From: a virus
Direction: 5' to 3' (one strand)
Virus record (IMG/VR): IMGVR_UViG_3300032087_005679
Span: 10,196 to 74,195 of that record
DNA length: 64,000 nt
The notes below the pieces were generated by a model, which saw nothing but the letters and a program-made list of their open reading frames with translations, did not search any database and had not been told where the DNA came from. The number at the start of each line of letters is the position of its first letter. Position 1 is the first letter of the stretch. Made by a program: the position numbers and the translations under genes. Of the stretch, positions 1-64,000 are shown one piece after another.

Positions 1-633
1 GTTTTCTCCTTCAGGATCATTTGAAAAGCTTTCAATAATTCTATAAGCAAAATCAAAATTTTCTTGTGTTTCGTTTGTCAATTCTCCCAATCGAAAGGAT
101 TCAAAATAAGATCCGATATAACCACCCATTGTAGATGCATCTTCAGTAATCATTCGTGCATCCGTAATGATTTTTTCTATCATCTCCGCCGAAAAACTAG
201 CGAGAGTACCGTTTTCATCTAGGTAAACATAATTGTTCTGGGCTGCATATTGACGCCCTAACATCTCCTGGGTGAGGGTGCTTCCATTGCCATACCTTAA
301 TTGATCTTGAGAAGATGATATAAAATTCATCAAATCAAAAGAATCAGTTGGTGGATAGCTTGGATCTTCTGGACCAGGTGAACCACCAGCATTCCAAACA
401 ATGTGTGGCAATAGGTTTTGCATCTCTCCAAAATTAGGGATAAGTTCTCTTGCGTTACTAACATATAGTCTAGGATCAGAGAGCACTAAATCCGAACTAA
501 ATTCCGATGAGCCAGCAGCGCCACGCATCATAAGACTATAATCAAACATGTTCGTCTGTTTGTAATAAGTATGGAGAGGGTCTTGTCTTCTAGTATTAGG
601 GTTATTGCGAATATTTATAAGTCTTCTAGTCAT
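1..633 (-). CDS. Hypothetical (probably virion) protein, 5' part only; runs off the window edge
   Basis: ATG at 633, 3 nt after the stop of 637..4137. The frame is open to position 1 (checked by hand): MTRRLINIRNNPNTRRQDPLHTYYKQ... Not in the ORF track. Confidence 0.75.
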   Translation of the reverse strand, partial: MTRRLINIRNNPNTRRQDPLHTYYKQTNMFDYSLMMRGAAGSSEFSSDLVLSDPRLYVSNARELIPNFGEMQNLLPHIVWNAGGSPGPEDPSYPPTDSFDLMNFISSSQDQLRYGNGSTLTQEMLGRQYAAQNNYVYLDENGTLASFSAEMIEKIITDARMITEDASTMGGYIGSYFESFRLGELTNETQENFDFAYRIIESFSNDPEGEN

Positions 634-636
634 CTA

Positions 637-3600
637 CTAATAACCTCTATTTCCCTGAAATTCGTTGAAAACATTCATATTATCTGAAACGCTTGTATTT
701 CTGCTGCTTTCCGAGGAAGATCTTCCAGAAAAGTTCCAAGTGTTTCCTTCAGTGTTGTCATCTATCACACTTTGAGATATAATTTGTTCTTCGTCGCTTT
801 CTTGTCCCTGCCCCAAATAAAAGTACTGATCATATATAGGCATAGAGAAAGAACTATTTAGTTCAAAAAATTCTGACACCTCTAAGCGATTGTCTGGGGT
901 GATAAAATCACCAAACATGTCAACAAAATTATTAGGCTCTAGTTTTCTAACCCTACACAAGATTTTACCCCTGAACTCTCCGCTATTGACATAAGACATA
1001 ACCTCTGATGTCATCTTTCTCCACTTGGTTAGACCAAGCTTTCTTGTGGTTGTGTATGGGACAACACCATTTGGATATGTTTCATCTGTTACTACAAGCG
1101 CACCAAAAGAATCAAGATATTCTACACAAGCTATATCTTTGTAGTTCATCCAAAATGTAAAAAAGTTTGTGAAAGACTTCATAGGATCATTTACCATTTT
1201 ATATGGAGAACCTTCAGGGTCATCTGAAGCTACACTTACAAGGTCTGTCTTTGATGTGCTTGAACCTTCTGCTTTTATTTTTGGTCTACATGGCTCCAGG
1301 GAAGGTCCTGTTGATCCCTCAGTCAAAGGTAGAGATTCAGAAGTTGAAGTAATGGCTAGTAGATTCTTAATTTGGTTCGGAAGATTTACAATTGGGTCTG
1401 CCGCAAGCATTTCAGAAACATTCAATTCATTTATCCCAAGAACTTTTCTTAAACTAGTCATGGAATTATAGGACTTATTTTCCTTGGTATTGATGTATGT
1501 TTCAGAGGATGTTTCTAGCTTACCAAGTAATGACATAGATATATTCAATGGCTCATCATTTCTTTGTGACAGTGTAGACAAAGACAGCAAGCTGGGAGAT
1601 ATCTCTAGTTTATCTTTTTCCTTGATGGCTGTTTCAATCCTATCAATATATGACTGAGAGTCTAGCGACCCAAGACCGCCGACGATCGTTGCTATTAATG
1701 GAAGACCTTTTGTCTGACCGCATTTTTCTTGGTCTGAGGTCGTAAAGGTAGTATCCATAGTTGGACCAGTCTTGACCCTCATGGTCGGAAAATCTAAAGA
1801 CCTTCTTTTCGTAAAGGTGACACCATGTTTCTGCATCAACATTGTTGAAGAATTAGAAAACAATCTATTACTTTTAGTTTGTTGATCCACCATTCCAGAC
1901 AAATTTGGGTAGTTCTGACCATTGTTGTCTACCTTATAGTTTATGTTTACCAAATCATTGAATAGTAATCCATATCTATCCAGGTCATATTCAACTGTTG
2001 TGTTGTTAGTTTTTGCAAAACTAGTTTGAACTATGTTTTCTCTATTGGGGGTAGATATAACAGCAGGCGTAAAATATGCATAAGATGAATCCGAGAAAGA
2101 ACCCGATGGTGCCTGATCTCCTGTTGTTCCAGGGGATTGGAAATATTTTCTAAATTCGCTTGTTCTATGATTGTCATACTCTATTGTTGAAATAAAGCCA
2201 AAACTATTATCTTGCAAAGAAGTTGGCACATATGTGATACCAAGGTTTTTATTTTTACCAACTTCTACAGTGTCTGTAAAGATATGATTTATTGTGCTTA
2301 TCGTATTTCTAAAAGTCCCCAAACTCCCTCTATCTGGTGACTTCTTTACCATGTCTTGGTTGTGTCCGTAAGGATTGTTAGGATATGTTTTTTGTAGTTT
2401 TTTTTCAATAAAATCAACGCCTGACTGAACCAGTTTCATGAAGTTTTCAAACAAAGACACATTAACTCTGCCAAGTCTTTTGTCCATTTCTCTGATGTAT
2501 ACAGAAACAAAATCTACTTCTTCTTTTGTGTTGTTAAAGTAATTTATAATTTTGTTATATTCTGTTACCAGTTTTGCCATAACGTCATAAACACTATCTG
2601 GACTATTCTCATCTAGGTAGATCTGCCTAAGACCAGTAGAAATTATACCGTTATTTGAAACAGTAATACCCTCTGTATTCACAATGAATTGATAAATTTT
2701 ATTTGTTTGACTCTTTATATCAAGAAATCTATTGCCGATGTTTCTCAATAATTTACAAGATCCATCATAAAATGTAATCTCAACTTCATATCTAAAGTTA
2801 CCTGCTATTTGATTGTTCTTTTCTAAGTCAGTATTGAAAGTGTCAACAACTTCGAAGAATTGTATTGAATTATTATCATTGTCTGTATTTCTTAGTGTGA
2901 CATCTGTTGTTTTAACTTTAGCTAAAGGTATTCTTGGGAAAGTATCATTAGGACCAATCAGAGAGTTCCTTGACGAAGTACCAAGAGAGTTGCTTGTTCC
3001 AAAGCCTGTTGTAGAGCATGATCTTCTATAAACCACTATATTCTCAATGGACGATAGAGTGCTTGGAGACAAAGGTGTGCCACCAGATATCATCATTTGT
3101 AGCAACTCTTTGTTTTCATATAATCCAGGGTGTGAACTATTGTCTGAAAAATAAGAAGCAAGATCTACAGCAAATAAAAGTTTATTGTTATTGTTTCTAT
3201 CTCTATTAACCCATAGGGTAGAGAAATAATTTGAACTGCTTATTATTTTTCGAACATCGTTTTTTCTTGTACCAGAAGAACCAAAAACTTTGTCTCTAGG
3301 CGAGATATAATCTTCCACATTCAAGAAATCTGCTGTTGACAAGCTTGTTTCGTCAGATAGAGATAGAATATTACTATCCAAATTTAGTTGTATATTCTCT
3401 ACAGTCGGTCCAGTTTTTACCTTGTTGATTGATATCGGAGCATAGAATGTCTTTTCACCAACCAGACAAACACTGTCAACGTATGACATTCCTGTTGTTA
3501 TTGAAAAATCCATGCCTATTTTTCTGTTTGAGAAACCAGGGCGGTAAACATAAAGATAAAGAGACAAATTCTTATAATCAATTTTAGAATTATCAAAACC

Positions 3601-4137
3601 TAGAGAAATTTCTTTTAGATTTATTATTTCTGATCCCGAACTTGCTATATTCTTTTCGACATTTCCTGACGAATCCCTAGGGACTGCTTCTGACAGTGGG
3701 ACATCGTAAAGCATTACTCCGTTTGGCAAGTTAGCGTCGGCTCCTATTTTTGTGTATCTCCTTCTAAACACAGGAGCAGTCAAATTTGAATTACTAGCGA
3801 AAGGACTTAGGAACGAGTTATTGGACAATATGTTATTATTTCCAAGAGATTTGGCAATAAATTTATTGTAATTGTATACATTTACAAGACTTCGATACTG
3901 TTGGTCGGAATGAAATTCATTATATCTTTGTGAAATATAGTCAAGGCTTTTAGCAGTATCTTTCGAAAAACAAACAATCATCCTCACTCTATTTTTTGAT
4001 ATTTGCTCTTCCAGAGTAGTCAAATAGTTTGATGAAATTGTAATGTTTGATAAAACACTCATTACACTAGAAACACTATCATTATTTGCTACTACAGAAA
4101 CATCTTCTATTTTAATATTTTTTATTATGCCAATCAT
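637..4137 (-). CDS. Large hypothetical protein, probably virion structural (1166 aa)
   Basis: Long Ser/Asn/Thr-rich ORF, tightly packed in the tail/baseplate operon; no catalytic motif recognised. Confidence 0.6.
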   Translation of the reverse strand: MIGIIKNIKIEDVSVVANNDSVSSVMSVLSNITISSNYLTTLEEQISKNRVRMIVCFSKDTAKSLDYISQRYNEFHSDQQYRSLVNVYNYNKFIAKSLGNNNILSNNSFLSPFASNSNLTAPVFRRRYTKIGADANLPNGVMLYDVPLSEAVPRDSSGNVEKNIASSGSEIINLKEISLGFDNSKIDYKNLSLYLYVYRPGFSNRKIGMDFSITTGMSYVDSVCLVGEKTFYAPISINKVKTGPTVENIQLNLDSNILSLSDETSLSTADFLNVEDYISPRDKVFGSSGTRKNDVRKIISSSNYFSTLWVNRDRNNNNKLLFAVDLASYFSDNSSHPGLYENKELLQMMISGGTPLSPSTLSSIENIVVYRRSCSTTGFGTSNSLGTSSRNSLIGPNDTFPRIPLAKVKTTDVTLRNTDNDNNSIQFFEVVDTFNTDLEKNNQIAGNFRYEVEITFYDGSCKLLRNIGNRFLDIKSQTNKIYQFIVNTEGITVSNNGIISTGLRQIYLDENSPDSVYDVMAKLVTEYNKIINYFNNTKEEVDFVSVYIREMDKRLGRVNVSLFENFMKLVQSGVDFIEKKLQKTYPNNPYGHNQDMVKKSPDRGSLGTFRNTISTINHIFTDTVEVGKNKNLGITYVPTSLQDNSFGFISTIEYDNHRTSEFRKYFQSPGTTGDQAPSGSFSDSSYAYFTPAVISTPNRENIVQTSFAKTNNTTVEYDLDRYGLLFNDLVNINYKVDNNGQNYPNLSGMVDQQTKSNRLFSNSSTMLMQKHGVTFTKRRSLDFPTMRVKTGPTMDTTFTTSDQEKCGQTKGLPLIATIVGGLGSLDSQSYIDRIETAIKEKDKLEISPSLLSLSTLSQRNDEPLNISMSLLGKLETSSETYINTKENKSYNSMTSLRKVLGINELNVSEMLAADPIVNLPNQIKNLLAITSTSESLPLTEGSTGPSLEPCRPKIKAEGSSTSKTDLVSVASDDPEGSPYKMVNDPMKSFTNFFTFWMNYKDIACVEYLDSFGALVVTDETYPNGVVPYTTTRKLGLTKWRKMTSEVMSYVNSGEFRGKILCRVRKLEPNNFVDMFGDFITPDNRLEVSEFFELNSSFSMPIYDQYFYLGQGQESDEEQIISQSVIDDNTEGNTWNFSGRSSSESSRNTSVSDNMNVFNEFQGNRGY

Positions 4138-4140
4138 CTA

Positions 4141-5070
4141 CTATCTCCCCTCTCTCGATGAGACTTCATCAACGATATCACATATATCAGCAGGACTACT
4201 TTGGTCTGAACCTCTGTAGGTTGAAGATGTTCTTCCTTCTATTGGATCTGTTATTTCATTATCAACTGAGATGTTTAAGTAAAATTCTACAAACGTATGA
4301 TCTATCACAGGAAAGTTGGATCTTATTTCTTCATTGTTGCCTCTAATGTTTTCAGATAATTCTAGCGGATTTGCTGCTTGTTCCAAAAGATCAAACGAAT
4401 TTGTTGATGCCTTATTTACAAACCCAAGAGGTCTAGTTCTAAAACCATTGCTCCTGCTCCCAGATATGAAAACTTCAACATCAAAGTTTCCGCCTCCATT
4501 GAATATAGTATTGATTTCTTGGACGTCTAATAGTATTGAATTTGCCCCAAGAAGAGAATATGTTCTGTTTTCGCTTTCTGGTACATCAAAACTAAAATAA
4601 TCTGTTTCAATTGTTGCGCTCATTTGAGGTACAGTGCCATTTGAAGTATATACCAAACCATCATTGAGTCCAATATCAGATTCAGTTGTTACATAGATTT
4701 CCCAAGCTGGTGCGTATGGAACCCAAGGACTACCTTTACCAAGAAACCTATAAAATGATGAATTCCATTCATTAGTTTCTAAAAACTTTCCGTCAGAGTC
4801 AAGAGTTTGACCTAGAGAGACGACAGGAGCAAGGCTGCTTGTAAATTTAGTAACTGGTTCCGTTGAAAGTGATCTTGTCTTTATCCTGCTAACTATACTA
4901 TTTTGAGTTTCTGGAGCGGACCATTTTGCATAGCTGTTGTCATAAAGAACTGATTCATCATAAAAGGCATAATAAAACGGACTAAATTCTCCTTTGGAAA
5001 ATTTGTCCCTGCCATAAGGAGTCAACTCTATTGAGATTACTTCTTCTTTTTGATTTAGAAACTTTACCAT
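4141..5070 (-). CDS. Hypothetical virion/baseplate-region protein (309 aa)
   Basis: N-terminus KEEVISIELTPYGR...YYAFYDESVLYD resembles structural proteins of large phages; operon context. Confidence 0.6.
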   Translation of the reverse strand: MVKFLNQKEEVISIELTPYGRDKFSKGEFSPFYYAFYDESVLYDNSYAKWSAPETQNSIVSRIKTRSLSTEPVTKFTSSLAPVVSLGQTLDSDGKFLETNEWNSSFYRFLGKGSPWVPYAPAWEIYVTTESDIGLNDGLVYTSNGTVPQMSATIETDYFSFDVPESENRTYSLLGANSILLDVQEINTIFNGGGNFDVEVFISGSRSNGFRTRPLGFVNKASTNSFDLLEQAANPLELSENIRGNNEEIRSNFPVIDHTFVEFYLNISVDNEITDPIEGRTSSTYRGSDQSSPADICDIVDEVSSREGR

Positions 5071-5074
5071 GCTA

Positions 5075-5081
5075 TAATTAT
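5075..5081 (-). promoter_or_regulatory. Candidate late-promoter motif ATAATTA, 4 nt upstream of ATG
   Basis: A similar motif with identical 4-nt spacing recurs at 11764, 27959, 58587 and 61707; no SD present. Confidence 0.5.
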
Positions 5082-5093
5082 GATCCTGTCTAT

Positions 5094-8000
5094 TTATTCA
5101 TTGTCGGAAAGCTTAACATTTTTAGCAATAGCTTCTATCTGGTTTACCAAACTTGTCTCCTGAGTGACTGTTAGAGAAGATCTGAGTTCCTCCTCTTGAT
5201 ATTCTTTATCAAGCTCAGGTCTAAATCCAACCTTTGCATTTATTTTTGCCAACTCAATCAAAGAACAATAATCATAAGGCCAGTTATAAGTTGGACTATC
5301 TAATGAATGTTTCTGTATGTAAACTTGTTTTGAGAACTCATCACGATCACCAAGGATTTTTTCTATCTCTTGTGTTGGAAGACCCTGAAGACTCATTAGC
5401 TCTTTAGAATTATCATACCCTAAAGCGTTTGGTCCATCAACTTCTTCAGCAATCAACTGCTCGTAACTAGTAATACCTCGTTGCTTCACCTTGAACACTA
5501 ACCATCTGATTTCTGGCACAAAACCATCAGAGCACTTTTCAGCTATATCTAATAGATCATATCGTGGGTGACCATCACGAACAACCCCAAGTTTGATTTG
5601 TTCTCTAAGAACCTCAGGGAATTGAGTTGTTTTTTCATCTATATTGTCCCCTGGCATATAATGATCTATCGCAGAATAACTAAAAGCTATCTTTCTTGAT
5701 ATGTCTGGCATTACATTTTGCCATATATCAGCCAAATCTTGTTTTGACAAAGAAACCTTGTGTTCCATCAAATACACAACAGGTGTTTGCAATAAGTCAC
5801 TACCTTTTAAAGCTTCATCGTATTCATCTGGTCCAAATGGATTTATAACATCTGGAACCTGTGGGTAGCCTTTTGGAACTAGTCCTAACAACTTATATGA
5901 CAATGAAGGTGGCAAAGAATACTTTGTAAAGTTTTTACGGAATTCTTTAATTTTTGGACCTAGCTTATTTGCGGGGGCTTGAACATTTACTAATCGAGGT
6001 GAGCCGGCATCATCCAAGTAGAATGGAAGCGCAAGTATTGCTTCTGAAATAGAATTTTCACCATCATCAGCAAGCTGTCCTAACCTCTTTGCTTTCTTGG
6101 GGTCGAAACCTTTTCTCATAATCTCTTTTGGGTCAAAACCACACAAGTCTGCAAGTGACTCAACAGTTCTGCCAGAATCAATCACATATTTTGGTGTTTT
6201 CTTGACGTAGTGATACGATCCTGAGAAGTCTGTGTAGGGAACAGGCTTTGTCCCAGTTGTTACAAAAGATCTAGCAACAAGATCATATTCTTCATGCTCT
6301 CCTGTGGGAATATCTTTTATGTACAGATAGACACCATTATCTTCTTGAGGTTCAACTCCATATTGGTGCCACATTCCCTGTGTTGTTTGGGTATACTCCC
6401 CTGGTGTTACAGATGAAGAAAAGTCATAACTTGTATCACTTACAGGTCTATTTGGGAAATCTAAAATTGGACTTTCCCATTTTGTCATGATAGTCCACTT
6501 GTTTGGATCTGATGATTTATATTTGTTTCCATTGCCTGTTTCAAATTCATTATTGATGAATATAGATGCATCAATATCCATTCTGTTTAGCCACGCACGA
6601 TTCCATCCATATCCTGGCATAACGGAGGATGTAATCTCTGCCCCTGTTGAATCAACAAAAGACCCAGAACTTATATCGTAATAACTTCCACTCTCATTGA
6701 TAAAATCAACGAACACTTCCCCTCTGTCATTATTAATAATTTCATCCAAAGTATATTCTTCTTTAGTTCCGTTTGGCATAAATGTTATTCTCACTACAGA
6801 CGGTCCATAGTAATATGGCGCAGTAAAGGGAGCGAACTCGCCACGGTGTCTAGGCCATGCGGGATGGTTTGGAACAAAACTACCACTAGCCTTTAGTGTA
6901 TCCCAAGTGTTTATCTGAGCGTGTGTAAAAGTAGCTGGCCCAAAGGCATGTGGGTTGCTATACAAATTAAACTGATCTGTTTTTATTAGACCAATTTCCA
7001 TCATATATGCTGAGTTCGAATCAACTGAAACTTTTCTCTCTGGAGAACTAGCCTCTTGAGATCCCTTTGGAGCAGAGCCAAACTGAGATACAAATTTTGT
7101 TAGTTTTCCATCATGACCATATCTGTTGCTCTTATTTTTCAGGAAAAAGTGGGGGACATTAGCTAAGAAATTTGATATTGACTTTTTATAAAGAAAAGTA
7201 TCTGTCAAAGCAGATGGCTCAATAGATGCGCTAGCATAAACATATTGCCAATAATCTGTACTATCATTTGAAATAATAGGTGAAAAAGATCCCGTAGAAA
7301 GATAGTTTTCTGGTGCTAAAATCGAATCAAATGGTAAACGGTCGCCATAAAACAAAGCTTTGTTTATAGTTCCTTCATCATCAGATCCAAAATTCATATT
7401 CTGCAATCTTCTTGAATTGCTTGGCAGCAATCCATTACTAGCTATATTATCATCAAGTGCTAGGATCTCTTCATAAGTTAACGCATACAAGCCGCCATTA
7501 TATAGCGGAGAACCCATCTTGGACAATTCCTTGTTAGTAAATCGATTAAATATCTCAGGATTTATTAGAGCCCAAGAAAGTGGATAGTCCCTATCTGCCC
7601 TTCTTACTGGGTAATCAACAGCTACACCCGATTTAATTGAGTTATAAAGAATCCCAGGAGAAAAGAAGGGTCTCAACACTGTTCTCAATGCTCTTCTTTC
7701 GCCCGCATTAGTGCCCTCAAATTGAAAGGAGCTTGAGTATGATTCAGAAAAATGTGTTGCTATTTGAAGCGTTCTATTTACTGGGTAAAAGCCTTCGTAT
7801 GGCAACAGTTTAACAATCGCATCGCTGCTAATCTCAAACTGTCTAGGAAAATTATTGAAGATATAATTTTTATCTGATTTGTCAAATGACATAAAGTCTT
7901 CTAAAAATTGCATTTGATCTGTAGTTGCATATCGATCATAAAAGCCAGTACTGGTGCTGTCATATATGTCCCTGCTAGCACCTGTTAACTCTAGTGACGA

Positions 8001-11000
8001 CTCAACAACAGAAAGAAAAGAAGCGTTATCTTTATACTCTCGTATATGTTCGCTGACTCTAAACTCTGGAATAATTGTATGATCTTTGCCAACCAGTCGA
8101 ATATCTTCAACGTACTTTTCATATGAATTATAAAATGGATAAGATGGCTCTAAAAGTTGCCCTCTCAAAGGTCCATCAATATATCTTCTGCTCCCACCAG
8201 CAGTCCATTTTGGTAGTGTATAAACATTCCCAGGAACTCTTGGCTCTGGTTGATATTGATTAGGAGATGAAATGTAAGCTCCAGTAACATGAGCCGTAGT
8301 GTGGACGTATTGTGCGGAAACTATGTTTGTTTGATAAGTTCCTAAAGTACCGTAACTACTCGTCAAACCATTCAAGGAATCAATAGCGTTTGTATTGTTA
8401 TCATCTACCGCATAAAAATAAGGGGTCATCAACTCACCAGACCCAAGAGTTGATTGGTCTGCTAGAAGAACTGGTGTGTTGAAAGTTCCTGTGAGTTGTG
8501 CCTCATAGACACTAATCTGATCGGACCACAGAAAAGAATCTAAAGGCCATATAGACCCAAGTCCAGGTCCTGATGCCCTAGGGAATGAAGAATCAAAGAA
8601 ACTATATGGAGATTGTTCTTGTGCTCTTGCTCCATAACCCTGAGAATTTGTAAGTCCAGTTCTTATTCTATACCATTGGCTATTATATTGTTCTGAGGTT
8701 TCTGATCCATCTATTATGTCATCTATTCTAAAGCTATAAAAGTTAGAGAATATAAGATAACCAGAATCTGTTGAAGTTAGTATACTTTTGTTATCTCTCC
8801 AAAAGTTGTTGTCAAAAGATAAACGAGACCTAGACCCTGACATATAAGTGTATTGATCTTTTGGATAAATCGTTTCTTCGTATATGAATTGCTTTATGGT
8901 TTTTATATCATTTAGATCACGAGATAATTCATCAGAAGCTTGTTCTCTAAGTAATTCGTATGGTCTCTTCACTTTCCCGAAAGAATGCTTTGGACTACCC
9001 AATATCTCGGTGTTTAAATCTTGGTTAGCAAACCCGAGAAGCGAAGTACCATAAGAATAATCAACACCAACATCTATATCAGTTTTTTTACCAGTCTCTT
9101 CGGAGACTACCGAGGTTGTTATAGTGTGCCTAAGCGGCTTGTATTTAGAACTTATTGGGGACTCGTAAAATCTCTTAGAATAAAAAGATGTTCTAGAGTT
9201 CCCTGTTTGGTCAAATGAGACTCTCTGAAATGTTGATGGGTCAAACTTTTTCGATGGAGAATCTTTACCTAATGTTTCAAAAGAAACTGTTTTAGGAGAA
9301 ATCTCATAGAGATTATTTTTTCTGTAAAATCTTGCAACATTTTTATTTGCTGCTCTAAGCTGGGTCCACGGAGCACTATACTCTGTTCCGTAATCAGTCC
9401 AAATAAAGTGCGGTAATCCATCAGACCCTGTGAAAACAGATGGTCCATAATAAGTACCAAAAGCATCAGACCCGCCAGTAAAATCTGTCGTTGTGGCTGC
9501 TCCACCTATAACATTACCAGCTATTGTTGTATTCCCGCCAGAACCAGCAGTCCCTTGTGTCAACTGAACTATTGCGCTTGGAATAAAAACAGGTGTTGGT
9601 ATAATGTCTAGATTACCATCAACATTAGCTTGAGCGACCCCTAGTCTAATTACTTCTGCATATTCAGTTGCTTGTGTGTACCCATTAATACCTAGTTGAT
9701 ATTCTGTTGGTCCGACTTGAACAACGGAGTCTCCAGCTTTCGAACTAAGAAATGTAAATTCTACTGTATTAGGTGTAGATTCATTATCGGTAAGTTCAAG
9801 GACTTTTGTGTTCCAATCTGCCTCAAGCCCTGATCCTGCTGTAACTGTTCCTGCGGCATTTACAGCAGCGACTGGAAATTGTAAACTTGCTTTTGTTAGT
9901 TCCATTAGTGCTGGGTATCTAGACCCAGATAACACGTACTTGCTGTAAGTGTCTGTGTCGGAACCAGATAAAGAATAGAACCACTGTGTACTGTCTCCAG
10001 CAGGTATTGGTCTCATGCAAAAATATGTATCGTATTGAGTTCCTGTTACGAACGTTAAAGTTGGTGACGTCGTATCTATCTCAAGCCTTTGTGTTGAATT
10101 TCTTTGTGTTTTTTCCAAAGCTGCGACTGTTGTACTCGTCCCTAAGTAACCACCTTGCCCTGTATGTGTGCCAAGATCTTTTATAAAAGGCTTTCTAACC
10201 ACAACGTTTCGAAATGGAAGAGCATTATTTGGAGAAAATTGATCGGATCTAACATCTCTAAACAACTGGCTGGAATCTGTTTTTGAACCAGGAGAAGAAA
10301 AACGACCAGCTATTATTGTTTTGTTGGTCTTTCTAGAAGCCACCTGTCTTGGTGCTGGATAATCTGCCGAACCTGTTCTGTCAAGTGCTCGCATCTCTAT
10401 CGTTGTTAGGAATGCTGTTGGAGCATTATGAGCATAGTTTTCGCTATTATAGGCGAAATCCATATTTGTTGCTGAACGGTCTACAGTCTGTACGGTTTCA
10501 TATTTTTTAATGTAGTTGCCAACAACACGGATACTATCAGATGTAAATAAGGTTTCTATGTTTTGGATATTTATTGGAGCTTTGGCTCCGTGTCCTCGCA
10601 AAAAATCACCCTGTGGGTTTCCAGCAGTTGGGCGATTCATTGACCTACCAGCAGAACCACCGCCAAAAGCAGGTGCTGTTATTTCACTTTCTGTAATAGG
10701 TGTTCCAGTAAAAGCCTCTCCATTATCACGAGTCCCTACAAAAGTTCCAACTATGTCTACCTCATTTGCAGAGCCACCTATTGAAGCAACAATAGGCAAG
10801 CCATCATCTGTGGCTGAAGCATTTAAACTATTAACCAAAGCTTGAGCTACGTGATTCTGATTTGAAGCGTCAGCAATACCTATGAGAGATTTCGTAGAAT
10901 CTGCAATATCAGTGAATGAATCAAATGTCCCTGTATAAGTTACTCCGCCCAAAGTGATAGTAATAGATTCTGTGTCAAAAGTAGTCTCTGGGTCAGCCGT

Positions 11001-11759
11001 TGGAACAACTGTTAAGGTTGTTGAAGCAACGGAAGCGAGAGGACCCATTGTGAGGACAAATGATTCTCTTCTTTCGGAGGTTTTCATTGGAGCATTATGG
11101 CGGGAAAGCATACCTCCCACAAATCTTTCCGTAAATGGACCCTGCATGGGTATTTCACCCTGATAGGACTGAATCTTATCGTCATGAAGATTTTCAAAAC
11201 TAACGTCGCTGACGCCTCTAGATATAAGAGACGCTTGGTACCCAGATGTCACACTAGAACTAAAAAGACTAAATGGTACAATTTGTTCGCCAACATATGA
11301 TTCGCCATCCATTGTAGCACCAAAAGATACTCTCTTTTTAGTATTTGGATACACCAGGTCTGTTATGTCAAGTTCTGTATCAAAATCACCAATCGTTATG
11401 TCACCCAGATGATACTTTTTATTCTTAGGTTGATTACTTCCACCATAAAAAACATCGGCGAACTCTGCATCGTGTTTAAAATTTCTACTGTGGTCTAAGT
11501 TTCTAAGAGCTTCTCTCTGTACTGCTTGACGAGAATAAAGATTATCTCCAGAACTTGAGAGCGCCGTGGCATATCTTTCTGCTCTGTGTTGCCACCAAGA
11601 TGCATTCTCGTTCTCAAGACCTGAGATAGGAGCATGATTATACTTCCAACTGGTTGGACTTTGCAGTCTTGTCCTTAGGGTACTTCTTTGGTTTGAGCCA
11701 CCTATCACTCTTTTATTTGGGCTAGGAGGTATTGTATCAATTATTGTTTTATTTGCCAT
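5094..11759 (-). CDS. Giant virion/tail-associated protein (2221 aa)
   Basis: Very long ORF rich in SGS/TGS/SSS, with two Thr/Ala/Gly-rich inserted modules; lies downstream of the LamG and baseplate genes. Confidence 0.65.
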   Translation of the reverse strand: MANKTIIDTIPPSPNKRVIGGSNQRSTLRTRLQSPTSWKYNHAPISGLENENASWWQHRAERYATALSSSGDNLYSRQAVQREALRNLDHSRNFKHDAEFADVFYGGSNQPKNKKYHLGDITIGDFDTELDITDLVYPNTKKRVSFGATMDGESYVGEQIVPFSLFSSSVTSGYQASLISRGVSDVSFENLHDDKIQSYQGEIPMQGPFTERFVGGMLSRHNAPMKTSERRESFVLTMGPLASVASTTLTVVPTADPETTFDTESITITLGGVTYTGTFDSFTDIADSTKSLIGIADASNQNHVAQALVNSLNASATDDGLPIVASIGGSANEVDIVGTFVGTRDNGEAFTGTPITESEITAPAFGGGSAGRSMNRPTAGNPQGDFLRGHGAKAPINIQNIETLFTSDSIRVVGNYIKKYETVQTVDRSATNMDFAYNSENYAHNAPTAFLTTIEMRALDRTGSADYPAPRQVASRKTNKTIIAGRFSSPGSKTDSSQLFRDVRSDQFSPNNALPFRNVVVRKPFIKDLGTHTGQGGYLGTSTTVAALEKTQRNSTQRLEIDTTSPTLTFVTGTQYDTYFCMRPIPAGDSTQWFYSLSGSDTDTYSKYVLSGSRYPALMELTKASLQFPVAAVNAAGTVTAGSGLEADWNTKVLELTDNESTPNTVEFTFLSSKAGDSVVQVGPTEYQLGINGYTQATEYAEVIRLGVAQANVDGNLDIIPTPVFIPSAIVQLTQGTAGSGGNTTIAGNVIGGAATTTDFTGGSDAFGTYYGPSVFTGSDGLPHFIWTDYGTEYSAPWTQLRAANKNVARFYRKNNLYEISPKTVSFETLGKDSPSKKFDPSTFQRVSFDQTGNSRTSFYSKRFYESPISSKYKPLRHTITTSVVSEETGKKTDIDVGVDYSYGTSLLGFANQDLNTEILGSPKHSFGKVKRPYELLREQASDELSRDLNDIKTIKQFIYEETIYPKDQYTYMSGSRSRLSFDNNFWRDNKSILTSTDSGYLIFSNFYSFRIDDIIDGSETSEQYNSQWYRIRTGLTNSQGYGARAQEQSPYSFFDSSFPRASGPGLGSIWPLDSFLWSDQISVYEAQLTGTFNTPVLLADQSTLGSGELMTPYFYAVDDNNTNAIDSLNGLTSSYGTLGTYQTNIVSAQYVHTTAHVTGAYISSPNQYQPEPRVPGNVYTLPKWTAGGSRRYIDGPLRGQLLEPSYPFYNSYEKYVEDIRLVGKDHTIIPEFRVSEHIREYKDNASFLSVVESSLELTGASRDIYDSTSTGFYDRYATTDQMQFLEDFMSFDKSDKNYIFNNFPRQFEISSDAIVKLLPYEGFYPVNRTLQIATHFSESYSSSFQFEGTNAGERRALRTVLRPFFSPGILYNSIKSGVAVDYPVRRADRDYPLSWALINPEIFNRFTNKELSKMGSPLYNGGLYALTYEEILALDDNIASNGLLPSNSRRLQNMNFGSDDEGTINKALFYGDRLPFDSILAPENYLSTGSFSPIISNDSTDYWQYVYASASIEPSALTDTFLYKKSISNFLANVPHFFLKNKSNRYGHDGKLTKFVSQFGSAPKGSQEASSPERKVSVDSNSAYMMEIGLIKTDQFNLYSNPHAFGPATFTHAQINTWDTLKASGSFVPNHPAWPRHRGEFAPFTAPYYYGPSVVRITFMPNGTKEEYTLDEIINNDRGEVFVDFINESGSYYDISSGSFVDSTGAEITSSVMPGYGWNRAWLNRMDIDASIFINNEFETGNGNKYKSSDPNKWTIMTKWESPILDFPNRPVSDTSYDFSSSVTPGEYTQTTQGMWHQYGVEPQEDNGVYLYIKDIPTGEHEEYDLVARSFVTTGTKPVPYTDFSGSYHYVKKTPKYVIDSGRTVESLADLCGFDPKEIMRKGFDPKKAKRLGQLADDGENSISEAILALPFYLDDAGSPRLVNVQAPANKLGPKIKEFRKNFTKYSLPPSLSYKLLGLVPKGYPQVPDVINPFGPDEYDEALKGSDLLQTPVVYLMEHKVSLSKQDLADIWQNVMPDISRKIAFSYSAIDHYMPGDNIDEKTTQFPEVLREQIKLGVVRDGHPRYDLLDIAEKCSDGFVPEIRWLVFKVKQRGITSYEQLIAEEVDGPNALGYDNSKELMSLQGLPTQEIEKILGDRDEFSKQVYIQKHSLDSPTYNWPYDYCSLIELAKINAKVGFRPELDKEYQEEELRSSLTVTQETSLVNQIEAIAKNVKLSDNE

Positions 11760-11763
11760 TTAG

Positions 11764-11770
11764 TAACTAG
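11764..11770 (-). promoter_or_regulatory. Candidate late-promoter motif CTAGTTA, 4 nt upstream of ATG
   Basis: Minus strand reads CTAGTTA CTAA ATG. Confidence 0.5.
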
Positions 11771-11792
11771 TCTCTAATTGTATATCTTATTG

Positions 11793-14700
11793 TCAAATGC
11801 CACCAATATTAGGATTGAAATCATCATTAGGAGGCAACCCTGGTGTATTACCGTTCTCACGATCATCTCGAACTTGTGGTTGTCCTGCATTTGGATCTGG
11901 TCCAAAACCTCTTGAAGGCGCATTTGAAGGCGGTTGCTCTCTGGGTGGTTGCTGTCTTTCAACTCTGTTTCCACCAAGATTGTTTACGTCAGAATTATAT
12001 CCATTTGGTGCAAGCGGTCTTTGCGGAGGAAAAGAAGAGGGATGATTAGGGTCTCCTGCTACACCCATGGGCTCATAACTTCCGCCTATATTTGCTATTG
12101 GTCCAGAAGCTCCAACTCCCCAAGGGTAGGCATATTTTATAATTGGCGGCTTGTGTTGAATTTTATTTCTTTCAAGCGTATGACTCTCAACAACATTTCT
12201 AACATTGGGTGCATACCTAGCAGAAATAGGGAACATCTGCTGTATCATGTCACCAACAGCAGAATCTAACCACTTGTAATATTGTAAATATTTTTCTAGG
12301 TCTATTGTCTCATTTCTTACTTTGCGAAAGAATATTTCTCTCAACTTTTCCATCTTCTTGTAGTTCATTCTGTATTTATTTACAGGTTCACCAACAAGAT
12401 TATTGAATTCTTTTATTGATGCAAAAAGATGAAGCATCCTATTTGAAATACCTCTATACATGCTTTTCTCTATTGCATAGAAGCTACTAGCTGGCTTTTT
12501 ATAGGTTCCAAAAACTTGGTCGTCATTTGACATAACCTTAACCATCTCAGTTGAAGAGATATATTCTAAAGGTAAAAGTTTCTCTGAATAGACATATTGC
12601 TTCTTAGCTGGTGTGGCATAAGCTGTAAAAAAGTCACCACGTCCAGGGTGTTGCCGTAAATTGATATCACTAAGGACCGACCCTTGATAGTTTCCAATAT
12701 ACTCTGAGTCTGCTGAGCCAGATGACAAATCCAAGACTGTAAACCTTCCAGATGCGTCACTTGTTGTAATATCAGAAAACTCCCAATTTAAAGCAAGTGT
12801 CTGAATTGATGGTGTATAAGTCGTGATTGACCCTGTCTGAAAAAGATAGGGGTTACGGCTTGGATGTAAGACACCATGTGTGTCTGTTTCTTTAGCCTGC
12901 AAATCTAAAATATCGGTAGACAAAAAGTCAGACCAATACCTCACACTGGAAACTCTAACATCTGTCTGTACTTCTACAGAGCCTGTGAAGTTTGTTCTAT
13001 GTGCCCCTGCGTATACTCGCTTAGCGTTGGATAAAAGATTTGAACCCGTTGTATATGTTACAGTGGTCGTCTCAGAAAAGCTGTGCTTTTTCTGTCCTAG
13101 GTCATAGTTTACTCCATATAGTTGAAGTTCATATTCACTTGTCCCGACAGCAGTTCCGAGAACACTATCAGAAAACGGATATTTTGTTGGCTTCAAAGTC
13201 AAAGAAAGGTTCCACTTTTTATTTTCATATACATTTCGATAAATGCTAGAAGTCAGAAGAGTATCGCCTGCACGATTCTTTACAACAAAAAATGCATCCT
13301 TAACTTTGTGAGTTGGAGATGTAATCTCTGAAAATTCTCCTGGTGACTTTACAGCATATATTTGCAATCCATAATCATCGTTTATGCTATCAGGCCAGGT
13401 AAGATCATTAGAAGTACCATCAAGAACTTTTGGATTGTGGAATCCAAACAGAGAAGAACTAACAACTTGTGGTACTTGGTTGCTTGTATTATAAATTGGT
13501 TGTTTGTCTGGAAACAAAAATTCAGCTTGCAAAGTAAACGCATACTGATCTAGATCAAGAGAACTGCTTATTAGTCCTGATGAATTTGATATTGAAGAAT
13601 CATAGTATTGATATACAGTTGCGTCTGCGTCTGTACTTGTTGATAGCGATGAGAAATCAATGTATTTCTTCTCGCTGACTGTTGATAAATAACTACTACT
13701 TATTTCATAGTCAGCGTCATTGGAATAACTGTTTAGTGTTATAACTTCTTCCCCAACACCAAAACACCTTATGAAATTTCTAATTGCTTTTTCATTACCC
13801 TTTGATTTAAGAATATAACTCAAGTTATTATAAACATTCTTATAAATTGAATTCTTTATGTCTTCCAGGTGCTGATCAAAGTTTATACTTTCATCACGCT
13901 GCATGAATTGTTCTAATATTCCTATATTCTCAAACAATTCAGGTGTATCAATGCCTAAGTTTTCTATCAATCTGTCGTTATATGGAAACTCGTCAATTGA
14001 ATTAGTCAAAGAGCCGCTAATGTACTTGTTGTACTTAAGCTCCCTTAGGGCGGTAACTTGGTTATAGATCGTATCAAAATAACTCGATATTATTTGAGTT
14101 ATTTTTTCAATCTCATTGTCTGCTTTTTCTTCTTCCTCTATTATCCACGCTGGTAAATGATTTAAAAGTCTAGCATTGTTTTCATAATCATACCTTGACC
14201 CTGAGTGTTGGTAAGATGCTTTTGTGGAACTTAAGGTAGGGTTTGTGCTTCTAACTATTGGATCGCCACGTTCTGTTACAGAAGTTATGTTTTGCTGATC
14301 AATTGCTGAACCTGTGTTTCTGGAATAATTGGCATCATACCCAACGTACAAACCATTAGATACTCTCCCTGAATAATCTAACACTACCTGATCTAAGCTG
14401 GCTGTTTGTGTGATACCTTCGTTAAACTTATAATACACGCCAAGACTAACGTTAGCATCGTATTTATCAGACCCGCCATTGACATTATCAAACCAATACC
14501 TGCCAATTTGTTCAGAAGTTCTTTTTGTCTTCCAAAATCTAAATTCATCCAAAGAGGCGGATAACTTACCAGCACCCTCATAAGTTGCAGGAAGTGAACC
14601 TGTTGGGTTTTGTCTAAGTGCGCCGATGTTTCCTATCATAGTGCCAGTTACTTCATTTACAACTTTTGCGCCAGCACCATTGGATTGAATTCCAGTTTCG

Positions 14701-15539
14701 ATACATACGCCGTTGAGGTAAAAGTCTAAAAGACCAACATTATTAGATGTATCAAAGACAAACCCAAAGTTTCTCCAAGTACCATCAGATATGGTAATTT
14801 GTCCTGCTGTTGATGGTACCAAAACATTATCGAACCCAGAATTACCAGACAACATTGTGACTCTAAATTGAGTTTCAGACCCTGAGACTAGTTCTATTCT
14901 TAGTCTACCATAGTCATCCGCAGATGTGTCAGACTGTCCGTTCGTTAAGTCAAATATTACTTGATTAGGAGACTGGGATCCTGAATCTATTAATTCGTTT
15001 TTCTGGAGAAAGAACTCAACTGTAGACCCACTTGGACCACCGAACTCCAGATTGGAAGTTCTGTTTTTATCTGCATCGTATTTAGTTCCAATATGTGGTC
15101 CACCTTTGATTTGGATATACTGATCTAAAGAAGAAGAATAATAACCAACTGAGTTGGAATATATTGTTCCATACTCAACTCCATTGGTTACAAATCCTGT
15201 TGATCTTGGATAAATTACATCAAGAGTATATTTCTCCAGTGGGTTTATCTCGTTGTAAAAATTTGTTTTTTCATACCCAGAACCATCATAGGGATAGTAG
15301 CTGGTTATATAATCAAAAGCATTAGTATAGTACTGATAAGCCGACCCAAACCGAACAAAGTTTTCTGGTTTTGAATAATCTATTGGTGGAAGAAAATAAT
15401 TCTTTTTCTTTTGTAAGGCTGATAAATGTTCTGAGGACTCTATTCCATTACTTAGAGACTCTGGCGAACTTGGTGGCAGATACTTGTTTACTAAAGTACC
15501 TTTTTTCTTATTGCGATATAAGTCTTTTAAGCTGCTCAT
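11793..15539 (-). CDS. LamG/concanavalin-A-like domain virion (baseplate/tail) protein (1248 aa)
   Basis: LamG-type motifs TVEFFL, DGTWRNFGFVFD, FYLNG, SLDEFRFW and VYYKFNEG; Pro/Gln-rich C-terminal tail. Confidence 0.75.
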   Translation of the reverse strand: MSSLKDLYRNKKKGTLVNKYLPPSSPESLSNGIESSEHLSALQKKKNYFLPPIDYSKPENFVRFGSAYQYYTNAFDYITSYYPYDGSGYEKTNFYNEINPLEKYTLDVIYPRSTGFVTNGVEYGTIYSNSVGYYSSSLDQYIQIKGGPHIGTKYDADKNRTSNLEFGGPSGSTVEFFLQKNELIDSGSQSPNQVIFDLTNGQSDTSADDYGRLRIELVSGSETQFRVTMLSGNSGFDNVLVPSTAGQITISDGTWRNFGFVFDTSNNVGLLDFYLNGVCIETGIQSNGAGAKVVNEVTGTMIGNIGALRQNPTGSLPATYEGAGKLSASLDEFRFWKTKRTSEQIGRYWFDNVNGGSDKYDANVSLGVYYKFNEGITQTASLDQVVLDYSGRVSNGLYVGYDANYSRNTGSAIDQQNITSVTERGDPIVRSTNPTLSSTKASYQHSGSRYDYENNARLLNHLPAWIIEEEEKADNEIEKITQIISSYFDTIYNQVTALRELKYNKYISGSLTNSIDEFPYNDRLIENLGIDTPELFENIGILEQFMQRDESINFDQHLEDIKNSIYKNVYNNLSYILKSKGNEKAIRNFIRCFGVGEEVITLNSYSNDADYEISSSYLSTVSEKKYIDFSSLSTSTDADATVYQYYDSSISNSSGLISSSLDLDQYAFTLQAEFLFPDKQPIYNTSNQVPQVVSSSLFGFHNPKVLDGTSNDLTWPDSINDDYGLQIYAVKSPGEFSEITSPTHKVKDAFFVVKNRAGDTLLTSSIYRNVYENKKWNLSLTLKPTKYPFSDSVLGTAVGTSEYELQLYGVNYDLGQKKHSFSETTTVTYTTGSNLLSNAKRVYAGAHRTNFTGSVEVQTDVRVSSVRYWSDFLSTDILDLQAKETDTHGVLHPSRNPYLFQTGSITTYTPSIQTLALNWEFSDITTSDASGRFTVLDLSSGSADSEYIGNYQGSVLSDINLRQHPGRGDFFTAYATPAKKQYVYSEKLLPLEYISSTEMVKVMSNDDQVFGTYKKPASSFYAIEKSMYRGISNRMLHLFASIKEFNNLVGEPVNKYRMNYKKMEKLREIFFRKVRNETIDLEKYLQYYKWLDSAVGDMIQQMFPISARYAPNVRNVVESHTLERNKIQHKPPIIKYAYPWGVGASGPIANIGGSYEPMGVAGDPNHPSSFPPQRPLAPNGYNSDVNNLGGNRVERQQPPREQPPSNAPSRGFGPDPNAGQPQVRDDRENGNTPGLPPNDDFNPNIGGI

Positions 15540-17053
15540 ACATCATCTTCTTTTATCGTAAACTTAAACAATTCATTTTGCTCTCTATATTCACCTTGTA
15601 AATAGTAAGCGAACTGAATTCCATACGAATATCCTGGTTCTAAGAAAGATGTATCTAGTTCGAAATAACTTCCACTAACATCGTAAGATAATCGTGTAAA
15701 GTTATTAACAACACTGCCTGTGCCAAACGGAACTATTTCAAGATTGTCTATCGTTCTAGTGATCCTATAGTAAGCATCTTCTATAATAGTTGGCAAAATC
15801 TCTTGTGTTGCGACTGTGTATATGTTAGGACTCCAGTCTTTTTCTCTGGTAAACACTCTTAGTTTTGGCTTTTGCCCCTTAGTATAAGAGTTTTCCAAGT
15901 TCGTAATACTAGTGATATACTCTGTATCATATAATAAATCTGAAGTCTCTACTGGAACAGGCTCGTAAGAACCTGTAAAGAAATTTATTCTCGACGCCCC
16001 TGAGCCTGTGTGCCACACATCGAAAACTACATCTAAAGAACTTGTAGAAGCAAAAGAAGCAGTATATATGCCTGTTGCTATCACACCATTTTCTTTCAAT
16101 AGTCCAGCGGTCAAGGATGTTACTGTGGCTCCATCTGAATCAACAACAGTGAGAGGGGAACCTACTGGTGTCAAAGTGCCAGAATATAGTTCTACATTCA
16201 TAAGATTGTTATTAAGACCAGGAACATTAGACAACTGACCTCTGATAACGTTATATAAGTATAGAGTATTTATATTGTCATCAGATGTAGCAAGGCTGCT
16301 ACTAATGTAGAAATTTCCTCTGTTATCTTTCCTTGAAGAATCCCATCTAGCCTCAAGGGTTGGTTGATAGTGATAGAATTCGCTAGTTCTTGAAAAGAAC
16401 TTTTTAGAATATAAAGTTTGAGAGGATGATAAGTCTGTATCAGGGAACTTTATCAAGAACCCATAATTCTCTATCTGATTTGAGTTATCAAGCCACTTAT
16501 AAACCTGTTCGGAGACATCTATAGATATATTCTCCAAACCTGTTTCAAAAGATATACTAGCAGACGTATTGAGACCAGAAATAAAAGTAGATCCTGTAAC
16601 GTCCCAATCAACTGTTGATGTCGCCTTGTCCCAGTTACTATAGCCTTCATCTGTGTAACTGTCCATATCTAACCCACGACCTTCACTCCAACTTTGAGAT
16701 ACCATACAAAGATCAAGAGTGAAATTTTCTGGCAAAGTGTCACCGTGTGGAGCATTATACAAGTTCAGATGAAATTTTATGCTAGAAGAATCCGATGGGA
16801 TAACTCCTGCTGTCATATCTGCTGAAATACTGTTAACAGGAAATTGAATAAGTATCCTACTTTGTTCTGCAATTTGGGCGTTGTTTAGGGATGGTGTATC
16901 ATCAATTGAGGCAGAGTTTTGTCCGTGAATAACAAATGCCTCCAATATATCAGAAGCACCCATATTCGAACCAGTAGCACGAGTAATAAGGTTTGGCTCA
17001 AAAGCGTTTGTTATAGTATTGTCTAGTGTCGCAAAATATTTCTTAATACCCAT
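15536..17053 (-). CDS. Virion structural protein, DNRLRE/CBM96-like domain probable (505 aa)
   Basis: SRILIQF...SQSWSEG...NYGFLIK...FFSR...PTLEARWD pattern; TAATG coupling with the wedge gene. Confidence 0.55.
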   Translation of the reverse strand: MGIKKYFATLDNTITNAFEPNLITRATGSNMGASDILEAFVIHGQNSASIDDTPSLNNAQIAEQSRILIQFPVNSISADMTAGVIPSDSSSIKFHLNLYNAPHGDTLPENFTLDLCMVSQSWSEGRGLDMDSYTDEGYSNWDKATSTVDWDVTGSTFISGLNTSASISFETGLENISIDVSEQVYKWLDNSNQIENYGFLIKFPDTDLSSSQTLYSKKFFSRTSEFYHYQPTLEARWDSSRKDNRGNFYISSSLATSDDNINTLYLYNVIRGQLSNVPGLNNNLMNVELYSGTLTPVGSPLTVVDSDGATVTSLTAGLLKENGVIATGIYTASFASTSSLDVVFDVWHTGSGASRINFFTGSYEPVPVETSDLLYDTEYITSITNLENSYTKGQKPKLRVFTREKDWSPNIYTVATQEILPTIIEDAYYRITRTIDNLEIVPFGTGSVVNNFTRLSYDVSGSYFELDTSFLEPGYSYGIQFAYYLQGEYREQNELFKFTIKEDDV

Positions 17054-18849
17054 TATCTGACAACTCCTATTATGTCTGTGTTTGGATACAAAATTTCTGC
17101 CGCTGAGTCTTGCGGAATATTGAGATATCTCCCGTCAGAGGACAAATTAGAATCTATATCATAACTGTAATTACTATAAAGACCACCTACTACGTTGTAT
17201 AACTCAACATTTCTGGCATCTGTAACTCCTGGCACATCATTGAGGAGCCTGAGAATATCTGAAATAAACACGGACTCTCCTAAAGAAAATTTTATATACA
17301 ACATCTTGTCGATTAACTTTCTGTTGCACCTTTCTAGAAGATCATATCTATTAACATCAAGATCAGCAATAACCTCATATCGAATTCCGATGTTTATAAT
17401 TTTACCATCCAATATATCAATGGTGTCATTAATCATTTTGTATCTTTCTAGCCAAGTTTTTAGATTTTCTTTCAGGACTAGATTAGGTTGTGCCAGATTT
17501 CCATTACTATCTTCAGTCAACACGTACATGTTTAAGTTTCTCTTGAGAGAATCTTCGTCTCGCACAACGTTAGCTCTTTTTATTTTTCCAAATTTTGGGT
17601 TCATTCGATAAGCTACGTTTATGTAATCTTCTCTTGTAACAGCACGACTTTGTGATGCAAAGGTCCCAAGAGCACGTACTTTTACTTCGTCAGCACTAAG
17701 TGGTGACAGATCACCAAGAATTGCATCCTCGTTTTCTACCTCTATAGAACCAAGCATAGTTGATATAACAGTCTCAGATAACAATGATCTGTTGCGAAAC
17801 AAAAGACTTGGACTTATGATGCCCGTTATTGTGCCAACAGAAGCATTTGAGACAGGTGTTGTATTTGCAGTATAACTAATTGTCAAAGTAGTGTTAGTAG
17901 GCACAACACCGAATTTGTCTGTCTTGATAAGATTAGTAGGATCAAATGTTTCATCTGTAACGTATGGTTTGCCACTAACATTCAGAACAACATCTGCTGG
18001 GTCTGCTAATAAATTTCCAGTAATGTTATCCTCAGACCCATAACCAAATTGAACATGTGTTCTGTTTTCTAAATCATGCTCCACTACAAATCTTCTTGGG
18101 ACTGGCTTCAACCTCATTGTATAGGGCACAGTTTCTCTAGAGTTATCGTCTGTGTTTTTTACTTGTGCGACAACTACATCTTGAGATAGGTTATCAACTT
18201 CATAATATTCATGACCTTGAGAATCTTTGATGGATAATATCTCTGTAATATTTGATCTATCAAGAGTAAGTTTTAAAAATCTTTCGTAGTTACCAACTTC
18301 TATTTGTTCTTGGTAGTTTTGACCTGACATTACTTCGCCAAATGCTTTTACCGCAAAGTATGTTGGGTTACCTGTTGTTTCATCTGTTCTTGCAACAGTT
18401 AGCTCGTTGTTTGGATCAGTAAAATCAACATCAGCTATTAAAGTATATACAGATCCATTTTCACTGCTAAATGTTGATCCTGCTTCCAAAATTGGAAAGT
18501 AATTTAAATCTGGTTCTCTTGAGTTCGATGTTACTGGTACAAGCATATAAATAGAAACTTGCCCTGTTGATTTGCCAGCGCCTTGGTGCTTGTACCCAAG
18601 AGTTTTTGCTAACCTTACAACATTGTCATATCTAATTGCGGTATCTAAGAAACTTTCGTTTGCCTGGAAGTCTGCATAAAACGAAAGTTGATCGCCAACA
18701 TAAGCTACCATATCAAGCATCAAAGAACCAAAAGATGCCTCAGTGAAATCTTTAAATGTACTGGGATAATATCTTTTGGCGTAATTCTCTAGATCATTCT
18801 TGATACTCTCAAAGTCTCTACTAGTATAATTTATTGGTCTCTTAGGCAT
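17053..18849 (-). CDS. Baseplate wedge subunit (T4 gp6 / baseplate J-like)
   Basis: INYTSRDFESIK, LDMVAYVGDQLSFY...ESFLDTA and QSRAVTREDY motifs; adjacent to the gp25-like gene. Confidence 0.88.
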   Translation of the reverse strand: MPKRPINYTSRDFESIKNDLENYAKRYYPSTFKDFTEASFGSLMLDMVAYVGDQLSFYADFQANESFLDTAIRYDNVVRLAKTLGYKHQGAGKSTGQVSIYMLVPVTSNSREPDLNYFPILEAGSTFSSENGSVYTLIADVDFTDPNNELTVARTDETTGNPTYFAVKAFGEVMSGQNYQEQIEVGNYERFLKLTLDRSNITEILSIKDSQGHEYYEVDNLSQDVVVAQVKNTDDNSRETVPYTMRLKPVPRRFVVEHDLENRTHVQFGYGSEDNITGNLLADPADVVLNVSGKPYVTDETFDPTNLIKTDKFGVVPTNTTLTISYTANTTPVSNASVGTITGIISPSLLFRNRSLLSETVISTMLGSIEVENEDAILGDLSPLSADEVKVRALGTFASQSRAVTREDYINVAYRMNPKFGKIKRANVVRDEDSLKRNLNMYVLTEDSNGNLAQPNLVLKENLKTWLERYKMINDTIDILDGKIINIGIRYEVIADLDVNRYDLLERCNRKLIDKMLYIKFSLGESVFISDILRLLNDVPGVTDARNVELYNVVGGLYSNYSYDIDSNLSSDGRYLNIPQDSAAEILYPNTDIIGVVR

Positions 18850-18866
18850 CGTTTTTTTTCCTTGCT

Positions 18867-19271
18867 TTAACTAGTTGTTGTGTGAGTTATTACTAGATTA
18901 TCTTGAGCGTTTAAGGGTAAAATATTATACATAACATTGATCCTAACCTCATTGAAGTGCAGAGATGGATCCTCATCGCTTGTAATAAAATCAACACCTG
19001 TAAGATTAATAATTGGCATATAGATAGAAATTTGTTCTTTCATTCTGTCTACCACTTGACCGAACGCTGTTTCACTTATGTTCTCAAATAGAAACCTTCG
19101 TAGACCAACTCCAAACTCTGGCTCCATTATTCTTTCACCAGGAGAGGTCAACAATAACATCTTAAAATTTTGCTTTACAGCATCTAAAAGATTGCTGTTT
19201 AACTCATACGGACCATAGGTCTTGCTGTAGACTAGTGGTACTTTTGGAGATATGCCTTGTAGTTTACTCAT
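18867..19271 (-). CDS. Baseplate wedge gp25/GPW-like protein
   Basis: KQNFKMLLLTSPGERIMEPEFGVGLRRFLFE signature. Confidence 0.9.
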   Translation of the reverse strand: MSKLQGISPKVPLVYSKTYGPYELNSNLLDAVKQNFKMLLLTSPGERIMEPEFGVGLRRFLFENISETAFGQVVDRMKEQISIYMPIINLTGVDFITSDEDPSLHFNEVRINVMYNILPLNAQDNLVITHTTTS

Positions 19272-22200
19272 TTGAACTAATTAGTCCTCTAAGATTTATA
19301 GTTTCAGTTCTTATATTTGCAACCCTACTACTGCCTTCAGAATATATTTCAAACAAATTAGTCCTAAAGAAGTCCCTAGCAAACAATTTACCCATTCTTA
19401 TAGACAAGTCATCACTGTATTCTGGCGGATCGCCTGCGCCGCTTTGTCGTGAGGAACGGTCGCTAATGGGAGTATCAGATCCATATTCTAAATTGTATCT
19501 ATTATTTCTACTTTCCCATGCACCAAAGTTACCAAGAAGATATCTTCCATAGACGTTTAGTAGATTGCCAACCACCTCAAAATAAACATCTGTTGTGTTT
19601 TCTGTTGGAACAAACTCATATAGTTCTTGAACTGTTATTCCCATTTCATCTGCTGCATTGATTATTGATCTTACAACAGCTTCGTGTCCATATTTATAAA
19701 CGTGCAAATTGTTTTCCTTAAAAGCAGTGATCTCAAGCGCTTCGACTAAAGGATCTGGAGCGTTAGGATCTGGCACTCCTAAATTTTGCAGAAACCCTTC
19801 TGCATCCTCCTCAAGGTTATCACGCTCGGTTTGAGGTATAAACCTTCCCTCTCCCACACTTCTGTAATTTGAGTCTGTAAATAATCTTCTAAGAGTTGCT
19901 GCTTTAGCAGTAAAATCAGTAACTGCATTATTTCGAACTGACAATGCTTGATCTTGCGGTATTGGCGGAATAAAGTATCTTGCTATTACCCTACCAGTTA
20001 CAGATCTAAGACCCCAAATGCCACTATATAATCTTTCTAATTCTTGCAAATTATTTATGGACAGTAATTGTTGTAGTGAAATTATGCCTGTACTATCAAC
20101 ATCCAATCCTTGCAAATAGTCAATTCTATCTAAAACCTGATCTTTAGTATAGTATGTTATAACTCTTGAACCATCATAAGCTGGAACAGATACAGGAAAC
20201 CCTGTATAGATTTCTGAGAATTTGCTTATAAACTGACCTTTTGCGGCTGTAAGCAAATTATCGTCGGCACCAGCGATTTCTACTTCAAACCTAAAATAAG
20301 TGTCAGAATATCTTTCAGCAAATCTTATTGCTCGGTCGTAATAAATCAAATATGAAGCCACCTGAAATGCTACTGGGAAATAATATGCGCCTAATTTTAG
20401 CCCTAAGGGTGTTACATCTTCAACCAAACCTGGAAAACCTTCATCGTTAAATTCGATACATTCAAACAAAAGATCACTTACCTTTTCTCGATCATTTTCA
20501 GGAATACCAAAGAATTGAGTTGATCTCGGCGCAGCAGCATCTGCTCTCAGTGCAGACACTACACCCCTATAAAATTTACCTAACATCCTTCTGTATCTTC
20601 GTCCGTTTTCATTATTGGCAGAAAATAATGATAGAGATACTTCTGAGCCTGCGTGTTTTTGTATATTCCTTAACATGCCATACAAAATAGATTCTACTAT
20701 ATTAGCCATATTTTGCTCTGGTGTATTTGTTTGCAATATTACTGGATTGTTTTCAACGCCATCTAGATAATTTTCGTCATCTTTTTCTAGCCTTGGATAA
20801 ACTTCTGAAATCGCAGGTATCAAGCTATAAAAAGCACCTAATATTTCTTTTTGTTCGAGTTCTTTTTTAATATTTCTAGTAAAATAGTCCGACAGCATTC
20901 GAATTGTACCAAGAGACCCCCAGGAAGGATATACAGAAGTGAGCGGTCTCATGTTGACAAGAGACCTTTGCATTCTTGTCTGTATACATTGAATAGCTGA
21001 TTCAGCCCTAAATCTAACCTCTCTGTCTAGACATGGCTCGTCAGACTCAGATAAAGGCTTTCTGTTTAGAGCAGAAATATATCTTGGTAAATTTCTTTTA
21101 CCATCTCTGAGAACAGCAGAATTATTTATTGTAGAGTCAATCCTTATTGTGTAGTTGTTCATACTCAAACAATCGAAATCACGCTCAAGCGCTGATTTTG
21201 TAGAATCAGCCGAACTGCTTACATTTGTTGTTGGTGTCCCAATGGAAAAGTTTCCATAAGTATTTTGAAAGTCTATATTTGTATTTAAAGGTAAGACAAT
21301 ATTTTCGTTTTGATCCAAAGTGCTAACAACAAGTTGATTTCTAGCATCAACCTTTATATTGTAGTTGCCTTCTGTGGAACCTTGTTCTGTGAAAATTCCA
21401 TAATCTACGTCCGTCAGGTCTCCTGTTGACCCAGGACGATAAACGCTTGCTTCAAACCTATTGTTATTTGCAATATCAAATTCTGCCACTTTATCAGAAT
21501 TTCCTATAACCTTTTCATAAAATATTCCTATCTGGTTCTGACGAGGTGTTAAACGAGTGTAACCTGTAGAACCCTCATAAGGAATTGAAGTTCTAGAGTC
21601 TACAAAATAATCATACACCACTTGAGATACATCAGATAAAAAGTCTAGTTCATTGTTATTTCGATCACCAGAGAATCTACTTCTGGCGATAGAGGCGTCG
21701 GGAAGATTTCTTTCTATTCTTTCTTGTAGTTCTGGGCTGCCATGCCTTAAGGAATAGTAAGCAATATCCCAAACATCGTAATGATTTTGAGTAGGGGTTC
21801 TATATTGAGGAATTGGAATCCTAGGAGGACGAGCCGTTATAAAATTATTTACATGACTCTGTGTTTGGTTCCCAACTGTCTCTATTATATTACTTCCTAG
21901 TAGCTCTGCCACGTCATCCTCGTTTCGAAATCTAGCAGCTTGGTTAGCAACATAAATTTCACCACCATAATTCGCTGGTGTTATGTAATTTGCAAATCTT
22001 ACTACCTGGTTGACTTCCCCAGGCACAAAAGAAGGTCTATAATATACTTGACTAATCGGAACTTGTCTGAGTGTTGGAAAAATTTGAAAAAATAACTCAA
22101 CACCCAGTTGTGTGTGGTAAAGATTAAACTCTGGTGGCTTTTCTGGTGCGGGGTCTTTGCCAAATAGGTCATCAAATAAGCTAGCAAGCCAGTTTGCCAC

Positions 22201-25200
22201 ATAGTTACTCAAGTTAGCTATTTCTCTTAGAAGATCATCGTACCACGTCATAAGAGGAAGCGAAGCAATCAATTCTTCAAGTTCAGTCCTAATCCTTAAT
22301 GCATCTCTAAGCCAATCACAAAGATTGTTGATCTTATTTATTTTATCGCTAACTAAGAAACTATATTGTGCTGCTGCGTCATCAACATCTAGTTGTAAAG
22401 CAAGAGGATTTATAAATCCTTCCCTGTCAGCACAATATGCCTCTAATGGAGTAAGACCTCGATCAGAGTTTATATCCCCAGAAAATGCTCCTATCTCTAA
22501 AAAGAAATCAGAAATTTTTTGCTCTGTAATTTCAAAATTCTTATACACATCTGGAACAATGATTACTTCTTCTGGTTCAGCCTCCGCAAACTGTTGATAG
22601 GTTCTAGTATATGTGAACCCCTTAGCTGTTTCTGGGTTTCCTAAACTCTCGTATAAATGTTCCAAGAGTACTAAAGGTGCCTCACCACTTAATAGTTGTT
22701 CTGCTTCCGCTGGTGTTACCATATTGGAGACATCTAATATAAATCTTTTTATTTGCGATAATCTTGGAGGTGTTTTTGTGACTTGTTCGGTGCCATCTAC
22801 AACCTCCCTTTTGTAGTTAAAGATGTTTGATTTTTCAGCAGCAGCAACAAGATCGACCTCTGTCACATAGTCATTTATATCTGCAAGACCATAACTATAA
22901 AGTTTTATTGGATCTGAAAGTTGTTCTTCTGGTGTAGCACAACCAAGCACTGCATTCAAAACATCTTTCGCTATCCCAGCGACAACTGATTTCAGGAAAT
23001 TCAGTATGATTGTTTCAATTGCTTTTTGATATAAGTCTGACTGTCTTGTCTTTAGACCAATCATTTTTGTTTTCTTTAGCTCTATCTTGATTGGCTTATC
23101 AAGTGTCTCTCTAACTAGTTGATTCGCAACAGGGGGTGCGCCAACTGGATCTAAGAAATTATCTTCTATAAAGTCACCCAGCACGTCCAAAGAGCAGGAA
23201 ATCTGTTCGTTTATATATTTTTCTATATCTCGTCTAGCCCTATTTTGATCGACAAAGTAAGAGTTAGGGTCGTCTGACGCATAAACCGAATAACTCGATA
23301 AGAAAGCTGCTGTTTCAGCGTCTACTATCGCTTCTTGTTTTAGAAGAATTATTGTTTGTCTTATGAGTGACCTAATTTTTGTTTTAGAAGTACTAGCCTG
23401 CCAAAAAGCCAAAGCATATTTAGCTGCTTTAGCTTGACCTGTATCACAATCTATAGTAGATAAAGTCGAAGCAATCCTATACTTTAAGTCTCTTTTAGAA
23501 AACATCTGTTGATAAAGATTTAGATTTTCCCCAGGTGCAGATAGATCTGTCAACAACTCGAAAACATTCTTTTTCCTCTTGTTAATCAGGTTTAATCTTT
23601 TTTGGTCGAAAGCTCTGTTTGCCTGGATCGCACTTATATCAATAGATGGATAGGCATAGGTACTTAAGAAGTTGAGAACATCTACTTTTCTTGATTGAGA
23701 AGTTATTACAGATTCGTTATAAATCTCAGATGAGTTGCTTATAAATGAGAAACTTGTTGAAGTCAACAATGAAAAAGCATTCAAAACTCTTAGAACTTCT
23801 TCTGTATTGTTCAAATAAATTCTGTTGCCACATCCGTGAGCATAAAAATTACCATTGACGCAGATATGGTCTAAAGTATAATCTTCACTAAAATACATCT
23901 CCAAAAGATCTTCGTCTTGTATAGAGATTTGGTTATAGTTGTAAAACAACGCCAATAGATCAAAGAAAGAGTTTAGTCGATCTACTTCTTTTTCTAAATC
24001 AATATTTGAAATCATGGATGGAGTAATATTACTTTCAATCAAATCTGATTCATAACCCCTTAGGGCGCTTCTTACATAAGACATATCTCTTAGTAATTCT
24101 TCGACAACAAACTTCTTACTGAATGAGCTTTTGTTAACCAAAATATCATCGGACAGATCACTATGTTTGATTATCCTTCTTGCTTTCTCAAGAGGAGATA
24201 AACTATAATCTTGGAACGATGGCAAATTCAAATCACTACTTTCGTCTAACGGGAGCAGTGTTATAATTCTAGATGGTATCTTTACTGCGTACATCCATCT
24301 AGAGCCTGGTCTTGTATCTTTAAAAGTCAATAGAGGAAACTTTGTTGGCGGAAATCCGATTTTTCTCGCAACAACATCAAAGTTATCACTAGAATATCGA
24401 CCAGTCATCTTTAGTATCTCTCTCAATGCCTTATTCATAAGAGACCGATAATTATCTTTTATCGCTTGAGGAGATGAGTACCAAACAGAATTTATATCAT
24501 CTTGAGATATAGGACCACCTCCAAACAGAGTGCCAGACAAAGCAGTAATAATAGATTCTGTTTCTTCATTATTTATTTGTAGTTCTAAAGTCCTTTTCAT
24601 CTGACTCATCGTACTAAGAGTCCCTATGAGATCATTTGAAATATCATTGGTTCTAGCTGTAAAATAGTAATGAGAATCAGCAGAGTTATAATAGGTTCTG
24701 TTTGACTCGTCCCCTGGTTCGCAATTATTTCTCCAGTCATATAGATCTACATTCGTGTCTGATCCAACATAAGTACTAATATCAGGTGGTAAGTCCAACA
24801 AGTCTAAGCCAACGTCTGTACTATACTGTATGGTTTCAAGACCGAGAGAAGTTCTTAGTTTATTCTTATAGATCCTTGAGTGATTACTCGGTATAGAGAT
24901 GAGTTTTGCAATTTCTTCCTCTTGCTGATATTCCCTAAGGTAATATTCTGGAGAAGATAATGTAGAGTACTCTTCAAGAACATCTAGACCATTAAGTCTA
25001 GAAACTAGTCTTCTTAATTCTCCTAATGATTCCTCAATGCTGATAGGTTGCGGTGTTTGGTCTACCAGTTTTCCATTTTGTGGGTAAAGAGCAAAGTAAG
25101 CCCTAAAATCAGCTAGTGTTATTTCAACACTTTGGTCTTGTATGATCGTTCCAGGTTCTGGAAATTTAAAGAAATAAAGATAGCTTTCATGTATAGCATC

Positions 25201-25326
25201 TATAATAAATTTCTTTGTTTCATTTCCATAATCGTACTCAACACCACTTCGATAACTATCATTATAGTTTTCTGGAAATGGGTTTACGATTGATTTTTGT
25301 CTATCTGATAAACTTATTATAGCCAT
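19264..25326 (-). CDS. Giant hypothetical protein in the baseplate module (2020 aa)
   Basis: Long ORF that looks mostly helical, overlapping the gp25-like start; no motif recognised. Confidence 0.55.
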   Translation of the reverse strand: MAIISLSDRQKSIVNPFPENYNDSYRSGVEYDYGNETKKFIIDAIHESYLYFFKFPEPGTIIQDQSVEITLADFRAYFALYPQNGKLVDQTPQPISIEESLGELRRLVSRLNGLDVLEEYSTLSSPEYYLREYQQEEEIAKLISIPSNHSRIYKNKLRTSLGLETIQYSTDVGLDLLDLPPDISTYVGSDTNVDLYDWRNNCEPGDESNRTYYNSADSHYYFTARTNDISNDLIGTLSTMSQMKRTLELQINNEETESIITALSGTLFGGGPISQDDINSVWYSSPQAIKDNYRSLMNKALREILKMTGRYSSDNFDVVARKIGFPPTKFPLLTFKDTRPGSRWMYAVKIPSRIITLLPLDESSDLNLPSFQDYSLSPLEKARRIIKHSDLSDDILVNKSSFSKKFVVEELLRDMSYVRSALRGYESDLIESNITPSMISNIDLEKEVDRLNSFFDLLALFYNYNQISIQDEDLLEMYFSEDYTLDHICVNGNFYAHGCGNRIYLNNTEEVLRVLNAFSLLTSTSFSFISNSSEIYNESVITSQSRKVDVLNFLSTYAYPSIDISAIQANRAFDQKRLNLINKRKKNVFELLTDLSAPGENLNLYQQMFSKRDLKYRIASTLSTIDCDTGQAKAAKYALAFWQASTSKTKIRSLIRQTIILLKQEAIVDAETAAFLSSYSVYASDDPNSYFVDQNRARRDIEKYINEQISCSLDVLGDFIEDNFLDPVGAPPVANQLVRETLDKPIKIELKKTKMIGLKTRQSDLYQKAIETIILNFLKSVVAGIAKDVLNAVLGCATPEEQLSDPIKLYSYGLADINDYVTEVDLVAAAEKSNIFNYKREVVDGTEQVTKTPPRLSQIKRFILDVSNMVTPAEAEQLLSGEAPLVLLEHLYESLGNPETAKGFTYTRTYQQFAEAEPEEVIIVPDVYKNFEITEQKISDFFLEIGAFSGDINSDRGLTPLEAYCADREGFINPLALQLDVDDAAAQYSFLVSDKINKINNLCDWLRDALRIRTELEELIASLPLMTWYDDLLREIANLSNYVANWLASLFDDLFGKDPAPEKPPEFNLYHTQLGVELFFQIFPTLRQVPISQVYYRPSFVPGEVNQVVRFANYITPANYGGEIYVANQAARFRNEDDVAELLGSNIIETVGNQTQSHVNNFITARPPRIPIPQYRTPTQNHYDVWDIAYYSLRHGSPELQERIERNLPDASIARSRFSGDRNNNELDFLSDVSQVVYDYFVDSRTSIPYEGSTGYTRLTPRQNQIGIFYEKVIGNSDKVAEFDIANNNRFEASVYRPGSTGDLTDVDYGIFTEQGSTEGNYNIKVDARNQLVVSTLDQNENIVLPLNTNIDFQNTYGNFSIGTPTTNVSSSADSTKSALERDFDCLSMNNYTIRIDSTINNSAVLRDGKRNLPRYISALNRKPLSESDEPCLDREVRFRAESAIQCIQTRMQRSLVNMRPLTSVYPSWGSLGTIRMLSDYFTRNIKKELEQKEILGAFYSLIPAISEVYPRLEKDDENYLDGVENNPVILQTNTPEQNMANIVESILYGMLRNIQKHAGSEVSLSLFSANNENGRRYRRMLGKFYRGVVSALRADAAAPRSTQFFGIPENDREKVSDLLFECIEFNDEGFPGLVEDVTPLGLKLGAYYFPVAFQVASYLIYYDRAIRFAERYSDTYFRFEVEIAGADDNLLTAAKGQFISKFSEIYTGFPVSVPAYDGSRVITYYTKDQVLDRIDYLQGLDVDSTGIISLQQLLSINNLQELERLYSGIWGLRSVTGRVIARYFIPPIPQDQALSVRNNAVTDFTAKAATLRRLFTDSNYRSVGEGRFIPQTERDNLEEDAEGFLQNLGVPDPNAPDPLVEALEITAFKENNLHVYKYGHEAVVRSIINAADEMGITVQELYEFVPTENTTDVYFEVVGNLLNVYGRYLLGNFGAWESRNNRYNLEYGSDTPISDRSSRQSGAGDPPEYSDDLSIRMGKLFARDFFRTNLFEIYSEGSSRVANIRTETINLRGLISSNE

Positions 25327-25335
25327 TTCATTTAC

Positions 25336-26451
25336 TTAGTTTACATTATTATATTTGCTTCTAAAATCATAATATGCAAAAGGATTGCTTTTGCTGTAAT
25401 TTAACTTATGTAGAGCAAAGTTTTTCTGCTGAATTGATAGGTTGATAATTTCAATTGGAAGCCTCTGTATCAAAGATTGCAATTTGATCGCAGATGCAGT
25501 ACCAGCACCTGGGATTAGAGACATAACTGCTGTTACCAAAAGCTCCAAAGTAAATGACGTAGAAGAGTGTAAATCAGATATCAAATCAGCTAAGTTATCT
25601 AACACCGCAGCCAAATCGTCACCCTTGACCATTGGCTGGAGGTCGCTGTCATCATTCCCAGCAATAAGGTCAATCCCCTGAATATTGTCTTTTATCAACA
25701 TTCCAGACGCACCGTTATATGAATCGCCGCCAGTAACTAACTTGATACCCTCTCTACCAATCAGTCTAACAGAGTCTGCTTTTATTGCAATCGCAGATCT
25801 ATTTGTCAGATTTCCCACTCTACCTTTTGCTAGATTAAAATATTCTTTACCATCAATGTCTGCCCTCTGAGAGATGTAAATTCTAGCTGCGTCAAGTTGT
25901 GGGCTTTTGTTTGTTCTTACTCTTGCCCCTTCACTATTAACTTCTCTTGCTAAGATTCCAGACAGTCCTGCTATTATATCGATACAACCAACGTGAGAAT
26001 TTGGCTTTGCACCCTTTCCCTCTTCTTTGGTTCCTGGTCTATCTTTGCCTAAAATTATTATGGAGTTATGTTGACCTTTAATTACATTTTCAGTTTCGGC
26101 AACATTGTATATTGGATTTGGCTCTATTAATTGTGTCTGGTTGAAGCCAGAATGTGTTCTTCCTTGGTTTGGTCCAAGTTTTTCTTTTAGCTCAACTTTT
26201 GTTGCCGATAATAAAGAATCTGTTATGGTTGGTCTAGTAGGTCCAGTCCCTGGCGGTTGTTGAGGAGCCTGTCCTCTACTTGGCGTCTGTGGTCTTCTCT
26301 TGAAGGATAAGTCCCCCGCTGCGTCATTTGAATATCTTGCTGCTAGCTCTTCGGCTGCTGCTGCGATTTCTGCCTCAGAAGAATTTGGATTATTATATTG
26401 CTCTAGGAACTCATTCAATTCTTCTTGTGATAATTCTCTAGGACCACTCAT
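25336..26451 (-). CDS. Baseplate hub/spike-associated protein (gp5 C-terminal-like, tentative)
   Basis: Short beta-strand repeats (IIILGKDRP, ARIYISQ, AIAIKADSVRLIGREGIKL); coupled to the M23 gene upstream. Confidence 0.45.
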   Translation of the reverse strand: MSGPRELSQEELNEFLEQYNNPNSSEAEIAAAAEELAARYSNDAAGDLSFKRRPQTPSRGQAPQQPPGTGPTRPTITDSLLSATKVELKEKLGPNQGRTHSGFNQTQLIEPNPIYNVAETENVIKGQHNSIIILGKDRPGTKEEGKGAKPNSHVGCIDIIAGLSGILAREVNSEGARVRTNKSPQLDAARIYISQRADIDGKEYFNLAKGRVGNLTNRSAIAIKADSVRLIGREGIKLVTGGDSYNGASGMLIKDNIQGIDLIAGNDDSDLQPMVKGDDLAAVLDNLADLISDLHSSTSFTLELLVTAVMSLIPGAGTASAIKLQSLIQRLPIEIINLSIQQKNFALHKLNYSKSNPFAYYDFRSKYNNVN

Positions 26452-27662
26452 TATACAACCCTCCAGAAGCTCATACTCATAAATCCTTTAGGATCTAAGT
26501 ATTGCTCTTTGTTTCCTGGGTCGTTGCCAAGAATCCACTCAAGATGTAAGTGAGGTCCTGTAATTCTTCCAGAAGAAGCAGACTGTCCCAGCAAGCTCCC
26601 TTTAAATACTGGCTGTCCTGCCTTAACAATAGGGATAGCGTTAGGATCTTGTAGGTGACAATACCTCAAGAAAAAACTAACAGGGTCTCCACTTGGTCCA
26701 TCTTTTGAGTATTGGTTATATTTTACAAGAACATAGTGACCCCAGCCTGATTCATAATCAATCCTATCGACTATACCATCGAGTGCGGAAACTATAAATG
26801 TACCCTGAGGGGCTTTCATGTCAACCCCACGGTGCATTCTTGTTTTTGCTTCAGTTTCACCTTTAGCCTTTAGTGTTCTCATGCCAAAAGGTGATCCATA
26901 AACTTTATTTTGAGTAATGACAGGCCAAAGTGGCTTTTCACCTGGTGTGTTTGTTCCTGCTTGGACTAATTCACTGCCAGCTGTTGGATTTGTGTATTCA
27001 AGCTTTTTTACTTGTCCGCACTCTTCAATACTTATCTGTTGTCCTGGTTCAGGAAGTGGTGGTAAACTAAGAATACAGTTTTCACCAAATGTTCTCTCAA
27101 GATAGCCTCCTGTTTCCGCCCAGACTTGAGTTACTTTCCCGACCTCTGCGTTGCTGGAAAATTGCGTTCCCGGATGATTGAATTCAACGGATACAACTGC
27201 ACCAAACTTTAAAGGCGCTGCACCTTCAGTTATATTATGAATTACAAGTGGATGGAAATTACTAGTTGGATCAGCTTGATCCATTGGTACAGGGATCCAA
27301 AAATGTCTTGGGTCAGACAATACCCTAACTCTACAAAGTTGTATGTTATCAAAATTTTCTTCGCCCTTGATTGTATTAACAATAGGGGAATGTCTTTCAT
27401 CCGCAGATACTACCACTGCATATTTTGCAATCTTTACGCCCTCAACTAATTTAGGAGAGTAAAATTTGCTATACAACCTCTTAATTGCCTTTAGTGGCGA
27501 AGTAAGTTCAGGGTCGTAATACTCTTGCCCTAACGGTTGACCTGCTTCAGACTCCTCTAAGAAGTGCTTAATACCTTGTGGATCAAGTAGATCCTTACCG
27601 TAAGAGGAGTCTACTCTCTTTTTAGGTCCATTTTTTGTGGTCTTGGTATTGTTTGTAGTCAT
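26451..27662 (-). CDS. M23-family metalloendopeptidase with N-terminal OB-like domain (virion-associated lysin)
   Basis: HRGVD (HxxxD), YCHL and GPHLHLE (HxH) zinc motifs. Confidence 0.88.
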   Translation of the reverse strand: MTTNNTKTTKNGPKKRVDSSYGKDLLDPQGIKHFLEESEAGQPLGQEYYDPELTSPLKAIKRLYSKFYSPKLVEGVKIAKYAVVVSADERHSPIVNTIKGEENFDNIQLCRVRVLSDPRHFWIPVPMDQADPTSNFHPLVIHNITEGAAPLKFGAVVSVEFNHPGTQFSSNAEVGKVTQVWAETGGYLERTFGENCILSLPPLPEPGQQISIEECGQVKKLEYTNPTAGSELVQAGTNTPGEKPLWPVITQNKVYGSPFGMRTLKAKGETEAKTRMHRGVDMKAPQGTFIVSALDGIVDRIDYESGWGHYVLVKYNQYSKDGPSGDPVSFFLRYCHLQDPNAIPIVKAGQPVFKGSLLGQSASSGRITGPHLHLEWILGNDPGNKEQYLDPKGFMSMSFWRVV

Positions 27663-27663
27663 T

Positions 27664-27954
27664 CTACTCGTTCTTTAGTATATCAAATAACTGATCTTTG
27701 TCATCATCAGTCAATCCTGTTTGAGTAGAACTGTGATCCTTCTTATAAACTAGGTTGGCTAGTTTTACTAATTGTTCATTACTTCTTTGAAGTGTTTCAA
27801 CAAATTTAGCTGCTGTTCCGCCAGCCTCTGAATATCTCTCTTTAGCGACATTCATATATTCTGTTAGGTTTTCTAACAGTAATTCTGTTTGTTGTCGATC
27901 TTTGTTTATATTATCGAGTGCTTGCTCTATGAGCGAATTAAGGTCTTTTTTCAT
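27664..27954 (-). CDS. Hypothetical helical protein (96 aa)
   Basis: ORF in operon; preceded by CTAATTA-N4-ATG. Confidence 0.65.
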   Translation of the reverse strand: MKKDLNSLIEQALDNINKDRQQTELLLENLTEYMNVAKERYSEAGGTAAKFVETLQRSNEQLVKLANLVYKKDHSSTQTGLTDDDKDQLFDILKNE

Positions 27955-27958
27955 ACAC

Positions 27959-27965
27959 TAATTAG
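27959..27965 (-). promoter_or_regulatory. Candidate late-promoter motif CTAATTA, 4 nt upstream of ATG (head of the structural operon)
   Basis: Minus strand reads CTAATTA GTGT ATG. Confidence 0.5.
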
Positions 27966-27969
27966 GGTG

Positions 27970-28656
27970 CTAATTAAAATCTCCTTCGTTCCACTTCTTT
28001 TTAAATAAGCGATATTTTTCTCTCATTTTATTAAGGGCACTCACAATCTGTTTAGTGTTAAGACCTGTAATCTCTCTCATATAAAGATAAATTGCTTTCT
28101 TATTGAATATCTCTATTTGTTCTATGTTTTCCATCAAAGTAATGACGGCGTTGAGAACCTTCTCTTCGTTGGGTTTTAGTTTTAAGTTTTGCCATGTGTT
28201 TATTTCGGACATCAAAGACATCCAAAATTGCTGATCTTCTAAATCGGAATAAAAGTCGCCACTATTATTATCGTCTAAAATTTCTACTTCCCTTATCATC
28301 TGATCGTAGGGAACTTCTCTTTTGTTCTTCTTTGTCTGCTTCTTAGCCTTGTGTGTAAACCAGTTCTTTGTTACAACTGAAAAGTAAGAGAAGGCTTTCT
28401 TATTCTTAGATGGATCAAATTTACTTAAGATTGTTGTAAGCCATATCTTACAATCATCTTTGTGTAATTCAATATTTTCGAGGGACGTAAACTTATAAGT
28501 ATAAACAATCTTATTTACAAGCTCATCAAAAGCAGGTTGGATATGTTCTATATAGAGATCAGACCTTATCTGTGTGTCGTCGGTATTACAATAACTTACG
28601 ATAGCCTCTTCTGTTTTTTCAGTGAAGTAATAATTTTTCTTTTTCTTTTTAGTCAT
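27970..28656 (-). CDS. T4 gp55-like late-transcription sigma factor
   Basis: NYYFTEKTEEAIVSY N-terminus and KFDPSKNKKAFSYFSVVTKNWF, matching the gp55 region-2 pattern FDP..K...F.YF. Confidence 0.72.
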   Translation of the reverse strand: MTKKKKKNYYFTEKTEEAIVSYCNTDDTQIRSDLYIEHIQPAFDELVNKIVYTYKFTSLENIELHKDDCKIWLTTILSKFDPSKNKKAFSYFSVVTKNWFTHKAKKQTKKNKREVPYDQMIREVEILDDNNSGDFYSDLEDQQFWMSLMSEINTWQNLKLKPNEEKVLNAVITLMENIEQIEIFNKKAIYLYMREITGLNTKQIVSALNKMREKYRLFKKKWNEGDFN

Positions 28657-28945
28657 TGCTTTCCTCTAAAACAGATTGGTTAGTGTCAAGATATGTGTCT
28701 AAATCTCCTACGAGATCATTAGTGTGTTTAAGAAGCGCTTCTAATACTGGTTCACCAAAAAACAAATCTCTATTGTAAACTTCTGATAGGTGATTTTCGT
28801 ACTCCACGATTGATTCAAGAACCACCCTAGTATCAGAATCCATATTGTAAACATAGGTGATAAGCTTTTTACAATACCAAAGTAACATAATATTAGCAAT
28901 AACTGAAATAGCTAATATCGGTATCGTGATCCATAGAACATTCAT
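28649..28945 (-). CDS. Small membrane-anchored protein (98 aa)
   Basis: N-terminal hydrophobic helix VLWITIPILAISVIANIMLLWY. Confidence 0.65.
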   Translation of the reverse strand: MNVLWITIPILAISVIANIMLLWYCKKLITYVYNMDSDTRVVLESIVEYENHLSEVYNRDLFFGEPVLEALLKHTNDLVGDLDTYLDTNQSVLEESND

Positions 28946-29202
28946 TTTTTATACACTCTTTTACTTATTTTACTTTTGTAGTTTTTTAACTCTTCTCTTC
29001 CTTCTTCTATAGCTTCTAAAACTTTACTTCCTCTTTTTTCCTTGCCACCATCTGTCTTTTTAACTGTTTGTAAAATAGAAGACAGGTTCTTCTTTATATT
29101 CTTAGAGCCACATTCCAGACAAGAAATGTCCTTATCTTTATACGAATGTCTTATCTGTGATTGCTTCTTGCATTCTAAGCAATCATAAAGATATAGTGGC
29201 AT
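28942..29202 (-). CDS. FmdB-family zinc-ribbon protein
   Basis: MPLYLYDCLEC...CLECGS. Confidence 0.8.
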   Translation of the reverse strand: MPLYLYDCLECKKQSQIRHSYKDKDISCLECGSKNIKKNLSSILQTVKKTDGGKEKRGSKVLEAIEEGREELKNYKSKISKRVYKK

Positions 29203-29381
29203 TATTCAACTTCGAAAGCTGGCTTTGTTGGTGCAAAAGTTGGTGGATTAGTTACAACAATCTCGTCGTCTTTCACTTCTAGATCCCAGTCCGATAGAAG
29301 TTCTGTAATATCACTTTCTTCTGCTAAGCACTTCTGCAAAGTCATCAAAAGGGCACCAATTGCTTGATTAGATAGTTTCAT
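29202..29381 (-). CDS. Small hypothetical protein (59 aa), not in the ORF track
   Basis: AGGAG SD; MKLSNQAIGALLMTLQKCLAEESDITELLSDWDLEVKDDEIVVTNPPTF...; TAATG overlap with the next gene. Confidence 0.75.
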   Translation of the reverse strand: MKLSNQAIGALLMTLQKCLAEESDITELLSDWDLEVKDDEIVVTNPPTFAPTKPAFEVE

Positions 29382-29417
29382 TTATTTTCTCCTTGTCTTT
29401 ATCATACATAAGTTTTG

Positions 29418-30293
29418 CTAATTGTTTAAATGTAGTTCCTTTTTAAGGTTCTCAAAACACTCAGCAATACCTTGCCTAATGTCTATTTCAGCATACCATC
29501 CTAGATTATTTATTGGCTCAATATCTGCCTGAGTGAATAGAATATCTCCCGGTCGATCTGGAACATATTCAAATTCAATATCTGGAAAGTGCTCCAGTAC
29601 TATTTTCTTTATCTCATTTAGCGATATGTTTTTTCCGGTACCAATATCAAAATATTGTCCGTGAAAATCTGTTTCTGATTCCATTGCAAAGATATTGGCG
29701 CTAACCACATCTTTTACATTTACCATGTCCCTTCTTTGTTCTCCATCGCCAGTAATAAAAGGATTACGACCATCCCTAATATACTGCATATAGTTTGATA
29801 TGGCTGTAGCATATGGTCCAGTTGCCGATTGGTCTGGGGAATAAACATTGAAATATCTAAGAGTTACTGTATCGATGTCGAAAACTTTTGCATATAAACG
29901 GCACTCCATTTCTGATATCAATTTTTGAAGACCGTAAGGACTATTGGGGCTTGTACCATCACCAACAACAGATGATGACCCAGAGTAAACTACTCTCTTA
30001 GCCTTTACTTTCCTAGCAAAATTCAATACCTTGGTAGTAGCCAAAACATTATTTGTCATGGTTTCTACAGGGTATTCCATACTATAAGCCACTCTAGGGA
30101 TACATGCCATGTGAAAAATAACTTCTGGCTTGAACCATTCATAAGCTTTATCATTATCAAACACAGATAATAAATCTTGATTTGGATCATTTTTATAATC
30201 AATGCCTATAACTTCGTGACCTTGATTTTCTAGCTCTTTAAATAAATGAGTACCAATATAACCTTGGTGACCTGTAACTAAACATCTAGTCAT
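29418..30293 (-). CDS. NAD-dependent sugar epimerase/dehydratase (extended SDR)
   Basis: TGHQGYIG, YGLQK (YxxxK), LRYFNVY, GDGEQRRD. Confidence 0.9.
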   Translation of the reverse strand: MTRCLVTGHQGYIGTHLFKELENQGHEVIGIDYKNDPNQDLLSVFDNDKAYEWFKPEVIFHMACIPRVAYSMEYPVETMTNNVLATTKVLNFARKVKAKRVVYSGSSSVVGDGTSPNSPYGLQKLISEMECRLYAKVFDIDTVTLRYFNVYSPDQSATGPYATAISNYMQYIRDGRNPFITGDGEQRRDMVNVKDVVSANIFAMESETDFHGQYFDIGTGKNISLNEIKKIVLEHFPDIEFEYVPDRPGDILFTQADIEPINNLGWYAEIDIRQGIAECFENLKKELHLNN

Positions 30294-31221
30294 TTGTTTT
30301 GCCTCTTATGTTAGGATAATTATTTACAAACCACTCACAAGACTTTTTTATTCCTGTATCGAATTTAGTATATTTATTTTCATCCCACCCTAAATCAAGT
30401 AAGTTCTTGTTACTGCTTGGTTTTCTAAACTGTCCGTTTGGCATATTAGGATTCCAGGAAATTTCTCCTTGGTATCCTAAATTACTACACAAAGATTCAG
30501 CAACCTCTCGAATAGAGAGTTCGTCTGTGTATCCTATGTTTATCGGCTCAGATTCACCATAGTTGTCAATTAAGTAAAATAAAATTTCTGCAATGTCGAG
30601 AGAATAAGTAAACTCACGCCTTGGAGATCCATCACCCCACACTTCCACGGTAGGATCATCGTTTAGTTTTGCCTCATATATTCGTCTCATAAGGGCAGGT
30701 ATGACATGTCCGTCTTCAAGGTGGTAGTTATCATTCTCACCATATAAATTGTTAGGAATAGCACACATAAAATTACAGCCATATTGTTGGCGATATGCTC
30801 TACTTTGTACCTCAATCATTCTTTTAGAGTATGCATACCCAAAATTAGATGAGTGAGGAGGTCCTAAATGTAATTGCTCCTCAGTAATTGGATAGGTTAC
30901 ACTGTCTGGATAGACGCAAGTAGAAAGCATCGATACAACTTTATTAACACCAGAAAGCATACTTGAGTGCAAAACATTTGAATTTATCTTACAATTTTCA
31001 GTAAAAAAATCACCAACGTAATCTGTGTTTGCTTTTACTCCACCCACACGAGCAGCTAAATGAATGACTGTATCATAATGCCCGCTTTTGATAAAGTCAA
31101 GAACTTCTTCCTCATTGACTAGATCAAGATCAGATCGAGTCGGGAAGTCAGCGTCAGGTTTCACTTGCTTTATAGCATGTCCGACCATACCAGAACCACC
31201 AGTAACTAATATTTTACTCAT
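30286..31221 (-). CDS. fcl: GDP-L-fucose synthase-like epimerase/reductase
   Basis: TGGSGMVG, HLAARVGG, STCVYP, YAYSK, PNNLYG, HVIPAL, WGDGSPRREF. Confidence 0.85.
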   Translation of the reverse strand: MSKILVTGGSGMVGHAIKQVKPDADFPTRSDLDLVNEEEVLDFIKSGHYDTVIHLAARVGGVKANTDYVGDFFTENCKINSNVLHSSMLSGVNKVVSMLSTCVYPDSVTYPITEEQLHLGPPHSSNFGYAYSKRMIEVQSRAYRQQYGCNFMCAIPNNLYGENDNYHLEDGHVIPALMRRIYEAKLNDDPTVEVWGDGSPRREFTYSLDIAEILFYLIDNYGESEPINIGYTDELSIREVAESLCSNLGYQGEISWNPNMPNGQFRKPSSNKNLLDLGWDENKYTKFDTGIKKSCEWFVNNYPNIRGKTND

Positions 31222-32083
31222 CGATAACTGCCCTGCCTTTTAGTTTTTCCCAGTCTTTTTCAGGTCTTACTTCTAAATTTTTTTCCCAGACTGCTCTGAG
31301 TACTTGTGGTCTTACACCAATTTTATCCATCATATAAATCATAGCATTAACATCTTTAGGAAAACAAGAGCCACCAAAGCCTCTTTTTCCATCAGGTCCT
31401 GGAACAGAGAAGTGACTTGTACCAATTCTAGTGTCATACACCGAAGCTTCCACAACCCTGTTATAGTCAGCATTTAGACTGTCACATAGTTGCCTCATTT
31501 CATTAGCAAATGAAACTTTAGTAGCGAGGTAACAGTTACAGAAATATTTAGTTATTTCTGCTTCTAAAGACCCACACATAACATACGGGACTTCTGGAAA
31601 TTGCCTCATGTACATTGTCTTAATTTTTTCAAGTGATTCATTGCAATTATCCCCACCCAAAACAATCCTTTTCTGATTCTTAAAATCTTCTATATGATTT
31701 GCTTCCGTTAAAAACTCAGGATTGAAGATCACATCTATGAATTGAGAAGTCTCTTGCTGCAATCTATAAGTTGTGCCTGGAGGGACTGTTGATTTGACGA
31801 CAACAATTTTGTTACTGTATTGATTAGTGGCAGTTAGCTTGTCTATTTCGAAAACTGTTTGCTGTACTAGAGATATATCACACGAACCATCTTGCCTCAT
31901 TGGAGTAGGAAGGCAAACAAAAAGTATATTAGATTTAGATACTAATTCTTCTAAATTCTTAACAGTCGATAAATCTTCATTGTATTTATCATAAGTTTCA
32001 ACTTTGTTTTTTTCGCACAGTCCAGTTCTGATGGAAGATCCGACGAAGCCACAACCAACTATCCCAATTCTTGTATTATTCAT
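31214..32083 (-). CDS. UDP-glucose/GDP-mannose 6-dehydrogenase family (short phage form)
   Basis: GCGFVG, VKSTVPPGT, FNPEFL, GFGGSCFPKD (catalytic Cys). Confidence 0.88.
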   Translation of the reverse strand: MNNTRIGIVGCGFVGSSIRTGLCEKNKVETYDKYNEDLSTVKNLEELVSKSNILFVCLPTPMRQDGSCDISLVQQTVFEIDKLTATNQYSNKIVVVKSTVPPGTTYRLQQETSQFIDVIFNPEFLTEANHIEDFKNQKRIVLGGDNCNESLEKIKTMYMRQFPEVPYVMCGSLEAEITKYFCNCYLATKVSFANEMRQLCDSLNADYNRVVEASVYDTRIGTSHFSVPGPDGKRGFGGSCFPKDVNAMIYMMDKIGVRPQVLRAVWEKNLEVRPEKDWEKLKGRAVIDE

Positions 32084-32753
32084 AAGTTATATTGTTATCC
32101 ACTGAAATTATTAATATCAACTTGTCATCTTGTGCTTTGTGATATGTAAAACTAGATACCTTCTCAGAAGTTTCTAATATATTTTCTAGATAATCTTTAT
32201 TTATGTAGACATACTGGCAAACTACTTGATCTTTAATAATGATTCTATCTTCTATTGTTGCAGTAGAAGTGGTTTCATATGGAAATCCTCCGTTATAGCG
32301 ACTTAAATTTTCTAAATATTCTTTCTGAAAAGGTTTAAATAAAGATATAAATATTTCCTTAGATGCAACTCTAATAAGTTCTTCGACGGCTGATTTAGTG
32401 TCTTTTACATGATTCAATACATCATGGCAAATGACACACTCATAAGAATTATCCCCAAATGGTAATCTCTCTATAGGAGTTTCATGGACATCTATACCAT
32501 TATCCTTACCTATTTTAACATATTTTGGTGTTATCTCAGTTGCTGAATATTTTATATCATATCCATCACCTAGAAACCCATAGTATTCACTAAATATGCC
32601 TGCGCCAACATCCAAGACACTTTTATATCCCCTCGCACGAATCACCTGTCTTGTCTCAACCTTGAATTGTGATTTTTTATTTCCACACCATTCAGCAAAC
32701 TGGCTGACATCAAGATGGTTTTCCCAATAACTAACTTCTTTTTTTATTCCCAT
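32076..32753 (-). CDS. Class I SAM-dependent methyltransferase
   Basis: VLDVGAG, LPFGDNSYECV...VLNHV; start adjusted to the ATG at 32753. Confidence 0.8.
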   Translation of the reverse strand: MGIKKEVSYWENHLDVSQFAEWCGNKKSQFKVETRQVIRARGYKSVLDVGAGIFSEYYGFLGDGYDIKYSATEITPKYVKIGKDNGIDVHETPIERLPFGDNSYECVICHDVLNHVKDTKSAVEELIRVASKEIFISLFKPFQKEYLENLSRYNGGFPYETTSTATIEDRIIIKDQVVCQYVYINKDYLENILETSEKVSSFTYHKAQDDKLILIISVDNNITYE

Positions 32754-33571
32754 TTGTTCCAACCCTTAAAATTTACTTGACTTAGGTTTTTATTTGAGGC
32801 ACCTTTCCAAGGTCGCCAAGGTCCATATACACTAACTTGAGATGCATCACTTAGTGCTGAAGCCCACCACCCAAGGGTCCCATGTTGAAACATTATATTA
32901 TCAAAAGATCTTATAAAATTAAAATCTTCTACAATTGTTCTTTTTTCCATGATTGGTTTATATTCTGCAAAACCTTCAACGAATGAATTGAAATAATCGA
33001 CCGACTCTTGGGGAGATACTCTATTTTCAACGGGAACGTTATAATGAAAACTCATATTGGCTAATTCTGTCTCATCTATAAAATCCCACTTAGGCATATC
33101 AGTTACGATATGAAGTTTATTAAAATCAAATTTCTCTATTGCACGTTTATAATTTTCCACTTGTGGTTTTGAATAAAATTCATTCTTATAAAAAAGCCTG
33201 TCTCCAGCCCTAAAGTGTATAACTAGGTCTTTATCTTTTCTTTTTTCTACCTTGGGATACCAAGATTTTATCTTGTTTATGTCGTCACTAAAGTATCGAT
33301 AATCTTCAAAGTATCCTGACAAGATGAATGTTTCGTTTTTGTATTTTTTATCGAAACACATCTTATATGCATTTTCTGAAACCATTATACCAGAAACACT
33401 TGTGCTCTTGATGAACTTGACACCTAATGATTCTAACGAACTAATAGCATAATAATCTTCACTTGGAGGAATACAGAACACCTCTTGCTCTAGATGTTCG
33501 GCTAACAGCCTAGCTGCATTGTATTGAAAAAGGTTATTCCCAAAACCATTTGTCAATATAGATGCAATCAT
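32744..33571 (-). CDS. GT11-like (alpha-1,2-fucosyltransferase family) glycosyltransferase
   Basis: GFGNNLFQY, GYFEDY, IHFRAGD (HxRxxD), GTLGWWAS. Confidence 0.8.
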   Translation of the reverse strand: MIASILTNGFGNNLFQYNAARLLAEHLEQEVFCIPPSEDYYAISSLESLGVKFIKSTSVSGIMVSENAYKMCFDKKYKNETFILSGYFEDYRYFSDDINKIKSWYPKVEKRKDKDLVIHFRAGDRLFYKNEFYSKPQVENYKRAIEKFDFNKLHIVTDMPKWDFIDETELANMSFHYNVPVENRVSPQESVDYFNSFVEGFAEYKPIMEKRTIVEDFNFIRSFDNIMFQHGTLGWWASALSDASQVSVYGPWRPWKGASNKNLSQVNFKGWNKWE

Positions 33572-33577
33572 TCTATC

Positions 33578-34249
33578 TTATCCTAAAACAACATTTTTAG
33601 TCATGATGACTGGTTCGAACTGAGGGTGTTTATTTGTTAGTTTCCAGTTTTTACTTTGTTCTATAAACTCATCTATCGCAACATTTACACCTTGTTTGTC
33701 TTCTGAGTTTTCTAAATCGACAAACATATGCTTCACATGTTCATGTGTACTTTCTTCACTATAAAAGGCATCTTTTCCTGCGTGCTTACCATTATAATCA
33801 TCAGCAAAACAGATTGCTTTTTCTTCTGTTATTTTATCAAAAAACTTTAATTCTTGAGACACTGTTGAATAATTGTGATCCCCATCTAGCAAGATACAAT
33901 CAAACTTTATACCTTGTTTTTCCAGTTCAGGTAAATAATTTAAGCTGTTCTCAATTACATAATAATAATTTGGATTTTTACTATTTGTATGTATCTTGTT
34001 TTCAAAACAAAATGCAGGTCGAACTCCATTCAAGAATTGCAGTTGTGTCTTGAATGTCTCATCCTCACGAACATCAACTCCAACAAAGATAAAGTTTATA
34101 CCCAAAGTTGTCAAGTTACTCAATAGAGGCATAGCTGTCTGGGCTTTATCAACACCAATTTCCAATATTTTAACTGGTCTCGATGGATTTTCTTTATAGA
34201 CTGCCTTACAAAATTCAGTCATCGTATTGACATATCCTAAATATGACAT
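33578..34249 (-). CDS. Class I SAM-dependent methyltransferase (Methyltransf_24-like)
   Basis: ILEIGV, FDCILLDGDHNY, DDY, GVNVAIDEF; likely start MSYLG at 34249. Confidence 0.8.
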   Translation of the reverse strand: MSYLGYVNTMTEFCKAVYKENPSRPVKILEIGVDKAQTAMPLLSNLTTLGINFIFVGVDVREDETFKTQLQFLNGVRPAFCFENKIHTNSKNPNYYYVIENSLNYLPELEKQGIKFDCILLDGDHNYSTVSQELKFFDKITEEKAICFADDYNGKHAGKDAFYSEESTHEHVKHMFVDLENSEDKQGVNVAIDEFIEQSKNWKLTNKHPQFEPVIMTKNVVLG

Positions 34250-34250
34250 T

Positions 34251-35051
34251 TTACATTTCCTTTCTAATAACTGGATCAACAAGTGAGCCATCATGGTTTA
34301 TTAGTTTTTCTTCTTTATTCCTATGAGGAAATTCAGTTATAGGCTGTGATTTATCATAGCCATAAAATGGCAAACAAATGCTTGGTATCAAAATCGTTTC
34401 AAAAGAATTTATCCTAATGTAGTCTTCTAGTGCTAACTCTGGGCAAGGAAAATTATTATCGGTCCTGGATTCATCTTCACCATCAAGATATACGAAAGAA
34501 CAATATGTATCAAATGTTTTTTGATTACAGAAAGAAAAAAACCATGGGTCCCTATGTCCGCTAGGATAAACTGTGCTATACAGTCTATTATCCTGTATCG
34601 CAAATTGTGACATGTCTACAGGCACTGGAAAATGAGAGTTATCTGGTCGTAGTCTTACAACTATATCATATTCAAAACCTTGCTGATTTGCATATTCTTT
34701 TGCCATCAGGAAGCCTTTTCGAATGTTTCTCATTTGATTATTCATTTTCCTTTTAAAATAACCTAAAGTGCCAAAATCATCAGAATCTAAATTTTCATAT
34801 TCATCAATATACAAGTCTTTGATTCGATCTCCATAAACTGCTTTTATTTCCTCTGCTAATTTTTCGGATGGTATTGCTGTTGTTGTTTTATACTCTTGTG
34901 TTATATTATCTCCAACTGTATGCATAGTATTTTTATTACAAGCATAGATAAAAACATCCATGTTATTAACGTCGATCAAGTGATTGATGTGGTTCAAAGC
35001 ATTTACTTTATAATCTCTAAGTTGTCCTGTAATAACCGCCGCTATTCTCAT
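34251..35051 (-). CDS. Putative glycosyltransferase-like protein
   Basis: MRIAAVITGQLR...YDIVVRLRPD, a pattern typical of phage glycan loci. Confidence 0.6.
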   Translation of the reverse strand: MRIAAVITGQLRDYKVNALNHINHLIDVNNMDVFIYACNKNTMHTVGDNITQEYKTTTAIPSEKLAEEIKAVYGDRIKDLYIDEYENLDSDDFGTLGYFKRKMNNQMRNIRKGFLMAKEYANQQGFEYDIVVRLRPDNSHFPVPVDMSQFAIQDNRLYSTVYPSGHRDPWFFSFCNQKTFDTYCSFVYLDGEDESRTDNNFPCPELALEDYIRINSFETILIPSICLPFYGYDKSQPITEFPHRNKEEKLINHDGSLVDPVIRKEM

Positions 35052-36244
35052 ATTACTTCTACCTTTGGAAAATACTTAATAAATTTTAAAGATGAATTAG
35101 TAATTTCATTAGCCCTGTTACTAATTTCCCTAAAAAAGTTCCAGGCTAGTGGCACTACGACTAATTTATCTTTATCTTCTGATACTAATGACGTTGGGTT
35201 TTTGATTTCTATATTTCTTCCTGGAGTCATTAGATCCCATTTCAACTCATTGTCATCCACAATGTAATCTAAATCTATCTCAGCAAAGTTTAGAAAAGTA
35301 TTACCTTTTGCGGCAGCACCGTACCCTACCACCTTATATCCATCAGACTTAAATTTCTCAACAACATTCCGAAAATCGTTTACAACACTTAGGCAGTTGT
35401 TTGCATACTGTTTATATGTCTCTGAATTATAAAGCCCTCTGTTATTTTCGTTTTGAATTTGTTTGTCTGCAAGAGACTCGTCTCTATCCCCTAATTGTAA
35501 AACAAAGACATAACTCCCACCATGGACCTCTGTCTTCCTTACATCCACCAGAGAAAACCCATTTATATTAGCACACATCTTCATCGATAAAGAACTAAAA
35601 AATGAAAGATGTTCGTGATAAATGGTATCAAACTGACTATCAAGTATCATGTCTGCTTGGGAAGTTTGTATAATAACATAACCATCATCATTTAGGCTGA
35701 CAACACAAGCTTGAAGAAAATCATGCACGTCGTCAACATGGGCGAAGACATTTTGCGCTGTTATAAGATCAAACTTTGTTTGAAATGATAGGGCTACCTC
35801 AGGATTCCAATATTCGCATAATACATTATGATTATCTTTACTAAGTGGGTATAAATTTTCTGCTGGGTCAACGCCGAAAGTTTCCCACCCCTGTTCTTTG
35901 AATTTATCTAATTGAGTACCATCATTACAAGCAATATCTAAAACCTTGCCTTTTTTCTTGGTGTATTCTTCGCACAAACCTACAAAATCAGAAAAATATT
36001 GGTGTAGAGTCTTACTTGTGCCACTAACATATAAATAATCTCTAAACATCAAGTCTGGATTTACTACGACGCTTAGTTGTGTGTGAAAACAATCATTACA
36101 GGTGCAAATTTTCAAAGGATAAGATTTTTGATCTTCCCCTTTATGGTAACTATTGGCTAGAGGTTGCTTATTTAAATCCAAAACCTCAGTTAGATTTTCT
36201 GATTTACAAACTCTACAATTATTTACTTCTGTATATTCTAGCAT
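35048..36244 (-). CDS. NDP-hexose C-methyltransferase (TylCIII/TcaB9-like)
   Basis: CRVC...CNDC zinc site, LDIACNDG, QNVFAHV, FDTIYHEHLSFF, HGGS, GYGAAAKGNT. Confidence 0.9.
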   Translation of the reverse strand: MLEYTEVNNCRVCKSENLTEVLDLNKQPLANSYHKGEDQKSYPLKICTCNDCFHTQLSVVVNPDLMFRDYLYVSGTSKTLHQYFSDFVGLCEEYTKKKGKVLDIACNDGTQLDKFKEQGWETFGVDPAENLYPLSKDNHNVLCEYWNPEVALSFQTKFDLITAQNVFAHVDDVHDFLQACVVSLNDDGYVIIQTSQADMILDSQFDTIYHEHLSFFSSLSMKMCANINGFSLVDVRKTEVHGGSYVFVLQLGDRDESLADKQIQNENNRGLYNSETYKQYANNCLSVVNDFRNVVEKFKSDGYKVVGYGAAAKGNTFLNFAEIDLDYIVDDNELKWDLMTPGRNIEIKNPTSLVSEDKDKLVVVPLAWNFFREISNRANEITNSSLKFIKYFPKVEVI

Positions 36245-37166
36245 CTGATCTGTTCCCCATATTCATGGAATTATAATTATCTACCAGTGATTTGGTAATA
36301 CTCTCCACTGTCTCTTCAAATTCAAAATCAAACTCTTTTTCAAATTTTTCGGGGTTTATCAAAAAATCATACGCTTTTGCTTGAAGCTTAACATTTGTTA
36401 TAATTTCTGGTGGTTTGTCGGATATAACCAATTCAGCACCTGTTACTTTAGCTACCCCAGATGCAATATCTTTGGCATTTGAATTAAAAGAAGCCAGGTT
36501 ATACATCCCTTTGTTAGACTCATTACCTTTTTCTATGATTGTTTTAACCGCTCGACATAAGTCAGAAATACCAAGTATTGGTCGATTGACTTCTGGATTG
36601 AAACAAAATATCTTTTTGTTTTCTATCGCATTATAGGTCATAGCATTAATCATAATATCGTTTCTCAAGTTAGGAGAATATCCGTTGACAGTTCCAAACC
36701 TAAGTCCAAAATAAGTCTTACTTGACAATTCTGCATATGAGTCTATTTCATGCTTAGATAAATCATAAAAGTTATTTGGCTTAAACTTTGAATAAGATTC
36801 ATCTACCACTCTGGTACCAGTGTCACCATAAACAGAGGAACTACTTGCATATATAAACAATTGTTTGTCATCGATCTTACCTAGTAGTTCGGCAAAATTT
36901 ACCACGTTATTTCTTAGTGTTGACATCATATTATTTTCGCACATTTTTACACTAGAATGCCCGGCTAAAAGAATAACAACACTTTTATCAATCAAGTCTC
37001 CATCATTTATGGAGTTCATATCCTTGTCTAGATTATTAGGATTACAAAAGTTACCAAACCATTCAGTGTCAATAGTTGACACATCATACTCTTCCTTGAG
37101 GTGATTATATAAACGAGTACCAATGTACCCACAACCACCAATTATTAGAACCTTCTTTTTTACCAT
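36219..37166 (-). CDS. NAD-dependent sugar epimerase/reductase (extended SDR)
   Basis: IGGCGYIG, ASSSSVYG, YDLSK, LRFGTVNG. Confidence 0.88.
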   Translation of the reverse strand: MVKKKVLIIGGCGYIGTRLYNHLKEEYDVSTIDTEWFGNFCNPNNLDKDMNSINDGDLIDKSVVILLAGHSSVKMCENNMMSTLRNNVVNFAELLGKIDDKQLFIYASSSSVYGDTGTRVVDESYSKFKPNNFYDLSKHEIDSYAELSSKTYFGLRFGTVNGYSPNLRNDIMINAMTYNAIENKKIFCFNPEVNRPILGISDLCRAVKTIIEKGNESNKGMYNLASFNSNAKDIASGVAKVTGAELVISDKPPEIITNVKLQAKAYDFLINPEKFEKEFDFEFEETVESITKSLVDNYNSMNMGNRSDARIYRSK

Positions 37167-37468
37167 ATCCTGTGGCGACCTCTTAATATTTCATAAAACA
37201 TGATCCAATCACATGCCTTAGCTTTTAACGTGGTCCAGCCGTAATCTTTTTTACCTTCCCATGCTAAAGGTTTGTTTTTTTCGAAAACGCCATGAGCGAC
37301 CCAAGCAAAAGGATAAACAACTAAAGGAATGAGCGGGAATAAAAACCAGTACCAATTATACACTACTGTAAAAGTAAATGCAATTGTAAACAACTGACCT
37401 AAGAAGTGTAATAGTTTACACTTTGGGTGTTGATGTAGTGTTAGATAAAATTCGTAGTATTCTTTCAT
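37160..37468 (-). CDS. DUF962/Mpo1-like membrane protein
   Basis: YLTLHQHP...LHFLG...FAWVAHGVFEKNKP His pattern with hydrophobic segments. Confidence 0.75.
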   Translation of the reverse strand: MKEYYEFYLTLHQHPKCKLLHFLGQLFTIAFTFTVVYNWYWFLFPLIPLVVYPFAWVAHGVFEKNKPLAWEGKKDYGWTTLKAKACDWIMFYEILRGRHRIW

Positions 37469-37484
37469 ATTTTGTCTCCTTACA

Positions 37485-38414
37485 TTAGTTTTGATATTTA
37501 TTATCTATCTTAACTAATGGGAAAACTTTCAAAAGCTCATCAATACCATCTTCAACTGTAATAGTAGTTTCAAAACCTAAGGAATTAATTTTATCATACG
37601 AAACAACATAGTTTCTCTTATCAACATCTCCATCGAAGTCAGCATAATGTACATAACATTCTGTTCTAGACTGAATTAGATCACAAACATCTCTCTTGGA
37701 ATAATTCATGGAATTTGACCCGACGTTATAAACCTCACCACTCATCTTATCAGAATTGTTTACAGCGAACTCAAACACTCTTGCAATATCTCTAACATGT
37801 ATAAAAGTTCTCATAAAATGAGATTCATAAATAACTATGTATTTTTGAGTGTGTGCCAAGTAAGATAAATCATTTACAAGCAAATCTAATCGTAATCTTG
37901 GACTTACACCAAAAGCGGTAGCAAAACGAAAGGCGCTGCTGTTTTCATATTTCATCACCTCTTGTTCACCAAGAGTCTTACTTATACCATAAATACTCAA
38001 GGGATTTAGTGGTGTTTCTTCAGTACATACGTCTTCAACTGCTCCATAGTTTGAACCTGTAGAACCATAAACTAAAAACTGTTTACCATCCAAACAAGAA
38101 ATAACATTTTTAGTACCCTGGTGATTTACTGCGTGGGCTAATTCCTCATCTCTGCGACAAGCAGCATAGCCTACAATAGCTGCAAGGTGTATGATAATGT
38201 CCTGTCCTTCTGTTGCTTTTTTTAATTCATCAACATCAAGTATATCACCCTTGATGAATCTAAAGTTGGGTTCACCAAAATTATGAATAAGCCCACTACC
38301 ATCAACAGTCAAGTTATCATATACAGTAACTTGATGACCGTTCTTCAACAACAAAGGGACTAATGTTGTGCCGATATAACCAGCACCACCAGTCACAAGT
38401 ATCTTTTTACTCAT
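37485..38414 (-). CDS. NAD-dependent sugar epimerase/dehydratase
   Basis: TGGAGYIG, HLAAIVG, YGISK, FRFATAFGVSPR; start MSKK at 38414 after GGAGA. Confidence 0.88.
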   Translation of the reverse strand: MSKKILVTGGAGYIGTTLVPLLLKNGHQVTVYDNLTVDGSGLIHNFGEPNFRFIKGDILDVDELKKATEGQDIIIHLAAIVGYAACRRDEELAHAVNHQGTKNVISCLDGKQFLVYGSTGSNYGAVEDVCTEETPLNPLSIYGISKTLGEQEVMKYENSSAFRFATAFGVSPRLRLDLLVNDLSYLAHTQKYIVIYESHFMRTFIHVRDIARVFEFAVNNSDKMSGEVYNVGSNSMNYSKRDVCDLIQSRTECYVHYADFDGDVDKRNYVVSYDKINSLGFETTITVEDGIDELLKVFPLVKIDNKYQN

Positions 38415-38462
38415 TTTTTTCTCCATATCAAATATAAATTATAATTTTTGTTTCGTAAAGAT

Positions 38463-39380
38463 CTAAAGATTTTCTTTATAAAAGTCAACTGTGTTCCTGA
38501 TACCCTCTTTATGGTCGTAAAAAGAAAAGTCAGGAAACTTTTCCCGGAACAATTCTGTCGATAGAATTTTTACGGGATCGCCGTCTGGATACTGGGTGTC
38601 AAATACTAACTCTCCTTCAAAACCGCAAGCCTCTTGGATAAGAAGTGCTGATTCCTTAATTGAGTATCCCTTAGCTTGACCTACATTTACAGGGTATTCG
38701 AGATGATCTATATCCATAGCTCGGATTAGTACCTCTACGAAATCATCAACGTAAGCCCACTCTCTAACAGGATTGCCAGTCCCCCAAACAACAAACTCGC
38801 CATCTCCAGCTTGTTGTGCTTTTAGCATTCTTATAACCATACCATTCAAGGCATGAGTCTTAGTTGGATCGAGGGAATCCCCAGGTCCGTATGTGTTAGG
38901 TAGTAGCAAATTTACAGTTTTTACCCCATATTGATTGTAATAACATTGAGATAGGTAATAAATTGCTCTTTTAGAATTACCAAAAGAAAAAACCGAATCG
39001 TGAACTCCTCCATCGAGCCAGTTCTCTTCTAATTGAATTGAACTATCTCCAGGGTACGAACAGTTGGAAAACGGTTGAATTATTTTTATCTCAGGATTAT
39101 AATCTAGCACCGCCTTGTAAACATTCAAATTCATCTGAAGGTTATCACCATATACGTCAGCAGCATACTTTCTAACATACATCATACTGCCACCATGAGA
39201 TGCAAGGTTATAAATCAGGTCAGGATTTTCTTTTTCCAAAAAATTTCTAAAGGATTGGTAATCTAAAAGATCAAGACCTAAAGTCTTGGACGTCCTTGAT
39301 ACAGTATGCCCGTCACTAACAAGACGATCATATACTTTTTCACCAATAAAACCAGTACCACCAAGTACTAAAATCTTCAT
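38463..39380 (-). CDS. Second GDP-fucose-synthase-like epimerase/reductase
   Basis: LGGTGFIG, NCSYP, PNTYGPGD, HALNGM, WGTGNPVREW; Phe replaces the usual catalytic Tyr (FGNSK); start MKIL at 39380. Confidence 0.75.
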   Translation of the reverse strand: MKILVLGGTGFIGEKVYDRLVSDGHTVSRTSKTLGLDLLDYQSFRNFLEKENPDLIYNLASHGGSMMYVRKYAADVYGDNLQMNLNVYKAVLDYNPEIKIIQPFSNCSYPGDSSIQLEENWLDGGVHDSVFSFGNSKRAIYYLSQCYYNQYGVKTVNLLLPNTYGPGDSLDPTKTHALNGMVIRMLKAQQAGDGEFVVWGTGNPVREWAYVDDFVEVLIRAMDIDHLEYPVNVGQAKGYSIKESALLIQEACGFEGELVFDTQYPDGDPVKILSTELFREKFPDFSFYDHKEGIRNTVDFYKENL

Positions 39381-39381
39381 T

Positions 39382-40065
39382 CTATTCTCCAGAGTATTTG
39401 AAAGTGTAGCCATGGATCCTTATTTTGGGTCCATATCCATTATAATAAGTTGATTTTATGATTTTGTCTAGTTCTTCTTTTGAAATATCAATATCAATAT
39501 TTTCCAATTTGTCAATATCTCTTATTCGCCCTGTTTTTTTGCCCCACTCATCCGTATTTTCAGAAGATATTCTAGACAACTCTTTAGGTCCTTGAACTGT
39601 TATCGTGTGTATTATATTTGAAAAAGAATCAAATTGACATCTGTGAACCTTCTCTAATAAGCTTTCTACATTATCTTCATCTTCTATGACTACTCTGTAA
39701 ACATTTATTATGGGTCCATTGTCAACATTCTTATTCATATAGTGAACTGTTACCCCAGTTTCAGCGTCTTCGTTATATAAAGCCCAATTTATACCACCAG
39801 ACCCTGGGTACTTGGGGTGTGATGGGTGAAAGTTTATAGCTGCAATACTAGCCTTATTTATGAACTGTTCTGGCAAGATACAATAAGACTTATAATGAAA
39901 TATATAATCTCCACTCCACTCTTCAATTTCTTTCGGTATTTTACTGCCTCTTTTTTTTGATGCTTTCCAGAAGGTTGTTTCAAAACCTTTTGACACAAGA
40001 AGGTCTACAGCGTTGTTGCTGTATCGACAATCTTCAAAGCCTATAAATAGTGCTTTGCTAGTCAT
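39382..40065 (-). CDS. Sugar N-formyltransferase (formyl_trans_N)
   Basis: INFHPSHPKYPG, GVTVHYM...DNGPII; likely start MTSK at 40065. Confidence 0.85.
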   Translation of the reverse strand: MTSKALFIGFEDCRYSNNAVDLLVSKGFETTFWKASKKRGSKIPKEIEEWSGDYIFHYKSYCILPEQFINKASIAAINFHPSHPKYPGSGGINWALYNEDAETGVTVHYMNKNVDNGPIINVYRVVIEDEDNVESLLEKVHRCQFDSFSNIIHTITVQGPKELSRISSENTDEWGKKTGRIRDIDKLENIDIDISKEELDKIIKSTYYNGYGPKIRIHGYTFKYSGE

Positions 40066-40651
40066 TCTTAAACACATCCATTTGAGATAGATCAGGCCAG
40101 TCAGTATAGACCCACTCCTTTGGTTTAGTAATCTTTGCGTTAGGTAGTTTCTTGAGACCAAGCTCTGCCGTTTCTGGTGTCATATAGTAATGATAACCTA
40201 TGGTCTTAATATTCTGAACTGACCAGGAAAGATCTGGACTTCTTCCATCATAAGACATTCTTTTCAAGGTGTCATACTCTTCCTTGTTATCAAATAAAAT
40301 AACCCCACCCCTGCCAAGGCTTAAGTGTTTTCGAAATTGAAAACTGATACACATATATGTCCCTGGAATGTAGCTATTTTCTTTCCAGTGAACGGCGGCG
40401 TCGATAATGTTTTCTGTTAGATAATAATAATCTTTCCACTTTTCATCGGTCCATTCTAGTCCTATGCTTAGTTTATCTGCCAACATAGGCACAGACAAAT
40501 AAGTGTGTCTTGGTACTTTTATTTTACTTGTGCCCTTCATGCGTAAACATAATTCTAATCCATGTGTGCAACAATCAACAGCAACCGCATAAGGTGCCCC
40601 AAAAAAATTAGCTATCTCATTTTCAAAATCTTTTATTGCTTGAAATGACAT
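40058..40651 (-). CDS. Compact DegT/DnrJ/EryC1/StrS PLP-dependent sugar aminotransferase (197 aa)
   Basis: AVAVDCCTHGL, IIDAA, SFQFRKHLSLGRGG (PLP Lys). Confidence 0.8.
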   Translation of the reverse strand: MSFQAIKDFENEIANFFGAPYAVAVDCCTHGLELCLRMKGTSKIKVPRHTYLSVPMLADKLSIGLEWTDEKWKDYYYLTENIIDAAVHWKENSYIPGTYMCISFQFRKHLSLGRGGVILFDNKEEYDTLKRMSYDGRSPDLSWSVQNIKTIGYHYYMTPETAELGLKKLPNAKITKPKEWVYTDWPDLSQMDVFKND

Positions 40652-41589
40652 TATGAATCTCCAATCTTGTTTATAAGATGTTGTGCCATACGTTCCCAGG
40701 TATATTTTTGTGATGCTATCTCAAAAGCATTTTCAATTATTTTATTCCTAGCATCATCATTAGATAAGTAATATTCAAGTTTTTCATCAAAATCTGACAG
40801 GTCATTCTCAAACAAAACGCAATTTTCTCCATCTACAAAAACATTCTCATATTCATACGGCATGTTGTTACAGAACAATAAAGTCTTTGATAGCATGACC
40901 TCAAAATACCTTGGACTTACATCATTATTTGGTCCTGTAGTAGCAAGCCAAATCTTGCTTTCTCTCATTATTTTAGCGTATTCTTCAACGGAAGAAATTC
41001 TATAACTAAGGTCCCCCTCTTTACTAGAGTTCCAGAAAACATTGTACTTAGTTTTTTCTAACCTTTCATGCACTCGATCTCTAAGATTCATGGTTGGTCC
41101 AGGAATCTTTCCTCCACCATGAGAAGCGCCACTAAAACCAAAATCATACTTTTTATTTTCAAAAGACGGATAGAATACATCTGGATTAGCTGTGAACCAA
41201 AACCTTATCGGGACCGAGTTTGTTATTTCTCCGTACTCTTTGTAGGTTATATTCGTATCCATAAGAATGCTGATATTATTAACTTTACAAAATTGTAATT
41301 TTTCTTGCAACATTGTCTGAGGTTTATGTAACATACAAACAACTGGAATGCCTACGTCTTTCAATCCTTTGATCTCTTTATAAACATCTGGGTTTGTTTG
41401 TGTAAAATATCCTAAACCAAAAATAATACAATCAATATTACTGTTTTTGATTGTCTCAAAATTATGAACTCTGTTTTGAAATAGGTGTACGGTTGCCTTC
41501 TTTTTCAATTCTCGGTATAGATCACCATAATATTGATACATATAGTTATCAGCAACTGTATTGCCATGATCTATGTATAAGATATTCAC
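40651..41589 (-). CDS. GT-B glycosyltransferase (CgeB/Glyco_trans_1_2-like)
   Basis: YDFGFSG, EEYAKIMRESKI, SPRYFEVM, FVDGENCVLF. Confidence 0.8.
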   Translation of the reverse strand: MNILYIDHGNTVADNYMYQYYGDLYRELKKKATVHLFQNRVHNFETIKNSNIDCIIFGLGYFTQTNPDVYKEIKGLKDVGIPVVCMLHKPQTMLQEKLQFCKVNNISILMDTNITYKEYGEITNSVPIRFWFTANPDVFYPSFENKKYDFGFSGASHGGGKIPGPTMNLRDRVHERLEKTKYNVFWNSSKEGDLSYRISSVEEYAKIMRESKIWLATTGPNNDVSPRYFEVMLSKTLLFCNNMPYEYENVFVDGENCVLFENDLSDFDEKLEYYLSNDDARNKIIENAFEIASQKYTWERMAQHLINKIGDS

Positions 41590-42488
41590 TTAGAATTATC
41601 CTTTACTCCTGGGGCATAATCACAAAGATGACGTAGAGCACCTTGACTGTGGTATCCTTCGTCTACAGTTTTTAGATCATATATGTTGTCCCCATGGTGT
41701 ATGAGGTAAAACAAACTGTTTACGTCATTATCCCCCCATCTATACTTGTAAATGCCACCATATTGATTCACAGCGTTGATCCACTGTTTCCATTCAGGCG
41801 TTTCAAACATAGAAATCTTAACAACATATGAATCGGCACAAGGATAGAAATGAAAGTTTTTATCAGCCTCTGGATCTGATAATAAATTTTTCATAAACTG
41901 GGATTTTGGCTCAACGTTATAATGTTTCAAATAGCCTTTTACAAACTTCCAAAGATTGATTCTGGTATCAAAGTTTCCCTGGTGAGGTAGTTTCTTTGTT
42001 TGATCATACACCTTCAAAGCACCCATCGGCTCAACTTGATTCTTCATAACCTCAAATGGATCGTAAGTCATAGGCTTGATAAACATAGATTCATCATCTA
42101 CACTCATTGTATAATCATATTTTTCAAATTCAGTATTCGGGTAACCATAATAATTTGACATAAAGTGACACATGTGTAGGTACCCCTTACGAGATATTGG
42201 GAATTGTGTTCTTGAATACCATAAATCATTTCTATTATAAAAAAGATCCTCCTCTTTTATATGTTTTGGTGTTTCATAGGGAATAGAAACAAAATTTACA
42301 TTCTGAGGTGTTTGACTTCTAACAGATTGTCTGAATTCTTCTGAATCGTAAATATCGTCAAAGTAATAAACATACACAGGATAGTTGTGTTTGTGGTTGT
42401 AGTTTTCCCAAAGAGCTTTTAAGCTATGTGGTATACATGCTTTCCTAGAAGAAATATAGGTTATACAGGCTTTTAATTTATCGCTCAT
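41586..42488 (-). CDS. GT15 (Kre2/Mnt1-like) mannosyltransferase family protein
   Basis: YNHKHNYPVYVY, GYLHMCHF, GGIYKYRWGD match GT15 signatures. Confidence 0.75.
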   Translation of the reverse strand: MSDKLKACITYISSRKACIPHSLKALWENYNHKHNYPVYVYYFDDIYDSEEFRQSVRSQTPQNVNFVSIPYETPKHIKEEDLFYNRNDLWYSRTQFPISRKGYLHMCHFMSNYYGYPNTEFEKYDYTMSVDDESMFIKPMTYDPFEVMKNQVEPMGALKVYDQTKKLPHQGNFDTRINLWKFVKGYLKHYNVEPKSQFMKNLLSDPEADKNFHFYPCADSYVVKISMFETPEWKQWINAVNQYGGIYKYRWGDNDVNSLFYLIHHGDNIYDLKTVDEGYHSQGALRHLCDYAPGVKDNSK

Positions 42489-43494
42489 AATATTTTACTC
42501 CTGCGTTTGTGTATATGTCCGATATCAATGATAGGCAGTTTTCTGATTCTGTTATCATAAAACTGTCAAGATTACTGTATAATTCAGGGTGGTTAGGACA
42601 AGAACCTCTGTAGTTACCATAAGAATTTGACTCCTTAGGGTTTTCCAGTAATTTTATCTTTTCTTTATATTGTTTCTCTGTTTCTTTATCAATAAATTCT
42701 GACTTTGTAACTTTATCAAGCGCCTTACCACCAAGTTCAATATAGCCATTCTCAGCTAAAATAGATATAGTGCATTCTATGTTGGTTGGTTCACTTGCTA
42801 TAGTTACTTCGATAGTTCCACCAAAACTTCCAAAGTCAACTAAAGAATATACTGTGTCCTCAATTGAGTAGTCAACGTGTTTCGTATTATACAACAATGA
42901 AGACTGAACTTTTGGCTTGCCAAAAAGATAGCACATGATATCTAAGTAATGAATTCCACATTCATGCAAAGTCCCACCACCAACTTCTGGGATACCCCGC
43001 CAATTTTGAAAATACTCCTTTGGTCTTTGCCATCTTTGAGTGAGACTAATTCCTCTTATTTTTCCAAGTAAATTGGTTTCTAGTAATTCTTTCGTAAAAG
43101 AAACTACTGGATTAAGCCTCACTTGTAAAACACAGTGAGCTTTCTGGCTGTTCGCATCCGCAATTGTTTTTAGTTCTTGTATCAAGTTGTGATCTAAGCA
43201 CGCTGGTTTTTCTACCAAAACATCACAACTGTTTTCTAGACAGTATTTTGCTTGAGAATAATGTAATGAGTTAGGGGTTGCAATGACTACAAAATTTATA
43301 TCTTCTTTAGATAACATATCTTTATAATCAACATACCCGCTTACACCTCTTTTTGACGCCTCTAGATCTACAATGTTTTGATCTAAGTCACACAAAGATA
43401 CTAGTTCAAAATTTTTATTTCTATCTATAGCTTCCAGGTGTCTGACAAGGATTTTACCACACCCAATTATACCTACCTTATACTCTGCTTTCAT
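42478..43494 (-). CDS. Gfo/Idh/MocA oxidoreductase (WbpB/WlbA-like NDP-sugar 3-dehydrogenase)
   Basis: IGCGKI, IATPNSLH, VEKP, WQRPKEYF, GGTLHECGIHYLD. Confidence 0.85.
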   Translation of the reverse strand: MKAEYKVGIIGCGKILVRHLEAIDRNKNFELVSLCDLDQNIVDLEASKRGVSGYVDYKDMLSKEDINFVVIATPNSLHYSQAKYCLENSCDVLVEKPACLDHNLIQELKTIADANSQKAHCVLQVRLNPVVSFTKELLETNLLGKIRGISLTQRWQRPKEYFQNWRGIPEVGGGTLHECGIHYLDIMCYLFGKPKVQSSLLYNTKHVDYSIEDTVYSLVDFGSFGGTIEVTIASEPTNIECTISILAENGYIELGGKALDKVTKSEFIDKETEKQYKEKIKLLENPKESNSYGNYRGSCPNHPELYSNLDSFMITESENCLSLISDIYTNAGVKYYER

Positions 43495-44380
43495 ATGTTT
43501 TCTCCAGGAAAGAGTGGTATAACTCTGCCGTGTCCTTTATATTACAACTATATTTTGTTTTGTTTAATACAGTCCTTGAAAAATCAAGAGTTGGTGGATT
43601 GTATAATTCAACTGGCTTGAAATCCCAATCTTCTTCCTCAACAACAATTGCATTATCGCCAGCGATCTCTTTTGTTCCGCCAGCACTAGAGCATATAATC
43701 TGACACCCTGAAGCATAAGCATCTACCACAACATTAGGACAATGATCTAACCATGCTAGGTGTAGGAAATATTTTGAAGCTTTATATACAGAGTATAGTT
43801 GTTGCTGAGAAAGGTTACCAAAATAAGCAACCTTTTTGTCTTCTATTTTATCTTCTGGATTTACATTTCCAGCAACAACAAGTAGATCTTTCTCCCCAGA
43901 GTGCTCTAAAAAATATCTAATATTGTCTTTCAGTCTCTTATGGGGTCTCCAAGAGGAAGCACAACACCATACATTCTCATACACGTCATTCTTCATAGCT
44001 GGAGTTTTTTTGATAGATTCTAGATCCGCTCCATTGTGAATTACAGTAGAGTTCTTGTGTTTACCAAAATACCTTTCTATCAATTCTTTGTTGAATTCCG
44101 ATTGGTATACTACACCTTCACACATTTGATATGTTCTTAGGATATTCTGGTTTTGCAGATTATAGTTCTGTGCTGTATTGAAGTAAATCCCATCTAGCCT
44201 TAGCACTTGAGGTATATTGAGTTTTTGCCTTGGTGATTCAATAAAACACAACGAAAGATCTGCGTCTGAAATGTTTGTTATCTCATAGCCAAGATTTACT
44301 AGATTTGGGACTATCTTTTTTGCAAAAGAATTTGGTCCACTAGAACTGTTGAGGTTGACATTCTCTAAATGTAGCTTCAT
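43478..44380 (-). CDS. GT4-like glycosyltransferase
   Basis: SSWRPHKR, HLAWLDHCPNVVVDA, GGTKE. Confidence 0.8.
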   Translation of the reverse strand: MKLHLENVNLNSSSGPNSFAKKIVPNLVNLGYEITNISDADLSLCFIESPRQKLNIPQVLRLDGIYFNTAQNYNLQNQNILRTYQMCEGVVYQSEFNKELIERYFGKHKNSTVIHNGADLESIKKTPAMKNDVYENVWCCASSWRPHKRLKDNIRYFLEHSGEKDLLVVAGNVNPEDKIEDKKVAYFGNLSQQQLYSVYKASKYFLHLAWLDHCPNVVVDAYASGCQIICSSAGGTKEIAGDNAIVVEEEDWDFKPVELYNPPTLDFSRTVLNKTKYSCNIKDTAELYHSFLEKTYESRV

Positions 44381-44381
44381 A

Positions 44382-45995
44382 TTATAACTTATTATACTTT
44401 TGTTTTTGTCTTATTTCAAGCATATAATCGTGTTGTTTCTTTGCTTTAGTTTTATTCACAGCGTTAGGATTTGACACGTTATAAACGTATGTTACTTCGG
44501 GGATGTATTTTGATCTTTTCCCAGCCATTTCTAAAAGAGGAAGCATCATAGCTTGATCGTAAGAAATCTCATAAAAGTTACCTTCTTTATTTAAAAGGTC
44601 TTCCTTCTTCACTTTATTCCACAGGTGAAATTTAAATGTTTTCAAATGAGATGCACGCCAAACATCTTCTCTAAAACCATTTGATTCTATGACTTCTTGA
44701 GGGTACTCGCTGGCTTCTTGCCCTATGCCACCATCTGGGAATCTAGCAAAACTACCATAAGTCATTAGACAGTCTTCATTCATATAGTAATGATTAAGTT
44801 GAGACAACACATTTTGATTAGGGAACCAATCGTCGCCGTCCAAGACCACTATAACATCTTCAGGATCAGGATTTGATTCAGCGATCATGTCATAGATGTT
44901 CTTAAGGGCATATTTCTTTTCTTCACCCCTTGATATGAAAAACTTGCTATTATCTGAAAAGTTGCTAGCTAATTCAAATGTTTTATCAGTTGATATATCG
45001 TCCCCCACATAACATTCAAAGTTATCATATTCTTGTTCTTTTACACTTTCTAGAGACTTTTCAATCCAATTTTCAGCATTGTATACTGGGACTATTACTT
45101 TGAAGTTTGTTTTCTTTTCCTCTTCAAAGTTTTGAGAAACCCTTTCACCCATAGATTTATAAACTGTTTTCCAAAAAAATGGTGCCCTAGATTCTAGATA
45201 CTCAATTGTTGACTCTCTATCTCCCAAAAACCATTCTTCATTTTTGTGTTGCACGTTTTCGTTGAGAATCAATTCACAACCAAGAAGCTTTGCTTCAATC
45301 ACTGTTCTAGGACACGTATCAGAACCTTCTGGTAGAAATATAAAACCTTTTGATTGTGAGAATTTCTTTAGCATCTCTTGATAACTAACCCCCGAAAATG
45401 TCTCAAAAGGTAAGTTATTTTTCTTTGCGTATTCAACTGATTTTGAAGAACCTTTTACCCAGGATGGAGAATCTTGTATCAGCCAAACGTCTTTTTTGTT
45501 CTGGTTCTGTAGTGAATTTATGTGCTCTAAAGTTTGTTTACTAAAAATTGAACTCAAAACATAAGTTGAATCCTTTTTTAGAAAAGGAAAGAGATCATAA
45601 TAAATATCTCTTTGCGCCGCCGACATAAACCACAAATTTTTTGCTCTCTCAAAAAGGATAGAGAACAATTTTCCTCGTGTTGTATTTTCACATTCACACT
45701 TACCTTCTGCCGCTATGTGTTTTTCTCGTAATCGGTAAGAACAAAACTTATAATCATATTCAATCACAGAATATTCTAAATTTTTACAAGCATACAAAAG
45801 AATATCATTGGACATACCAGCACAGTTGCCAAAGATCCAGTACCTATCTTTATAAGTATCAATAATTTGCTTTGTTAGCTGATGAGATCTTACACATGCC
45901 ACGGGTAGTTTTGTGCCATCTATGATAGCTTGTGTTGTTAGTTCGCCACCACCAACATAGTCATCAACAAATAAATCTTGTACGAAAATAATCAT
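44382..45995 (-). CDS. Two-domain glycosyltransferase (GT-B N-terminal + GT2 C-terminal)
   Basis: DTCPRTVIEAKLLGC in the N-domain; IVPVYNAE, DDISTD and LDGDD in the C-domain. Confidence 0.85.
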   Translation of the reverse strand: MIIFVQDLFVDDYVGGGELTTQAIIDGTKLPVACVRSHQLTKQIIDTYKDRYWIFGNCAGMSNDILLYACKNLEYSVIEYDYKFCSYRLREKHIAAEGKCECENTTRGKLFSILFERAKNLWFMSAAQRDIYYDLFPFLKKDSTYVLSSIFSKQTLEHINSLQNQNKKDVWLIQDSPSWVKGSSKSVEYAKKNNLPFETFSGVSYQEMLKKFSQSKGFIFLPEGSDTCPRTVIEAKLLGCELILNENVQHKNEEWFLGDRESTIEYLESRAPFFWKTVYKSMGERVSQNFEEEKKTNFKVIVPVYNAENWIEKSLESVKEQEYDNFECYVGDDISTDKTFELASNFSDNSKFFISRGEEKKYALKNIYDMIAESNPDPEDVIVVLDGDDWFPNQNVLSQLNHYYMNEDCLMTYGSFARFPDGGIGQEASEYPQEVIESNGFREDVWRASHLKTFKFHLWNKVKKEDLLNKEGNFYEISYDQAMMLPLLEMAGKRSKYIPEVTYVYNVSNPNAVNKTKAKKQHDYMLEIRQKQKYNKL

Positions 45996-45996
45996 T

Positions 45997-47271
45997 TTAT
46001 TCTGGACTTGTCAAAGAAGCAAACATTTTTGCGATCTCGTCATCTGTCTCGGACGTATCAAGATACGACATAAAAATGTCTTGATATTTTTGATGTATCT
46101 TATCTTCACTAAATTCTTTTATTAGGTGCTCTTGTAGCCCTTTTGCACGAATTTTTCTGAAATTAGTATTCGTATACACCTCTCTCATTTTCTTTTTGAA
46201 ACTTTTCTCTTCTGGATAACACCACTGAGACTCTTGTGTAACTACTTTGTCCCAAACAACTTCTTTTGGAACTTGACCTATGGTGAATTTAACCTTCTCA
46301 AAAAGTGGCTGCATTGTTACTTTTTTTGATTTAGGATTCTCTACAGGTGCATACAAGAAATCATTCTGTCCCGACCAAGCAGGTGCAATTACAGGCAATC
46401 CCGAATAAGCAGCCTCAAAAATAGGAAGACCGTAACCTTCTCCATGTGTAGTTGTTATATAACATTTCACACTTGGGTGAGTATAGAGAGCATGGATTTC
46501 TGCTTCGGTCATATCGCCATGCAGAAGGTGAATCTTACACTTACGAGTATCTCCATATTCCTGCATCATCTGTGCTAACATGACCTGGAGCTTTCTTCTA
46601 TCAAGAATTGACATATTGAGTTGGTGGGTTTTAATAATCAGACCAACATCTGCATCATTTTTGAACTCTTCTACAAACCACTTAATACAATTGGCAATAT
46701 TTTTTCTTGGTCCCCACTGAGCGACTGTTAGAAAGTTATATTTCGTAGAGAACTCTAAAGAAGATACTTTCTCATCTGGTGCTGTGTTTCTCACAGGGTA
46801 ACCAATAATCTCAATGGGTGTATTACAAGTTAGACTTGAGATAGCGCCAGTTTGCTTATTTTGTATTTGATAACTTGTCTTTTCATAAACACTTTTACTA
46901 TGTTTTGAAATTGTAATGATCTTGTCCATCAAAGCGCTTTGCTGTAACCAGTGGGGATCAACACGATCTGTCTCTATCCCAGCAGTTATTCCAATATTGA
47001 CTGGTGCGGCTTTTTTCCATTCGTTAGGAATTGTCACCTGAATAGATAAGTCAAATTGTGGTGGTGGTGAGGACATTCTGTTTATATCATCCATGATATG
47101 TGGTCCAACTTCTTTCTCTGGTTCAAGGATCCAAGAGCTTTTCCCCCACTCAATGGCAGCAACATACACAGTTACAGAGTCTAGTTTCTTTAGAGCTTTG
47201 TAAACTAATCGAGCATGTTCGCCATAACCACTCCTAGAGAGAATTGGTGCAACAAGTAGAACGTTTTTCAT
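45997..47271 (-). CDS. GT4-like glycosyltransferase
   Basis: SRSGYG, RKN, HGEGYGLPIFEAAYSGLPVI. Confidence 0.88.
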   Translation of the reverse strand: MKNVLLVAPILSRSGYGEHARLVYKALKKLDSVTVYVAAIEWGKSSWILEPEKEVGPHIMDDINRMSSPPPQFDLSIQVTIPNEWKKAAPVNIGITAGIETDRVDPHWLQQSALMDKIITISKHSKSVYEKTSYQIQNKQTGAISSLTCNTPIEIIGYPVRNTAPDEKVSSLEFSTKYNFLTVAQWGPRKNIANCIKWFVEEFKNDADVGLIIKTHQLNMSILDRRKLQVMLAQMMQEYGDTRKCKIHLLHGDMTEAEIHALYTHPSVKCYITTTHGEGYGLPIFEAAYSGLPVIAPAWSGQNDFLYAPVENPKSKKVTMQPLFEKVKFTIGQVPKEVVWDKVVTQESQWCYPEEKSFKKKMREVYTNTNFRKIRAKGLQEHLIKEFSEDKIHQKYQDIFMSYLDTSETDDEIAKMFASLTSPE

Positions 47272-48539
47272 ATTTCAAATTTCTCCCAGCGAGTATAATT
47301 TTTTCTATCAGACCATGAACCTAGTCGTTCATGTAAACCTTGGAGGTAGTCAACCCAAAACTTCTTGTAATTCTCAAAGGAGTAGTTCTTCTCAACATGT
47401 TCCCTTCCTGCATCTCCAAGTTTTTGTCTTTCTTCGTCAGACATTTCATATATTTTAGTAAGCGCATCAACAACTGCTTCTTCTGATAACCTGTCCTCGT
47501 AAATATAAGGTACCTGTTGAGATCCGATGATCGCTTTAGATACTGGTTCAATACCTACACCGAACCAATTTTCTCCGTCGGTTACTTGTTCTTGTAAGCC
47601 GCCAGTCATAGTATTGATAACAGGTTTACTACAAGATAAAGCTTCAAGAGAACTTAGTCCAAAACCTTCAGCATCTGCAATATTTAGAACACAATCTGCA
47701 AGATTATAAAGCTTAGATAAATCGTCAGGAAGAAGCTTTTGTTTTGAGAATATCAATTGTCCCTGGTTTAGACCCAAAGTATTGGCTAAGAATTCTAGCG
47801 GTTGTCCGTGTGGGTCATTTGTATCTGTATGCATTATTAGCGCCGCTTTATCATGACCGACCTTATCAAGGAATGCTTTAAACCAATATACTAAAGAACC
47901 GCTTTGTTTTCTTCTTGCATTTCTGTTATTCCAAAAGAAGACGACTTTGTCCTCAAGGGACATTCTTTTTCTTAATTCGTTTATTTGGCTTATAGATTCT
48001 TTATCTGTTTTTTTCTTGAAAATAGCAGGATCAACAGCGTGAGGTAGGTACACCTCCTCAACCTCTGGTGCTGCTTTCTTTACAATTTCACTAGTGACCT
48101 TTGATATTGTTACCACAGCATCGTTAGATTCATAAAATGGCTTATTAAACATTGGAGTTGGGAAGTTATCCCAAACATGGTAATAAACCATTGGCACAAC
48201 TTTTCTTATCTCTGATTCCATTTGCCATAGCCACTCATAGAACCTTGGATCCGTCATAAACCAGAGTATGTCTGGTTTTTCTTGAAGCAGCAAACTTCTC
48301 AACTGTTGCGGTGTTCCATAGCCATCTACAGGGATTATTTTCCATGATGCTCCGAACTTTTCAATGCCAACTTCCTTGACATTATAATCTGAGTGTTTGA
48401 TTGCGCCGCCAAAAGATATAACCTCAAAGTTCCCGCTCTCAAGCAGACCTTCAATCATATATTTTGTTTGTGTAGCAACACCAGATGGTAGTAAAGGATG
48501 ATCGCCAATTGTAAATACTTTTATTTTCTTCTTTGACAA
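47268..48539 (-). CDS. GT4-like glycosyltransferase (TTG start)
   Basis: NRNARRK, AEGFGLSSLEALSCSKPVI...GGLQEQV. Confidence 0.88.
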   Translation of the reverse strand: MSKKKIKVFTIGDHPLLPSGVATQTKYMIEGLLESGNFEVISFGGAIKHSDYNVKEVGIEKFGASWKIIPVDGYGTPQQLRSLLLQEKPDILWFMTDPRFYEWLWQMESEIRKVVPMVYYHVWDNFPTPMFNKPFYESNDAVVTISKVTSEIVKKAAPEVEEVYLPHAVDPAIFKKKTDKESISQINELRKRMSLEDKVVFFWNNRNARRKQSGSLVYWFKAFLDKVGHDKAALIMHTDTNDPHGQPLEFLANTLGLNQGQLIFSKQKLLPDDLSKLYNLADCVLNIADAEGFGLSSLEALSCSKPVINTMTGGLQEQVTDGENWFGVGIEPVSKAIIGSQQVPYIYEDRLSEEAVVDALTKIYEMSDEERQKLGDAGREHVEKNYSFENYKKFWVDYLQGLHERLGSWSDRKNYTRWEKFEI

Positions 48540-48554
48540 ACTAAATTTCTCCCA

Positions 48555-49394
48555 TTATGGACAGTACTCTGTCTGATAAAATTCACAGGTTCCAAAACGG
48601 TCCTTACAATCAGTACAAGAGTTTCTATTTTTTACGTAATTTTGTTTATTGATGTTATGCAGTGCTCTTAGTAGCAAATTCATAGCATCAGTTGTTCTTT
48701 TCTTTGCTGCTGTTACTCTTACAAACTCTGCTTTTTTCCCTGGTTTAGCAGTTCGCTTTAGTAACACAAAGTGACAATCAATATCTTTAGGCTCAACTTC
48801 ATACTTTTGAGCGTAAAAGTGTTTGTAGAAAACTAACTGATAGGCTAAAATCTTATCACTCTTTTTTTGTGGTTTCCATCCCCACGAGCAAGTCTTCCAA
48901 TCAATAAGGTGAACTTTGCCATCCTTTTTCGAATACACTACAAGGTCAATAAAACCTTTGAATTTCTTTTCTGCTTCCGTGAATTCTGTGATGGGTTCGT
49001 AGAGTTGCTCTTCGGCTGCCAAAACTTCCCAGTCCTCACCGAGTTTACCGAACTTGTCAGCAAGACAGCGGTAAAGGTCAGGAATGATTTGAACGCCATT
49101 TAGAAGCCACTCTTTGAGCGCAAAATCTCTTTTAGCTTCCGTTTGTGCCTCGTCGGGCAGGGCGTTGAGTTCAGCGATGAATTGTTCTTTAACTAACTCC
49201 TCGATCTTGCCAGGTTCTCTGTACTTTTCAGGGGAAGTCAAAGTGAATTCACAAACGGTGTGAATCGCCTTACCAAAAGCAGTATAGATATTACCCTCGA
49301 ACTGAGTAACTTTATCAATATAAGTTAGTTTGTGGTAGTGAGGGCAAATATGCCAATTCTTCCACTCAGAGTAGGAAATATGTTTTCCAGCCAA
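48555..49394 (-). CDS. PD-(D/E)XK RecB/Cas4-like exonuclease
   Basis: ISYS...CP, GKAIH, GFIDLV, IDWKT, QLVFY and a C-terminal Cys cluster (CTDC...C...C). Confidence 0.88.
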   Translation of the reverse strand: MAGKHISYSEWKNWHICPHYHKLTYIDKVTQFEGNIYTAFGKAIHTVCEFTLTSPEKYREPGKIEELVKEQFIAELNALPDEAQTEAKRDFALKEWLLNGVQIIPDLYRCLADKFGKLGEDWEVLAAEEQLYEPITEFTEAEKKFKGFIDLVVYSKKDGKVHLIDWKTCSWGWKPQKKSDKILAYQLVFYKHFYAQKYEVEPKDIDCHFVLLKRTAKPGKKAEFVRVTAAKKRTTDAMNLLLRALHNINKQNYVKNRNSCTDCKDRFGTCEFYQTEYCP

Positions 49395-49406
49395 TGTAAC
49401 CTGCTT

Positions 49407-50069
49407 TCAGTTATCTTTTACAATTGTATCGATTTTATTATATAGTACAGGACTAATGTCTTTAAGTTTTTCTTTTTTGCCTAAAAAGTAAGCCTCCATA
49501 CCAGTAGCGAAATACTCACGAATTGAAACAGCGGCATATGGTCGGATGAAGATACCTGATACCATCATCTTCAATAGTTTTGGTCCAATCCTTTGGTACA
49601 GAAAATCATCTAGATCCTTGTTGTATTGTAGATTTTCAAAGTCGTAATCCTTGGTCCAATAACCCTCTGACCTAGCTTCAAAATTTAATTGAAACCTTTT
49701 TTGCAAGAACTCTTTTTTTAGATCCTGGTCTGCGTAGATTGTGTTTGGGTATAACATCTCAATATGGTGTGCGAATTCATGAACGATATCGTCTATGATG
49801 TCATTTGCATCCTCTTGTTTATTGGAGATATAAAAAATACCATCTTTGTAAATTGCATTAGCGTTTCTTTGGTCGAATTCAGGCAGATGTTCGATCCGAA
49901 TCTGCTTCAATCCATTAAAGAACTTTGAAGGTAATAAATCTTCAAGACTACGGAAAATAGCCTGTAGATCAATATTATTAGTTATTTGATCTACCTCAAT
50001 AACGTCTATGTTTCCAAATTTGATATATCGAGTTGTATTTTTTGTTTTTTCAAAAATATATTCTCTCAC
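49407..50069 (-). CDS. HEXXH zinc-metallopeptidase-like protein
   Basis: VHEFAHH plus downstream EYFA. Confidence 0.65.
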   Translation of the reverse strand: MREYIFEKTKNTTRYIKFGNIDVIEVDQITNNIDLQAIFRSLEDLLPSKFFNGLKQIRIEHLPEFDQRNANAIYKDGIFYISNKQEDANDIIDDIVHEFAHHIEMLYPNTIYADQDLKKEFLQKRFQLNFEARSEGYWTKDYDFENLQYNKDLDDFLYQRIGPKLLKMMVSGIFIRPYAAVSIREYFATGMEAYFLGKKEKLKDISPVLYNKIDTIVKDN

Positions 50070-51370
50070 AGTATCTCCGAAGCCAATGTTGCTAGTTGTG
50101 ATCTTTCACCCTTGGTTAATGTGATATGTCCTGCTATGTCGTACTGTTTGAACTTTTCAACAGCATGAGTCAACCCGTTCGATACTGAATCAACATACGA
50201 ATTGTCAATCTGTTGGATATCTCCTGTTAGTACGAGTTTGGTGCCGTGACCTACCCTTGTTATTATAGTCTTTAATTCGTGTGCCGTCAAGTTCTGAGCT
50301 TCATCTACGATCAAAAAAGCATTTGCGATTGATCGACCACGAATGTAAGTCATTGCTTCTATTTCGATTGTGCCTTGTTCTATCTGCATGTCTAGTGCTG
50401 TACGATCACCGAATAGGTGTTCTAGGTTATCACGTATTGGAGCAATCCATGGGAGCATCTTTTCCTCTAGAGTGCCTGGTAGGAAGCCAATGTCTCTACC
50501 CATAGGCTGAACGGGTCTTGTTATAATAAGTTTATCATATCCACCGCTTGCACCCGTTGTGTTTATCACTTGCTCTAAAGCGCAAGCAGTAGCTAACAAA
50601 GTTTTACCAGTTCCAGCAGGACCAGTCAAAGAAATGACATGTATATCCTTGTCAAACAAAAGATCCATTGCATACTGTTGTTCTTTATTTTTTGCAGAAA
50701 GACCCCATATGTTTTTGAATTTATTTACTTTTCTAAGTGGTTTATCATATCCCTCAAACTTACAAATAGCTGATTTATTGGTAGCTTCATTTTTAAGAGT
50801 AAGGTATTGATTTGGATATAGTTTAACTTTCTGCTCTTCTAACATAAACGGCTCACCTGTATAGAACCTATCAATAGTACTGAATTCTACCTCTAGTTCT
50901 TGTGTGCCTGTGAATAGATTCTCCACTGAGTTGATTACTTTTTGTGGCTGATAGTCATAACACTCGATCCCATGAGCGTCACATTTAACCCTCATATTGA
51001 GATCTCTAGATACGACTGCTATCTCATGTCCTTTTTCTTTTAGTCTTAGAGCTATAGCAATTATTTTATTGTCTGAATCGTTTTGATCCATACCAGGTGG
51101 CATATATTTAGCATCAAAGTGTGCTGCAAAGATTTTTCCTTTTCCTCTGCCAATGGCGACACCGTCCATCAGGCTGCCTTTTTTTCTAAGTGAGTCTAGA
51201 ACTCTATTCATTGTTCTAGCATTAAGACCTGCTGTATCTTGCCTGTGTTTATGTCTATCTATTTCGTCGAGAACAATTGTTGGGATTGCTATATTGTTTT
51301 TCCCGAATGCTAATATAGAACCTGCTTCAGTGAGATACACATTGGTATCTAAGATTATAGTTTTCTTCAT
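50066..51370 (-). CDS. phoH: PIN-PhoH family protein
   Basis: PIN domain (LDTNV...DNKII...SRDLNMRVK) plus GPAGTGKT, GFLPG, RGRSI, DEAQN, GDIQQID. Confidence 0.93.
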   Translation of the reverse strand: MKKTIILDTNVYLTEAGSILAFGKNNIAIPTIVLDEIDRHKHRQDTAGLNARTMNRVLDSLRKKGSLMDGVAIGRGKGKIFAAHFDAKYMPPGMDQNDSDNKIIAIALRLKEKGHEIAVVSRDLNMRVKCDAHGIECYDYQPQKVINSVENLFTGTQELEVEFSTIDRFYTGEPFMLEEQKVKLYPNQYLTLKNEATNKSAICKFEGYDKPLRKVNKFKNIWGLSAKNKEQQYAMDLLFDKDIHVISLTGPAGTGKTLLATACALEQVINTTGASGGYDKLIITRPVQPMGRDIGFLPGTLEEKMLPWIAPIRDNLEHLFGDRTALDMQIEQGTIEIEAMTYIRGRSIANAFLIVDEAQNLTAHELKTIITRVGHGTKLVLTGDIQQIDNSYVDSVSNGLTHAVEKFKQYDIAGHITLTKGERSQLATLASEIL

Positions 51371-51428
51371 CTTTTCCCCGTAAAAAGTGGGTTTATATAA
51401 CTAGTTCTGAGCGGGTAATTAAAGTAAT

Positions 51429-51450
51429 AAAAAAGCCGCCCGAAGGCGGC
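51429..51450 (-). terminator. Rho-independent terminator directly after the tmRNA CCA
   Basis: GCCGCC-TTCG-GGCGGC followed by TTTTTT on the minus strand. Confidence 0.9.
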
Positions 51451-51777
51451 TGGTGGAGGTAGGGAGAATTGAACTCCCGTCTTGTCCGTTTCCAAATCAA
51501 GGTCATTCACAAGGTTGGACTAGCTTTTATCGTCGGCAAGTCTCTAGACTATATTATCTGTTTCGCTACACACAAATAATCAAAAGCGTTTATAGGACAA
51601 AAATACGACTTTCTGTTTTTCGGTTGTCGCCACCTCAAGTCTAGTCAGGTTATTAAGCTGCTAGTGCTAGTTCTGCGTTGTTGTTTGCAGTTATAGTTTT
51701 AAGCGTTTTTAGTGAGCCACGCTTCCCTCACCCTTGCACCCATTCATCTTTCACGTCAATCGATTCCGGTTACCCCC
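51451..51777 (-). ncRNA. ssrA: tmRNA (327 nt), tag ANNNAELALAA (51653-51688)
   Basis: Acceptor GGGGGTA/TACCTCC-A-CCA with G3:U70; T-arm GGGAG-TTCAATT-CTCCC; pk1 GTGAG/CTCAC and AGCGT/ACGCT; ATAACT-GCA resume context; tandem TAA stops. Confidence 0.96.
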
Positions 51778-51787
51778 TTAGGTAAAT

Positions 51788-51816
51788 GTTATAAACTATA
51801 AAGAATATTTTGTCAA
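51788..51816 (-). promoter_or_regulatory. Sigma70-type promoter for the tmRNA
   Basis: TTGACA-17 nt-TATAAC, ending 10 nt upstream of mature G1. Confidence 0.85.
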
Positions 51817-51967
51817 GTTATTTACTCTTCTATATATGCTAGCAATCTTTGAAGCTGTCATAAAGCTAGAAAAAGTAGTAATAATAGAAAGAAAAGTTTT
51901 GATTTGGCTGTTTATGAGCTTGCAGCTATTATAACGAAGCCTAGAAAGGTGTTAAGGGCAAGAATGA

Positions 51968-52738
51968 TTAAATATCTAATTCCATATCAACACCAGTTTC
52001 ATCAGAGTCTGTAGTGTCTTCTTTTTCCTCTTCATATTCTGGTGTAGAAACATCTGGAAGTGTGTTTGATAGTTCATCTTCAAACTTATCAAAATAGAGA
52101 AGCAAGTTTGTGATAAGGTAATCATAGAAAATGTCTTGATCTGTTTCATCTGCTAGCATGTCATAAGCATCAACAATTTGCTTTTCAACTTTCTTAAAAG
52201 TAATTGCAGCAAAGTTACGACCTGTTTCATTCTGATCGTCTAGTTTTACAAAATCATCTTCTTTACCGTCATTATCGATATCAATAAATTCACCTTCTAC
52301 AGATTGTTCTTCTTTCCCGTCATCTTGTGGGTCTAGGTCAATTGATATTTTCTCTAGGAGAGTGTCTTTGTCGATTTCATACTCAATGCTTTCTAGCTGA
52401 TCCTCAGCTTGACCTTGCGCTTCAATTGGACGAAGAGCATTCTCAACAGCATGAACAATGTGGTTTCTAAACGAATCTCTTTGCTCTTTATCGCTAGTAA
52501 GCATTTTGTAATCGTTTTCAATAGTTGGAATAACTTTTTCCAGCAAATCAGCTAGAACATTAATACCAGTGCTACGACTTGCTTCCTCTGTTCCTGTTTC
52601 GGCTTCAATTAGTTTGCGAACTACTTTTCTTATCTTTTCTTCAGCAAGTCTTTGCTGTTCAAGCTTCATGACAATCCTTTTACGGACATGTTCTCTAATA
52701 AGTTCTTCAGCTATTAGTTGGTTTCGGTCAATAGTCAT
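51968..52738 (-). CDS. Acidic hypothetical protein (possible internal head protein)
   Basis: Likely start MTIDRNQ at 52738, which avoids overlap with the upstream gene; many [IL]-x-E sites; Asp/Glu-rich. Confidence 0.6.
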   Translation of the reverse strand: MTIDRNQLIAEELIREHVRKRIVMKLEQQRLAEEKIRKVVRKLIEAETGTEEASRSTGINVLADLLEKVIPTIENDYKMLTSDKEQRDSFRNHIVHAVENALRPIEAQGQAEDQLESIEYEIDKDTLLEKISIDLDPQDDGKEEQSVEGEFIDIDNDGKEDDFVKLDDQNETGRNFAAITFKKVEKQIVDAYDMLADETDQDIFYDYLITNLLLYFDKFEDELSNTLPDVSTPEYEEEKEDTTDSDETGVDMELDI

Positions 52739-52748
52739 AGTATTATAA

Positions 52749-55700
52749 TTATCTCCGTCTTTGACGTTTTGCTCTTCTAACTTTAGGTTTGGACGATTTT
52801 GGTTTTTTGAAAGAGTTGTAATTGTTAGGTGGACCAAACCCTCCAGCATAACCAGCAACAGCCCCTCCGCCCATTGCAGACATTTCGTCTAAAGTGTCAT
52901 CAATAAAATTCGTCACATCTTCAATAGTTGTAGTGAGCGCCGCCCAGATAGCATCAGCATCTGCATTTGGCGGAATATAAGAAATAAAAGTTTCCTTATC
53001 GCCATCGGCAATAGCCTTTCTCATATCACGGGCACTATAAACAACTCCAGCACGAGACTGAACTGGGTCTTCAACGATGTCCTCGACATTTACACCAGGG
53101 TTATGGCGTTCAGCGTATGATTGCGCTCTGTCAAAGCGAGTATCCCCTACATCCTTACTACTCTTCACTAAAAGGATTGTATCTCCCTCTTTAGCAGTTG
53201 CTGGATCAGCAACAAATTCATAAACTGCTTGGACTGGGCTGCGGTAGTCTGCAATTTTTGCAGTGATGTTGGGTTCTCCGTTTTCGAGATATTCATTCCA
53301 GATCTTGAGAGCCTGAGCGTTGCTTACTTCTGGGTAATCGACGGGAGAAATTAAAACAACAACTTCATCAACATCAGGTCGTTTAGCAATCTTATTTACA
53401 TAATCAAAGTGACCTCGATGGGGTGGCTTAAACTTACCAGGGAATAGAGCTATACGCTTACCCTCTTTTTCAGTAATGACCTGGGTAGTGTTATTTAGTG
53501 ATTCGTTTCTTTGGGCTGGTGCTGTTTTTTCTTTAGAAATTTGTTGCTGTAGTTCAGCCTCAATAACATTAGCATCTTTTACTGCTTTTTCTCCAGAAGC
53601 AATGCCAGTATTCCTGTCTCCGTAAGTAAAGTAGTTGTCAATATTATCCGAAAGACTTTTTGTAGCCCCGAACAGATTCTCTACTGTTTCGCCCAACACA
53701 TCCATATATTTTTCAGCAATTTTTACTATTTGGTCATTGTTAGTTGGCAGACTAGCTACTACTCCAAACCCAGTTACAGATTGAGGTAATCCTCCTTTGT
53801 TGCTAAATGTAGCAGGAGATATAGTCCATTGAGTTCCGCCCTTGCTGTCACCTTCCGTCAATAATATATTGTTCCAAATTTTTCTATTATCTTCTACGGT
53901 CAGCCATTTTTTACCTTCTTCGGCTAATTCTGGTCTCGGTTCCGTGGCGACTGGATTTTCAACAGTGTCGGGGTTTTGAACTTCTGGCTCTTTTGTTGTC
54001 TCTTTTTCTTTTCTAACCTTCTCTGCTGCGGCATCAACCTTTTCTTTTTCACTAGAACTGTAACCATTACAAGTTCTTAAGAATTCAAACCTTTCAGGCC
54101 ACGACATAGCAGCATATTCTTTGATTATAATTTGTAGGTCTCTAGTCCAATTCTTTTTAAAATCTTTCTTTCTCTTCGCAGTATTTAATTTATATTGATA
54201 TCTTGGATTACCAAAAAGTTTATAAGTACTGCTCGCTGATCTATTATGGGTAAGAAGTTCAACAATATTATCTTGAGTTATATCAAACTTCTGTATTTCA
54301 ATTTGTTTCGTGGTTGAATCATCAGAATCATCTTTTTCTTTAAATGTGACGATATAAGAAATTTTTCCATATGTATCTAAGCCATTGACGAGGTTGGTAA
54401 AACTACCATGAATTTTTCCATCTTGTCTCAACAATTTTAAACTGATAGGGACATTTTCACTGCCCTCAAGTTCAGAAAAAGCAATTAAATCTTCAATTGG
54501 TAAGCTGCCCTGTTTTGGATCAACAACTTGCTTACCACGAAGCATAGCCGACAAAAAGGCTTCAAAAACAAACCCAGCACCGGAAGCACTGAAACTATTG
54601 ATTACAGCGGATAAAGATTCTAAAATAATAAGCGTACTAATAATTCTCTGAGGTGTTCTCATATTAGTGTCTAGGCTGACTCTTTTCGTAAGGTCATCAA
54701 ACTTCTCTTGAATTGATGCTCCGCCGCCAATAGTAGCAAAAACTTTTTCTATCTGTTTCCTTTCCATTGATCCAGGTTTGCCCCAATTCTCTGATGGAGC
54801 AAACTTTGGAATGGTTAGAACAAATTGTTTTGCTCTTTCTTTCTTAATGTTATTTTCTTTCTCTGTTATGATTGGCTTGTCAACAACTAGAGATTCTTTT
54901 GTACTTCTTTTTAGGTTACCGTAGCGGAACATCCCAAGTATCTGATTTAGCGGAGCAAAGTTGCCCGCAAACTTGTATGTGTGACCATTGTAATCGAAGA
55001 CCACCGCCTCAACAGGGGTAGTAATCATTGAAAAGTCTTTGATTTTATTTAGGTGCCGCTGCATAACAGCCATTGCTTGAGGATTTTCAGTGCCAACTGA
55101 TGTTATTTCTCGGACAGCATTTGCAAGTTCATTCTTAAGTCTTTGCGTTTCTTTTTGGTTATCTGCGATAAAAATACTCTCTAAACCTTTTAGCAGTTCT
55201 ACAGTGAAATCATGGATAGCAATTTCTAAAGGTTCTACTGATTCTTGTAATAGAGACTTACTAGCAGTTATAATAGTATTCAGGTCTTGTAGGTCTTCTT
55301 GATTGAGTCCTTTTTTTAATTGTCTCAATCCGATGTTTCCTGGAAGTTTTAAGATATAATTTACTATCTCTTCCTTGAGGTTTTGAGGAAGGTCAGTATC
55401 AATTCCATTCAACAACCTTTTATACATGTAATCTGAAATAGTTGAGTAGTTATTTAGCCCTTCGGCTTTCATCTCATTATCTATTTTAGTTATTACTTTT
55501 CTAAGTGATTGACCATCGTCTTCTATTTTTCTGATATCCAGCAATGCTTCTCTGGCAAGTTTGAAATCATCACCGTGAAGCTTTTGTTCCATCCTCTCCA
55601 AAGCGTTATCTAGAGTATCCAGTGTGCCCTTTGGGATTGGTGACTGTTCGCCTGTTTCACGATCAAAGACAAAGTGACCTACATTGTGTATTTTTAATGT

Positions 55701-56114
55701 CTTATTATCATATAGGATAACATTAGCATTACCTGGGTCCATGACCTCGGCATTGTACCAGATGTTAGTATCAGGTCCGAATACTCTTTCTTTTTCTTCG
55801 TCTGATAGTGCTTCAACAGCTTTTTCAAAAGTGTTAAATCCACCTGTAAAAGCCTTCTCTAAGTTGCCTCTACCAGCAAACTTTTGGGCGAGCCCAGTAG
55901 CATCTAGACCACCAGCTTTAAGGTTGCCTTTGTTTCTGGCTCCTTTAGCTTTTCCTTCGGGAATAGAGTATGAAAGAAACAGATTCTGTCCGTCTACTTT
56001 TTCCTCGTAGGTAAGCTCGCCATTAGCGGCAGCTTCCAGAATCTCTTTCATTTCACCGAAGGTTAGATCTCTATTTTCATAGAGATGGTCCATATGACCT
56101 GCAACACCACCCAT
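52749..56114 (-). CDS. Multidomain protein: ligase-fold nucleotidyltransferase (DUF6267-like) + PD-(D/E)XK-like cassette + HxGH cytidylyltransferase-like domain
   Basis: EEKVDG (KxDG), EAVVF and TYK in the N-domain; FVFEAFL/PIEDL/ISLK in the middle; FPGKFKPPHRGH...SARDMRKA in the C-domain. Confidence 0.75.
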   Translation of the reverse strand: MGGVAGHMDHLYENRDLTFGEMKEILEAAANGELTYEEKVDGQNLFLSYSIPEGKAKGARNKGNLKAGGLDATGLAQKFAGRGNLEKAFTGGFNTFEKAVEALSDEEKERVFGPDTNIWYNAEVMDPGNANVILYDNKTLKIHNVGHFVFDRETGEQSPIPKGTLDTLDNALERMEQKLHGDDFKLAREALLDIRKIEDDGQSLRKVITKIDNEMKAEGLNNYSTISDYMYKRLLNGIDTDLPQNLKEEIVNYILKLPGNIGLRQLKKGLNQEDLQDLNTIITASKSLLQESVEPLEIAIHDFTVELLKGLESIFIADNQKETQRLKNELANAVREITSVGTENPQAMAVMQRHLNKIKDFSMITTPVEAVVFDYNGHTYKFAGNFAPLNQILGMFRYGNLKRSTKESLVVDKPIITEKENNIKKERAKQFVLTIPKFAPSENWGKPGSMERKQIEKVFATIGGGASIQEKFDDLTKRVSLDTNMRTPQRIISTLIILESLSAVINSFSASGAGFVFEAFLSAMLRGKQVVDPKQGSLPIEDLIAFSELEGSENVPISLKLLRQDGKIHGSFTNLVNGLDTYGKISYIVTFKEKDDSDDSTTKQIEIQKFDITQDNIVELLTHNRSASSTYKLFGNPRYQYKLNTAKRKKDFKKNWTRDLQIIIKEYAAMSWPERFEFLRTCNGYSSSEKEKVDAAAEKVRKEKETTKEPEVQNPDTVENPVATEPRPELAEEGKKWLTVEDNRKIWNNILLTEGDSKGGTQWTISPATFSNKGGLPQSVTGFGVVASLPTNNDQIVKIAEKYMDVLGETVENLFGATKSLSDNIDNYFTYGDRNTGIASGEKAVKDANVIEAELQQQISKEKTAPAQRNESLNNTTQVITEKEGKRIALFPGKFKPPHRGHFDYVNKIAKRPDVDEVVVLISPVDYPEVSNAQALKIWNEYLENGEPNITAKIADYRSPVQAVYEFVADPATAKEGDTILLVKSSKDVGDTRFDRAQSYAERHNPGVNVEDIVEDPVQSRAGVVYSARDMRKAIADGDKETFISYIPPNADADAIWAALTTTIEDVTNFIDDTLDEMSAMGGGAVAGYAGGFGPPNNYNSFKKPKSSKPKVRRAKRQRRR

Positions 56115-56354
56115 TTACTTATCCTCTGTGAGTATCTTAAGTTCTTCTTCTAAGGATTCGATTCTTTCATTTAGGGACCGTAAGTGTCTCTTTATACCAC
56201 GAATATGCTCTTTCGCCAAGGAAATTCTATTGGTATCTCTTTTATTTGTTACCCTTATATTGGATACAATATCATAAAGAGCTTGAACGGATGCTCCAGC
56301 GTCTACTTTGAATTCTTCGTTGAGAAGAAATTTTTTAGTTATCTTTCTTAGCAC
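56115..56354 (-). CDS. Small coiled-coil hypothetical protein (79 aa)
   Basis: GTG start; abuts the multidomain gene. Confidence 0.6.
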   Translation of the reverse strand: MLRKITKKFLLNEEFKVDAGASVQALYDIVSNIRVTNKRDTNRISLAKEHIRGIKRHLRSLNERIESLEEELKILTEDK

Positions 56355-56523
56355 TGGTTTTCTTAACTTTCGTAGCTTTCTTAGTTGTTTTTGGAACCTC
56401 TTTAGCTACGGCTACTTCTTCTGCTGCTGGTGCTTCTGGGGCAGCTACTGGTGCAGCAACAGCGCCTCGGGCTTTTGCTAGTTGTTGTGCTCTTCTCATT
56501 CTTCTTACTCTTGGGCTTGCCAT
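56335..56523 (-). CDS. Small basic Ala/Pro/Lys-rich protein (62 aa)
   Basis: GGAGG SD; Arg/Lys-rich termini. Confidence 0.7.
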   Translation of the reverse strand: MASPRVRRMRRAQQLAKARGAVAAPVAAPEAPAAEEVAVAKEVPKTTKKATKVKKTSAKKDN

Positions 56524-56611
56524 TAGATAAATCCTCCAAAATTACGATTTAATAGTAAAAAACAAGTTACCATAAATAGTAACAAATGAAGTTATATTCT
56601 TATTTTAAGTT

Positions 56612-56923
56612 TTATGAAGAGCCTGTTGGTATTAGATGAACTAAACTACCAGTAATACCTAATCGGAAAGTTCTCACATCACCATTTTGATCGGTACCTA
56701 TTAGATGCAGGGCAGAACCAGGCTCCGTGATATAAACAGAGCCCGACTGGAACTGAGACCCATGAAGGTGGCTTGTAGCGTGATTATCAAGCTCAGCTTG
56801 AGTTATATAATTGTTTGTTGTTAGTTGATTTTGGGTCACAAATTCTTCTGATAAAGCTGCTGTTGATTTTTGATTCACATGAATAGTAGGATCGATATGA
56901 CCTAAAAATCTTCTTCTACCCAT
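56612..56923 (-). CDS. Small probable virion protein (103 aa)
   Basis: TGATG coupling; contains SGS once and TGS twice. Confidence 0.6.
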   Translation of the reverse strand: MGRRRFLGHIDPTIHVNQKSTAALSEEFVTQNQLTTNNYITQAELDNHATSHLHGSQFQSGSVYITEPGSALHLIGTDQNGDVRTFRLGITGSLVHLIPTGSS

Positions 56924-57393
56924 CAGCCTTCTGTCCCATCATAACCAAAAGACTCATCGTTTGGATCAATGAGATAATGTCTCATTACAAATCCAGTAAC
57001 ATGAATTCCGTTACTTTCTCCAGATACTAATTCTCTATCACTCCATGCGTACATTTCCATGGAATTGTTATGAGGTGTTCCTGGGTATACTTGAACCAAG
57101 CCCGTTCCAGCCGAAACAGCAACTTTGATTGTTGCTGCATCTGAGTCTGAACCAACCCCTAAAAATAAGTTTATAGACGCCGTATGATAATTATTGCAGT
57201 ATATGTAAAGTTCATCTAAAGCAACTTCAGAGCAAGTATGCAGTGTTACTTTATTTGCTGAACCAGAGGGTATATCTATTGGACCATTGTATGAATTAGC
57301 ACCAGATAATTTGTATCTTGCGTGACCTGTTGGGCTAATAGTCCAGGAACTACCAGGTGTTGTTGGATATGACGTTTTATTGGAGAATCCCAT
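56923..57393 (-). CDS. Probable virion beta-rich protein (156 aa)
   Basis: LSGAN...LHT...DELYIYCNN...GLVQVYPG beta-strand pattern. Confidence 0.55.
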   Translation of the reverse strand: MGFSNKTSYPTTPGSSWTISPTGHARYKLSGANSYNGPIDIPSGSANKVTLHTCSEVALDELYIYCNNYHTASINLFLGVGSDSDAATIKVAVSAGTGLVQVYPGTPHNNSMEMYAWSDRELVSGESNGIHVTGFVMRHYLIDPNDESFGYDGTEG

Positions 57394-57432
57394 ATAATTG
57401 TTCCTATAGATTTCTTCTATAAATATGGCAGA

Positions 57433-57627
57433 CTATATTTTTTCGTCTCCGTAAAGATTTACTACCTGAATGCCTCTTGTGGGTTGTTCTGGTTTTAGGG
57501 GAGAGACATCAACTGGGGGTTGTTCTTTAAGGGGGAGTTCTAGGACGAGTTCTTTGGTGACCGGCTTCTTGGCTGGTTCTTTCTTGCGGTAAATTGTAAC
57601 AACTACTGGCTTGTAATTGTTAGGCAT
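57433..57627 (-). CDS. Small hypothetical protein (64 aa)
   Basis: GGGGA SD; fills the intergenic space. Confidence 0.55.
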   Translation of the reverse strand: MPNNYKPVVVTIYRKKEPAKKPVTKELVLELPLKEQPPVDVSPLKPEQPTRGIQVVNLYGDEKI

Positions 57628-57643
57628 TTTATTCCCCTAGGAT

Positions 57644-58582
57644 TTACAGAGGTTCAAAACCTCCTTGTTGTTTTTCTTCGACGGTTCCTATGTGAAAATA
57701 TTCATGTAAATTATTGTGCAAATTTTGCATCATCTTAATCATGTAAGAATCTGTTTTATCTGCCTTGTTATTCATTTTCTGCCAGACTTCCATTTCTGCT
57801 TTAGCAACAGAGTTTCGAAGGAAGACCTTAATCGCTAGGAGGGGAGAAGCAACACCAATGTTTTCCATTGAGCGATAACCAGCAAAAATATTACCAATGA
57901 TTTCATTATTGATGTTCATAATAGGAGAACCACTACTTCCGGGCTTTGTAGGCATACTATACATCGCATACCCTTCTGGGGAGTAGCCTGTGAAGTATCC
58001 ATCAAAAGTTAGAACCATTCTTGGGAAGACAATACCGTGAGGAGCAGCCATATTGTAGGCAACTTCGCCTCTCTTTGGTCTTTCTTTTGCTACCTTAAGG
58101 ACTGGTGGCTTGATAAGAACAGTGCGAACCCTTAATAGGCAGAGGTCCCACCTCTTATCGATCGCTACAACTTCAGCCTTGTATTTAAAGCCGTTGTAAT
58201 CAACGAGTGTAAATTTCTGTCCCATGTGTGTGACTTTTACACCTTCTATGGTTCTTTCCTTTACAAAGGTACTTCGGCAAGAGTGACCAGCACTCATAGC
58301 ATAACTTACATCACTAGCAATGTCGCTATGCATAATAAAGGAGCCAGAGGATACTGCTCTAGAAGTTGCGTTTTGACATTTCTCTTTTTTGTCTTCCCCT
58401 ATTTCGCAACCTCTCCAAAGCGTGTCGCTTCGTAACTGAACGAAAGACTTGACGGGGAATTCATGCCTTATTGGCTTAACCTCACTGAAAGGAGTAACGC
58501 ACGCTCCTGAACAACTTGCAACCGTAACATACAACAGGGTGATTAAGCACACTCGAAGGGTATCGGTAAATATACGCATCAT
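57644..58582 (-). CDS. Trypsin-like serine protease with signal peptide/possible lipobox
   Basis: SAGH (His), DLCLL (Asp), PGSSGSP (Ser); hydrophobic N-terminus ending VASC. Confidence 0.88.
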   Translation of the reverse strand: MMRIFTDTLRVCLITLLYVTVASCSGACVTPFSEVKPIRHEFPVKSFVQLRSDTLWRGCEIGEDKKEKCQNATSRAVSSGSFIMHSDIASDVSYAMSAGHSCRSTFVKERTIEGVKVTHMGQKFTLVDYNGFKYKAEVVAIDKRWDLCLLRVRTVLIKPPVLKVAKERPKRGEVAYNMAAPHGIVFPRMVLTFDGYFTGYSPEGYAMYSMPTKPGSSGSPIMNINNEIIGNIFAGYRSMENIGVASPLLAIKVFLRNSVAKAEMEVWQKMNNKADKTDSYMIKMMQNLHNNLHEYFHIGTVEEKQQGGFEPL

Positions 58583-58586
58583 AAAA

Positions 58587-58593
58587 TAACTAT
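58587..58593 (-). promoter_or_regulatory. Candidate late-promoter motif ATAGTTA, 4 nt upstream of ATG
   Basis: Minus strand reads ATAGTTA TTTT ATG. Confidence 0.5.
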
Positions 58594-58666
58594 TTCCGAA
58601 TCAAGACTTTAGGTCTATTTAAGTTGTAATAATCTTACAACCATGTGAAAGATAAGGTATTTAATA

Positions 58667-58966
58667 ATGTTGTTCTCACTTGAAAAATTTGTAAAAGTAG
58701 CCGCTTTTGTATTGGCGGCTTTAGTTTTGTTCCCTTCATCCGCAGTCTCTAATCCAAAAGCTTCTAATCTTGAGCCAGTATGGGAAAAGATCAATGGCGA
58801 GTGGAAATTTAATAAAACTACTAATCAAAAACACGAAAGTCTTGTCTATGTTATTACAACAACCGACAATAAACTTAACAAAAACATAATTACTAAAGAC
58901 ATGGTGAAGCTTCCATTTGTTCTAATCATTGAACAAGATAAGAAAGAGGAGATTTCACTTCACTAA
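58667..58966 (+). CDS. Exported hypothetical protein (signal peptide)
   Basis: KVAAFVLAALVLFPSSA signal-like N-terminus. Confidence 0.65.
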   Translation: MLFSLEKFVKVAAFVLAALVLFPSSAVSNPKASNLEPVWEKINGEWKFNKTTNQKHESLVYVITTTDNKLNKNIITKDMVKLPFVLIIEQDKKEEISLH

Positions 58967-58981
58967 GATTTAGGAGAACAT

Positions 58982-59455
58982 ATGATAAGAGTATTAACTA
59001 ATCGGTGGGTGCTCTTAAGTGTTCTGTCCGCAACAATCCTAGCATCCTCGTTCTTGATTTATAAGAACAACTTTCAGCCACAAGTAATCCTATCAAAAGA
59101 TGTAACCTACTATTTGCCGGGACAAAGAGATAACTGCAAGTGGATCTTACAAGTAAAAGATGACCTAAGAGATATACCAGGCGAAACAACAGAAGTTCGT
59201 ATAGGCATCCCAGAGGTTCAAACTGATGGCTATCTTAGTGGACGCCTGGAGGTTGGCGAACATGGCAACCTTATGTTAGCATTTATCCCACCAGGAACTC
59301 AGAAAAATAAAGTCCCAGTTATCCTGACAGCAGATTACTCTGATCGAAAGTTACCAATTGACTTCCTGAGGTTCAGATGGGTTCAGAGCAGTACAATTAC
59401 TATTTTGATTTTCTCCGATGAAGGTGCCTGTATGGCTTCTAGGAATGGGAAATGA
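58982..59455 (+). CDS. Membrane-anchored/exported hypothetical protein
   Basis: AGGAG SD; N-terminal TM segment; ATGA overlap with the next gene. Confidence 0.7.
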   Translation: MIRVLTNRWVLLSVLSATILASSFLIYKNNFQPQVILSKDVTYYLPGQRDNCKWILQVKDDLRDIPGETTEVRIGIPEVQTDGYLSGRLEVGEHGNLMLAFIPPGTQKNKVPVILTADYSDRKLPIDFLRFRWVQSSTITILIFSDEGACMASRNGK

Positions 59456-60696
59456 AAAAGCGTGTTGTTGGTCTTTTTTTAGTTGCCCTGCTTTTTGGCT
59501 GCGAAGAAGATAGACTGGTAAAGCTAGAATGCGTTATTGGCGATAAACTTGTCTGTAATGAGTTTGGACAGAACTTCCCAGCCGTTGATCCAGCCGACAT
59601 CCCAGAGAGAACAGGTCAATGTTCTTATGGAACAAGAACCTGTACAATAAATGGCTGGGGAGAATGTGAGGGAGCAAAAGGACCAGAAGCAGAAGTTTGT
59701 GATGGGATTGATAACGATTGTGATATGACAATCGACGAAACCTACCCAGAAGAACATCAACTTTGCGGGTTCCAAGAAAATATAGATTACGGAGTTGGCA
59801 TCTGTAAACCAGGTGTTATGACCTGTTACAACGGCGTTCTATATTGTGACGGACATACAGGACCTGCTGATGAGATCTGTGATGGTGTTGATAACAACTG
59901 TAATGGAACGGTTGATGAAGGTATCGCTAATGCTACAGCGGTTGCTTGCTATGAAGGACCTGAAGGAACTCTAGCGGTTGGTGAGTGTCGAGCAGGCATT
60001 CGCTATTGTACTGACGGCAACTTTGGCGGACCTTGTGATGGTCAGGTTTTACCAACCGATGAAAGATGTGATGACCTTGATAATGATTGCGACGGAGAAG
60101 TCGATGAGGGCTTTGATACTCGTGGTGTAGATTTGGTTTTTGTTATCGATATATCTGGTTCCTTCGATGACGAGATAGAGTCAATGATTTTAGGCATAAC
60201 TCCGCTTTTAGACGACCCGATAACGAGCAGATTTCGTTTTGGACTAGTTGTTGTGGGTGCTAGGCAGGGTGACGACATAAGACCGCATAATCTATACTCT
60301 AGAATGGTCTCTGATTTTGTTCCCGCTGATGAGTTCGTGGCGATATTGGAAGCCGGCAGAATGATTGATAGTGCTGGGCAAGAGCCAACCATTGATACGA
60401 TGTATTGGGCTATGAACAGATACCCATTTTCGTGGAGACCAGAAGCACAAAAAGTTGTTATAACAATGACTGATGAGATAGCCCAGACAATCACATCAAT
60501 GACCTGTTTAGAAGTAGCAACCCATGCTGACAACTATGGATATGAGTTATTTGTATTTGCCCTACAAGAGCATCATAGGAGTTTCTTGGATTGTGTTGGC
60601 GGGGATAGAGATAGGCTCTATAGTCCTACTGCTAACTCTGAGACAGTGTTTTATCAGATCAGGGCAATCTTTGAAGACCTTTGTGTAGGTCGTTAA
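59452..60696 (+). CDS. Lipoprotein with three Cys-rich MopE-type repeats and a C-terminal vWA domain
   Basis: Lipobox LFGC; repeats EVCDGIDNDCD, EICDGVDNNCNG, ERCDDLDNDCDG; MIDAS DISGS; ITMTDE. Confidence 0.88.
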   Translation: MKKRVVGLFLVALLFGCEEDRLVKLECVIGDKLVCNEFGQNFPAVDPADIPERTGQCSYGTRTCTINGWGECEGAKGPEAEVCDGIDNDCDMTIDETYPEEHQLCGFQENIDYGVGICKPGVMTCYNGVLYCDGHTGPADEICDGVDNNCNGTVDEGIANATAVACYEGPEGTLAVGECRAGIRYCTDGNFGGPCDGQVLPTDERCDDLDNDCDGEVDEGFDTRGVDLVFVIDISGSFDDEIESMILGITPLLDDPITSRFRFGLVVVGARQGDDIRPHNLYSRMVSDFVPADEFVAILEAGRMIDSAGQEPTIDTMYWAMNRYPFSWRPEAQKVVITMTDEIAQTITSMTCLEVATHADNYGYELFVFALQEHHRSFLDCVGGDRDRLYSPTANSETVFYQIRAIFEDLCVGR

Positions 60697-61117
60697 TTAT
60701 ATTGCTTCCACTCACCGGTTCTCATATCGAGTTGACCGCCTTTACTTCCAAGTTTGCCTAAAGTCACCGACCCGTCATCATCTACTTTGCCGAGCGTGAC
60801 TTCCTTGGCTTTTTTTTAGGGGCTGGTTCCTCCTCATTGGATTCTTCCTCTACTTCTTCTTCTGCCTCTGCAATATCAATTTGTTCAATAAGTGAGGAGT
60901 GATCTTCTATTTCTTGAATGCATTTTCTAATTGAACTTACTAGGCTATCAAGTTCTTCTAGAATCTCAATAGAATTACCTGACGCCAATACTGATCCAAG
61001 TTTTGCAGTTTCATTCTGGTATTCTGCTGATAGCCTGTTTAGAGAAAGGTTAATGACATTATTAATCAAGACTCTTACATCTTTTTTGTTGACATCTAGA
61101 GAAAGTTTATGTTTCAT
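60693..61117 (-). CDS. Acidic helical protein (111 aa, stop 60782) with a probable -1 frameshift extension to 141 aa (stop 60693)
   Basis: A_AAA_AAG slippery site at 60809-60815, upstream GGAGG, downstream hairpin and an open -1 frame. Confidence 0.65.
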
Positions 61118-61702
61118 TTATATTATCCCCTTATTTTTGAGTATTATTTGTAGCAACTTATCTTTTTCTTCATCCGTTGTTGCCTGCGACCAAGCCCAAG
61201 CAACAGAACCTTTCTTTGTAATTATTTCGTCAGAAATCGTTTTTATATTATTTTCAAACAAAGCCAAAGTTTCTGGATGCAAAGAAGTTAGTTCGATATT
61301 GAAAGATGCAGCTATTTCTAGCAATGTTGCTATATCTTGATTTTCGTAGGCTTCTGATGCTTTTAGGAAAACATCTGCTTGGCTATCATCACCTACTTTA
61401 TCAGGATGTGTTTTTTCAACTATCTTTCTGTATAATTTTCTTGTGTCCCCGTTTTTTGGAATTGCAGGCTCTATTTCTTGCTCTTCTGAGACCTCTTCTA
61501 TTGGAGCAGTTTCTTTAGGAGGTGTTTGATTTACCGCTTTTGGCGGCACACCAAAAAAAGAATCATAATGTTCTGGATACTTTGTTTTTAAGAATTCTTT
61601 TATACCTTTTTCTGAGTCGGAACAAACTTCTTCGACTTCTTCTTTTTCTAATTTCAGATAAGAAAATTGAAGTGATAACTTTTTGAGTTTTATTTTAGAC
61701 AT
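61118..61702 (-). CDS. J-domain (DnaJ-like) protein
   Basis: RKLYRKIVEKTHPDK...FLKASEAYE. Confidence 0.8.
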   Translation of the reverse strand: MSKIKLKKLSLQFSYLKLEKEEVEEVCSDSEKGIKEFLKTKYPEHYDSFFGVPPKAVNQTPPKETAPIEEVSEEQEIEPAIPKNGDTRKLYRKIVEKTHPDKVGDDSQADVFLKASEAYENQDIATLLEIAASFNIELTSLHPETLALFENNIKTISDEIITKKGSVAWAWSQATTDEEKDKLLQIILKNKGII

Positions 61703-61706
61703 GTCT

Positions 61707-61713
61707 TATTTAG
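61707..61713 (-). promoter_or_regulatory. Candidate late-promoter motif CTAAATA, 4 nt upstream of ATG
   Basis: CTAAATA AGAC ATG, directly downstream of a terminator, so the gene needs its own promoter. Confidence 0.6.
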
Positions 61714-61720
61714 TTCCCAT

Positions 61721-61752
61721 AAAAAAGAACGGGGAGCCGAAGCCCCCCGTTC
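61721..61752 (-). terminator. Rho-independent terminator
   Basis: GAACGGGGGGC-TTCG-GCTCCCCGTTC followed by TTTTTT. Confidence 0.9.
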
Positions 61753-61788
61753 ATAAAAACCATTCTATGTGTTAGACACTAAGATTTA

Positions 61789-62670
61789 TTATGGTACAAG
61801 TACTACCTTCAAAAGACCATCTTCGACCATGAGCTTGTAGTATACACCTGCGTTGTCTTGGTCCAACAACTGGAGTGGTGCATCATACTTGTGAATGCCT
61901 TCCCAAGTTGGGTTGAAGGCATTTGACTGATCAATCTTAGCCTCGGTGGATTCGATTGCAAGTCCGCCGTTTGCCTTAAGGTCAAGCGAGAACTCACCAG
62001 AAGAAACGTCAAGACCATCACCAGCAGTAATGTGAGCCTGTACTTCAGAGGCAGATGGACCTGTGTAGGTGATGACACCTGTGCTGCTGTTGTAAGCCAA
62101 GCTTCCATCGCCACCAGAGTCGGTGACAGAGACAAGACCTCTGACTTCAGCGTCGGTTCTTTCTGTGAAGCTCATGACACCTGTGCTAGAGTTGTAAGAA
62201 AGATCACCACCAGCAGAGACAGCACCACGGATAGAAGATGTCAAGTTACTAACGTTAACTGTGAATTCACCAGAAGAAAGTTCCAAAATGTAGGCATCTT
62301 CAGTGATGTGCTGTTGGACGCCAGCAGCGTTGTTATCAAGAGCATAACCAACAGATGCAGAGAAAGCGCTGGCTTCAACTTCGATTGTACCAGCGCCATC
62401 GTGAGTCAAGAATTCATCAACAGTAATGTTCTCAACACCACCTGCTGAAATTGCACCACCAAGTGCGTTTAGAGCAGAAATGACAGAAACACGAGAAGAC
62501 TCAGCCGAGAAAGCCCCCAAGTCGGTGTTGAGTTTTTTACCAGCTAGAACATCTGCATCATTTTGCGCAGCACCGGCAAGAGCAGAAGATGAGAGAGCAG
62601 AGTCTCCATCGACCTGAATAGCACCAATAACCTCAACGGGTACTATAACTGAACCTGACAAAATAGACAT
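61789..62670 (-). CDS. Fibre/decoration-type virion protein with GxLxYNSSTGV repeats (293 aa)
   Basis: Repeats GDLSYNSSTGVMSFT and GSLAYNSSTGVITYT; AGDGL motif; GGAGG SD; own terminator. Confidence 0.75.
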   Translation of the reverse strand: MSILSGSVIVPVEVIGAIQVDGDSALSSSALAGAAQNDADVLAGKKLNTDLGAFSAESSRVSVISALNALGGAISAGGVENITVDEFLTHDGAGTIEVEASAFSASVGYALDNNAAGVQQHITEDAYILELSSGEFTVNVSNLTSSIRGAVSAGGDLSYNSSTGVMSFTERTDAEVRGLVSVTDSGGDGSLAYNSSTGVITYTGPSASEVQAHITAGDGLDVSSGEFSLDLKANGGLAIESTEAKIDQSNAFNPTWEGIHKYDAPLQLLDQDNAGVYYKLMVEDGLLKVVLVP

Positions 62671-62868
62671 ATTTATTCCTCCATTAGAGAGAGTTATTTC
62701 GACCGACTCAGAGCCTACAGTTGTAGATCTGAGTTTATATGAAACTGTTTTGGAAATTGTAACTTATATGTCACAACAAATACCGAGAAGTAGTTTGTCT
62801 TGCTTTCGGTGTTCTTTATACGTCTTATATAGATTTTTATTCTATCTTTTTTCCATTATTTTTAAAAT

Positions 62869-62891
62869 AAAAAAAGCCCCCCGAAGGGAGC
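62869..62891 (-). terminator. Rho-independent terminator after tRNA-Ser
   Basis: GCTCCC-TTCG-GGGGGC followed by TTTTTTT. Confidence 0.88.
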
Positions 62892-62900
62892 TTAATTTAT

Positions 62901-62988
62901 TGGAGGAAGAGGTGGGATTCGAACCCACGGTAGATTTCTCTACAAGGCATTTCTAGTGCCTCACCATCGACCACTCGGACACTCTTCC
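62901..62988 (-). tRNA. tRNA-Ser(AGA), long variable arm, encoded CCA
   Basis: Acceptor GGAAGAG/CTCTTCC; anticodon arm AGGCA-CTAGAAA-TGCCT; variable arm GTAGA-GAAA-TCTAC; T-arm GTGGG-TTCGAAT-CCCAC. Confidence 0.9.
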
Positions 62989-63038
62989 AATGCTAGAATT
63001 GCACTTCTATATTTAGTTTTACGGAAAATAAAAAAGAA

Positions 63039-63119
63039 GAAAGAATAACCTCGTGAGGGATCGCACCTCATAGCCTGCTCGCTTGGTGGCTAGAACACTA
63101 GATCCGAGGAGATCTTTCT
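63039..63119 (-). ncRNA. tRNA-like structured RNA or tRNA pseudogene
   Basis: Closing stems AGAAAGA/TCTTTCT and CCTCG/CGAGG, hairpin TAGCC/GGCTA, T-arm TGAGG-TGCGATC-CCTCA; no CCA and no canonical anticodon loop. Confidence 0.5.
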
Positions 63120-63129
63120 GTAATCTTTG

Positions 63130-63534
63130 TTATCTGATCCTTTTTGACTTTCTGTTGCCTGTGTTTCTAAAAGTAGGGGTAAGTGAATGACAATTAGGAC
63201 ACAACATTCTTAAGTTCTCTTCTTTATTGTTCGAAGCATCCCCATCTATGTGGTCAATTTCTATAGGAACCCTATTGGTATAAGGATTAATCTCATTCCA
63301 TCCACATGATTCACAACTATTGTTACTTCTTTCACGAAGATAGTTCATTATATGTTTTGAAACTAATAATGTTTTCTTGCTTCTTATTCCATCATGTAGT
63401 CCTTTTTTCCACTCTGAGATATACTTTTTTCTCTGAAAGATTGTTTGGCATTTATGATCGCAATAGGTATTAGCATTTACAATTGGTTTGTTACAATTTT
63501 TACAGCTTTTTTCTTTTCTTTCTCTTTTCCTCAT
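63130..63534 (-). CDS. HNH endonuclease (homing-type)
   Basis: CKNC, CESC, IEIDHIDGDASNN...NLRMLCPNCH; AGGAGG SD. Confidence 0.92.
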   Translation of the reverse strand: MRKRERKEKSCKNCNKPIVNANTYCDHKCQTIFQRKKYISEWKKGLHDGIRSKKTLLVSKHIMNYLRERSNNSCESCGWNEINPYTNRVPIEIDHIDGDASNNKEENLRMLCPNCHSLTPTFRNTGNRKSKRIR

Positions 63535-63606
63535 TTTGGTTTACCTCCTATACATATATATAGCCACTCTACCAAAAAAAGCAGTTTATAAACCTGCTTA
63601 GGTTTT

Positions 63607-63680
63607 TGGAGGTGAGTCCCGGACTCGAACCGGGAAGAAGGCATTACAAATGCCACATGATACCATTTCATCAACCCACC
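63607..63680 (-). tRNA. tRNA with TGT anticodon (nominal Thr), atypical body
   Basis: GGTGGGT/ACTCACC-T-CCA; TGGCA-TTTGTAA-TGCCT; 4-nt variable loop; CCCGG-TTCGAGT-CCGGG. Confidence 0.8.
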
Positions 63681-63683
63681 TAA

Positions 63684-63760
63684 TGGCACTCCCGGCAGGA
63701 TTCGAACCTGCGACCTAATGCTTAGAAGGCATTTGCTCTTTCCGGCTGAGCTACGGAAGC
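63684..63760 (-). tRNA. tRNA-Arg(TCT)
   Basis: AATGC-CTTCTAA-GCATT anticodon arm; canonical D and T arms; G-CCA end. Confidence 0.95.
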
Positions 63761-63763
63761 TTA

Positions 63764-63840
63764 TGGTAGTCCACCGAGGGATCGAACCTCGAACCTACTG
63801 ATTATGAGTCAGTTGCTCTAACCGATTGAGCTAGTGGACC
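63764..63840 (-). tRNA. tRNA(CAT), probably Ile2 (lysidine) rather than Met
   Basis: ACTGA-CTCATAA-TCAGT; acceptor GGTCCAC/GTGGACT has C4-G69 and C5-G68 (TilS determinants) and A73; lacks initiator features. Confidence 0.85.
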
Positions 63841-63927
63841 ACAAAGTAATATTCAGTTTTCATTCAGCTATTATCAGCAGGCAAGACCGAACTGATAAAC
63901 CCATTTTACGGGCAACAAAAGATAATG

Positions 63928-64000
63928 TTAAGAGACAAGTTCCAAATCACGTTCTGTGTAGAAAGGATTCCAACGATTTTCACTGCCGTCGTACTGAACC
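63928..64000 (-). CDS. 3' end of a hypothetical ORF entering from the window edge
   Basis: Open frame ...VQYDGSENRWNPFYTERDLELVS* with TAA at 63928-63930. Confidence 0.4.
   Translation of the reverse strand, partial: VQYDGSENRWNPFYTERDLELVS

What the first reader, a model, noticed from the sequence alone, without database searches (positions are those of the whole stretch)
60693..60835. Complete dnaX/IS-type programmed -1 frameshift signal in a gene coupled to a J-domain protein
Seen (minus strand): GGAGG, then 13 nt, then in-frame A_AAA_AAG (60815-60809), then 6 nt, then a hairpin AAGTCAC-GCTCG...CGGGT-CG-GTGACTT. Frame 0 stops 8 codons later (111 aa). The -1 frame stays open for 38 aa (AKEVTLGKVDDDGSVTLGKLGSKGGQLDMRTGEWKQYN, with VTLGK twice) and ends overlapping the stop of the convergent gene, exactly filling the apparent gap. 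Known: A_AAA_AAG with a 5' SD about 9-14 nt away and a 3' stem-loop is the classic bacterial -1 signal. Phage tail chaperones use G/GT frameshifts, but normally next to the tape measure gene. Inference: 111- and 141-aa isoforms at a fixed ratio, in an unusual context, perhaps a DnaK-linked assembly chaperone pair.
Basis: partly seen in the sequence, partly recalled or inferred. Interest (0 to 1): 0.75.

Follow-up and report, generated by a model that had tools for sequence, protein, structure and literature searches.

The report
Conserved frameshift beside phage J-protein gene
A small gene next to a chaperone-helper (J-domain) gene in an uncultured marine jumbo phage almost certainly makes two proteins, of 111 and 141 residues, by shifting back one base on a run of A's; a distant relative keeps the slippery run and the hidden tail, so the recoding is real, but its mechanism is of a known kind.

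Summary
On the minus strand a 111-aa ORF (61117-60782) carries an in-frame A_AAA_AAG (60815-60809) inside an A8 run. GGAGG lies 13 nt upstream and a stem-loop 5-6 nt downstream. Frame 0 stops 8 codons later. The -1 frame stays open for 38 codons, to a stop that overlaps the stop of the convergent vWA-lipoprotein gene.

A8 is not an assembly error. Contigs from four independent studies bridge the run without indels, and two 85-86% relatives (L001, L002) also have A8G.

The -1 frame is coding. In the part read only in that frame, 11 of 14 variable sites fall on third codon positions. A distant relative (L004, N-domain 38% identical) keeps the in-frame heptamer (A9G), an early frame-0 stop and a collinear -1 peptide 54% identical to the window's, which is more conserved than the N-domain. 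No start codon is conserved in the -1 frame.

The SD and the hairpin are not conserved in L004, and the hairpin is no more stable than shuffled sequence.

Best reading: programmed -1 ribosomal frameshifting. Transcriptional slippage is the main rival. The long isoform adds a predicted small beta module to a three-helix bundle. The function is unknown and the link to the J-protein rests on synteny alone. This is a new gene family using a known recoding mechanism. The scan had not noted this family before.

The parts
61118..61702 (-). Gene for a 194-aa J-domain-like protein (HPD motif). Its stop TAA is directly followed by the ATG of the frameshifted gene.
   Evidence: Pfam DnaJ E 4.2e-5, 24.0 bits, below the 27.8 cut-off. 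The L004 orthologue scores 27.3 bits. The profile matches the yeast Ydj1 J-domain in PDB at E 3.6e-4 across the HPD region.
60782..61117 (-). Frame-0 ORF of 111 aa: a three-helix bundle (residues 11-95) followed by a disordered acidic linker and a K-run/basic tail.
   Evidence: Five close homologues of 111-115 aa. 26 family representatives of 90-111 aa. AF2 model with pLDDT 86.
60829..60833 (-). SD-like GGAGG 13 nt 5' of the heptamer, within Glu codons GAG GAG GAA.
   Evidence: Conserved in L001 and L002 but absent at this spacing in L004. Phage genes here do use SD-type sites: 14 of 42 ORFs against a 4% background.
60809..60815 (-). Slippery heptamer A_AAA_AAG, in phase with frame 0 and inside the A8 run 60817-60810. 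The -1 frame has a TAA immediately 5' of the run.
   Evidence: Identical and in phase in L001, L002 and L004, where the run is A9G. No indel in 5 bridging contigs from 4 studies.
60760..60803 (-). Stem-loop 5-6 nt 3' of the heptamer: 13 pairs with an internal bulge and a 16-nt loop.
   Evidence: -14.6 kcal/mol, z -1.5, not better than 11 of 200 shuffles. Retained in L001. Re-registered after a G-to-C change in L002. In L004 there is only a 5-bp stem at the same 6-nt spacing, -5.9 kcal/mol.
60693..60809 (-). -1 frame extension: 38 sense codons (60809-60696, P0001) plus TAA (60695-60693). No conserved start codon. Predicted to form four short beta strands.
   Evidence: Codon-position pattern of substitutions. 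54% identity and 85% positives to the L004 -1 peptide, E 2e-16. All five other frames are closed in at least one lineage. AF2 pLDDT 70.
59452..60696 (+). Convergent gene for a 414-aa Cys-rich vWA lipoprotein. Its stop overlaps the stop of the -1 extension. It is context, not part of the signal.
   Evidence: Pfam Cu-binding_MopE and VWA. The same tail-to-tail arrangement occurs in L004.

Best explanation
The gene is decoded in two frames. Most ribosomes read frame 0 and release a 111-aa protein: a three-helix bundle with an acidic linker and a short basic tail.

A fraction of ribosomes slip back one base, with P- and A-site lysine tRNAs on A_AAA_AAG. They continue for 38 codons in the -1 frame. 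This gives a 141-aa isoform in which the 8-residue basic tail is replaced by a conserved small all-beta module.

In the window's clade the slip is probably boosted by an internal Shine-Dalgarno-like GGAGG 13 nt upstream and a stem-loop 5-6 nt downstream, as in E. coli dnaX.

Shown here: the sequence anatomy, that the A8 run is genuine, and that the heptamer, the early frame-0 stop and the -1 peptide are conserved under protein-level selection with no start codon of their own.

Inferred: that the shift happens on the ribosome and not in the polymerase, its efficiency, the role of the stimulators, and any function. My guess for function is that the two isoforms act with the translationally coupled J-domain co-chaperone, and that the beta module adds or changes a binding partner.
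For: (1) The anatomy was verified.

(2) A8 is real. Contigs of four runs from four studies bridge the run with zero indels. L001 and L002, which are independent metagenomes, have A8G. All five close protein homologues carry the frame-0 tail after KKK.

(3) The -1 frame is coding. Among the window, L001 and L002, the part read only in the -1 frame has 14 variable sites: 11 at third, 3 at first and 0 at second codon positions of that frame (binomial 7e-4).

(4) Deep conservation. L004 comes from a 127-kb viral record and its N-domain is 38% identical. It has the same four-gene synteny, GCA AAA AAA AAG in phase, a frame-0 stop 6 codons later, and a collinear -1 peptide with 21 of 39 residues identical and 85% positives (E 2e-16). 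Over the 36 aligned extension codons, 10 of the 19 identical residues use different codons, and nucleotide differences fall 15/4/19 by codon position.

(5) There is no conserved start in the -1 frame. The ATG of L004 corresponds to GTA in the window clade, and the GTG of the window is CTG in L002. Residues upstream of those codons are conserved as well.

(6) The shift must occur within 31 nt that contain the run, in both the window and L002, because a -1-frame TAA precedes the run.

(7) The phase of the heptamer is the same although the run length differs (A8 against A9), which matters for ribosomal but not for transcriptional slippage.

(8) Phage genes use SD-type ribosome binding sites, so an internal GGAGG can plausibly pair with the anti-SD.
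Against: No direct expression data exist: no transframe peptide, no reporter and no RNA run.

The stimulators are weakly supported. The hairpin is not more stable than shuffles (z -1.5). The GGAGG sits in Glu codons. Neither is conserved in L004.

Only two deep lineages could be examined at DNA level. The phase agreement between them has a 1-in-3 chance expectation.

A8-A9 runs can also cause RNA-polymerase slippage, which would give the same protein.

In L004 an ATG in the -1 frame overlaps the frame-0 stop (ATGA), so coupled re-initiation of a 30-aa peptide is possible in that lineage.

Host tRNA-Lys content is unknown, and no tRNA-Lys is encoded in the window.
Confidence: 0.68

Rival explanations
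1. Transcriptional slippage. The host or phage RNA polymerase stutters on the A8/A9 template run and adds one A to a share of transcripts. Standard translation of those mRNAs gives the same 141-aa protein.
For: The run is a pure homopolymer of 8 (window, L001, L002) or 9 (L004) A's. From established knowledge, A/T runs of about 9 or more are used this way in Thermus dnaX and some IS elements. The SD and the hairpin are not conserved in L004, as expected if they are not needed.
Against: A8 is below the length at which bacterial slippage is usually efficient. The run ends in G in the third codon position, giving A_AAA_AAG in phase in both deep lineages despite different run lengths. Transcriptional slippage does not require that. 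The window clade has an SD-like element and a stem at the canonical dnaX spacings. The two mechanisms are not exclusive.
Confidence: 0.17
2. The downstream frame is a separate small gene, translated from its own start or by termination-reinitiation at the frame-0 stop. It yields a free peptide of about 24-30 aa and not a fusion.
For: In L004 an ATG in the -1 frame overlaps the frame-0 TGA (ATGA). Gene callers list a 30-aa ORF for it (P0032). The window and L001 have a GTG at codon 15 of the extension.
Against: No start is conserved. The codon aligned to the L004 ATG is GTA in the window clade. The GTG is CTG in L002. The window's ATG at codon 29 is TTA in L001 and L002. The ATGs after the window's TAG are in frame 0 and stop after 5 codons. 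Residues before these candidate starts are conserved between lineages (E.T.G and DGS) with synonymous differences.
Confidence: 0.07
3. Homopolymer error, decaying gene or DNA-level phase variation. The true or ancestral gene is one 141-aa ORF with A9, and A8 is an assembly artefact, a recent frameshift mutation or one state of a switching tract.
For: Homopolymers are error-prone in sequencing and prone to replication slippage. A single extra A would fuse the frames.
Against: Five contigs from four studies show no indel at the run. L001 and L002 have A8G. L004 has A9G but with the flanks in the equivalent split phase. All close homologues carry the frame-0 tail. None of the 26 family representatives is a fused form of about 140 aa. 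No protein over 70 aa carrying the peptide was found among 5.8 billion (weak evidence). A pseudogene would not keep the codon-position pattern seen.
Confidence: 0.04
4. Chance: the 38-codon open frame is untranslated 3' sequence between two convergent genes, and the heptamer is merely three lysine codons.
For: A8G is not over-represented (2 observed, 4.5 expected). The hairpin is not significant. K-runs follow naturally after the acidic linker in this family.
Against: The third-position substitution bias, 54% peptide identity at 38% N-domain identity and the frame being the only open one of six in both lineages are not expected of non-coding DNA.
Confidence: 0.02

Closest known systems
E. coli dnaX tau/gamma programmed -1 frameshift (A_AAA_AAG, upstream SD, downstream stem-loop)
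   Same: Identical heptamer in phase. The window clade has an SD-like GGAGG 13 nt upstream (within the 10-14 nt range known to stimulate -1 shifts) and a stem starting 5-6 nt downstream. Two isoforms share one N-terminus.
   Different: In dnaX the shifted frame stops at once, so the frameshift product (gamma) is the shorter isoform. Here the shifted frame adds a conserved 38-residue module. The proteins are unrelated. The stimulators are weak and not conserved in the distant relative.
IS3-family OrfA/OrfAB (IS911, IS150) -1 frameshift
   Same: A_AAA_AAG-type heptamer, and a start-less downstream frame entered only by the shift.
   Different: There is no transposase, no inverted repeats and no large downstream ORF. 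The extension is 38 aa in a phage gene of unknown function.
Phage lambda gpG/gpGT-type tail assembly chaperone frameshift (conserved in long-tailed phages)
   Same: A conserved -1 shift near the 3' end of a small phage gene, giving a short abundant form and a longer minor form. The gene lies near a tail-fibre-like gene.
   Different: It is not between the major tail and tape-measure genes. It has no PHROG or Pfam match to tail chaperones. The extension is far shorter than a T domain. The heptamer is the lysine type. The neighbours are a J-domain gene and a convergent vWA lipoprotein gene.
C-terminal extension frameshifts of phage structural genes (T7 10A/10B; Lactobacillus phage A2 major head protein, cited in PMC10885494)
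   Same: A -1 shift close to the stop adds a short C-terminal extension to a fraction of the copies.
   Different: Those are capsid proteins. This is a 3-helix-bundle protein with no structural-protein match.
Phage-encoded J-domain proteins (RB43 Rki, PMC3486835; DnaJ/DnaK homologues in large aquatic phages, PMC12619734)
   Same: The upstream, translationally coupled gene has an HPD J-domain, as in phage co-chaperones that engage host DnaK.
   Different: No recoded partner gene is described for Rki, and PMC12619734 contains no occurrence of 'frameshift'. The J-domain here is divergent (below the Pfam cut-off) and sits in the middle of a 194-aa protein with unknown flanking regions.

Membership tests
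dnaX/IS-type programmed -1 ribosomal frameshift site | X_XXY_YYZ slippery heptamer in phase with the upstream frame | tested here: met
   A_AAA_AAG at 60815-60809 in phase. The same is seen in L001, L002 and L004.
dnaX/IS-type programmed -1 ribosomal frameshift site | A -1 ORF that overlaps the site, lacks its own start and is under protein-coding selection | tested here: met
   38 codons. No conserved start. 11 of 14 variable sites fall at third codon positions. 54% identity to the L004 peptide.
dnaX/IS-type programmed -1 ribosomal frameshift site | Conservation of the site and of both frames across homologues | tested here: met
   Two deep lineages plus close variants. DNA of the other 24 family representatives could not be fetched.
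dnaX/IS-type programmed -1 ribosomal frameshift site | Upstream SD-like stimulator 10-14 nt from the heptamer | tested here: inconclusive
   GGAGG at 13 nt in the window, L001 and L002. It lies in Glu codons of a shallow clade. L004 has only AAGG, 4 nt upstream.
dnaX/IS-type programmed -1 ribosomal frameshift site | Downstream stem-loop or pseudoknot 5-8 nt from the heptamer | tested here: inconclusive
   A stem is present at 5-6 nt, -14.6 kcal/mol, z -1.5. L004 has a 5-bp stem at 6 nt, -5.9 kcal/mol, z -0.6. There are too few sequences to test covariation.
dnaX/IS-type programmed -1 ribosomal frameshift site | Transframe protein demonstrated | not testable with these tools
   No RNA run is listed among the holders and no proteomics is available.
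Lambda G/GT-type tail assembly chaperone | Position between the major tail protein and tape measure genes | tested here: not met
   The neighbours are a fibre-like gene, a J-domain gene and a convergent vWA lipoprotein gene, in both the window and L004/L005.
Lambda G/GT-type tail assembly chaperone | Sequence or profile similarity to known tail chaperone families | tested here: not met
   No PHROG or Pfam family reaches E 0.01. Fold searches give only generic helical matches.
Transcriptional-slippage recoding site | Homopolymer A/T run of about 9 or more, effective regardless of codon phase | tested here: inconclusive
   A8 in the window clade and A9 in L004. The phase is conserved, which slippage does not need. 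There are no RNA data.
J-domain (DnaJ/Hsp40) protein (the upstream gene) | J-domain helices II-III with an HPD tripeptide | tested here: met
   THPDK is invariant in 4 orthologues. Pfam DnaJ gives 24.0 and 27.3 bits, just under the 27.8 cut-off. PDB profile hit to the Ydj1 J-domain at E 3.6e-4.

The most novel reading that the evidence does not exclude
The frameshift sets the stoichiometry of a previously unknown two-isoform adaptor that works with a phage J-domain co-chaperone. The 111-aa helical form and the 141-aa form bearing a beta module would together direct host DnaK to a phage substrate, such as the adjacent tail-fibre-like protein or the exported vWA lipoprotein set. That would make this the first recoding-controlled Hsp70 co-chaperone system in a virus of bacteria. 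The lysine-run endings seen in 15 of 26 family representatives would then mark the same hidden extension across a wide group of marine phages.
Probability: 0.12. Interest if true: 0.7.

Novelty: new member of a known kind. Interest (0 to 1): 0.5.

Why it matters
It adds a well-supported, unannotated case of programmed recoding outside the tail-chaperone, capsid, IS and dnaX classes, in uncultured marine jumbo phages. In every relative seen in the protein searches the gene is called as the short 90-115-aa frame-0 form, so the most conserved part of the protein, the 38-residue beta module, goes unannotated. The gene is translationally coupled to a phage J-domain protein. The pair therefore offers a tractable entry to what phage-encoded Hsp70 co-chaperones do. 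The site is also a natural dnaX-like signal for comparative study, because its stimulators differ between lineages. The mechanism itself is textbook, so the surprise for a recoding specialist is moderate.

Tried and rejected
DNA for P0002-P0005 and for the 24 distant representatives could therefore not be fetched.
- Scans that found nothing new:
  - Viral-contig scans with the window protein, A1 and A4.
  - Two degenerate DNA patterns for the -1 peptide in viral contigs, which found only the L004 record.
  - Genome-contig scans with P0017 and with the peptide pattern.
  - tblastn and blastn against cultured phages, which gave no relative.
- Alignments A2 and A5 were too diverse for the search for related loci.
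- The search for in-frame fused forms carrying the -1 peptide (lengths 'longer') found none. The tool itself rates this as weak evidence.
- I considered that the in-frame tails of P0028-P0030 and P0020 are homologous to the -1 peptide. Local alignments were no better than shuffles, so I rejected the idea.
- Structure searches:
  - Foldseek of the N-domain model against PDB and BFVD gave only generic helical-hairpin matches with E above 0.01.
  - VIA-align of the 40-aa beta model gave only generic four-strand meander or propeller-blade matches with Z under 5.
- ESM Atlas gave unnamed viral clusters only.
- Complex prediction of the J-protein with the 111-aa protein gave no verdict (score 0.00). 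That is no evidence either way.
- No RNA holder is listed among the sequencing runs, so expression and transcript A-run length could not be examined. Only assembled contigs were laid, not raw reads.
- Literature searches found no description of this gene family or of a frameshift next to a phage J-domain gene.
- I did not attempt a fold of the full 141-aa transframe protein. It cannot be given by reference without a four-letter-word code, which the tools mostly turn away.
Full report
**Where this is.** The window is bases 10196-74195 of a 74-kb IMG/VR virus record that CheckV rates 22% complete. It is therefore a fragment of a jumbo-sized phage. Contigs from seawater, marine, estuary and freshwater metagenomes of eight studies hold the stretch. 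No cultured phage is related to it.

**The observation.**
- A 111-aa ORF (61117-60782) ends ...PAPKKKPRKSRSAK.
- Its three lysine codons are AAA AAA AAG within an A8 run (60817-60810, G at 60809). This gives A_AAA_AAG in phase at 60815-60809.
- GGAGG (60833-60829) lies 13 nt upstream.
- A stem-loop (60803-60760; the AAGUCAC/GUGACUU stem plus an inner helix) starts 5-6 nt downstream.
- Frame 0 stops 8 codons after the site.
- The -1 frame runs 38 codons (P0001) to a TAA at 60695-60693, which overlaps the TAA of the convergent gene 59452-60696(+).
- The -1 frame has a TAA directly 5' of the run. In the window and L002 the shift therefore has to happen within a 31-nt interval that contains the run.

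The upstream gene (61702-61118) has an HPD J-domain: Pfam DnaJ at 24 bits, just under the cut-off, and a PDB profile hit to the Ydj1 J-domain. Its stop abuts the ATG of the 111-aa gene.

**Chance.** The single elements are unremarkable. A8G occurs twice in the window against 4.5 expected. The hairpin (-14.6 kcal/mol) has a z-score of -1.5. A stop-free 38-codon stretch is rare, though: only 1% of such windows are open in the -1 frame of this phage's long ORFs. The case rests on comparison with relatives.

**Not an assembly error.** I laid Logan contigs of four runs from four studies on 60650-61150. Five contigs bridge the run with no inserted or deleted letter, although two of them differ from the window at 8-38 other positions. 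Two independent metagenome loci, L001 (86%) and L002 (85%), have A8G in the same place. All five close protein homologues end with KKK followed by the frame-0 tail.

**The -1 frame is coding.** The window, L001 and L002 are collinear. In the 29 codons read only in the -1 frame there are 14 variable sites. Eleven are at third positions of that frame, three at first positions and none at second (binomial 7e-4). The three first-position changes are conservative (V/L, D/N, M/L). The extra variants seen in the Logan contigs follow the same pattern.

**Deep conservation.** A profile search of 1.84 billion representatives found 26 family members, all 90-111 aa and none fused. Fifteen of them have a run of two or more lysines within their last ten residues.

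One member, P0009, could be located on DNA: L004, in a 127-kb viral record rated 59% complete. Its N-domain is only 38% identical to the window's. The four-gene arrangement is the same: fibre-like gene, J-domain gene with an overlapping GTGA junction, the small gene, and the convergent vWA lipoprotein gene. The protease and small exported-protein genes beyond are also shared.

L004 reads GCA AAA AAA AAG, an A9G run with the heptamer in phase. Frame 0 stops six codons later. The -1 frame encodes a 36-residue peptide collinear with the window's: 21 of 39 residues identical and 85% positives, E 2e-16. It again ends on the stop of the convergent gene.

The hidden tail is thus better conserved than the annotated domain. 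Over the 36 aligned extension codons, ten of the 19 identical residues use different codons. Nucleotide differences fall 15/4/19 by codon position. Every other frame is closed in at least one lineage.

**No independent start.**
- L004 has an ATG in the -1 frame overlapping the frame-0 TGA, and gene callers list a 30-aa ORF for it (P0032). The aligned codon in the window clade is GTA.
- The window's GTG at codon 15 is CTG in L002.
- The window's ATG at codon 29 is TTA in both relatives.
- Residues 5' of these codons are conserved between the lineages.

Entry from frame 0 at the run is the only route common to all four sequences.

**Mechanism.** I favour ribosomal -1 tandem slippage (0.68), for three reasons.
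- The heptamer is the classic one and keeps its phase although the run length differs between lineages.
- The window clade has SD-like and stem elements at the spacings known from dnaX.
- The phage's genes do use SD-type sites: 14 of 42 long ORFs against a 4% background.

The stimulators are, however, not demonstrably selected. L004 has no SD at 10-14 nt and only a 5-bp stem at 6 nt. Transcriptional slippage on A8/A9 (0.17) would give the same protein and cannot be excluded without RNA data, and no RNA run is listed among the holders. Separate initiation, sequencing error or phase variation, and chance are each unlikely, for the reasons given under the rival explanations.

**What the proteins look like.** With the 30-sequence family alignment, AlphaFold2 models residues 11-95 as a three-helix bundle (pLDDT 86) followed by a disordered acidic and basic tail. 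The 40-residue -1 peptide, folded with four sequences, is modelled as four short beta strands (pLDDT 70). Neither model matches anything specific in PDB or BFVD. Pfam, PHROGs and the ESM Atlas are silent. The peptide occurs once per viral record.

The frameshift therefore swaps an 8-residue basic tail for a conserved small beta module on a flexible linker. The function is unknown. Conserved adjacency and coupling to the J-domain gene make a joint role plausible. A complex prediction gave no verdict, and I make no binding claim.

**Comparison with what is known.** The signal works like E. coli dnaX or IS3-family sites. The outcome, a minor longer isoform with a short C-terminal addition, resembles T7 10A/10B or the phage A2 head protein (cited in PMC10885494). 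It is not a lambda G/GT tail chaperone: the position and the homology tests both fail.

Phage J-domain proteins are known (RB43 Rki, PMC3486835), and DnaJ/DnaK homologues have been noted in large aquatic phages (PMC12619734). My searches found no recoded partner gene described. Earlier notes of this scan list many other phage frameshifts but none on this family.

**Verdict.** This is a new gene family using a known recoding mechanism. The evidence that the recoding is real is strong, the evidence for the particular stimulators is moderate, and there is none yet for function. Interest 0.5.

Noticed in passing
window 60652-60697: In two runs (X8, X16) several contigs match only the last ~45 nt of the vWA lipoprotein gene and then run on into unrelated sequence exactly at 60697. 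Related phages therefore seem to have a different neighbour where this phage has the frameshifted gene. The breakpoint is at the shared gene ends.
   Followed up: no
window 61727-61752 (-): A strong intrinsic terminator (11-bp G+C stem, T6) follows the fibre-like gene only about 22 nt before the ATG of the J-domain gene. There is no room for a sigma-70 promoter between them. The J-X pair is either expressed by read-through or from a promoter upstream of, or overlapping, the terminator.
   Followed up: partly
window 61789-62670 (-) and L004 1341-3323: The fibre-like protein is 293 aa here but 660 aa in the distant relative. The shared parts are an N-terminal stretch and the C-terminal ~40 residues. 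The L004 protein matches PHROG tail-fibre families and carries a long run of near-identical repeats.
   Followed up: partly
family representatives P0020, P0028-P0030 (no DNA held): A distant branch of the family ends in a different, in-frame conserved tail (T-[KE]-V-[VL]-E-[DN]-L-P-D-L ... G-[VI]-D) and not in a lysine run. The tail is not significantly similar to the -1 peptide. The family may attach alternative C-terminal modules by different means.
   Followed up: partly
L004 4318-4324: In the distant relative the frame-0 stop overlaps an ATG of the -1 frame (ATGA). That lineage could additionally make a free 30-aa peptide by coupled re-initiation. Public gene calls list this ORF (P0032, 6 contigs).
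   Followed up: partly
window 62901-63840 (-): There is a cluster of phage tRNA genes: Ser(AGA), Thr(UGU), Arg(UCU) and Met(CAU), with an HNH endonuclease gene (63130-63534) between them. No tRNA-Lys that could tune the lysine slippery site is present.
   Followed up: no
window-wide: SD-like 5-mers precede 14 of 42 long ORFs against a 4% background. This suggests a host that uses Shine-Dalgarno initiation, so not a typical Bacteroidota host.
   Followed up: partly
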